Below are positions 1 to 46,782 of a stretch of 46,782 bases of DNA, piece by piece; the first letter of the stretch is position 1; every line of letters starts with the position of its first letter. The translations under genes and the position numbers were made by a program. This DNA comes from Folioceros fuciformis (taxonomy: Eukaryota), in contig JBNGIO010006320.1 in assembly GCA_049999805.1 (NCBI GenBank), positions 130,842-177,623 of the forward strand. The letters are read 5' to 3'. A model generated the notes under the pieces. It was not told the origin of the DNA. It worked only from the letters and a program-made list of their open reading frames with translations, and did no database searches.

Positions 1-1129
1 CCCAGGACGCCTGGTACGCCAACTCGTCCCAAGCTCACCAAACGTTTGACTTTGGAGAAGGTGTTGAAAACCATGACCACAGGAAGAGAAGAACAGCACG
101 GCCTTCACAGCACCCCTTCCCCCGCTTCTCTTGATGCTGCGCCCATTCGCGAACGGTATCCTCTGAAAAAGTTGGGGATGCTGGTTCTCGTGTGGTTCGT
201 CTACTTCGCCATCAACTTGATTCGAGGCGGCAAGTCCAGCCAGGTTAGCCATTCGTGTTACTTGACAGGAAGTGTGTTTACTTTCAAACGCATGCGTTTG
301 TGTCTGTGTGCTAAATTGCTGCAACTGGCATGGTGAATTCTGCCGCAGAGCTTGTTCACCGTGAAACCATGTGGCGTCGAATATTGGCTCTTGACAGCCT
401 CGCAGATTCCTGTCGCTCTGGGATTCACAGCCTGGGTTGTCCTGCAGGCCCACAAGTCCTGTGACGACTCCAGCCCAGGAAATCAGGTAGTGGCGGTTCT
501 CATTCCCAAAACTTGCACTGCAACGTTTTTAAAGGCCCAGAGATTATCAATCTCCATGCAATCTCCTTGTCATGCAGGAGGAGCGTATCACTTATGCACA
601 CAAGGCCGGAGGTCTGCTACCAGTGATGGCTTTTCTCGCTGGACTAATGGGAAGCATGTTAGGCATTGGGGGAGCCATGGTCATTAACCCTCTTCTCTTG
701 GAACTTGGGATGTACCCCCAGGTTGGTACACAGCACTTCCACCGGATTTTTCCCCTCATTCATGCTCTCGATTCTTTCTTCGACAGAGAGCTACTAATCG
801 CAGCAATCTCTCCCCAACAGGTGACAGCGGCTACATGTGCTTTCATGGTCTTCTTCTCCTCCTCCATGTCAGTGGTGCAGTACTGGCTACTGGGCCGTTT
901 GCCTATGGCTTATGCCCTCTTGTTTGCTGCGATAAGCTTTGCGTTTTCACTAGTGGGGCAGATCGTGGTACAGCGTATCATCGTCAGGTACGGGAGAGCA
1001 TCTATCATCGTCTTCGCGGTCTCGGCTGTTATAGGCCTGAGTACTATAGCCATGGCTGGTTTTGGAGGGTATGCGGTTATCAAAGAATATCTTGGAGGAG
1101 GTTACATGGGATTTCACAAACCTTGCTGA
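1..1129 (+). CDS. Sulfite exporter TauE/SafE family membrane protein (3' part; begins upstream of window)
   Basis: Exons <1-243, 349-486, 578-721, 821-1129 with GT-AG introns. Hydrophobic TM helices, GxxGxxLGIGG motif (AGLMGSMLGIGGAMVINPLLL), QVTAATCAFMVFFSSSMSVVQY, and a C-terminal YMGFHKPC typical of plant TauE proteins. Confidence 0.88.
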
Positions 1130-1994
1130 AGACGGAGCGATTCCCACTGCCATGCGCACCCAAAGAGCTGACACCCACGCTCACGCAGGTACATTCAACA
1201 GCTCCGTTGCACACAATCGGCCACCTTAGTCTGGACGGGTCAGCCGTCCAGGCTACAGCTTTACTGACAGTTCTGCCTTTGTTTGCCAGAGCTGGTTGTA
1301 CCCATTGCACACTTGCCATTCCACTGATGTGTCAAAATAATGACTTTAGATCTGTAACGTTGACACGAAACTCCACTTAAAACATTTTAAAACAGTGACA
1401 CTTCGCTGATTGTAGAAAGTGTGACTTAGCGTATCATGACCATTTGTATCCTACATTTGTGTTCCCCCATAATACAGTCTGCAAGAGAACCAGCAATTCA
1501 CCTCCAGCAGTGTACACTTACTGAGGTGAGTGACAAAATTGAACACAATTTGCGTCTGTGCACAATCCTTCCCCTTAGGTAACGCTGACGATTGTAAAAA
1601 ACAGTAGGCAATGTGCAAGATGGGCCACCAAAGATCGCAAAACAGGTTGGTCCGAAGGAAACGACAGGCTTCCTGCATTCAACGACAGGCTCACTGCATT
1701 CTCACGTTAAAGCTGAACCTTGTGCATGTCTCGAAATGCTGCAAGGGATGTTGGGGACCTTTTACCTGTTACCGACATACGAGATAAGAGCCATTGCAAT
1801 TCTACGCAGTACAGTTAAGCAGGACAAATCAGTGTACAAGAAACTCAGGATGTCAGCAGCAGCTGGCTATCTCAAGTCGACGATCTTCCCTTGCTCGAAG
1901 GACCTCAAGCTCTGTGCTGGCGAGCTCCGATTTTTCTGTCAGTAATCAAGGGTTGGCAGCAAGCAGCAAGCATTTTACGGAAGTTGAAAGTAAG

Positions 1995-3476
1995 TCATGT
2001 TTCCTCACACCCGTGTCCGAAGGAGGTAAAGGAAGTCTCCGAGACAACGTGGAATGCAGGACTGAACATTCTATAGGGAATGCCGGAGTAATCGCAATGC
2101 AAATCCTGCCCCAAGAGGTGCCAGGTGTCTGCCGGAATGTTGTATGCAATCAGGTGAGAAAGAACTCCCGGTTGGCCAACCTCAGGTATGTGCAGTCCCA
2201 AAGTGAGGCAGATGCAATCCCCTACCATCAGGGCATCGATTAGGGTGCAATTGGAGATCTTTATGCTTAGATCCAGGGAAGCAGCCCTGTCCATGGTAAT
2301 GTCTGCTCCTACTGTTCCGAGATTGTCCGGCAAGACAGCCACCTTGTCCCACATCAAACTGCTCTGGTCCAGTTTCCAAATCCCGCACCTCATGCACTGA
2401 TCCCTGTCCACAGACTCTCCCACGCAATATATACTACCGCAGTGCTCCAGCATTTCACACACATCCCCCATGTCGTGGTAGCGCCGATCGGGGGACGCAG
2501 CATGGAAGTCGGGTTCTGGAAACCTGCGGACAACCTTGCCGTCCTCCGCGTTCTGTACGGCGAAGTGGTTGAATCTGCCGAGGGAGTAGAGCAGCCCGTT
2601 GCAAAGCAGGTAGTGGGGACTCGACCAGCGTAGGGAGTAAGGGAAGTAGTCGTCCCTGAGCCCCAGCTCCAGCGGAATCCGCTTCCACACCTTCGTCCGG
2701 GAGCAGTACAGGGTGACAGTGAGCCTGCTGTCGCCTCGGAAGCTTCGATTGCTCATCACAACCACATTGAACCAGCGGGACGCTACTCCTCCTCCAGCCA
2801 CCAGCTTCACTCTCCAGTCTCTGGTGTAAGGCTCGCCCCGTGCGAACTCCGGAGGCATCTCCTCCCACGTCTTAGTCACAGGATTGACCACACAGAATCC
2901 GACGCTGCTGGAGCCAGCAGCATCCGAATTCCCGTTCCCCGACCTGGCAAGCGCCCGCATCCTGGCAGGCTTGATGATGCAGGCGAGGCCGTCTTGGGTG
3001 ACAAATTCGTTGAAGTATCGGAACCTTTTGGGCAGGAAGGCGAGGCTGAGCCTGGTGCAAAGGGCTTGTCTGAAGAGTGTGGGCACATGAGACTGTTGAT
3101 TTGGCCTCTTGCGTGCCCAATTGGCAGGCTGGTACTCGATGGCTCCGATCACCGGCTCAGAATTGGGCACACAGAGAGCAGCACTGCGGATGAGGAAGGA
3201 CTTGGAGGAGAGCAAGGCCTGCCAGCGCTTGCACACGGCCTGGAATCGGAATCGGCTGGCGGGAGGGAGGGTTGCCAGGATCATTTCCAACACGCCCTGC
3301 GGCAGCCTGCTCCACATGGATGCCTCCATCTGGGCAGAAGAATCTTGGTGCATGGATCCGTCGAACTTGCCTGACAGAATGTGCAACAGAAAATGGGGTT
3401 CCGAGTGTACAGGCACGTCGAGCCCATCCTCGTCATTACTATCTCCATCGGGATCAGAGTCCCATACCATTGCCAT
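1995..3476 (-). CDS. F-box protein (intronless, 493 aa) with beta-rich substrate-binding C-terminus
   Basis: Single ORF. F-box motif WSRLPQGVLEMILATLPPASRFRFQAVCKRWQALLSSKSF, followed by CVVNPVTKTWEEMP and LYCSRTKVWK segments typical of plant F-box/kelch-like proteins. Confidence 0.85.
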   Translation of the reverse strand: MAMVWDSDPDGDSNDEDGLDVPVHSEPHFLLHILSGKFDGSMHQDSSAQMEASMWSRLPQGVLEMILATLPPASRFRFQAVCKRWQALLSSKSFLIRSAALCVPNSEPVIGAIEYQPANWARKRPNQQSHVPTLFRQALCTRLSLAFLPKRFRYFNEFVTQDGLACIIKPARMRALARSGNGNSDAAGSSSVGFCVVNPVTKTWEEMPPEFARGEPYTRDWRVKLVAGGGVASRWFNVVVMSNRSFRGDSRLTVTLYCSRTKVWKRIPLELGLRDDYFPYSLRWSSPHYLLCNGLLYSLGRFNHFAVQNAEDGKVVRRFPEPDFHAASPDRRYHDMGDVCEMLEHCGSIYCVGESVDRDQCMRCGIWKLDQSSLMWDKVAVLPDNLGTVGADITMDRAASLDLSIKISNCTLIDALMVGDCICLTLGLHIPEVGQPGVLSHLIAYNIPADTWHLLGQDLHCDYSGIPYRMFSPAFHVVSETSFTSFGHGCEET

Positions 3477-4832
3477 TCCTCCTGCCTGCCAGCAATCTCT
3501 GTTGCAGCGGATTCCTCACAGCACAAGATGCGGCTACGCCTCCACTTGGTGGAGCCCTAACCGTACACGTATTACCCTGTGAAATGGGGAATGGGCGAAT
3601 ACTTCGGCGTAAAGCACACATCCCTGGGTTTAAGTTCGTTGACGCGAGACGTCAACCTGAGTTGGCAACATGTTCCCAATGACATCATCCTGCTCGCCTT
3701 TTACGGACTTGCAATGGCAGCGCTCAGGAGTCAAGATTGGACTGCGTACAGGCTGCCTGATGAGCGTTTCATCAGGTGATGATAGATACTTGTACACGAT
3801 TCACGAGCCTGTTTTGTGGTTTGGGGGTGCGGACATGTTCATCAGCAGTACTACTGGAAGCGATGCAATGCGCATGCTGCTCCAAAAGGGTAGCCTAACC
3901 ACAGCAACAAGGAGGACAGGACAGGGGGGACGACACACGTTACTTTACATTGCTTCAATCTCCGGGACGATGCCACCTGAAATCTCTCGTTCCACTCAAA
4001 CGATATTCCTGCTTTTCCTCACAAGCTACCAAAGGTTGTTAGCACTCCGCCCAGTACCCAGTGACGAGGGAAAAGTAGCATCAGAGGGGACAACGGAGAG
4101 CAAATTTTTAGAATTTTTTTAAAGTCCCAAGATTACTAACAATACAGTTTTTACAAATGCTGCAATGCCGGGCTGGGCAGCGAATCGCACTACCAACCAG
4201 ATACTAGACAATGCATTAGAAGTTAGACCAGGCTCAAGCTATCGCAGCTTGACTTGAGCCGTACACCCATCCATCTCCAGTTCTTGCCTCCTTACATCCT
4301 GGGACAGATAGAGCTGCAAGATTGTCTGGGTCATTCAGACGGATGTAAGTTCCTACAATGAATGGTCACTTGATGCCACCTATTCTCCCCCAAAAATGGC
4401 GTCACAGCTACCGGGAAAGGCATCCGCTGCTCTGGTCCACACAGAAGAAAGCTATATATCCATCTCTTCACGGTCATAATCCTCCTACCCTGACCCCAAC
4501 CCCAAGCAATCAATACCATAGGCAGGTTGCCTCCACCCTTAGAGAGGACAACCAGCATCCCGCCCTCCGCCAATGAGGATCACGGAACATCAGCACCACC
4601 AGGTCTGCCCCGGGTCCCTTCCAACAAATGAGTTAAATCACCACAGGCTACTAAACCTCAACCAACCTGGGTGCCATGAGTACTAACCAATCTCTTCACA
4701 ATGCCTACCTACTACACTCGTCCAAGCTCCTGTACCAAAAGTAAGTAACATAGAAATCCGCGGTTCGCTACTTTACAAAGGCTTGAGCTCCACCGGCCCT
4801 AGCGTGGCCAGGCCTCGTCTGTACAAGAGAAA

Positions 4833-5561
4833 TCAATTATTCCGGACGGCAAGCCACCGCTCCATCTCCTGCTGGTCATCTGCACGCACAAAAGCCGCCA
4901 CCGCATGAAGCAGAGCCACAAAAACAGAGCCAGCCGGCAAAAGCAGCAGCAGCAGCAGCAGCAGCCCAAGGCAAACAAGGCAATCCATCTCCTCCCCTCA
5001 AACGCCATGAGCAGGGCAGCAATCACCTTGGCGGCCCCCACCTAGGCACCGGAAGAGCCCCACTGCAGGCGCACCATCCTGAATCCCGGCCCGGTTGAGA
5101 GCCAGCCGAGGGGACGCGGACCGGTAGCAGGGCACTAGCACCGCGAAGCTGGCGTCCTCGTCCAGCGAATCGTGCTCCACGAAATTCCCGGCATGCGGCT
5201 CCAGCCAGCCAACAGCCCAGTCCCAGTCGGAGTCGTCCGAGTCGGAGCCCGACATGGAAAAGCCGTCGCTAGGCACGACCACAACGTCGAATTCAGGATC
5301 GATCTGCGCTCCCCTTCGGTCACGCCACTTGCGCACCTCCCGCCTCCGCCTCCCGCTCTCAGGCCCGCTCCGGCCGGACGCCGCTTCCGCCTGGCCGCCC
5401 GCCTCCACCCTCTCCCCGCCCGCAGCGTGGTTGAATCTGGGTAGCATGTTGTCCTGCGGCTGAAACCTCTCCGCTGCCGCAGCAGGAGCCGTGGCCGTGG
5501 CCGTCGTCGGCCCCGCAGGCCACAGCCCAGGAGACAGCGCCAGAGCTGCCGTCACAGCCAT
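4833..5561 (-). CDS. Conserved plant protein of unknown function (2 exons)
   Basis: Exon 1 5561-5027 (MAVTAA...) contains IDPEFDVVVVPSDG..SDSDDSDWDWAVGWLEPH...SFAVLVPCY, a block I recognise from an uncharacterised plant family. A phase-1 intron joins exon 2 (4879-4833), encoding QQEMERWLAVRNN*. The donor choice is uncertain. Confidence 0.7.
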
Positions 5562-5758
5562 CTTCGTCACCTTCTCCTTCCCCCTACGCACCAGCTTCGC
5601 CCCGGCATCCGCCCTCTTCAGCCACCGCTGCCTCCATCCCCTGCCCGTCCCATTCCCATGCCGCCCTCCCTCTCCAGCTCCTCCTCCTCCTCCTCCTCCG
5701 CCGCCTCCTCCTTCCCTTCCTCCCCCTCCCCCTTCCCCCCCCCCCCCCCCCCCCCCCC

Positions 5759-5858
5759 NNNNNNNNNNNNNNNNNNNNNNNNNNNNNNNNNNNNNNNNNN
5801 NNNNNNNNNNNNNNNNNNNNNNNNNNNNNNNNNNNNNNNNNNNNNNNNNNNNNNNNNN
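5759..5858. other. Assembly gap (100 N) beside a poly-C / (CCT)n low-complexity run
   Basis: 100 consecutive N preceded by CCT repeats and a C homopolymer. Confidence 0.98.
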
Positions 5859-7593
5859 GAGCAGCTCCGTCGGCGTCTCCTTGCCGGAGCCGGGCCGCCC
5901 GCGGCCCGTAAAGACAGTGTCGGGGAAGGCAGCCTCGCTACTGGAGGGCTTCATATTCACCGCTCCGGAGCCCCGTCTCTAGAGAGAGAAGAAAACGTGT
6001 CAGGCCAAAAAAACCAAAGTAAAAAAACGGTGTCGCTACAGCACTTTTTTGCAGCGACGTACCACTTAACTCTCTGCGCCTGCCGCGGTCTCCTTTCTCT
6101 GGCCCACAAACTCTTCCCCCTGCTCCCGATCCCCTTTTCCAGGGCCGACCCTCCGCCCCCATCCATCCACATCTGGTACGTCCGCCTCGAGTCGTCTCGT
6201 CTGCACCGAACTCGAATTATCAACACATAAGCTTCCCTTCCCGAATCCATTCAACGGCATCAGCATCACCGAGCAGAATTAGCTCCACATCAAACTGGAA
6301 ACTTACAGAGAGCCAGTGGACAGAAACGGAATCACTCAGACTAAAGCTAGCAAGCATGCGTCACCACAACAGCAGGAACCAATCCATTCACAACCAATGC
6401 TTTCCTTACCTTACCGAACAGTGTATCGTTGCATCAGCAGGGATTTGGTACACAAACTTAGACACCGGCTTGCATCCATCGCCAAGGCAGCAGCTTAGCA
6501 GCAGCAGCAGCAGCAACAGGAAGAGCAGGTTTTCACCTTTCACTGCACGCACAAGGGATAAGGTGCTTGTATCGTGAATCGGGCTTGTTTGCTGGCCTCA
6601 TGTTCGTCCGTCCCGCTCTGCTGCTTCCTTCGATCCTCTACTCTCCTCTCCTCTCCTCCGCGCTCTGCGTTGCGTACAGTATTAGCCCCTGCATGAAAAT
6701 CTTCCTCGGGCGGGGCCGCGTGAGGCCGGATTTTGCTCAAGGTACAGTCGTGACGACAGGGAGTGTCAGTTCCGCCGCGCGTGAAGCGCACGCTCTGCCG
6801 CCGCGCCCTCTGTACTGCCCACCACTTTTTTAAATGCCGGCATGGAATCCCGTTTCACGACGGGACTCCCGTTCACGGTCCTCCGTTCCGTCCTCCTCAT
6901 CTTGGTCCGTACGACACGTTTCCTTCCCCTCCGCCCATTCTCTTTCTATCCCCGACATTTGGTATTTTAAAGCAGAATATATCAATAAATTAATATTCAC
7001 AATTACTTTCTTTTATTTTTTTAGGGTACATCCGTACGAGTACAATTCCGTCAAAAAAAATAGTTTCATATTCCAAACCCTAAAACCTACGTAGTTAGCT
7101 AGATATGTGGGAGACTAGAAGTTAATTATTGAAAAATGTATATTAAAACTACTCTTTCATCAACACCCACATCCTACTATCTTTTTGTCGTGATATAAAA
7201 CTTCTCCCAAGACTTAAAATTTTTCTATTTCTTATCTTATTTCAGGTAATTATATCTTATTATCTACATATAAGAATTATATATATATATAATTTTTATG
7301 CATGTATTGTATTAATTATTATCATTAAATCTTCTTTAAGATCAAATTACTGGTTCTAAAATATGCAATTCTCTTTTCTATGCATGCTTATTGAACTAAT
7401 TCGGTGGAAAAAACAGTTTCATTAGACAACTATTTACACCTAGCACTTCTTTCGAATGTGCCAAATTTATTGGAAAAAATGAAAATATTTTTCCATTAAA
7501 TTGACACATCCAAACATAGAATTGGCTGAATCCTCTTTGAATATAAAAAGAAAAAGCTATGTGATAGTTTTTTTCTTGGAAAAAGAACAAAAA

Positions 7594-8166
7594 ATGCCAA
7601 AACCTTATTCTCCCAAGTTATATTCCATCCGACCAGCTCACAATAGACGATACACAGGGAAAGCAGGTAATGTAGATCCTTATGATTCTGATATCCAGCT
7701 ACCTCCTCCCCCTGAAAGAGTTAAAGTTCCATCCAAGCAGTTAGATATTTACACTGATCCCACAGTGGGTGGGTTACCACATGATGATCCTCTTAATCCT
7801 CGTAGCAAGTACTGTCCAATCCTATATTCCATGGCTCCTGCCCATAACAAAGATTACTCTCTTAGGAAGACGTACCTAACGAGATTAGATGAATGGCCAT
7901 CAAAACCAGATGAAATCCATCGTTATGATAAAGTTAAGTGGACTCCCATAAAACCTGATACTAGACCAAAGGCAAGGCCTGAGATCATGAGAACAGATGA
8001 AAGACTTAAAACCCTTCCGAAATTCCAAGTAAAAAAGTACTCCTTACAAGAGCCACAGCAAGATAAAGCAGCCAAATTGGATTTTGAAAAATTCAAAAAA
8101 CTTAGTCCACATGCTTTTGCCACAATCAATGGCTGGGCTAGCCGTGAAAGAGATCACAAAAGATAA
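7594..8166 (+). CDS. Unrecognised 190-aa basic, Pro/Lys-rich protein with an internal repeat
   Basis: A 573-nt open frame in otherwise stop-rich AT-rich DNA, with an AAAATG start. Duplicated motif PKLYSIRPAHNRRY / PILYSMAPAHNKDY. Confidence 0.6.
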   Translation: MPKPYSPKLYSIRPAHNRRYTGKAGNVDPYDSDIQLPPPPERVKVPSKQLDIYTDPTVGGLPHDDPLNPRSKYCPILYSMAPAHNKDYSLRKTYLTRLDEWPSKPDEIHRYDKVKWTPIKPDTRPKARPEIMRTDERLKTLPKFQVKKYSLQEPQQDKAAKLDFEKFKKLSPHAFATINGWASRERDHKR

Positions 8167-8560
8167 CTAGATTTGCATTTTCTTTGTAGATTAAATTAGG
8201 TTTACATGTGTTAGTAATATTTATCACAAATTAAATTATATATTTATTCATTTTATAGTATCTTCGTTTTCTAGCTTGTTCTTATGTGGTGTTATGTTGA
8301 TAAGGTTTTGGAAAAAAAAATCTAATAAAATGTATAATGTTTGTTATTAGTAATTAATATATTATGATGGTTGATGCATAGGATGCATGTCAAGTACCTA
8401 TAGATGTCAAGTTATATAAAAAAATAATATATGTTTGGAATATTTGTTTGGTTACAATCACTATTTCTTGTAAATTATATCAAATTTATTAGCTTCATTT
8501 CAATTCCATTATAAAAAAACAGAGTTTAATTACTTCTCCAACATACATATTCAAGCTTGC

Positions 8561-11500
8561 ATGATGATGGTAAGCCCTTCTATATATAGATAAGATATCC
8601 TCTCAATTTATTCATTTTGTCTTCAATTTATATATTCTCATTATCATACGATGATGCGGGTAGAATAGTAAGTTGTTTCTACAAATGTTGAGTTATAGGC
8701 AAAACAAGCACAAGATTTGAATACTGTGATAAAGAATGGCGATTTAAATAAAATAGCTTTTCTTCTAGATCATGGTTGTGCGGTGGATTTCATAAACGAG
8801 GTGATTTATTTGGTCAGTTAGACCTAATTTAGTTTACATGCTTCTACACACTATTCAAAATCATGTACTAGGGTTTTCTCTTTCTGGGTATGCAGGAAGG
8901 AGACACTCCAATGCATGTTGCAGCAAAACTAGGAAATGATAAAGCAATCACACTTTTGCTTAACAAAGGCGCAAAAATTGATGCCAAAGATGCTTGGGTA
9001 AGATGAAGTATGTTTACCATGGTAAATTGGAGTTGCACCCCTTGTTATTTTTTATAAATGTGGAAGTCCTTACATTTTCATGACAGGCAAGTTGGACACC
9101 ACTTCATCATGCAGTTTGGTTGGGTGCAACAGCAGTAGTGACAATTCTTATACAAAGAAATGCAGACAAAGATGCCCAAGATAAGGTAGAATTTAAGAAA
9201 CATTGCTTGTGAAAGGAACATTGTTTCTAAGTACGTCGAAATCCATAATCTATAGATTTATTGAGCATATATGATGTTTTATAAATATGAGCATGAATGG
9301 ATTCGGAAACATGCAGGAGGACAATGCTATGATTATTGATGTATCAAGCCTATGGGCAGGAGGGGCAAACACCTCTACATCTAGCAGCAATGAGGAATAG
9401 ACTTGTGGAAATGCTCATGCTTCTCGAAAGCCATGCTAATATCAGTGCACGCGATCAGGTACATAATTTCGTACATTTATTACATATATTAATCAACCTT
9501 AATTTTGTTGGAAATCGAGTTAATTTCCGTTGTGCTCAATGGATTGTGTAGAAATTCTTCACTCCACTGCATACAGCAGCTTCATTTGGAACACCTGAGA
9601 TAGTAACAGTACTATTGCAACGTGGGGCTGACAAAAGTGCCAAGACTAAGGTATGTATTTGCGCACACAATTGTTACTTCTCAATTCTATGCAAAAACAA
9701 AAAGTTATACTCCCCCCCTTGCTAGGATGGAAAAACAGCAAAAATGCTTGCTGAAAATGCCAAGCGAACAGATATAGTTAATGCAATCAATCGACATATT
9801 GTAACACCTAGAAAGGCAGGATCCACGGTAAGTGCAACAATCTCCAAATCAAGGATGATCTTGTTCTTGCATTAGAGGCTACAGTCTGAAACATGTGAGC
9901 AAAGTATGATCAAAATAACTTGTAGAATATTTGTTCCCCACTAGATGTCCAGTGAGGTTCAAGAGCAAATCGCTCAAGTGACTGCAGCAACAGCGGCAGA
10001 ATCATCTATAGCAAGAGCACAAGATGAGATAGTTGCACGTTCTTACTCCCTTAAAGTGGAAGCATTAGAAGATTCTTTAGCAAAAGCTAAGGCCAAAGAA
10101 GAGGTTGTTGAAAACAAAAGAAGAGAGTCTGAAGGGAAACTTACCTCCATTTTAAAAAAATGCCATGATTTAGAAGCAAAGCTTGCATCTGAAGAAAAGA
10201 AGCGCAAAGAGGCTGAAGCAAAAGCTAGAGCTCTTGAGACCCAAGTAAATGATGCAATTGTTTTAGCTCGTGAATCTGAACAATTAAGGTCTGAAGCTGA
10301 AGAAAAGGCTACTCTAGGAGATAAAATTAGAATAGCTTATGATGCACAAGCTACTGAGTCAACAAGAAAAAGATCTCAAGCTGAAGCTATTGCAAATGAT
10401 CACATCAAAAGGACATCTGAAGCAGAAGCCAAGTATTTAGAGGAAGTGAACAAAAGGGTACAAGTAAGTGATTTGTTTTGCAGTTTCATGCCATTATTGA
10501 AAACTAACTCTATTTCTTTAAGATACTAGTGAGAGTAAATATGCAAGTGCATATATCAAATTTCATTATACTATCTTTGAAAAAATGATATATTTTTTGT
10601 AGGTAGAAGCATATGCCAACGAAGAAAAGAAGCTTAGAATGAGTGAAGAGAGCAAACATAAACTTGAAGAAAAAATGAGAATTGACCTTCAAGCTAGAAT
10701 AAGGGAACTTGAAGACAAATTAAGTGGTGCTAATGAAAGAAGAGCAAGTGATAGAAGAGCATCTAATGCAGAAGGAGGGTTAGGGGGTATGAGATTCTTA
10801 CCCAAATTCAAGATAGTTGGTGAAGAGGAAGAAGCTGAAGGCCGTAGAAAGCTTGAAAGGGTGGCTGAAGATTTGGAGGCAGAAATGAAGAGGAGGCAAA
10901 AAGCTGAACAACAAGCTTTAGAGGCTGAGCAGAAGTTGGTAGCGGCTGAAAATAAACTTCGAGATTATGAAGAACGTTTTCACATGGAGATACATTCAGA
11001 TGCCAAATTGCAATCAAACCCAAAACATAATGAAGCATCAAGCTCTGGAAGGAAATTAGGTAAGTGTCTTCGATACTATGTCATCTTCCTCTTCCTCCTC
11101 CTGTATATAAAATAACCTAATGAATTATTTGATTGATTGAACGTAGGAGCTGATCAAGTGTCGACGACTTGACAGGCTTGGTAGCCCTCCTTGGAGGAAA
11201 GTTGAGTGAAATGCTCATCATCTTGCGGAGTGAAGAGAATAAAAGAGCAGACCTAGAAGCTCAAGTAGCTCGGTTGTTAGGAGGCTCCAATAGTTCCTCT
11301 GCAGAAGTAAGTACCACTACCTTCCGTTCAATTGATGCTTCCAGTAGGCATAAACCTAGTAGGCATAAACCTAATACATTGCAACAATGTTTCTCCAGGC
11401 TCGTATAGGAGAACTAGAGAAGCAACTGCAAGAGGAGAAAAGAAAAAACTTGGAATTGCAAGTAAAATTGAACAAGAAAGTATACTTAGGAAGGCTTGAG

Positions 11501-11671
11501 GCAGGATCTTCCACAAGTAATCCAAACGAAGAGCCCGATCTCACTCCCATGAATGCCAATGAAGTGACTCCCAACGTTGTTGCTCCGTCCCTTCACAGTA
11601 GAGAACTCTCAAGCCCTAAGACGGGCTTTAGTGTGTTTGACAAGCTCAAAACCAAGATGAATATAAGTTGA
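8561..11671 (+). CDS. Ankyrin-repeat protein with long coiled-coil C-terminus (~11 exons)
   Basis: Manually spliced exons 8561-8569, 8699-8800, 8896-8997, 9087-9185, 9360-9458, 9552-9650, 9726-9827, 9945-10463, 10603-11059, 11176-11306, 11399-11671, all GT-AG and in frame. ANK motifs GDTPMHVAA, WTPLHHAV, GQTPLHLAA, FTPLHTAA; E/K/A-rich heptads downstream. The first micro-exon is less certain. Confidence 0.82.
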
Positions 11672-12151
11672 GATGAAACAGAAAACACGAAGAGTGGTCC
11701 AATCCCCCTTACGCGGGGCTGCCTCGGTGCTGTTCCGCCCTGGGCATGGCTGACGAAGGTAGTAACTGCTAAAGCTATGAGGTGCAAGTTTCCGTCGCAT
11801 TTAGGAAAAGACAGCGATGCCGAATGTGGTGGGGTCGCCTAACACGATGGCGACAAAACGAAGAAAAGAAAAGTAGTGTTGTTCAATCCAATGAGGCACA
11901 CGCCAAGCAAATGCAAGCAGCTCCAGTTTCAAGGAGTCCCGCGAAGTGCGAAGATAGTTTCGAAGGCGGTGCAAGAGACATCAGCAGCTGAAAACACTCC
12001 ACCAATGGCGTAACGTGTTGTCGCATAGAGTTATCCTACCCGCGGTCCCCACTCATCTCCACGAGGCGGGATGACCGTGCGCCACCTGTATGCCAAGCGG
12101 CGTCGTACCGCCCCGCCAGGTGGAGTGCGACACTCCAACAACACGAAGCAA

Positions 12152-12189
12152 AGTGCGGGAGTGCGGGAGTGCGGGAGTGCGGGAGTGCG
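12152..12189. repeat. Short tandem repeat (GTGCGGGA)n upstream of the LEA start
   Basis: About 4.5 perfect 8-mer units. Confidence 0.9.
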
Positions 12190-12271
12190 TCCGGCGAGGC
12201 GTGTTGCAGGTGTCTTCTTCAGGTGGTACGTTCGGTCGGGCAATCGCGGTCTGCGTGTTCAGGTGGTAGGC

Positions 12272-12958
12272 ATGGCGTCCACGCAGCAGAGCATGAGCCA
12301 GGAGGCTAGGGCACGGGAGAAGCGGGCGACGGTAAAGGAGGATCTGGTGAACGTGGCTTCCGGAGCACGGGAGAAGGTAGATCACGCGAGGGCGGACGCG
12401 CAGAAGGTGGTGGAGAAGGCGCTGCATCCCTTCGACGAGGAGGCCAAGGAGAAAGCGGACCAGAAGGCGGAGCTGAAGAAGTACGAGGCGACGGTGAAGC
12501 AGCAGGAGATCCGGGATCTTGCAAGGCATCAAGCGGAGGAGGAGAAAATCGCGGCCATGGCGCAGACAGGGCAGCGCACGGAGGCCGTGCAGTCTCCGCC
12601 CGTGAAAGCTACTCCCCCCGGAGGTCACCCTCAACAGTCTCCTTACCTCGATCCAGGTGCCTGGTCTGCCCTTGCTCCTCGTCTCGGCAGCGTGTTTGAA
12701 TGTGCGTGCGGTTCTCTAAATCTTGTTGCTGCTGTGGCCACGGCAGACGCGCCGCAGCAAGGTAGGTTGGGAGAGAGCTGGAAGGCGACGCAAGAGCAGC
12801 CGCCGGCGTCGCCGAACCAGGGCTTTCAGTCCGCGCTTGGAACCGCAGGCTATGGCACTGTGCGAGGTTCGGATACCAGCAGCCCTAGAGGAACGGCTGT
12901 TGAGACGAGTCCGAAGGGAACGCCTGCTCCGCCTAACTACCACAATCCCTTCCATTGA
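12272..12958 (+). CDS. Late embryogenesis abundant protein, LEA_1 (group 4)-like
   Basis: N-terminal helical VKEDLVNVASGAREKVDHARADAQKVVEKALHPFDEEAKEKADQKAELKK matches the LEA_1 pattern, followed by a disordered G/P/T-rich tail. Probable intron 12657-12746. Confidence 0.75.
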   Translation: MASTQQSMSQEARAREKRATVKEDLVNVASGAREKVDHARADAQKVVEKALHPFDEEAKEKADQKAELKKYEATVKQQEIRDLARHQAEEEKIAAMAQTGQRTEAVQSPPVKATPPGGHPQQSPYLDPGAWSALAPRLGSVFECACGSLNLVAAVATADAPQQGRLGESWKATQEQPPASPNQGFQSALGTAGYGTVRGSDTSSPRGTAVETSPKGTPAPPNYHNPFH

Positions 12959-13593
12959 TCGCCGATCCTTTCTTGCATGTTTTGGCGAGCTTAGACTCAC
13001 GGCGTTTGCATGCCACGCATGCTGCAGTTACGTCTGTTTTTCACTGTAAACAGCAGCTTAGGTTGAACAGGATTGGTTGGACATGTATCCACTCTGGTTG
13101 TTCATCTGTAGTACTGGATGAGGCAGCCCGGGGTGATAGGTGCCGGCACAAGTGGGTAGCGGGTACCGGGTGGACCTCAGGCGACGGATATCCACTAGGA
13201 GAAGTCTGCACTGTGAAGCCGTCTCTGGCTGGGTGCTGTCCAGCGAGGAGTCTTGCCAGAATAGGTTCTACAGGAGCTAGCTAGACAAGTGACTTTCGCA
13301 CGCAGATTAAGAGAAATAGTGGGCCATATGCCTTGAAAGTTTCTTTTCACGATGGTAAGTACATAATAGAGGAGGTTGCCAACCGACTTGCTATCTCTTT
13401 GCGTGCACCACACTTCTGACAGATTGTCAATCCTGTCGGAAATGTAGAAAGCATGTGTAGGAGAAGTGCAACTTGAAAGTCAATCGGATATCGCAGAGTA
13501 CTCTGGCCACATGCTTCAACAAAATTACCGTGTGCAGTGACATATTTACAAAACCACCCATCAGGTAGGTCAAAACTGATCCGATCCAGGCCC

Positions 13594-15493
13594 CTAGTTG
13601 TCTACGGGATTCCAATCTGCGGGCATGACTAGCGGCCAGTCCCCACGAGCACCTAACCTGACGTACAGGCTCTTCTTGCCTGGACATTCGTGGGGGCAGA
13701 GCCATGGTTAGAAAAGACTTGAAATTGAGTTGGATAGATCATAGGAAAACGAGAGGCAGAAAATTTAAACGGCACTTACTAGGGAGATCCTTTTCCGCTT
13801 CGATGAGGTATTTGAGAGCTCTTAATGAACCTTCCGCTACAGGTCCAACAGAGGAGCTGTCCCATCCGGACAGAGCCACCACTACATCAGCTTTAGAATA
13901 AGCCTTCGCTCCCTCTATTCTCTCTTTGACAGCCTCCAATTCCGCTGATGCTTGGTCTGCGTATTTGAACTCCAAAGCCTTAGATGAACCAAGCTAGGTT
14001 GAGGCGAAGGTAAGTTGAAGAGCATCGAAAGAAAGCTTGGAATCCTATTAACCGGACATAAGAAATACTTGCCTTCCGCTGCGCTTTGCTTTAGCCAAAC
14101 AGTGAAACCAGTGTGTAAGTGATTCCAACGGTGTGGATCAGCTGCCGCCCCCTCCTCCCCACCAAGAGTAGCCACGACGCACCTCACATTCCTGCACAAC
14201 TTCGTGGATAGTAGTAGAACGTCAGCTAGAAGTACCCTGTACTTTATATGTGCCGAACAAAGCGAGCCGGAGCAGCAGATACGTACGTGAACAGGGAAGC
14301 AAGGATCTGTGCTTCAAGTTCGGCAACAGCAAACTTCCCTTCTTCTGCCACCACTGTGAAAAACAGTTGCTCAAATCCGCATCAAATTGTGCATCGTGAG
14401 GACACGATTATGATCCAACATGACCTTTGACTTACACTGAGATGGAGTCTTGCCAGTTAGCTGATGCATAAGGTCCTGCGTCTGCAGAGGCACATAACTG
14501 GAGACTCGTGTCATTCTCTGCATGCTACAATGGCATTCTCTGGCAAGACGCAAGCCACTCGTAAGAGACTAATTGGCATACCCCAGGCCAGCGGCAATCT
14601 CTCTGGCTACAGTCCAGTTGATTTCCGTGCTTTCACCAACGATATTCACAGAGGTTCCCTTGAGAAGACCAGCAACCCCTACAGTTAGGGAACCCCAGTC
14701 TTCCTCAAGGCCAGGCCACTTAATTTCGGTGTCTACTTTCTTCAGACTGATTACGACCGTGTCTTCATCGACGAACCTGCTTTTGCAACAAATCTCACTG
14801 CCGTCAGCAACCGACAAGATGATGAATTTCGGTTTGACGGCAAGCAAACCGCGTCCCCATATTCCGTGAGTAAAATCTGGAAGACAGTAACTAAAGGAAA
14901 CACACCACATTGTCTCTGAGGGCTTGATGAGCCCATAGAGGCAGGTAGCGGCCAACAGCACCTTGACACCATCACCTGGTTGCACAGCCACAATGATAGA
15001 TTTTTCTTGGATGTCAACAATTACATTGCTAGCAGTCAGCCCTTCTATCCCCGTAGGAAATGGCACCCGCAATTCCGCCTCTTTCCCTTCATCACGAAAC
15101 TGTAACATGCTTCAACAAGGAATCTTGGACTGAGCATCACGAAATCAACAAGAGGAAAATGCATTCCCTCCCACTCGTCAAGATCTCAAATCCATGAAAA
15201 TCATATGCATCTCCAGTTACCTCAAAGCTTTTGGTGCTCTCCACATCGGCCACGGTGTGCTGCCCATCAACGAACACGGAGCACCTGGCATTTCTCAAGC
15301 CGTAAGGATTTCCAATAGACTGCAAACATTGCTTCTTCTGAGCTCCCCTGAACCAGCTACTCTGCTGATTTTTTGAGATCCTTCTCCGACAAGCGATATT
15401 GGGAACCACAGCTCGATCAGACGTAGAGGAGGGAAAAAATGTCGTGGAGCAGGACACGACTGGCAGAAGCAGAGCCATATGCGTACAAGCCAT
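13594..15493 (-). CDS. SKL2: Shikimate kinase-like 2, chloroplastic (CS domain + inactive shikimate kinase domain), multi-exon
   Basis: Transit-peptide-like N-terminus. CS domain (LYGLIKPSETMW|FVDEDTVVISLKK), SK-like LLKGTSVNIVGESTEIN...LGY, GGEEGAA, and C-terminal KKSLYVRLGARGDWP. Confidence 0.88.
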
Positions 15494-15563
15494 GTCCAAT
15501 CCTGCAAGTCAATCCCGGAAGACATTGGTTCTCCTGTGCTCGCACCCTGTAGACGAGCAAGGT

Positions 15564-15572
15564 TTAGGGTTT
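15564..15572. promoter_or_regulatory. Telo-box (AAACCCTAA on minus strand) in the SKL2/WDR6 divergent spacer
   Basis: TTAGGGTTT between two head-to-head start codons 204 nt apart. Confidence 0.5.
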
Positions 15573-15697
15573 ATCGGTTCGCTTCACAATTCTGCCCTGA
15601 TTCAGATTACAGAACCTGGGCGCACAAAGCGTCTTATAACTTGCTATCTGTCTGCAGGAATTGAGGACTTAGATATGTCTGCAGCTGTACATGGTGC

Positions 15698-18600
15698 ATG
15701 ACAGTGGCAGAAAATATGTCCTTCGTCCTAAGCAAGGGACCTTACTGTGGGGACATCTCTGCATTGTGCTTGATCTCGAAGGGCTCTTCTTCGTCCGAGT
15801 ATTCTCTACTTCTCGCAGGTGCTTTAATCCTTCAACCAGTTTCTGTCTAGTTGTAACCCAGGGCTGATTTTTTTCTTCATGATGTATGTATGAACTTCGT
15901 CTGTTGCCACTTGCTAGCAAAGGTTTCATCTTACTGGTGTGACGACTATGTCCAGGTACCGGTCCTCAGGTCGTTTTGTACGATTTGCCAACGGGCCAGC
16001 TACTGCATTCTTCATGTTGCTTCGACGGTGTTCGGGTCCATGGTATATGTGCCTTTTCACACGCAGCTCATTTCTCCGAGCCCGGGAACAACAACTTTGC
16101 TACGGTTGCTGTGCATGGGGAGGGAAGGGTGAAGCTTTTCAGGCTACATCTTGCACAAAATTCACATGAGGGAGAAGGGCGTTGCCAGTTGCGGATATTG
16201 CATACACTCCCAAGATTTAACCACTGGGTGCTTGACGCTCTGTTTTTGCAGGTAGCTTCGTATGACTCTATGAAAAGAGACATCTTTACGTCCATGTACT
16301 AAATTTTCAATCTGCAGGAAAGTGACTCAGGTTTACAGAAGCCTGACGGTGGAAGGGATGGAGAAAAAGCGTCCTTTCTAGCTGTAGGACTTTCAGACAA
16401 TTCTCTTAGCTTGTGGGATGCCAAGCTTTATGTGTTGCTGTACCAAATCGAGAGCACTGGTGAGTTTGTCTTTGATGCAGAAAATTTGTGGTCAATTTTA
16501 AAATAATAATCACTAGAAAAGTATCAGACTTCGGAGCTAGAACCTCCATTGGCTAACATGGTTTGGACTTGCCTCAGAAAGATGCCTTCTGTATTCCATG
16601 CGACTGTGGGGCAAATCTATAGACACTTTACGAGTTGCTTCCGGCACAATTTTCAACGAGGTGACAGCTTCTTTTTCATGTCCTTGAAGGCTGTGAGGCT
16701 TCACGGTTATCACACTCTGTTTTGCACTGAGCTGGACGAGGCACAGTCGACTACTAGCTTGGTACTAAGGTAGAGTGTTTTCTAATCGGGTCCTTGTAGG
16801 TACTAATCTGGAAACTGGGACAAGGAGCTCCTGATGTGAACAAACTCGTGGCAGAATTGAATGTCAAACCTGAAAGCGGAACAAGTGCTATCTTTGCCAT
16901 CTTTGACGTGGCAGTAAGGCCTCTGCACAGACTCACTGGTCATGAGGGCTCTATTCATCGCATCTCCTGGGCTCCTAATGGGCTATGGATAGTCTCTGTC
17001 TCTGATGACCGAACGTAATTTCCAACTCTGTCAGCTTTTTCTTTGCTTCTATGAACTCTCAGGTAGTGCTTGGGTTGTCTGGACCAAGTCCATGATGACG
17101 TCTTTGGTCTTGCCATTGTTTTAACTCATTTGCATATGTTGGTTGAGGCAGTGCTCGAGTGTGGAAGCATTGTCCTACAGCGGAATATATGGGGTCACCA
17201 CCTATACTTGGTGACAGCCGGATAGAAATGGGCCCTGTGATATATGGACATGGAGGACGGTTGTGGGATTGTCATGCAGCCGAAGAAGTTAGTACAGTCC
17301 ACCCAAAATGAATTTTAGGAAAATGTGCATGCTTATGTGGTCCTGTTTTCAGCCCATTATTGGACCAGCACTGCTTGCTTCTGGATTTTCCACATCGTGA
17401 GTCTGTTGAATGCTGTTGTGTTGGAATGTATGATCATATTGGTCTAATTGAGGTTCTGGATGTAAGCTGGAATTAGTTTTTGATAACAGCAAGTGAGGAC
17501 TGTACTAGCCGTGTCTGGGCTCCAGATGGGAAGCACATTGCCACGTTGAAAGGCCATACGTGAGTCTTGCCCTTCCAATGTGCAAAATCTGATCTGTGTG
17601 GTTGGAACTCAAGTTTTGTTTTTTGAGGAGTCAACCGTGGCTCTCCATTCTCAGCACGTGTTATGTGGTGAAAATGCTCGGAAGGTTCTGGAATTTCCCT
17701 CATACTTCTGCATCATCAGCTGGACTAATCTCGTATGCTCCTTTTCTGCAACATTGTGCAGTGGTCGAGGAATCTGGCGCTGTGTCTACGATATAAACAC
17801 GTCAACTGTGATAACGGCTGGGGCTGATAGTGCCATTAGAGTTGACTCATTGTCAAAATGGACGTCTTTGCCTAACGGCATTCCCCAGTTATCAAGAGGG
17901 AATACAGAAGTCGTGTCAATTTTGACGCTGCCAGCTGGTAATTTGCAAAGTGGAGAATCCATAAACTACGTTGATAGGTATCCTTCTGATCTGACCGTAC
18001 TATTTCTTCCGTAGTTGTATATTCTTGCCCAGCCCAAAACGATTTTCTTGTTCGAAGTCCCTTATCTATCTGTGTATTTTATACTGCAGCAAAAGTGAAT
18101 ATGTCCGCTGCATCTCGTTCGCTGCATCCAGGTCTTTGTATGTTGCAACCAACCATGGATTCCTCTATAGAGTTGACATCATGGACAACAAAGAAGTGCT
18201 TTGGACGACCCTCACGGAAGGTCACGTAGAAGGCCCTATAGTTTGCATGGATGTTTTTTTGGGTGATGTGGACATGGTGTCTCAAGGCTGGGATTGCAAA
18301 CCCAGGGAGCATCATATTGTAGTCGGCAACGGTGAAGGACAAGCCACAATAGTGTTAGTCCGATTCAATGGTCTTCAATGGGAAGTAGTCTCGCATTTGT
18401 CATGGTCAGCAGGGGCAGAAAGAAAGGTGTTGGGGACATTTTGGTGTCGATCTCTAGGAAGCCGGTACTGTTTCTCTCTGAAGCTTAAAGCTGAAGTCTT
18501 TCCTGAAGTATGAGACCTGGATATCATTGGCTGATCTCTGCAGACCCTTCATGCAGCTATGTGTTTACAACTGATCCCAGAGGGGGTATCCGAGTGTGGA

Positions 18601-21600
18601 GGGTGAAGTATGGGTTCCAATTGGTTGAGTCTGAAAAAGGCCATCAAAATGAGGTGCTTGCTTGTGTGTCTCCGTGGGCTGTATGCCAGTCCCCCTTCCA
18701 CAATCAGATATTCTGCTTCGATGTCTGCCTACAGCATGAGGTAGGAAAATCTGGCCAGGAGAAGGTGCATGCCCTCTTCTGTTGAAGTAAAGTGCTGGTC
18801 GAAAGAAGGCACGTGCTAAGGATCGTATATTGGGTGTCTGCAGGTGATTGTTTTTGGAGATAAGAGGGGGAACTTGGTAGTGGCTTCGTTTCCTTCTCAG
18901 GTCAGTAGGCAAGAATCAGGGGCACCACTAGAAGTAACGGTCCTGGCGCTGCTGAAAGGTGCACATGGCATATCTCGTGTCACCAGTATATCAGTTGTGC
19001 CGGTTCTCCGGAGACCTGTGGCTGAAATTGTCTCTGTAAGTATCTGCTGCCAAGTCACGATCTATAGCAATGTTTGCTAGCTGCAGGTGAATGCGATCTA
19101 CGAATATTAGGTGTAGGTTGACTTGGATCGTGTGTACAGACAGGCAAAGATGGGTGCATCTGCAGGTTCTCCTTTGAGAAGGACATCCATCGGCTCCAAG
19201 GCGACCCTCAGGGAGTCGTCTGCACTGGGGTAGAAAGAGTCTCTGCTCTTACGCTAGTCGAATATGTGACTCAATCGGGCAGTGGGTCCAAAGGAGAAGG
19301 GAAGAGGATAGCTGTTGGTTTCACTGCTGGGGATTTTCTTGTATGGGATCTAGGAAATCAGTGTGAGGTAATATTATCCCATGAAATGTTGGGAATCTCG
19401 GGTTTTGCATTCCGCTGAATTGCTACTTTTAGTGAAAACATTTTCTGGGGAACACGCTGTCGAGTCTTTCTGGTTTTTGCTTAAAATCTGCAGATTATGC
19501 GGGTGTCATGTGGTGGATGGCGCAGACCCTTTTCGTACCTCAATGCAAACGTAACAGACCATTATTTCTCCTTTGTCAAGGTTATTACACTGCTTGCTGC
19601 ATAACCCCATTTCAGATTCAGTATCGGCTAATTTCACTGTTCCCGGTATTGTTTGTGGAGCTGACCTGATGTGGCTGAATAGGAGAGCGCCATCCATGTG
19701 CACCGCAGCTGGATCCCCTCTCCAGCTGAAGCGGATGGAATGGATAAGTTGCAGGCCGAGGAACGTTGCTCCTTCGGTATCAGTCAAGTTCCTGCAAAGC
19801 TACTGCACATGCAGTTCCATGGAAAAGAAATTCTCTCTGTTCAGTTCATTCCCAGTACAAGCAAAACGGTGAAAGCGCAAGCTCACTCAAGCTGGGTAGC
19901 AACTGGCGCAGAAGATGGTTCTGTCCGACTGACAAGGTGTTTTGAACTCTCTTGATGGTTTACGAAAAAAAAACAGGATTCTAGGAGTCTGGGTGTTCTC
20001 ATAATGATGTGAAATGTGAAAATGTATGCCCTGAATGACATTACAAGGTTTTGTAGGTTTGATCCCAAGCAGCAGCAACTGGACGTGTCACTGATGCTCG
20101 GGGAGCACACAGGCGGATCTGCTGTGAGAGCACTTACTTTAGTATCAGACTCTTACATAGTTAGAAACTGGCGGCACGTGCAGGAGAAGCCATTTCGTGG
20201 GGATGCGGAATTCGATACCTACAGGACACTCTTGGTGGCGGTAGGAGCCAGGGAAGTACTGACCTGCTGGCTAATTCAATGCATGCCACGTCCTGGAGAT
20301 GGTATTTCTTGTGGTGCTGAACAGGAAAGAACACTTTTGTCTCAAGAAACACAATCTGACACATCCCCTGCAGCAGCTGAGAGACGGGGGACATCTGAAA
20401 TGGTGAGAACAGAACATTCCTCTGGTTTATATGAGGGAAACACGCTCAGCCCCACTTGGATCAGTAGTCACAGGGCCCAGAAACTTCGTTCAGCTCAACA
20501 GGTAGCTGGAAGTTTACATCCAAGCAGGAGGAATGTGGTTGAGCTTGAAGCTGAAGATGGGTTCGGCACTGTTCACCAGGATGATGGCACCTGTGACCTT
20601 GGATTACAAGAGGGTGATCCAAGCCAGGATGATCTTCGGTACATGGCCGTTACAGCATTTTCAACCTTATGCTCGACAACTGGGTATGTGTTCGTATATT
20701 TGATCTGTGGCCTGGATCTACAATTACCAAGCAGTAGAAGAAGAATATTGTTTAGGATGTTCTGAGGCTGAGTTTTGTCAAATCAGGTTAAACCTGACCT
20801 TCGTGGTTGCAGCATCATCAGACTCTACGCTGACAGTTCTTGCGTTCGGTATTACCGCTCGCGCATGGTACTTAATTGGGCCTATTGTCCTGGCGGATTG
20901 TAAAATCTTGTTGCTCATGTTTTAAAAGTCAGTTCTGCTGGCAGGTTGAAGGTGGCAGTGTTGGATTACCACACAGCCCCCGTCCTATCTTTGAATCACC
21001 TTGTCATACACTCTGATCACGAGCTTCCAGGTAGGTAGTGTGTCGTTAATTCTGAAGTGTGAGTACATGAATGGCTGGTCTCTATTCGCTGAGGGCCTAA
21101 ATCTCCGTGCAGACGGGTCTTCCGAACGGTTTTTGGTGGTCAGTGGGGCCACTGACGGCTGCATTGCTGTTTGGGATATCACCAGTGTCGTGATGAGGAC
21201 TCATGTAAATTGTCCTCAGCTTGATCTCGGTCGCTCAGAACCTATCCCGTTGCGTCCACTCAGTGGAAGAGGGAGTCAGGGAGGGAGACTCCGGAAACTT
21301 CAGCATCAGAATGCCCTGAGACTGAAGGCTCGTTTACAAGACAAACAGAACGCTGCAGTCCAACGAAGTGAAAAGCTTCACACGAATGAAGGGTTGAGAC
21401 TTGGAAGCAAGCTAGTAGGAAACATCAAAGGCCTATTGCAGATGCAGGGGGCTGAATCAGGATTACCCAACAGCCATCTTACGGGCCTGAGCTCCAATCA
21501 AGTCAGTTCGGGCTTCCAATATGCCAGTAAGGGCTCTTCGATTCAGGGTCAGGATGTAGCTTGCCTCCAACCAATCCACATTCTAGTGGCTGCCCACATG

Positions 21601-22384
21601 TCGGGGGTGAATTGCATGAGCGTGGGGAAACTGGAGATTCAAGAATGCCCCCAGCTCACCAGCAATGAGGAGGTTGAATACGTTCTTGTAAGTGGAGGTG
21701 ATGATGACAGGCTGCACATACTGACGTTTACTGTTGGCCTCCCATGTGGATCCGAGGATCCTGCGGGTCCAAGCCAAACAGAAAATCTTGGTGGTCAGGC
21801 ACATCAAACCGGAGAGGAGATGCTTAAAGAGTACCGTTGTACATTTTCCGTCAAGACCCAGGTGTCGACAGCCTGTGCACATTACTCAGCTCTCAAAGGT
21901 AACATTGAGGCCATTGGGTTACGCGTGCTCGTTCCTTCCCGTTCGCCGCTCATGTACCATTTCTTAAAACAGGCATCTGGACGGACGGGAGATTCATCTT
22001 CAGCACTGGCCTTGACCAAAGGCTAAGGTGTTGGCGTCTGCGCTGCTCAAATGTGGGATCCGCAATCTTCCAGGAGAAAGGTGTGCTATCGGTCGGTGAA
22101 TGTGCGCGTTCTGTGATCGATGTACCGGAGCCAGCTGCCTTACATGTTGAACCAGCTTCTGATGGGTATCTTCTTCTTGTGCCCCTGTGGATAAGCTTCG
22201 TGTCCTTCAATCAGTTGCCGCAACCATTGGATCTGCCACAGGCCCGGGGTACTGAATGAGTGTTCTTTTCTTGTGCAGGTCATCCTACCGTATTGCAGTT
22301 GTGGGGAGAGGCTTGCAAATACTGAGCTTTCAAAGATCAAGTTGTGACTTCCAAACTGAAGACGCAGCGGTGACCAGACTCTGA
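15698..22384 (+). CDS. WDR6: WD40 protein WDR6/Trm734-like (tRNA 2'-O-methyltransferase regulator), many exons
   Basis: Start MTVAENMSFVLSKGPYCGDISALCL...LLAG|TGPQV. WD motifs LTGHEGSIHRISW, GHGGRLWDC, GRGIWRC, KGAHGISRVTS, CGGWRRP, FHGKEILSV, ATGAEDGSVRL, AHMSGVNC, SGGDDD, STGLDQRL; ends IAVVGRGLQI. Confidence 0.85.
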
Positions 22385-22528
22385 TGTAGTCGGCAAGCCA
22401 TGGGGAAACACTTATGTCAACAAAGATGCTACTAGTCACGAGTTGCGTCCACGGTGTCCAATTTCACCTGACTGTAGACTTCGTCCTTTCAAAACTCAGA
22501 CAAGCTAACCGTCCGCACGACGGTACGG

Positions 22529-23623
22529 TCAAGCGACTGCCTTGCCTGTGCCTGCCTTGTGATCATTGCCGCCGAAGATGGTTTTCTCGAACCAGTCAAA
22601 AATCTCAGGAGCCGGAATGCTAGTGATGGAATGTATTCCGTGAGCCACCATCGTCTCCTGCTGGACGTGGCTCTGCCACAGAAACGTGCCGTCGCTCTTC
22701 ATAGGGAGAACATTCCTTGCCGCAAGAGCCTTTTCCCAAGGTGTATCAGGGGGGTATATCGTGAGGTACCCGTCGGCATCGACATATTCCTCCTCAACGT
22801 ACACCTCATGAATCTTCTCTGCAATCTCGAGGTCTATGCCGACGATTCTCTCCGAGAAGTAGTACTTGGTGATGGGCAGGGGCGGCAGCGAAACCTGTCC
22901 TACTGGCACTCCCAATTTATTCAGGGCATAGATAGACCTGGCTACCTGCACCTCCATCTCCTCGTCGCGGACCATGTGCGCAAAGAAGGTGGGAGGGAAC
23001 TGCACCCTGTCTGCCCGGTGGAACACTTCAAGAACTCCCGGAGACACTATGAGAGCCAGAGACTTCACATTCCCGAGGTGGAGCGCCAGAGAGGAGCTGA
23101 AGTTGCCGCCTGCTGACGATCCAATCAGGGCAAGCGGGAGGTGACTCAGGTTGTGCTGCCCCCGCCACGTGCTCAGGATTAGCGTCACGTCTCGAATGTC
23201 TTTCGAGAATTGCACAGGCCAGTTCTGCCACTCGGGTTCCAGGCTTTTGATGGCTATCACAGCGTACCCTTGCGACAGCGCAATGCTGGTGAGGCGACGG
23301 TCTTCGGGGAGACCGTAGCATATGGGGCAGCCAGGCCCCGCATCAAAGTAGCTCAACGGAGCCAGGTTCCTCCCGTGGGCCATGAAGATGACTGCCCTTG
23401 GTTTCTCCGGTATCTGCCACACCACATTCCTTTCCAGCATGACCTCCCATGTGCCATTCGTCATTTTCTCCTTGGGTGGAAATGGAGTAGCATGGAAACT
23501 CTCCTCCCAGATGGCATCTTGTACTCCTGCACCGGCTGTTTCGCTAGAAGATCGTAAGCAGGAATTGCAAATGCAGATCGTCACGAGCAGCAGATGACGG
23601 CACACGCTGCTGGTTGTAGTCAT
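22529..23623 (-). CDS. Secreted/membrane-anchored alpha/beta-hydrolase-fold protein (intronless, uncharacterised plant family)
   Basis: 364-aa ORF with a signal-peptide-like N-terminus, VIFMAHG, CPICYGLPEDR, nucleophile elbow GSSAGG, FPPTFFAHM-RD and a C-terminal His (HGIHSITS). Confidence 0.8.
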   Translation of the reverse strand: MTTTSSVCRHLLLVTICICNSCLRSSSETAGAGVQDAIWEESFHATPFPPKEKMTNGTWEVMLERNVVWQIPEKPRAVIFMAHGRNLAPLSYFDAGPGCPICYGLPEDRRLTSIALSQGYAVIAIKSLEPEWQNWPVQFSKDIRDVTLILSTWRGQHNLSHLPLALIGSSAGGNFSSSLALHLGNVKSLALIVSPGVLEVFHRADRVQFPPTFFAHMVRDEEMEVQVARSIYALNKLGVPVGQVSLPPLPITKYYFSERIVGIDLEIAEKIHEVYVEEEYVDADGYLTIYPPDTPWEKALAARNVLPMKSDGTFLWQSHVQQETMVAHGIHSITSIPAPEIFDWFEKTIFGGNDHKAGTGKAVA

Positions 23624-23880
23624 CTCCTCCTCTTCGGGTTCAGAATCTGAGCTCGTTCTCCAGATCCTCTTCTTTGCAAACGTCGGGAGGCCAACCTACT
23701 TCAATAATTGGGAGTAATAAATACTACGGGACGTACACTGGAAGAAATTATGGATGATACTAATTTTTGGAAAATACTATATATACAGACGCTCCTGAAT
23801 TGTATGGGGATACGCAAGTGGTTAGTAAGGCGCTGTCTTTCGGGTCAAGGATTCATGATCTGCACTAGCATGGACTTTCC

Positions 23881-25726
23881 TCACGCTGAAAGATGTCCCA
23901 TAGCAAAGCTACAAGCCTTTGGAGTTGCGCTCAGGCTGGTGATCCAAACTTCGTCTGCTTTCACATTAGCGTCATCGTCGTTTCGATGCCAGCTCCAGTG
24001 TGCGTGTGTTGCGTTCGCTATCCTGAGCTGCCCATGTCCAAAGCTAGCTTCGCGAAAGAGTGAGTATGATGGTTGGTCCAAGTACCTGGCACGGCGGCAG
24101 TGAATTAGGTGAGTGTGAGATGGCCAGCAATTACGACATTCGACACCACAACTTGCCAGCTTCAGTCTCCGACCAGGCATTGGAGACAGTTCACTATCAA
24201 CCATGACATGAAGAGAGACATCTGTACCAACCTTTTGGCAAGGCCTTCCCGATTACCCCCATCTCCAATCACAATCTGTACCATGCCACAGGGATCCTCC
24301 TTCCCACCGTAGACCCTAGCCTGCAGGGATTTTCACCCAGTCAAAGAGCAGGCCACATAGAACCAACTCTTTAAGAACGGAACCACTCTTTGCTCTATTT
24401 CGGCCTGCAGTACTTACAAAGCGCTCATACGCATGCACATGGCCTGCAAACATGATATCAACATGCGCAGCCTGGAGCAAAGGTTCCATTGCTGCCATCA
24501 TTGCATCACCCTCCCCCTGATGAGCTGAGTTGCTGTTGTACCAGGGTGCATGCAACACAGCTATAAGCCAGGGAGTCTTCTTTCTGTCGACCTTGGCAAG
24601 ATCTGCCTGTCACCAGCAGTGAAGCAGAAAGGTCAGTTCAATATTGATGCAAGACTCCGCCCTCCGTTCGTTCACAGTAGAAGCAAGCTGCACTAGCCGA
24701 AACAGCACTTACCTGGAGCCAGGAATATTGGCTCGATTTAGCATCGAAGTCCGCATATGATCCCAGCATAACAACATGAACTCCAGCAACCTCAAATGAG
24801 TAGTACAGGTTGGAGGTGGAGCCACTCTCCAAGTATGGCATAGACCACCGAGTGTTGTAAGCTTTGAATGATTCAATGATAAAGGGAACTGCCTCTCTGT
24901 CATGGTTTCCTTCGGTAACCATCCATGGCCTCGAGCTGGCCAAAGGTGACATCAGCTGCCCGAACGAATCCCACAGAGGTTGATAGTAATCTGCGTAGGA
25001 TAGGTCACCTGCAAAAAGCAGGAGATCGTAGTCTGACGCTTGAATGTGTTGAAGAGTCGAGGTAGTCCACCCAGTCTGTCCCAGATCACCTGCACAAATA
25101 GGCCATCCTAAGCCGCCATGATGGTTCTATTTGTACCGGCAAATTAAGACATGCCGTAATTCAAAACCCATAACAAGGAACGTACCAACAACTGCAAAAG
25201 TGATGGGCACGTCAGGTCCTGGTGCTGGAGGAGTCCTGAAACTGTACTCCTTGCCCGCATTTCCACAGCGATAGTAATAAGTTGTGCTCGGTTCAAGGGG
25301 ATTGGTGTCGGTCCCAAGCACCACGTGATGACTGAGTCCAGATTTATACAAAAGAAAGGAGTAAGAGGAGCTCTGCCCATTCGCAACAGCGTCGTAAGAC
25401 CCAGATTTGGTTCCATATTCCACAGAAGATGGGCCATTGGAGCTAGACGTAATCCACGAGACTTTCATCTTGTTCAGCCCAGCCAGTGACACATGCACCT
25501 ATGGAAGAAGGCGGTTAGAAAAGGATCACCAATGATTCCCAGGCAACCACATCTGTTCCTATCGTCGTACCTGCTCAGGCTCTGTTGTAGACGACCCGAG
25601 ACTCGGAAATTGCAGTGTCCTGCGAGTGTTGGGTCGCACATAGGACCCTTGTGCTAGCAACAAGCCCATGCCAAGGCAAAACACCAGAATGAAGCTCTGC
25701 CTCACTGCCACGCTCTGGGCTGCCAT
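23881..25726 (-). CDS. Purple acid phosphatase (PAP18-like), secreted
   Basis: Signal peptide, PEQ|VHVSL FN3-like domain, metal-ligand motifs [45 protein letters not shown]; multi-exon. Confidence 0.92.
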
Positions 25727-26800
25727 GGCTAGGAGCCGGTGAAACCCAGTCCTGAAAGAGCGAGAGGGAAACATGCATCATTACTTTTAGAGTGCTTCTC
25801 GTCTTACTCAGTCTCCTATTCCAGTCCTTCCCAAAGGCCAAAAATCATGTCAGCTGAGCAAGCAATCCCCTGCTCCAGCTCATTTGCCATGAATTTGCAA
25901 AAACACAACATCGTCAACAAGCTCCAATTCTAGACACCCACCCTGCCCTTCAAACCGTCTGCTCATGCCAGGGCTTTGCTCGCGTACGACATTGACCAGC
26001 CCAGCGAAAATAGCGCAGTCCCTGCTAGCCAACCTTCTTCTCCTATCAATGTGTTCAGACTACTTCAACACGGGAATGAAGCAGGGACGACATGTGTCCA
26101 CATAGACGCGAGGCATATTCCGCCTCTCCACATTCCATGCCGCATAGCAAGATGGAAACTCTAAACAACTATCACTATCATCCAGCTTCTTGGCCAAAGT
26201 GACGGTTAAGGCACGTCCACGGTCCTTCCTCGCAGAAAACGATTTCTTCAGCAAGCCAAATCGGAGGTGGACAACGGACACGTCGGCATCACTCTTCGGC
26301 TGGCCCCACTGCTGCTGGTGTCTTCGCAATCAGTGACAGGATCTTCAGCGGAAAGCAGAAACGATCAACCCTTTGAGGGATGCGACACGGCAGGCCGCGA
26401 TGCATTGCCTTCCAGCATTTTGATTTCCAAAATTGCGTCCTTGCCGTGCGGCGTACTCCGCCACAAACCTCTGCTTTTCACGATCCACCAATCCCGGCTC
26501 CTAGCGTCCAGCAAGGCCGCAAACGTACCGTCTCGTTCCCCTTGCGAGTAGACAGAGAAGGATGTTACCACGCGAAGAGGCAGGGTTAGTCGAAGGTCGT
26601 GGCTACAACGGTGAAGTAGCTTGCAAACAGCTTGTTTCGCAGATTTCTGTTTCACAGCCTTCGTTGTTAATTTTACAGCCCACGGGGATGTGGAACCAGA
26701 CTACGCACCTCGGACTTGTGGGTCTCCAAGAGCTGCACGTTGAGTGTAAGCATTCCGACTATAAGATTTCCTGACCGCGAAAAAAATACCCTGAAATGGA

Positions 26801-27669
26801 TCACGTTGTGTCCATGCTCACAGGTTCCGTAGCGTTGGTAACCTCGACAGCCGGAGGTGCGGATGGCTGTGCAACAGCTGCTAAATCAAGATCAACAAGG
26901 ACCTTACTTTCCTCCTCAATTGTGCTTTGAAGATCATCCACCTGCGCGATGACATGTGACGAAGAGTTAAGGATGAAGAAATGAACTACAAGAGCTACGT
27001 CTTAGACTTCCATAGACGAGCAATTGACACATACCACATGTAAGAGAAGTGCAAATTGTTTCTTCCTTAGTTCCAGGGTTCGTGATGCAGCCAGATTCTC
27101 TGCTTCCAGCACAAGAATGTCTCGGTCCAGCTCGGCGATCGCCTGTTGAGTCTCCGATCGTGCTGGCTGAGCTGCTATCAACTTCCTGATGGCCTCGCAC
27201 TCCTCCTTGTGCTGCCTCTCAAGCTTCTCGTGTTCCAGCTGCACCTTAGCATCCTCAATATCCGCCTGAGCCTGCGGCAGGATCCATGTCAAATCCAAGT
27301 CCCTCGGCCGATTCTCCTAGTGTCAAATAGAGGAATCTTGTGGTCGAGTCTCACCTGACCGATCTGCCTCGTAAGCTCTGTTTGCAGCTCCTTAAAATTC
27401 TCCTGCTCACGCCTGTTAGCATTGATGACAGCCTTGGTCTTCAGGAGCGGCAGCTCGAAGGTGGCGAGCTCTTGAAGAAAAGACTTGTACAGCTTCTCGC
27501 AGTCCGCCAGGTTATCTGCATCCTTCTCCACCTCCACAGCAAATGCTATAAATTTCTTCAGAAGCTTCTTCAAGGGAGGCTCGCCTCTTGTAGTGGTGGT
27601 CCGCGTCAGCAATCTTTGCCTGATCACTGCATCGTCCTCAGCAGGGCTGATGGCATAGTGGGCTGCCAT
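26801..27669 (-). CDS. THO7: THO complex subunit 7
   Basis: [30 protein letters not shown]...[14 protein letters not shown]..., [37 protein letters not shown]; three exons. Confidence 0.92.
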
Positions 27670-27966
27670 CCTTCCGATGATTGATCCTTAACCTGCCATT
27701 AAGGCACTTGTCGTTCAAAAGCTCATCCGCAAGGGGAACGAAGTCGGAAACCTAGCACTCCGAGGGAGGGCACGTGCTCGTATCTAGGGTTTGCATGCGC
27801 CGTATCCAAGGAGTTGAGATTTTACCACAGGGTCCGACAGGGTGCCCGGTATCCAATCTGGGAAGGCTAGGCCGAACGAGCTGAATCCTATGGCCGCTTG
27901 GCAAATGGTTTTCATTTCAGACCATTTGCTGACCTTGCTGTTTTGCAATGGCTCTGCCAGGCGGAC

Positions 27967-30000
27967 ATGAGTTGCGGGCGGGTAGGGGTTGTAGACTCAG
28001 GTATCCGGCTCGGGTGTTTTCAACCCCTGGTGAGACCGGTGCTGTCATGGGAGATCATGTTACAACGGCAAGCTGTAAATGGTCGGAGCGGCCTGAAGCA
28101 GCTCCTGAGACCTCTGATCTCCCACGATTGCAGAACCGGGATTTCGACTCCGGCTAGAACTAATCAGCTCTCTGAGGATGGACATCCGACTGCGGAAAGA
28201 GAGAGGGATTGTCGTTCAAGATCAGTTTCGAATCGGAAGGTCATGAAGAGGGATTTCAGAGGGGACAAAGAGAAGCATGATTCACAGAGGCCTATGACAG
28301 GGACAGCTGTTATCAGCAAGCTGCGCCACATTCTTAGAGGTGTGAATTGGGGCCCTCACATTGGGGCTTTGCTTGATCAGGTAAGAATCAAGATCAAGCC
28401 CTATCATGTAAGTCAGGTGCTGAAGGAGCAGAAAGATGCGAAACTGGCATTGAGCTTCTTTGAGTGGGCAAGAGGCAGGGAAGGATTTAAGCACAACTCT
28501 CTCACGTATTCAGTGATGCTACGGATATTAGGAGACTCGAAGCAGTTTCAAGGAGCTTGGCATCTTCTGGAAGCCATGCAAAAGGATGGCTACCCAATTA
28601 CGGCCAGGACGTTCGCCCCTCTTCTGCAAAGCTACGGCAAATACCATATGGTCGAGGAAGCTTTAGAAACCTACAATAAGATGACTGCATTTGGTTGTCA
28701 GCCCAGCCTCATGACTTTCACTTATCTTATTGGTTTGCTTGCTAGGGCTGGTGATCATGACAGGGTGGATGTGCTGTACGGGGAAATGAAGAAGGCTGGG
28801 TACCCGCTGGATCTTCAGGTTTACAATGTGATCATCGATGCACTTGGCAGGGCAGGAAAACTGAACTCTGCAGTAGAAGTTTTGCAAGAACTCGTGAGAA
28901 ATGGGCTGAAGCCTAATTCTTACACCGGCTGTGCCTTTTTGAATCACCTAAGCGAGGCCAACGGCATTGAGGTTTTCAAGACACTTTTGGACAGCGCTGG
29001 TGAGTTTAGCACTGAGACATACAACGCTTTTTTGACAACCCTTGCTAAGGAGGGTAAGGTTAACTTGACCTGCAAGGTCTTTGAGGAAATGAGGAGGAGA
29101 GGTTGCCAGCCAGACGTGAGAAGCTACAACATTGTAATCAGCTGTCTTGTCAAGGCTGGTAGAATCGGAGTCGCTGAGGAGTTCTTTCGAAAGATGGGCA
29201 ACGACAATTGTTCCCCAGATCGTATCACTTATTCTGTGCTGATTGATATGCTTGGAAAAGCTGGGAAACTGCAGGATGCACTGGATTTGTTCAAGCAGAT
29301 GAAGAGCAGGGGCATAAGTCCAGATGTGGTCACCTACAATAGTTTGATAGATAGCTTAGGGAAGGCAGGGGGCATGGAGGAGTGTCTGAAACTTCTTGAA
29401 GACATGAAAGACAATGGCATCACGCCAGACTTCTTGACATACAACATTGTCATTGATGGTCTTGGCAGGAATGGGCAGTCAAACGCGGCCTATGTAGTAC
29501 TACGAGATATGCAAGCCACTGGTCATACTCCTGACGTGCTCACCTATACCCATTTAATTGCGGGTTTAACCAGGGATGGCAAGCTGGACTTGGCTCTGGA
29601 TGTCTTCAGAGAGATGCCACTGCATGGCTGTATTCCCAACCACGTGACTTACACAATCCTGATTGACCGCCTTGGCAAAGATGGAAAATTACAGCTGGCT
29701 AGGGGATTTTTCCAGGAGATGATGACAAAAGGATGCGTTCCGAACATTTACACATTCAACAGCCTTATCGACAACCTCGGACGTCAAGGACTCCATGACG
29801 AAGCGTTTTCAGTCTACAATCAGATGAAGGAGGCAAAATGCACGCCGGACGATGTAACTTACGCAATTTTGCTTCATGCGGCTGTGAAGGCCAAGCAATT
29901 GGATCGACTCCCCACTCTCGTTCGGGAGATGGAAGCTACAGGCTTGAAGATGGAAATGATCATCCCAACCGACGTGACGCTGACAATTCCGGATACGTGA
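27967..30000 (+). CDS. P-class pentatricopeptide repeat protein (intronless), probably organelle-targeted
   Basis: More than a dozen tandem 35-aa PPR motifs (e.g. PDVVTYNSLIDSLGKAGGMEECLKLLEDMKDNGIT); no E/DYW domain. The start codon is uncertain (27967 or 28057). Confidence 0.92.
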   Translation: MSCGRVGVVDSGIRLGCFQPLVRPVLSWEIMLQRQAVNGRSGLKQLLRPLISHDCRTGISTPARTNQLSEDGHPTAERERDCRSRSVSNRKVMKRDFRGDKEKHDSQRPMTGTAVISKLRHILRGVNWGPHIGALLDQVRIKIKPYHVSQVLKEQKDAKLALSFFEWARGREGFKHNSLTYSVMLRILGDSKQFQGAWHLLEAMQKDGYPITARTFAPLLQSYGKYHMVEEALETYNKMTAFGCQPSLMTFTYLIGLLARAGDHDRVDVLYGEMKKAGYPLDLQVYNVIIDALGRAGKLNSAVEVLQELVRNGLKPNSYTGCAFLNHLSEANGIEVFKTLLDSAGEFSTETYNAFLTTLAKEGKVNLTCKVFEEMRRRGCQPDVRSYNIVISCLVKAGRIGVAEEFFRKMGNDNCSPDRITYSVLIDMLGKAGKLQDALDLFKQMKSRGISPDVVTYNSLIDSLGKAGGMEECLKLLEDMKDNGITPDFLTYNIVIDGLGRNGQSNAAYVVLRDMQATGHTPDVLTYTHLIAGLTRDGKLDLALDVFREMPLHGCIPNHVTYTILIDRLGKDGKLQLARGFFQEMMTKGCVPNIYTFNSLIDNLGRQGLHDEAFSVYNQMKEAKCTPDDVTYAILLHAAVKAKQLDRLPTLVREMEATGLKMEMIIPTDVTLTIPDT

Positions 30001-30226
30001 GACAGATTTTGCAAGAAGAAGCAGGTCTCATGTCCGCCCACATTTTCCTTTGGTGACAGTAGTTCTCGTGCATCTCCCTTAAGCTACCGATTGCTCCAAA
30101 ATGCCTTAGTCTCTCACACTTTCCTGATGAGGGAGTGAGAAATTCAAAATCCTAGTAGCAGCGCCGCGAAGTGATTGCTGTGGACGTAACACTTTCACAC
30201 TAAAAAGGAACAGAAACAACCGTGGT

Positions 30227-30468
30227 CCCTCAACTTGTCCCAGTGTACAAAATATCTCAACAAGCTTCAAGGAAAGGATAGCCGATTCCATAATCTCAAC
30301 CATGAACTGATGTCCGTTGCCGCCTTACTACTCACTGCCAAACAAGCAAAAAAGAGAAAACATGTCTTCCTCAACTTGTCCTAGAATACTATGATATATC
30401 TCAACAGGCTTCAAAATACAGAGAGCCATTTCCCTACATCTCAACCATAAACTGGTGTCCGCTGCTGC
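30227..30468. repeat. Diverged direct duplication (~100 nt aligned, ~142-nt period)
   Basis: cctcaacttgtcc...atatctcaaca(a/g)gcttcaa...atctcaaccat(g/a)aactg(a/g)tgtccg occurs at ~30227 and ~30369. Confidence 0.8.
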
Positions 30469-30684
30469 TGCCTTCTGCCAAGCTGCTGAAATGAAAAAGG
30501 AGCACCCATAGCAGTTAGCTGTCAATCGTTGCCCTCAATCTGCCTGGACTGATCATCTTCACCGACCAGCCTTCATCTCGACTTGCTTTCGTCTCCGCCA
30601 CAAACACCACAGCAATCTGCAAAGCATATTACTAGCCAGATTTGATGACAACACGATCAGGGCATACCAATTCTAGCGTCCTCT

Positions 30685-31509
30685 CTAAACCTGGGCATCG
30701 GCCGCGTCAGCCACGAGGGGTAGCCTTGGAGTCCTGCCAAGCAGGCAAGAGACTACGCCAAAGCAGAAGCTCGCAACCAGGAATACGAAGAGGGAGTCAT
30801 AAAGCATCACAAGGATCTGCAATGCGAAGCCACCACGAGGACTCACAATCCGTTCGATAACCTGTGGCAATATGAGTAGCACATCCAGAACAACCGCCTG
30901 CATTGCATTAAATCTAACATAGCGGCTCATACGCTCGTTTCTCACAACCCCTAAATAGAGGGTGAAGAAAACGATGAGATTCGAGTACGGAATGCTCTTG
31001 TACGCCTGGAAAATAGGGAAGAGAGGGTAGAAGATGGACTCTGAAGTCGGAAACAGACGGAAGAAGTGCCGGCCGTACTGGAGGCCATCCAACAAGGGCA
31101 GGAAGTAGGCAACCGATGACACAATCCTCTCCACATAGCTCGGCCTATTGTATCCGGCCCGAACGACCAAATGCCCGTTCTTAGCCTTTCCCGTCGGTAA
31201 TACACAGGCTGCACTTGTGGACCTGAGAATCCTGGAGGCGAAAATGGATGAACGGTCTGCTTGTAACCGATTACTCTTCAACGAGGCCGCGACAATGTAG
31301 AGGGCTCGTTTACGGCAAGCTGAAGAACGCTGAAAACATGCCCTGTAACCAGAATCCCCTCTCCCAGAACTCAGCCTGGCTGACGCTCCGCATCTGCCGA
31401 CCACAGCAGCCGAAATAGACGATCCACCTGCCTGCTTCCTGGCACAGCAGCCCCGCACCTGTGCAACTGGGGCAGAAGAGCATACAATACACTTCCCGAC
31501 CGCTTCCAT
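30685..31509 (-). CDS. TIC20-V: Tic20-V-like chloroplast inner-envelope protein (intronless)
   Basis: Transit peptide, then AYFLPLLDGLQYG...LYLGVVRNERMSRYVRFNAMQAVVLDVLLILP...PRLPLVADAADAQV. Family is secure; subclade less so. Confidence 0.85.
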   Translation of the reverse strand: MEAVGKCIVCSSAPVAQVRGCCARKQAGGSSISAAVVGRCGASARLSSGRGDSGYRACFQRSSACRKRALYIVAASLKSNRLQADRSSIFASRILRSTSAACVLPTGKAKNGHLVVRAGYNRPSYVERIVSSVAYFLPLLDGLQYGRHFFRLFPTSESIFYPLFPIFQAYKSIPYSNLIVFFTLYLGVVRNERMSRYVRFNAMQAVVLDVLLILPQVIERIVSPRGGFALQILVMLYDSLFVFLVASFCFGVVSCLLGRTPRLPLVADAADAQV

Positions 31510-32325
31510 TGCTCCTGCTGAAGACCTGCAGTCTTACCAGCTATTAAGGTATCCTTCTCCAACACCAAACCGACATACGCTTTAGAGCGAAATGAATGGG
31601 GATGTTGGATACGATTGTGCGGATCGACAGCACGTTGTGCTCTGATGTGCTGTACTTCTCGGGGTCGCTGGGCGCGGTAAGTCCCCGCAAAACCCAGAGG
31701 ATAGCCTAGCTAGGGCTTCGTGTCCGTCAAAGTTCCATGTGAAATGGATAATCAACGATGTCAAAAAAAACTGATTTCAAAAAGTCCAAAACCTGCTTCA
31801 CACCCTTCCGCTGCTTCGCTTCAATGGCTCGCGGTGGACCATCCTTGCTGGTTTGTTCCAGCTCTTTTCGGTCCACGGGTTTTTCTACAACATGCTTACT
31901 AAGGGTATCGGTGCTTTGATTTTCCAGCTTTTCTCCCTTCCTAAGGTTTTTCAATTAGCACCTCGTCCTTAATTGGTTTAGGTTATGCTCCTCATTTTAG
32001 AATTAGGGTTGCGGCCCCATGTTATTGAAACAAGGAGTTTGGATGAACATGGGAATGGTGTGCACCCAAAGTTAATTTGAGATTTGTTTGGAAAATATTG
32101 TTTTAAAGTGTTCAAAGGAATCAAGATTTTAGTGAAAAATAAATAAAACAAAATCTTCTTCAATTTGAAGCTTAAGTACACAAAGACAATGAATACATGA
32201 TAATGTTCATATCTCAAAGTAACAATCACTTGGATTGGAGGAAAAGAACATCTTCTAGTTTTCAATCCGTGCTCATTGCTCCAAATTTGTGGATGATAAC
32301 TTGTAAGCTACAAAGCTAAGCTAAG

Positions 32326-32649
32326 CTAAGCTATGTAATACAAATGGCCATTGCAAGAGCATCCCCAGCCAACCATTTGTCCATTGCCAGAATCGTTATT
32401 GCAATCTTTAAGCTCTGTTAGCACGCATGGTGTACACCCACTACAACGATGAGTGCAACGTGGAGGGGAGGACTCGATAATGGATGCGAACAATCTCGTT
32501 ACGCCAAAGCTCGGAATGCACATGATTGGTGGATCGTCCATGGGTTCCAATGCACGAACACTTTGCACCATGGAGCCCCTGGAAAGACAAGCTCCCAAGG
32601 TAAGAAGTAGGCCAAAGAGGAAGAGGGTTCTCATGCCCGTGCTCGCCAT
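32326..32649 (-). CDS. EPIDERMAL PATTERNING FACTOR (EPF/EPFL)-type secreted Cys-rich peptide, 107 aa
   Basis: Signal peptide MRTLFLFGLLLTLGACLS. Mature domain IESSPPRCTHRCSGCTPC...GWGCSCNGHLYY matches the EPF consensus GSxPPxCxxxCxxCxPC...WxCxCxxxxY. Confidence 0.78.
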   Translation of the reverse strand: MASTGMRTLFLFGLLLTLGACLSRGSMVQSVRALEPMDDPPIMCIPSFGVTRLFASIIESSPPRCTHRCSGCTPCVLTELKDCNNDSGNGQMVGWGCSCNGHLYYIA

Positions 32650-32814
32650 TCTTTCTTGAATTGAGTATAATATCAACACTGCAAAACAAGATGAAACAAA
32701 TTCAATGCATGAGACTAGTGGCATTGATGTAGCACAAAGAGAGAGATGCACACACATGCTCCTAACTACTTCCATGCTACCTGAAAATGGAAAAGGCAAC
32801 ACTGAAACACATTT

Positions 32815-34026
32815 AAGGCACACTCATAGCCTTACATACAAGATTCAAGTAAGGCACACTCACAGGCTTACATTCAAGATTCAAGTCTTGGAGATGACTT
32901 CAGACAACTCTGCAGAATGTTACATTTGGTAGCAACTACCTACACATATATAGACTTGTGCTTTGAATTTTTCTCGATCATGTATACCAAAGTTTCGATG
33001 TCTTCATATTGTATGTTGATCGAAATCCAATACCTCGTTCGGGATACATTTCATCTCATGTTGATTGAATGTAAAGCTGCTTCACCTCAAGCCAAATGAC
33101 TTTCTCCTTTCTTCGATTGAAGAGATGGCATTTCATCTCATGTAAAGCTGCTTCACCTCAAGCCAAATAACTTTCTCCTTTCTTTGATCGAAGAGATGGC
33201 AGTAGGCGAGGAGATTAGTCAAATATCGAGGAAGACAATACGCATGGCAATAGGCGAGATTAGTCAAATATCGAGGAGGACAGTAGACAAGATTAGTCAA
33301 ATATCGAGGTTAGTCAAATATCGAGGAAGACAGTAGGCATAGCAATAGGTGAGATTAGTCAAATATCAAGGAGGATAGTAGCCGAGATTAATCAAATATC
33401 GAGGAAGATGATATGGTTACAAATATCGAGGAGGATGATATGGTTACAAATATCAAATATTGAGGAGGATAAGGAGGATGATATGGTTACCGATTGCAAA
33501 CCATGATCTATTCATGGTGTTTGGAGTTTGCTAGTTGTCCACATATGATGGATACATGATGTTGTTGAAATTCGACAAATGCAGCCCAAGGTACTTATCC
33601 ATGGTTTAGCCCAAGAGCCTACGAGATTAAGACCTCAATTCGAGCCTAAGAGATTAAGACCTCAATTCGAGCCTAAGAGATTAAGACCGCGTAGATGTGG
33701 TACTTATCCATGGTTTAGCCCAAGAGCCTATGAGATTAGACCTCAATTCGTGTAGATGTGCTTAGAGGAAAGCAGAAGTGTGTCCAGGTTGACTTGACTT
33801 GGGGGAACTTGGGGCGAAACAGAATTGTATTTCAAAGGAAAAAAGCAACTTCAAATGAAACGCTAAGGAATCCTTAGAACATACAACTCAGAGAAAGGGA
33901 GACCAAGAGGAAACGTAGGGTAAGTATCAATCAACACGAAGTTCCGTGAAAGCGGAGTTTCAGGCGCAACAAACAGAAAAGCACGCAAACAACAGGCGCA
34001 ACAAACAGAAAAGCACGCAAACAACA
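32815..34026. repeat. Cluster of several unrelated tandem duplications / minisatellite arrays
   Basis: ~36-nt duplication at 32815-32887; ~60-nt duplication at 33070-33201; ~9 copies of (TTAGT)CAAATATCGAGGA at 33198-33491; GAGCCTAAGAGATTAAGACCTCAATTC units at 33590-33760; 32-nt duplication at 33961-34026. Confidence 0.88.
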
Positions 34027-34218
34027 GCTTATGTCAGGCCCCAGACCTGAGGCAGTGCGCCGGCCCTACTCAAAGGGACGTCCTATGCATGCCCAAGAGC
34101 CCAGCCTGTCGAGATCAGGGGAGCCAAAACGACTGATGAGAGAGAGGAGGCATGGGTTCCTGAAGAAACTTCACTCCAGCTCAAGCATAGTCATATGAGC
34201 CTTGACAGAATGAAGCGA

Positions 34219-34614
34219 TCAGCAAGCGGGGTGGAGGTTGTAGCGGATGCACTGCTCCTGGCAGCGGCGCATGCAAATATCGTTCCAGCGAGGAACGTGG
34301 TGCGGGCTGGCGCACACAGTCCTGGCGCAGGCTTCCGCGCATGCATCAACCTCCGACACCCCGCACACGACAACGCAGGTGTCTCTCGTGGGATCCTTGG
34401 AGAAGGCCCCCACCCGCGCCAGCATCTTGTCGGAGGTGCAGACGCTCTGGCACACGAACGCCTCGGGAGCGGCGCCCGTACCGGTGCTTGGATCCCGCCT
34501 CCTCAACCGCTCCAGCTCCTTCAGATGCCGACGCTTGTTGATGTTCCTCATGGCCTGCTTCAGCGTAACAACAGCCGGCCCTACCACCACACCCCACAGC
34601 CACCACTTCACCAT
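34219..34614 (-). CDS. Conserved Cys-rich small protein (At5g64816-like), function unknown
   Basis: FVCQSVCTSDKMLARVGAFSKDPTRDTCVVVCGVSEVDACAEACARTVC...WNDICMRRCQEQC, recognised as the At5g64816 family; hydrophobic N-terminus. Confidence 0.85.
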   Translation of the reverse strand: MVKWWLWGVVVGPAVVTLKQAMRNINKRRHLKELERLRRRDPSTGTGAAPEAFVCQSVCTSDKMLARVGAFSKDPTRDTCVVVCGVSEVDACAEACARTVCASPHHVPRWNDICMRRCQEQCIRYNLHPAC

Positions 34615-35861
34615 CGATTCGGTCGCACTTGCTCCTCGCAGTTAGCCTTCGCCGATCTCAATTTCCTCCCCTTCATCACCGAATTACGTACCTAATTTAA
34701 TGCCTGTCCGACGACCTAGCGTCTCATTCCAGCTTGTGCCCGTAAACCTTTGTCCGAAACCGAACTGAAGTTCAACGCCTCACACTGACCGACAACTCGA
34801 GTGCAGAATCTTCCGTTCTCGTCTCCACACCAAGAATTGCCTCACCAACGTGCAGTCATACCATCGCGAGGTAAGCATGATGGAGCATGCTGAGGAGGGA
34901 TGTTTCTGGTAGGGTTTCCATAACCAGGAGGCTAAGAAACTTGGAGATCTGACATCCGTGTGTAACCGTTACGCAAGGGCCAGCTCAAGCTCAAGCTCGG
35001 AAAATGATGTACCACTACTGTAAACGGAATGACAAAGAGAAAGAATCAACAGATAAGGCCAAGGCGGTTGCCAACCGAGCTCCTCTCCTCCTCCCCCATC
35101 TCGCCAGACGAGCATGCTACATACATGTTGTGTGTTATCTTCGCACCTAACCCTGAATGAAAGACGACTCGGATGTGATTCTCCACTTGTAGCCTGTACC
35201 TTCGTGTGTGTGACCCATTGCTACAACGACCACAAGTGACTGAAGGTACGCTCTTCAAGGTTGGTTGGAGACACTCACAGTGCATGACTTTTGGGTGTAT
35301 CCTTTAAAATATCGGTGTAAGCTCCTCGATTTGGACAAAAGACAGTCCACAATTGGTGCTCTTACGATACGACAAGAGGCAGGAGCGACACTGACTAGGA
35401 AATGACGATCGCAACCCAGTCCACCATATTAAGAGACGAAGAAGGCAGACGGAACTCTGGGGGCAAGGTGCAATAAACCCTCGACCACCTTTTCATAATA
35501 GTATCGGTCTTGTTGCAATAAACAAGTAGAGGAATATTTGTGGGCGGCACGAGGCAGCCATGAGATTAATGCCCCCCCGTGCGAGAGCAACAGGGAAGGA
35601 GCTGGTAACGGCGATGTGGTTCCGAGCGCGGGATTTCCTATGCCACGCGTGGGGCTGATGTCAATTCCACCCGAAGCTTTTGCAGAGACACAAAAGCCGC
35701 GCGGTGCACATGTCGTGGGCGGGACTCGGGAACCTGGAGGGCGCAGCCGATTCTTCTGGTCCAGGCCCAGTCAGTCTCGGAGGATGGAGGAGCGGGAGGT
35801 CGAGGGGTGCGAATAGAGTAGAGTAGAGCATAGCAGCGTAGAGGACGTGTGGCCGAGGCTC

Positions 35862-37671
35862 ATGGGCAATGAGAGCAGGCTACTGCTGGGGATGCCGGTG
35901 CCGGGCTCGGGCGAGAGCGGGGGCGGCGACGACCAAGTCTCCAAGCAGAAATGTTGCGCCAAGAAGGTTGAGGGGTCAGGGGCGGTATGCCGATCGGGGC
36001 TGCGCTGCCGCTGCTCCGCGACGTGCCTGCTCTGGTATGCGGTGGTGATGTTCACCGGGCTGACTCTGCTGCTGAGAAACTTGGGCGACAGCGGGGCGCA
36101 CTGGCTGGGCCTGGTGGCCGGGGACTCGCTCGCGGACTCCGTGCTGGGAATGGGGATGGCTAAGGCGCAGGGGGAGTCCAGGAAGCGCATCCCCGGGACG
36201 AGCTTGTCTGGTGCGACTGTGAGCTCAGCCCGCCAGCATGTCGACTGCTTCTTCAGGTGAGGAGACGTCGTTGGGTGTGACCCGTTGATTTTTTTCTTGA
36301 CCCGGGTGCCGGGGTGTTTGTGTTGTGGATGGAGTCTGATGGGTTGACGTTTCTTGGCCTGCCTACTACGTCCTTTCTGGCTCGCGCTCTCCGTCTTGCC
36401 CCTTTGCAGCTCTGGGAAGTGGGTGTACGATCCCACCCCGCGGTACACGGTGCCCGCCTTCTTCTCGTCCCAAAGCCTCAAAAGCTGCGAGAAGGCGTTT
36501 CTCCAGGAAGTTCCCGGGGCAGTGGCGGGCGACGAGGCAAACGCCGTGGTTGCCAGGATCGCCGCTGGGAACGCGTCTGCCGCCGACTGGATTGTACGAA
36601 TTTGCGCGCCAAGCCCGGGCTTGTGTTCTTCTCATGATTCGTTTTAATGCTTGTTTTACTTGGTGTAGATGTGTGTGTCAAGAGGCAGAAACCAACATGA
36701 TGGTTGGGCTTGCTTTGTAATGATAGGTGCGAGATGCGCTCAAGTGGGATTGGCAAACAGACCAAGCGAGGTGCCCCCTGCTGCCGTTGGATAGGGAGGA
36801 TATGTGCAGGCGGATTGGGTCCCGCCGGAACGTGTTGGTGGTCGGGGATTCCATTAACCAGGAGCTTTACTGGACGCTGATGAACCACTTAGTGGGTAAT
36901 AACAGGACGGGGTGGAAGGTGCCTAGGAGCGCTGTGGAGCGCTATGTGCAGGGGGATCATGAGCTCTGCGCGGACGTGCTGGGAGGTCCCGGGCTCGGCT
37001 TCCGGGTTGGTCATGTGCGCAACGACCGCCTGTCGCTCACCCAGCGCTATCTGGAGGACAAGCACGCCAATTTCTACGAGCACCCGTGGGTGAACGTGGT
37101 GGAGCCTTGGAACATCTCCCTCTTCGTCTTCAACCGGGGGGCGCACTTTGAGCCGGACGAAGAGTACGCCGAGTCGCTCATCAACATCTACAGCGTCATC
37201 GCATCTCGCTGGCCGGACGCTCAGGTCCTCTACCGCAGCACTGCTCCAGGTTGGTGCCCTAGCTACATTGCGTCCTGTATTGTCCCTTCCACTCTTTGCT
37301 ATTGCTGTTGCTGCAGCCCGCTCGGGACTTCAAATTTGCCCACCTGCTTGCACTTGGGTGCCCTCTGTCCTGCAGGCCATGTGAATTGCACCAGCTACCA
37401 CGGCCCCATCCCGGAGCGCCAGTCCGAGGACACCCTGGCGGCATTCCATCCCCAGCGCTATCACTGGGCGGACTTCGCGCGGCAGAACGCCATCGCCAGG
37501 CGGATCACCGAGGCCTTCGGGCACATCTTCTTGGATCTGGAGGTCCCCATAGCTTTCCGCCCGGACAGTCATCTGACGGCCACGGACTGCTTACATTACT
37601 GCATGCCGGGGCCCCTCGACGTCTTCGGCAAGCTCTTCTACAACGTCATGAGGGTCCTGAACCCCAGCTGA
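35862..37671 (+). CDS. TBL / PC-esterase (PMR5-Cas1p)-like type II membrane O-acyltransferase
   Basis: Exons 35862-36256, 36410-36593, 36727-37249, 37376-37671. N-terminal TM helix, SGKWV, catalytic VVGDS, NRGAH, RSTAPGH-NC, RPDSH and DCLHYCMPGPLD. Confidence 0.85.
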
Positions 37672-38063
37672 TGTCATCAGTCTCGTGGGTTTGTTCAACC
37701 GATCATAACTGTAGGAAATCCCCGCCGCATGACGTGACAAAACAGTGCTTAAAATTAGGGCAGTCAACCGCCAAATGAGCTGTGCGAATTTCCGGAAATT
37801 AAACTGTACACTAGTGTCATACGATCCATCCCCACTTTTTTCCTTGAAGTTTAACCTGTTCGAAGGTTTCGGCACACAAATTTGTCCAACTGCACCAACG
37901 GCAATAACAATCTGCAGTACTTACAGATCTTGCCTTCTCGCAAGCCAGTCAAAGACAAATGGAAGTTCAATTGGTATCCTATTTTACACGAAGTAGACGA
38001 CGGCTTTGAGCTCCAGTACACATTCACAAACGGCTTGCGGGGTGAGATGGATGATGACGAGAA

Positions 38064-41000
38064 TCATTTATCGTCTCTCTCTGCAACAAGCAACCACAAC
38101 TGACTTAACAACCTTTAGTAGACGATACCAAGATTAGGAACCCTAAAGCGGCAGGTGAACTGGTACCTGATATTTGGAGGAGAACAGAACCATCCGAAAC
38201 TTGGTCCCCAACTGCACCGATAGCTCCCTGTATTACGCCAGAAATTGGCGCTCTCACGACATGCTGTATGCAACCACGAGCCACAGGCCGCCAAAAGATT
38301 CAGACCCGCTGCTGGGCGGTATAACAGTCATAATGAAAGTGCTCAAGAGACAGATCGACTACCTCCATCTTCATGGCCTCCAAAACCAGTAGCGGATCAT
38401 CGATCTGTACGGCGGCTCCACTCACTACGTACACTTTGACAATACGGCCTGACATCGGTGATGTCACAGCTCCTGGAACTTGAGAGCCTGTCGTTGCCTG
38501 CCTCTTGCTGGATTCTTCTCCAAGTACCTCTCTAACACCGAACATATTCACAGGCAAGCTGAACTGGTGATGCTCATCGCCAGCCCACAAATGTACATGG
38601 TTCATGGCACCCTACAGTTGCCATCCGACGTAACACGTATCAGCAAATTGTCCCTCGGACGTACTTCGTGGCAAGTTCTAAAATCAGCCACACGCACCTC
38701 ATTGTAATGTGCCAATGTCGCAGACGATGACACACCATCGACGTTGACTACGAGGTCTTGGCCACCATTGCCCACATCTTTCCGACTGATGATTGATATT
38801 TGCAATGATTGCTCCGCTTCAACCTGCAGTTGCACGAGTTCTCATCATACGCACGACCTGACACACTAAGCAATGCACGAATACAAGCGCAGAGTACAGA
38901 CCTGCACCGCAAACGTCAAGTCCCTTTTGTGGGTAACTTTAACATTGAACGGGATCACGAAATTGTGAGCAGCTTCATGCTTCCAGTCGAGCTGAACAAT
39001 CTGCGATAAGGTGTGATTGAGTCTGAAGCCATTCAGGGAAGGATGATTCCAGACTGAACCTCTCCCCTGATGTTTGCTTGCTATAAAGCCACAAAGTATG
39101 CCACAGTTAGCCCCGCCAGTGAAAATTACAAGGCACAGTGCCTCAGTCACTGAGATCATTACGCAGTTAGACCTACAGACCTTTCAAGGAAGTCTCATTG
39201 TCACCCGCACAGATAGCAGCTGCTGCAACGGCTGCTCCAACCTTCACACCGGGCCTTCTCAGAGTTGCCTCCTTCAAATCAGCACCACTTAACTCCGGTT
39301 GTGACGGCAACAGCTCCGACTTATGCCGTTCAATAAAATGTGTCTCAACCTCTCCAGCTTCAAATGCTAAATTCGAGGCGAGTGCCTTGAGGAAGTCAAT
39401 ATTGTTGGGTAGTCCAGCAATCTACAAGCCAGTTTTCTTTCAGGCCCTCTCCATCATCACTTTCTTGACGACACGCCTTCACCACCACATCACACATAAG
39501 CTGTATCTGCTATATCCTATCTCCATCCATGCACTTGAAGCCATGAGCGACCCAGGCGCACCGCTATACAAACTCCACACACTACAGGAGGCTTAAAAAG
39601 GGGGTGTGAAAAACCTGAAAGTCTGACAGCGCGGAGTGCAGTTTGGTCAAAGCCGCTTGACGGTTGTGACCCCAGGCTACTAGCTTAGCTATCATAGGGT
39701 CGTAGAACACACTGACAATGTCTCCACAGCTGACACCCGTTTCCACTCTTACTGATACATGACACAAACGTGATTCAGAAGTTGTGCACCTAAAGGTTGC
39801 CAAACAGCGTGAGAAGGGAGGTCGACTTGAGAGCTGTAACCTGTCTTGGAGGTTGAGGGCGGCTGAAAATGTCGCAACGTTCCAGAAGCAGGCAGAAACC
39901 CTTTCGGCACGTTCTCCGCATAAATACGAGCCTCAAAAGCATGGCCTTGACACATTTGAACAACAGTTCGAGTCAAGATTGGGCCCTGGTAAAAATTAAC
40001 AAAGCGTAGATGACGTCAAAGGGTACATACTGTACCAGAAAGACCAATCTCATGCTGCTGAAGAGGAAGCGGTTCACCATTTGCAACTCGTATCTGCCAC
40101 TCAACTAGGTCTTGTCCAGTGACCATCTCCGTCACCGGGTGCTCAACCTGCGCAACCAGTACATAAACCATTCGTATCAGCATAGGATTCGTACAACAAG
40201 TCAACCAGCTGGCACTGCATCCCCAGTACTGAAGTTCGTAAGCATTGCAAATTACTTCGAGGTACACCCTGCTCACGCTTGCAAACAAACAAGAAAAGGC
40301 TATCCTTAAAAATGTTCAAACCTGCAGTCGTGTATTCATTTCCATGAAGTAAAACTCTCCTGTAAGAGTATCCACAATGAATTCCACTGTTCCAGCACTT
40401 TCATATCCGACAGCCTGTTCAAAGAAACCGGGATCAAAGATGCAGCTTATCTTGCCTGCCAACAGCTACATACTGACAGAAGAGGCACAGTGAAAATGCA
40501 AGGAGATGGTGACCTTTGCGGCGTCTACTGCTGCCTGACCAATCCTGTTACGAAAATCTTCAGTGATGTGAGGCTGCATGAAAGCTAAAGAAGTCTCTGT
40601 TAGACAAAGTCACAGTTCAGTACCAATCTACACAGACCACAACGAGTCTTCCCATCAACTCTCGAAAGGCGACCTCCTACCGCTGGGGATTCCTCAATAA
40701 TCTTTTGATGCCTTCTTTGAACGCTGCAATCCCTTTCAAATAGGTGCACAACATTCCCATGCTTATCCCCAAATATCTGAAACAACAGACAACAAGGCTC
40801 TTTCAGCTAGTGGTCTATTGGCTACTATCTCCTGTCTCTGGATGCAGGTCAAACGGGTTGAACCCCTGCAGATCAAGTCGGACATTCACCAGGACCAGGA
40901 AGACAAGAGTTCGACTGGGACTACCTGCACTTCTATGTGCCTTGGTTGAGACAGGTATTTCTCGATGAGAACTTGATCATTGCCAAAGGCAGATTTTGCC

Positions 41001-42179
41001 TCACGCTGAGCTCCTGCTAAACTCTCCAAAAACTGGTTGGGATTATGAACAATTCTCATCCCCTGAAAAAGTGAGAACAAAACGCATCAGAGTTAGAACC
41101 AAGACCCTACATTTGACTGCAATCGGCCGCCTCCTTTACTCGACGTACCACCACCTACCATCTATGGTGCCATAAATGCATATACCTTTCCTCCACCGCC
41201 CTGTGTGGCCTTGATCAGCACCGGATAGCCAATCCTATCTGCTTCGCGCTTCAGGACTTCAGTGGTCTGATCGTCTCCATGGTATCCAGGCACAACAGGC
41301 ACACCCGCAGCAATCATCAAGCGCTTAGAGACACTGCGCACCAAAAAAAACACTTGAAAGAATCAACGGAGTTTACAAGCGCATCCATCATGGAAGTGGC
41401 ACCATGATTGTGCATGTTCTCACCTCTTATCTCCCATGTCATTTATGGCGGAGGACGGCGGACCAAGGAAGGAAATGCCCTGTTCCTTGCACTTTTCAGC
41501 GAATTGCATGTTCTCTGAGAGGAAGCCGTAACCTGGATGCACTGCCTGGACCAAACACGAAATCCAAAGCACGTCAGCAAAAACGCAAATAACTTGGGCA
41601 CACTAATCACACGCAGGAGCGAGGCACCCTCACCTGTGCGCCAGTCAATTTGACTGCCGCAAGAATGGCGGATCCATTGAGATAGCTCGCCGCGGCAGTA
41701 GCCGGGCCTATGAACACTGCTTCATCCGCCTCCCGCACGTGCATTGCCAACCTATCCTGCTCACTGTACACGGCTACAGTCTTCACTCCCATCCTCTTGC
41801 AAGTCTTAATAACGCGGCATGCGATCTCACCCCGGTTGGCGATCAGCAGTTTCTTGATCGGTTTCGCCCTAGGCAAATCCAAGGCCCCACCAGATGCAAC
41901 TCCAAAATCCGAGACCCCGCGGGTACTAGAGAAATCCTTCACACCGGGTAACCATCTTCCGACCGCAAACGGCGGACGCAAAACGCGCAGCGAAAGCTGA
42001 GGACGATTCAGCTCAGAGACAACACATAATGCCCGCACCAGCAAACCTCGAGGATCGAAAACCCGACCAGCTGCTCCACCATACGATCCTATGCACCGAC
42101 ATCCAGGAGGCACATAAGCCACACCCGAACAAGAACGCTGCCCGCACAACAGAAGGTGCAGAATTCTCTTGCGGCCCAT
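38064..42179 (-). CDS. MCCA: 3-methylcrotonyl-CoA carboxylase alpha (biotin-containing) subunit, mitochondrial
   Basis: Presequence, then [88 protein letters not shown] and the biotinyl site EAMKME. The last micro-exon (ERDDK*) is tentative. Confidence 0.92.
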
Positions 42180-42275
42180 GGTGACAATGGCTTAGTCTCA
42201 CACAAGCAACGTCTACACCAAAATACGCATCTACACCACGCGCCTCCCGAGGCCTGTCTGCCTGCCCTGCCCTTC

Positions 42276-42458
42276 CTACTTATTCAGCCCAATGCGCTGC
42301 GCGACCGAGGGCTTCAGCGGCTGCTCGTTGCACTGCAGAGACGCGGCCAGCTGCTGCTCCGAGGACATGCCAGCGGCTGCGGCGTTCCTCCGCGCCTCGT
42401 CGTATTCTTGCTTATCCTCCGCCTTCAGCTCCAACCGCGTAGGCTTCCGCCGCAACAT
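42276..42458 (-). CDS. CDC26: Anaphase-promoting complex subunit CDC26 (60 aa), immediately upstream of MCCA
   Basis: The N-terminus MLRRKPTRLELKAEDKQEYDEAR is the CDC26/APC12 signature, and the protein ends in RIGLNK like plant CDC26. ATG at 42458, TAG at 42276. Confidence 0.9.
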   Translation of the reverse strand: MLRRKPTRLELKAEDKQEYDEARRNAAAAGMSSEQQLAASLQCNEQPLKPSVAQRIGLNK

Positions 42459-42706
42459 CCTCGACCTCGACCTCGACCTCCTTCTCCTCCCCGCACCAAC
42501 CACGTAGCGCAGGAGCAAGGAACAACAGCCCAGCCGATGAGGCTGACAAAGCCAGTTGTCTTGCCTTTCGTCAACTGGACCCTCCACACAAATAGAGGCG
42601 ATGTATCTCTAGTTTCTCGAGGTTTGCCTGCAAACTGTCGATTCAATAAAAACGAGGATATACATATATGATATGCACTAACCGGATGTGTACGGACACG
42701 AAGAGG

Positions 42707-42715
42707 GCCACGTGG
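42707..42715. promoter_or_regulatory. G-box (GCCACGTGG) in the divergent CDC26/MCCA-catalase spacer
   Basis: Extended G-box with the palindromic CACGTG core in a 441-nt head-to-head spacer. Confidence 0.5.
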
Positions 42716-42899
42716 GGAGAGTGCGAAGTGGAGCTCCACTTGGCTAATTCTCGTCGTCTGCCCACCGGCTTACACATTTGGCATCGGCCTTCAGCGGTGA
42801 CTCCATGTCCAGCACACTGCAAGCCACGAGGTCCAGCTCAAGATCGAGCGCTTCTCAGAGCTGCGAATCTCTTATGCAATTTGATCTCGCCGTCCCACC

Positions 42900-45221
42900 A
42901 TGGATCCCAAGGCACCATTTGTTTCCGAAGCTTCCACCTTTTGCAAAATCTGAATCAAGCTTAGCGGAAGGATTGCCTGACAAGAGGAGTCCTAACCGAA
43001 TCGCGGGTTGTGCAGATGCGGCCTTCGAGTGCGCACAACTCGATGCACTTCACTACCAACCAAGGCGCGCCTGTGTGGAACAACAATTCCTCGCTCACCG
43101 TGGGCCCTAGAGGTGAGGCTCATTGCAACTTGCAATCGTAGCTGGACGTGGTCCAGGAGAAGAAGTGGAGAAGGTTGTTGATGCTGTGGTCAATTGCGAG
43201 GGTTGTGTAGGGCCGGTGTTGTTGGAGGATTACCATCTGGTGGAGAAATTGGCGCAGTTTGATCGGGAGCGGATCCCGGAGAGAGTGGTGCACGCGCGGG
43301 GATTCTCGGCGAAGGGATACTTCGAGGTGACGCACGACATGTCGCAGCTCACGTGCGCGGATTTTCTGAGAGCGCCGGGCGTGCAGACCCCGCTCATCGT
43401 GCGCTTCTCCACCGTCATCCACGAGAGAGGGAGCCCGGAGACGCTCAGGGATCCCCGGGGCTTTGCGGTCAAGTTTTACACCAGGGAGGGCAATTTTGAC
43501 ATGGTTGGGAACAACATTCCTGTGTTTTTCATCAGAGATGGGATGCAGGTACGTGTGAAGCTGGTTGTGGTTGGGTATGGGGGCGGTGGTTGAAACGTGG
43601 ATGCGTGGTTGGTGCAGTGGATTACTTGTGGATGGATTGGATGTGCAGTTCCCGGAGATGATTCATGCGCTGAAGCCCAATCCGAGGACGCACATTCAGG
43701 AGAGCTGGAGGATGATGGATTATTTCTCATTCGTTCCTGAGAGTTGCCACATGTTCACGTTTCTGTTCGATGACTGGGGGATTCCCGCTGATTTTAGGCA
43801 CATGGAGGGCTTCGGTGTCCATACTTTTAAGGTGAGAAGGGTGACAGTGTGACGGTTTTGGGGTGATGATGGAGGTCTACTGCTAGGGGGATCACGTGGA
43901 TGCTCACGTCGTGAATGTGGGCATACAGTTGATCAACAGCGAGGGGAAGGAGACATATGTTAAGTTCCATTGGAAGCCGACCTGCGGGCTTAAGTTTCTG
44001 CTGGACGATGAGGCTATCATTGTTGGTGGAACCAACCACAGTCATGCAACTAAAGACCTCTATGACTCAATTGCCGAGGGGAACTTCCCGGAGTGGAAGC
44101 TGTACGTACAGACCATGGACCCAGCGACTGAGCATCAGTACGAGTTTGATCCACTCGACGATACCAAGACTTGGCCTGAAGACCGCTTTCCTTTGCAGGT
44201 ATGCGTACATGTCTCATGAGCTGTCTCATCATGGCTAATCTCTTGTAACCTGTCTACACGTTAACTCTTGTGTTACTGTGGTAACAGCCAGTGGGGCGGA
44301 TGGTGCTGAACAAGAACATTGACAACTTTTTCAATGAGAACGAACAGCTTGCTTTCTGCCCTGGAGTCATCGTGCCAGGCATCTACTACACGGATGATAA
44401 GATGTTTCAGACCAGAATTTTCTCCTACTCAGACACACAGCGTCACAGGCTGGGTCCGAATTATCTCATGCTTCCAGTCAATGCTCCCAAGTGTCCTTAT
44501 CACAACAATCACCATGAAGGGTTCATGAATTTCATGCATCGGGATGAGGAGGTAACAAAGGTTGCACTGCCTTTCTTTCGTTTGGAGGTTTCCATATGCA
44601 TTCCTGACTTACATTTGTCTGGTAAAACAGGTGAACTACTTCCCGTCTCGGTACGATCCAACTCGTCATGCACAGCGGACCCCTGTACCGAGGAACCAAG
44701 TTTCAGGAGTTCGGGACAAGGTCGGAAGAGTCCTGTCCTATAATTTGAAACGAAAAACCCCGCAATAGTGACCGTTGTCTTCGCTAAGCTTGGTTGTATA
44801 CCTCCAGATCCACATCGACAGGGAGAACAACTTCCAGCAGCCCGGAGAACGATATCGCTCTTGGCCGAGTGACAGGTAATGACAAAACGAGCAGTTCGTG
44901 TATTGCTCCTCATGGTGGCTCTGGACTACATTTCCCGCCCAACGATCCCGTGTTGTGAATTTGGTTGCCCACAGGCAGGACAGGTTCGTAGAACGCTGGG
45001 TGAAAGCTCTCTCGGATCCGAAAGTAACGCACGAGATTCGGAGCGTTTGGTTGTCGTACTGGACACAGGTAAGTTGTTCTGTAGTTCATTCACGGGAACC
45101 CACCAAAGCTTCAGTGATTGGTAGACCTGATACGTCGTTTCCCTGTCTTCTGATGAATCAGTGCGATAAGGGGCTCGGTCGCAAACTCAATACCAGGTTG
45201 AATGTGAGATCTGCTATCTGA
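42900..45221 (+). CDS. CAT: Catalase (plant monofunctional heme catalase), 10 exons
   Basis: MDPK|MRPSS...[71 protein letters not shown]-terminal RLNVRSAI*. Confidence 0.96.
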
Positions 45222-45423
45222 ATCCGGGCGTTCATGACTCGTTAACCTATTAACTTGCTGGGTTTTGGCAAGTTAAAATGCTAGCTTATAAGTTTCGTTT
45301 GAGTTCTGTGCTTGCCTTTCGTACATAAAGGTTGTTTGGTTTGTGTACAGACATACCCGCTATCGATACCTCAGCATGGAAATGATATGTTAACCTGCGT
45401 GTCGAGTATGAAACGGACCTTTG

Positions 45424-46782
45424 TTATTTTACATCCCACTCACACTTAATTTGAGAGGGAGACTCAAATGATGTGAGCCACCTCTCTACATCCCGCTTCT
45501 TCGATCGCAGAGCACCTTGATTCTGTCTTTCAACTGCAAACGGGCTTTGCATACATCCTAGAATCCCAATTACCATGCCCTTGACCAAGGATTTCCCTTG
45601 GACTTCACTATGCCTGCCCCACCCAGTAACAACTTCGATCACTCCAGGAGAGATTGCATCGCGGTCACCATCAACTAGGAGCCCATGTAATTTTTGCAGC
45701 CAGAGCAAGAACGTCACGAGGGCAGTACCCAACTCCATTCCGTGGAGATCAACTCGGAAGGGTTGCAAAACTGCGTCCGCCAGGAGACCAAGAGCGAGCA
45801 ACTCCCGCACCACACTCAACTCGCCGTCTTCGGCATCCAAACTCTGCAGCACGAGAACAAGGTTCTCTGGACATCGTGACAAATGCTTAAGGACAGAGGC
45901 AGGTGTTGGTGATGCATTCCCGTCATCCAATTCTCCTCTGATCGCCACCCTGACCCTCTCCAAAACGGGATCAGAAAATGTTAACTTCGTTTCACCTTCA
46001 CAATGCAGGCTGCTGGCCATCAAATTAAGCATCGGACACGCCTTAGAAAGGGCATTCCAGGTACGCACGGATGGTGAAACTCCTGAAGCAGCCATAACGT
46101 GCATGATGTGCAGCATTCGGTCATACTGCTTGGCCTGCGAGTAGGCAGCAATATTCATGTTATACGCCGCTCGATCCACCTCCAACCCTAAACCCCTCAT
46201 CTCCGTGAACACCACTTCCATCTCTGTCAGCAACGCGCCCTTCCCGAAGGCCTCGAGCACCACTTTGTAGTCATCAGAGGACGGCCGTATCCCTGCCGCC
46301 TTCATACCCGCCAGCGCCTTTCCCGCTTCCAAGGGAAGCTCCAACACACTATAAGCCCGGAGCAACGCTCGCTGGCTCATCACCACAGCACTTCCAGCCT
46401 CCCGCATCTTCTCATAAACTCCAACCAGGCGCTCGCGAAGGCCGCACCGCGCATAGCTCTCGATCAGAGCACACTTGAATCGCAACGTGTGCTCCGCACT
46501 CCGCCCTGCTGAGACCTGGAGACACAAGGCTTCCGCCTCTTCGACCTGATCCATCTTCGTGAGCACAGCCACCAGCCGCGCCTGCAAGGCCACAGTGTCC
46601 CTATACCACGCCACGTCCTTCCCGCTGCGATACACCTTCAACCACCATCTGGCAAGATGCCCGTCAGCCCGCAACACAACTTGCTGCAACACCCGGAAAC
46701 GTAGACTGAAGACGCACCATGAGAGCCAGCTCCCACTCGTCCTGCTCCAGCAGCGCGTGCAGGAACTCCAGATGAACTGGCC
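45424..46782 (-). CDS. PPR-SMR protein (At2g17033-like), 3' part; starts beyond window
   Basis: Several PPR motifs, then an SMR domain VDLHGM...EVVTGWGRHS...SPFAVERQNQGAL. Probable intron 46636-46717 joins the upstream exon ...EWELALM. Confidence 0.85.
   Translation of the reverse strand, partial: GQFIWSSCTRCWSRTSGSWLSWCVFSLRFRVLQQVVLRADGHLARWWLKVYRSGKDVAWYRDTVALQARLVAVLTKMDQVEEAEALCLQVSAGRSAEHTLRFKCALIESYARCGLRERLVGVYEKMREAGSAVVMSQRALLRAYSVLELPLEAGKALAGMKAAGIRPSSDDYKVVLEAFGKGALLTEMEVVFTEMRGLGLEVDRAAYNMNIAAYSQAKQYDRMLHIMHVMAASGVSPSVRTWNALSKACPMLNLMASSLHCEGETKLTFSDPVLERVRVAIRGELDDGNASPTPASVLKHLSRCPENLVLVLQSLDAEDGELSVVRELLALGLLADAVLQPFRVDLHGMELGTALVTFLLWLQKLHGLLVDGDRDAISPGVIEVVTGWGRHSEVQGKSLVKGMVIGILGCMQSPFAVERQNQGALRSKKRDVERWLTSFESPSQIKCEWDVK

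Follow-up and report, generated by a model that had tools for sequence, protein, structure and literature searches.

The question raised by this locus is whether two neighbouring genes, one for CDC26, a small subunit of the APC/C, and one for MCCA, the biotin-carrying alpha subunit of 3-methylcrotonyl-CoA carboxylase, are expressed from a single mRNA in which MCCA would occupy the place that TTM3 holds elsewhere in plants. In Arabidopsis, CDC26 and TTM3 are carried by the bicistronic transcript At2g11890, which belongs to the CPuORF homology group HG30, and the two proteins reportedly show no apparent biochemical link, a point attributed to Lorenzo-Orts et al. in Nature Plants in 2019. For land plants and green algae, sections of the published accounts have CDC26 as the first ORF on a bicistronic mRNA (PMC11291117, PMC7943633, PMC3426882), and conservation of the CDC26–TTM3 pairing, from green algae up to flowering plants, is stated in sections of two of them (PMC11291117, PMC7943633). 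In the following, the window denotes the whole stretch of DNA analysed, 46,782 nucleotides in length.

An intact CDC26 gene

The upstream member of the pair and an internal start codon in it are:

42276..42458, minus strand: CDC26 ORF, 60 codons plus TAG stop (from the ORF listing, Pfam, PDB and homologues)
42366..42368, minus strand: internal in-frame ATG, Met31 of CDC26, with G at −3 and T at +4

The ORF starts with an ATG at 42458, stops with a TAG at 42278–42276 and encodes 60 amino acids; the first-pass annotation had reported a complete CDC26 ORF of this length at 42458–42276, and we arrived at the same coordinates. Pfam family PF10471 (ANAPC_CDC26) matches with E=2.9e-8 and 34.9 bits, the gathering score being 24.5, and CDC26 residues 1–37 align with positions 1–37 of the 74-position profile. 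The N-terminus is also matched by human CDC26 chains of solved APC/C and APC6–CDC26 structures (E=1.6e-4; 4ui9_G, residues 1–28; 3hym_A, residues 1–25) and by Hcn1 of S. pombe (2xpi_B, E=0.0067), five distinct PDB sequences in all reaching E<=1; the part matched in these structures is what we take to be the APC6-binding segment of CDC26. P0001, a 60-amino-acid protein from another organism, is 90% identical, and in an alignment with six homologues all seven sequences share the start MLRRKPT and the end RIGLxK, with 28 invariant columns. The codon signature is strong (GC3 0.85 vs GC2 0.43), this GC3 marking the strongest codon bias among the ORFs measured. Given the identity to P0001, the ends common to six homologues and the GC3 signature, this is not a chance ORF. 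Judged by its sequence, it is a full-length, intact and genuine CDC26 gene whose product looks functional.

Its start codon lies in the context TCGAGGATGT, with A at −3 and T at +4; the A at −3 is shared with ordinary genes of the window, and the context is not weak. The Met31 codon is the second AUG that a scanning ribosome meets.

That CDC26 and MCCA stand side by side through chance or misassembly is very improbable. A chance ORF is excluded by the Pfam, PDB and homologue evidence, and the one 100-N gap in the window, which might have pointed to an assembly artefact, is located at 5759–5858, i.e. 36 kb away. The region 41500–43100 has no repeats or junction signs beyond five short matches of chance size (three direct families and two inverted pairs), and an origin from a repeat or mobile element was rejected on the same count.

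A further possibility concerns function rather than identity: the ORF might be a relic or a purely regulatory uORF of MCCA, with working CDC26 supplied by a CDC26–TTM3 locus or some other one. With 46.8 kb of the genome in view there is room for a second copy elsewhere, and the lycophyte Diphasiastrum complanatum has two loci (O6H91_10G037200 and O6H91_19G021000) with CDC26 as their own annotated CDS, a hint that in non-seed plants CDC26 may have no partner or a varying one. Such a relic would, however, have kept both ends complete against six homologues, 90% identity to P0001, a Pfam score above the cut-off and, at GC3 0.85, the strongest codon bias measured, and we consider it unlikely. Diphasiastrum also provided the single match at E<=10 in a search of 268 longer candidates for CDC26 fused to another domain, a 128-amino-acid protein with the CDC26 domain only, and no fusion was found among these candidates. 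The CDC26 of the window itself is missing from the protein collection, which is uninformative about CDC26 annotation because none of five window proteins looked up by exact sequence is present there.

MCCA as the downstream gene

Directly downstream, on the same strand, follows a much longer gene:

38064..42179, minus strand: whole MCCA gene, from collinear domain matches; 3' end approximate
41634..42179, minus strand: MCCA coding exon 1, 182 codons, ATG at 42179, Pfam PF00289

Thirteen minus-strand ORF segments between 42191 and 38108 carry, in order, the domains BC_N, ATP-grasp, BC_C, BT and biotinyl, with the AMKM motif of the biotinyl domain (LEAMKME) in the ORF at 38303–38611. Their number and collinearity mean that the gene has at least a dozen introns. 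The MCCA-specific BT domain (PF19331) was matched with E=0.00082 and 19.4 bits, the cut-off being 27 and the query a single exon-sized piece. On these domain matches the gene is assigned to MCCA of the mitochondrial enzyme; the choice of MCCA over PCC alpha leans in part on what is known of plant enzymes and is to that extent presumed.

The start codon at 42179 stands in the context GTCACCATGG, the optimal ACCATGG, and is the sole in-frame ATG of exon 1, since a TAA precedes it by four codons. Exon 1 ends at 41634, followed by a GT donor at 41633, an intron of 88 nt and exon 2 from 41545. The first-pass annotation had the same start codon; its boundary at 41607 had to be moved, the ORF there reading on into intron 1. 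Exon 1 encodes an arginine-rich N-terminus of 107 amino acids and then the beginning of the biotin carboxylase N-domain (PF00289, residues 108–183). With 13 arginines in 107 residues, and nine Arg plus Lys vs two Asp plus Glu in the first 60, this N-terminus is a candidate mitochondrial presequence. Its codon signature is atypical, with a GC3 of 0.49 below a GC2 of 0.57, so that the exact start of MCCA is less secure than the ORF suggests. A search with the presequence alone gave one match at E<=0.001 among 1.84 billion representatives, a 23-amino-acid stretch of a 450-amino-acid protein, which we judged spurious. Among near-length relatives of the exon-1 ORF (104–333 amino acids; best 120 of 7501, a list crowded by bacterial biotin carboxylases) none covers the presequence.

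The spacer between the two genes

What separates the two coding regions is short:

42180..42275, minus strand: inter-ORF spacer, 96 nt, GC 0.57, four in-frame stops, no poly(A)-type hexamer
42213..42230, minus strand: mini-ORF, MRILV and a stop, in weak context (T at −3, C at +4)

A same-strand spacer of 96 nt leading to an MCCA ATG at 42179 in strong context had been described in the first pass, together with the MRILV ORF inside it, and all of this was recovered, the latter at 42230–42213. The mini-ORF shares the frame of CDC26 and MCCA and ends 33 nt upstream of the MCCA ATG. The two main ATGs are 279 nt apart and hence in frame, as had been noted; instead of the one second in-frame TAG then mentioned, the stop codon of CDC26 is followed by four more in-frame stops (TAG 42233, TAG 42215, TGA 42200 and TAA 42194), and the exclusion of readthrough stands. 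A CDC26–MCCA fusion protein produced in this way is rejected by five in-frame stops between the ORFs. Splicing into a fusion finds no support either: from a GT at the CDC26 stop to an acceptor-like TAG 67 nt downstream, it would run into a stop after about 40 codons (as seen on inspection of the sequence by eye).

For the spacer, an RNA element of a structured or IRES-like kind was likewise rejected. The spacer folds no more stably than its shuffles (z = −0.08; 80 of 200 shuffles equal or better), and there are no Rfam matches at E<=1 in 41500–43100.

None of 17 types of poly(A)-type hexamer searched for occurs in the spacer (42275–42180). The only one nearby, AATAAG at 42284, covers the last codons of CDC26 and overlaps its stop. 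No TATA-type match was found within 400 nt upstream of the MCCA ATG. In its second half the spacer turns T/G-rich, at a GC content of 0.40–0.47.

One transcription unit or two overlapping ones

The absence of poly(A) and TATA signals from the spacer, which the first-pass annotation had counted in favour of a bicistron, is real, but says little, because most of the other genes in this window lack them as well. The 3' flanks of four of the six secure comparators (PC-esterase, PPR677, TIC20, PPR376, F-box and a 364-amino-acid ORF) are free of hexamers within 300 nt, as are eight of 12 when less secure ones are included, the last MCCA ORF among the comparators not having a true 3' flank, as two more small exons follow it. 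At the other end of genes, seven of eight starts in the window are without a TATA-type match.

If such signals can be present and yet invisible, CDC26 and MCCA could also be two independent, tightly packed transcription units that overlap, with the MCCA start site inside the CDC26 ORF or the spacer, a short MCCA leader and a CDC26 poly(A) site in MCCA exon 1 or intron 1. This reading would include a mixed case in which a read-through bicistronic isoform is a minor product. The genome is very compact: from the PAP stop to the ATG of the 364-amino-acid ORF, another tandem pair in the window, there are 257 nt, and about 200 nt separate the ends of the convergent catalase and PPR genes. Overlapping units would also agree with the T/G-rich second half of the spacer, with the AATAAG across the CDC26 stop, with a CDC26 AUG context that is not weak and an AUG depletion that is not significant (see below), and with the stand-alone annotation of CDC26 in Diphasiastrum.

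Other features of the spacer argue in the opposite direction. A 3' UTR, a promoter and a 5' UTR cannot follow one another within 96 nt, so that separate CDC26 and MCCA mRNAs would necessarily share part of one strand, which would presumably invite transcriptional interference. The little room had already been pointed out in the first pass; the length is as described, and the argument loses force in a compact genome with a 257-nt tandem pair. That pair, however, has a dip to GC 0.20 with a TATATA in its gap, whereas the CDC26–MCCA spacer has no AT-rich dip of this kind. Moreover, its GC content of 0.57 exceeds that of the 96 nt directly following each of the 12 comparator stops (0.38–0.55; 0.44–0.52 for the six secure ones). 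In its base composition, the spacer thus seems unlike a gene boundary, the only strong AT-rich dip lying upstream of CDC26. With bicistronic expression of CDC26 known in plants and green algae in addition, we regard overlapping units as less probable than a shared transcript, with a chance of about one in three.

The region upstream of CDC26 and the path of a scanning ribosome

On its other side, CDC26 faces a divergent catalase gene, with an ATG at 43016 or possibly at 42900:

42459..42899, no strand assigned: region from the CDC26 ATG to catalase, candidate shared or bidirectional promoter and leaders

An AT-rich dip at about 42640–42700 (GC 0.25–0.28) is the only strong one between catalase and MCCA. 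The 203 nt before the CDC26 ATG contain no ATG, against 2.37 expected (P=0.046; here and below, expectations come from 2000 dinucleotide-preserving shuffles per region), which fits a 5' leader. Between the start codons of CDC26 and MCCA two AUGs are found where 3.57 are expected (P=0.20), a depletion that is not significant, and in the whole region 42661–42180 three where 6.37 are expected (P=0.048). Every AUG between 42665 and 42179 lies in one and the same frame, and five stops end that frame before MCCA begins. Neither of the other two frames has an AUG there, and both run open through the MCCA AUG; an AUG in either would therefore open an overlapping ORF. ORFs starting at the upstream AUGs all end before the MCCA AUG. 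As far as AUG layout, context and predicted fold go, nothing would block downstream initiation at the MCCA AUG.

The anatomy of the locus is the one expected of a bicistron in which CDC26 comes first and the partner is new, and a transcript shared by CDC26 and MCCA appears the most economical reading, to which we assign a probability of about one half. Here the earlier proposal of a bicistron with a new partner is borne out in its anatomy, i.e. an intact CDC26, 96 nt, one strand, a strong MCCA ATG and no CYTH sequence, though not in its use of the missing poly(A) and TATA signals as support. We infer from this arrangement a common transcript, the position of its start site, the translation of both ORFs from one mRNA and any exchange of the partner. 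Transcription would start in the region of 440–560 nt shared with the divergent catalase gene and yield an mRNA with both ORFs, on which the cap-proximal AUG would serve for CDC26. MCCA would be left to those ribosomes that bypass the three upstream AUGs; alternatively, scanning may resume after the CDC26 stop, 96 nt upstream, or after the stop of the five-codon mini-ORF, 33 nt upstream. An mRNA with both ORFs is probably the source of CDC26; that it also provides most of the MCCA protein falls somewhat short of an even chance.

Further points weigh on a shared transcript. Searches for a conserved adjacency lent it no support: neither the 268 longer candidates nor the best 120 of 7501 near-length relatives of the MCCA exon-1 ORF, the latter a weak test, linked MCCA to CDC26 or to P0001, which is encoded on a contig of 12,463 nt. 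Two further AUGs, those of Met31 and the mini-ORF, precede MCCA. In addition, an upstream ORF of 60 codons with at least a dozen introns behind it should make a two-ORF mRNA a strong target of nonsense-mediated decay; Arabidopsis uORFs of more than 50 amino acids are described as such targets in part of a published account (PMC11291117).

No TTM3 in the window and a possible exchange of partners

Within the window, none of 118 stop-to-stop ORFs of at least 100 amino acids matches the CYTH family (PF01928), and neither does any of 273 shorter ORFs, which include all 251 N-free ORFs of 60–99 amino acids; between 60 and 99 amino acids the scan covered ORFs clear of the 100-N gap at 5759–5858, and below 60 amino acids it was confined to the MCCA region. 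The first-pass statement that no TTM3 or CYTH sequence is recognizable in the window is thereby upheld (0 of 391 ORFs). The locus may then represent the CDC26-first bicistron of plants and green algae with MCCA replacing TTM3. In its strictest form, this would mean that a land-plant lineage has swapped the second cistron altogether, with an obligate bicistronic mRNA supplying both CDC26 and MCCA in the absence of any CDC26–TTM3 transcript, a proposal that we make tentatively and that is on balance not what we would expect.

Among the matches listed, a literature search found no paper joining CDC26 with methylcrotonyl, and nothing was found for CDC26 with Marchantia. For CDC26 with Selaginella or Physcomitr- it returned a 2010 APC survey, in which CDC26 appears as EST identifiers only.

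If true, the shared transcript would add to the CDC26 bicistron known from plants a form in which the second cistron is another one. It would separate the view that CDC26 needs TTM3 from the view that it needs any translated downstream ORF. An obligate CDC26–MCCA bicistron would be a natural experiment, showing that what CDC26 needs is a well-translated ORF behind it, whatever its identity, and not TTM3 in particular, for example to load the mRNA on polysomes and blunt nonsense-mediated decay. The mRNA would also be one of few from nuclear plant genes with a long, intron-rich housekeeping gene translated as their second cistron. Should the two genes turn out to be independent overlapping units, they would represent extreme gene packing and a warning against calling bicistrons from spacing alone.

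Comparison with known two-ORF arrangements

The locus resembles CDC26–TTM3 in that a small CDC26 ORF with a conserved N-terminus comes first and is followed, on the same strand and at a short distance, by a much larger ORF for an unrelated enzyme. The second ORF here, however, encodes MCCA, i.e. a biotin carboxylase with a biotinyl carrier, and not a polyphosphatase of the CYTH/TTM type, and whereas the bicistronic transcript is known for CDC26–TTM3, the present locus is known from its DNA sequence.

Likenesses also exist to the leaky-scanning loci of green algae (Chlamydomonas, Chromochloris, Auxenochlorella), which share the small ORF 1, the short inter-ORF distance, the strong context of ORF 2 and the lack of out-of-frame AUGs before it. 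In the part of the study that gives these figures, inter-ORF medians are 260 and 212 nt for confirmed polycistronic pairs and 3,410 and 3,264 nt for other collinear pairs (PMC7896298). A weak context of ORF 1 is described, in a section of another study, as the mark of leaky-scanning bicistrons in green algae (PMC11892635), whereas here the context of ORF 1 is not weak and the depletion of AUGs between the ORFs is not significant. ORF 2 differs as well, being long and intron-rich, whereas algal downstream ORFs are small, with medians of 852–876 nt according to the same part of the former study (PMC7896298).

A precedent for a change of partner may be seen in HG8, a twin CX9C protein, which one section of a survey describes upstream of different downstream ORFs in different taxa and as free in some (PMC3426882). 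The likeness lies in a conserved protein of small size that acts in trans and is encoded ahead of a main ORF, and in the kind of partner change proposed here; the protein family, however, is a different one, and nothing ties HG8 to CDC26 or MCCA. Regulatory or conserved-peptide uORFs, finally, share the position in the leader and would dampen translation of the main ORF, but CDC26 differs from them in that its product is recognizable as belonging to a protein complex and is not an arrest peptide acting in cis.

An intact CDC26 ORF close upstream of MCCA

A reading of the DNA alone had placed an intact ORF for CDC26, a small APC/C subunit, 96 nt before the ATG of the predicted 3-methylcrotonyl-CoA carboxylase alpha subunit gene (MCCA), with no recognizable TTM3, the CYTH-domain (PF01928) partner of CDC26 in the known plant bicistronic transcript, and our analysis confirms this arrangement. 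No CYTH/TTM3 domain was detected in the 118 window ORFs of at least 100 aa or in 273 shorter ones, which included all 251 N-free ORFs of 60–99 aa (that is, excluding those touching the gap at 5759–5858) and, below 60 aa, exons of the MCCA region only. The features concerned are as follows.

42458–42276, minus strand: CDC26 ORF, ATG at 42458, TAG at 42278–42276, 60 codons in the ORF listing
42179–41634, minus strand: MCCA exon 1, ATG at 42179 (GTCACCATGG), 182 residues, opening 96 nt past the CDC26 stop
41859–42179, minus strand: MCCA presequence, 107 aa
43016, possibly 42900, plus strand: start of catalase, divergent from CDC26/MCCA

The CDC26 ORF matches the Pfam family PF10471 (APC/C subunit CDC26; E=2.9e-8, 34.9 bits against a curated threshold of 24.5). 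Among the five distinct PDB sequences found at E<=1, human CDC26 chains of solved APC/C structures align with residues 1–28, and S. pombe Hcn1 aligns more weakly. A search of 5.8 billion proteins gave 25 near-length candidates, four of them relatives at E<=0.001: two 60-aa proteins that are 90% (P0001, encoded on a 12,463-nt contig) and 57% (P0002, 1,905-nt contig) identical to the window CDC26, and two isoforms from one Diphasiastrum complanatum locus. The seven aligned CDC26 sequences have MLRRKPTRLELK as their common start and RIGLxK as their common end, which indicates that the ORF is full length, and its codon signature is strongly coding (GC3 0.85 versus GC2 0.43). Judged by its sequence, the CDC26 gene is real and intact; that it represents a relic ORF is unlikely, and that the arrangement is an artefact is more improbable still.

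Downstream, a TAA four codons 5' of 42179 makes this ATG the sole in-frame ATG of MCCA exon 1, which encodes an Arg-rich 107-aa presequence followed by the biotin carboxylase N-domain. The boundary at 41607 originally assigned to the locus has to be shifted, since it merely reflects the frame running into the 88-nt intron 1 on the minus strand; exon 1 itself ends at 41634 and is closed by a GT donor. Collinear BC-N, ATP-grasp, BC-C, BT and biotinyl domains follow on thirteen ORF segments down to ~38064, with an AMKM biotinylation motif among them; the BT domain, which would single the gene out as MCCA, stayed below its cut-off (19.4 versus 27 bits) with one exon-sized piece scored. The presequence has an atypical codon signature, with GC3 (0.49) below GC2 (0.57) and other ORFs here at GC3 0.55–0.85. 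When 1.84 billion representatives were searched with it, one doubtful match emerged and no relative could be detected. The true MCCA start, or the exon structure within 41859–42179, may differ from the simple ORF.

A candidate bicistronic transcript

The most economical reading of this sequence, to which we assign a probability of about 0.5, is a single primary transcript carrying CDC26 and MCCA, from which both would be translated. Transcription would start in a promoter region shared with catalase, for which the position of the catalase start leaves 440–560 nt; CDC26 would be translated from the first AUG, and MCCA by ribosomes leaking past it or reinitiating. The pair is a candidate bicistron. 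The two start codons are in the same frame, and the five in-frame stops between them rule out a readthrough CDC26–MCCA product. All five ATGs of the 487-nt stretch 42179–42665 on the minus strand (42665, 42458, 42368, 42230 and 42179) lie in this one frame, which with so few sites is suggestive only; as a consequence, every ORF opened by an upstream AUG closes before the MCCA AUG. The remaining two frames are open across the MCCA AUG, yet have no AUG over 42665–42179. AUG counts were 2 observed versus 3.57 expected between the two start codons (P=0.20), 0 versus 2.37 in the 203-nt stretch leading up to the CDC26 AUG (P=0.046) and 3 versus 6.37 over the whole 482 nt (P=0.048). The MCCA start context is the optimal ACCATGG, and that of CDC26, with A at -3 and T at +4, is ordinary among window genes and not weak. 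The spacer folds no better than its shuffles (z = -0.08), and no Rfam family was matched. Of these results, the reading frames and the RNA structure speak for a bicistron; the start contexts and AUG counts are mixed, as are the end and start signals.

The first-pass annotation had also argued from missing poly(A) and TATA signals, which carries little weight. No poly(A)-type hexamer falls within the 96-nt spacer, and an AATAAG at 42284 overlaps the final CDC26 codons. Such hexamers are likewise absent within 300 nt in the 3' flanks of four of the six secure comparators of the window (8/12 with less secure flanks, one of them not a true 3' flank), and seven of eight gene starts have no TATA-type match. 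Signals missing from most window genes say little when they are absent from the spacer as well. Two softer points favour continuity between CDC26 and MCCA: the GC content of the spacer (0.57) is higher than in every comparator flank (0.38–0.55), and the catalase–MCCA interval has a single deep AT-rich dip, located ~215 nt 5' of the CDC26 ATG.

The main rival, a tentative one, is a pair of overlapping independent units, possibly with a minor read-through isoform in addition, and the very compact genome speaks for it. Genes in the window are packed very tightly, and a tandem pair at 23623–23883 on the minus strand, with 257 nt from the stop of the last purple acid phosphatase ORF to the next same-strand ATG (that of a 364-aa ORF without Pfam match), shows that a tandem intergenic region here can be very short yet look ordinary. 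That gap, however, has an AT-rich dip to GC 0.20 with TATATA at -162, unlike the CDC26–MCCA spacer.

Precedents and relatives

CDC26/TTM3 is described as a bicistronic locus with deep conservation across land plants and green algae and as an NMD target, in which TTM3 translation aids CDC26 expression (PMC11291117; PMC7943633; PMC9768141), and forms CPuORF group HG30 (PMC3426882; PMC11062462); the main ORFs of another small conserved upstream ORF, HG8, differ between taxa (PMC3426882). For algal polycistronic pairs the median inter-ORF distance is reported as 212–260 nt, and that of other collinear pairs as ~3,300 nt (PMC7896298); the weak ORF 1 contexts and the depletion of AUGs in the algal polycistronic pairs fit leaky scanning (PMC11892635). 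Among the papers listed by literature searches, there was none mentioning both CDC26 and methylcrotonyl-CoA carboxylase, none for CDC26 with Marchantia, and for CDC26 with Selaginella or Physcomitr- only a 2010 survey listing EST ids. If confirmed, a shared CDC26–MCCA transcript would be a plant CDC26 bicistron whose second cistron is MCCA instead of TTM3, and would bear on why CDC26 stays an upstream ORF at all.

On conserved adjacency of CDC26 and MCCA, the protein searches neither support nor refute. With the MCCA exon-1 ORF, 7501 of 8000 near-length proteins scored passed; none of the best 120 of these covers the presequence (query coverage <=57%) or comes from a contig as long as those encoding P0001 and P0002. 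None of the five window proteins looked up is present in the protein collection, which is therefore silent on the annotation of this genome. A search for longer, fused CDC26 proteins gave one match among 268 candidates, a second Diphasiastrum locus with the CDC26 domain alone. The two loci of this species, O6H91_10G037200 and O6H91_19G021000 (P0003, P0004, P0126), are annotated as stand-alone CDSs of 98–128 aa, which suggests that their transcripts carry no longer ORF; their N-terminal extensions vary between isoforms and look spurious, like leader read in frame. Another CDC26 protein, P0125 (86 aa, 1,132-nt contig), is open for 26 codons 5' of the CDC26 Met without a start codon, so CDC26 lies near one contig end and roughly 870 nt remain towards the opposite one, a size that would fit a transcript of CDC26 plus a small ORF.

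Gene neighbourhood

The window is of land-plant origin and carries EPF, PPR, TIC20, F-box/KIB1-4, purple acid phosphatase, THOC7 and catalase genes. An acceptor-like gtgcag directly precedes the first ATG (43016) of the plus-strand catalase ORF, and 116 nt 5' of it an ATG at 42900 (plus; context CCCACCATGG) opens M-D-P-K, which resembles the usual catalase N-terminus; it could be a four-codon first exon, whose donor would be non-canonical (GC). The last catalase ORF (plus) and a PPR gene (minus) converge at 45221–45424 with stops ~200 nt apart, which leaves room for only very short 3' UTRs unless these overlap. The 100-N assembly gap at 5759–5858 is surrounded by GC-rich sequence of low complexity, in which both strands carry Ser/Pro/Gly-rich ORFs. 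An AT-rich block at 7000–11200 (GC 0.30–0.39 versus roughly 50% in the rest of the window) holds long plus-strand coiled-coil-like ORFs at 9945–10529 and 10639–11115 and an ankyrin-repeat exon at 9333–9548.
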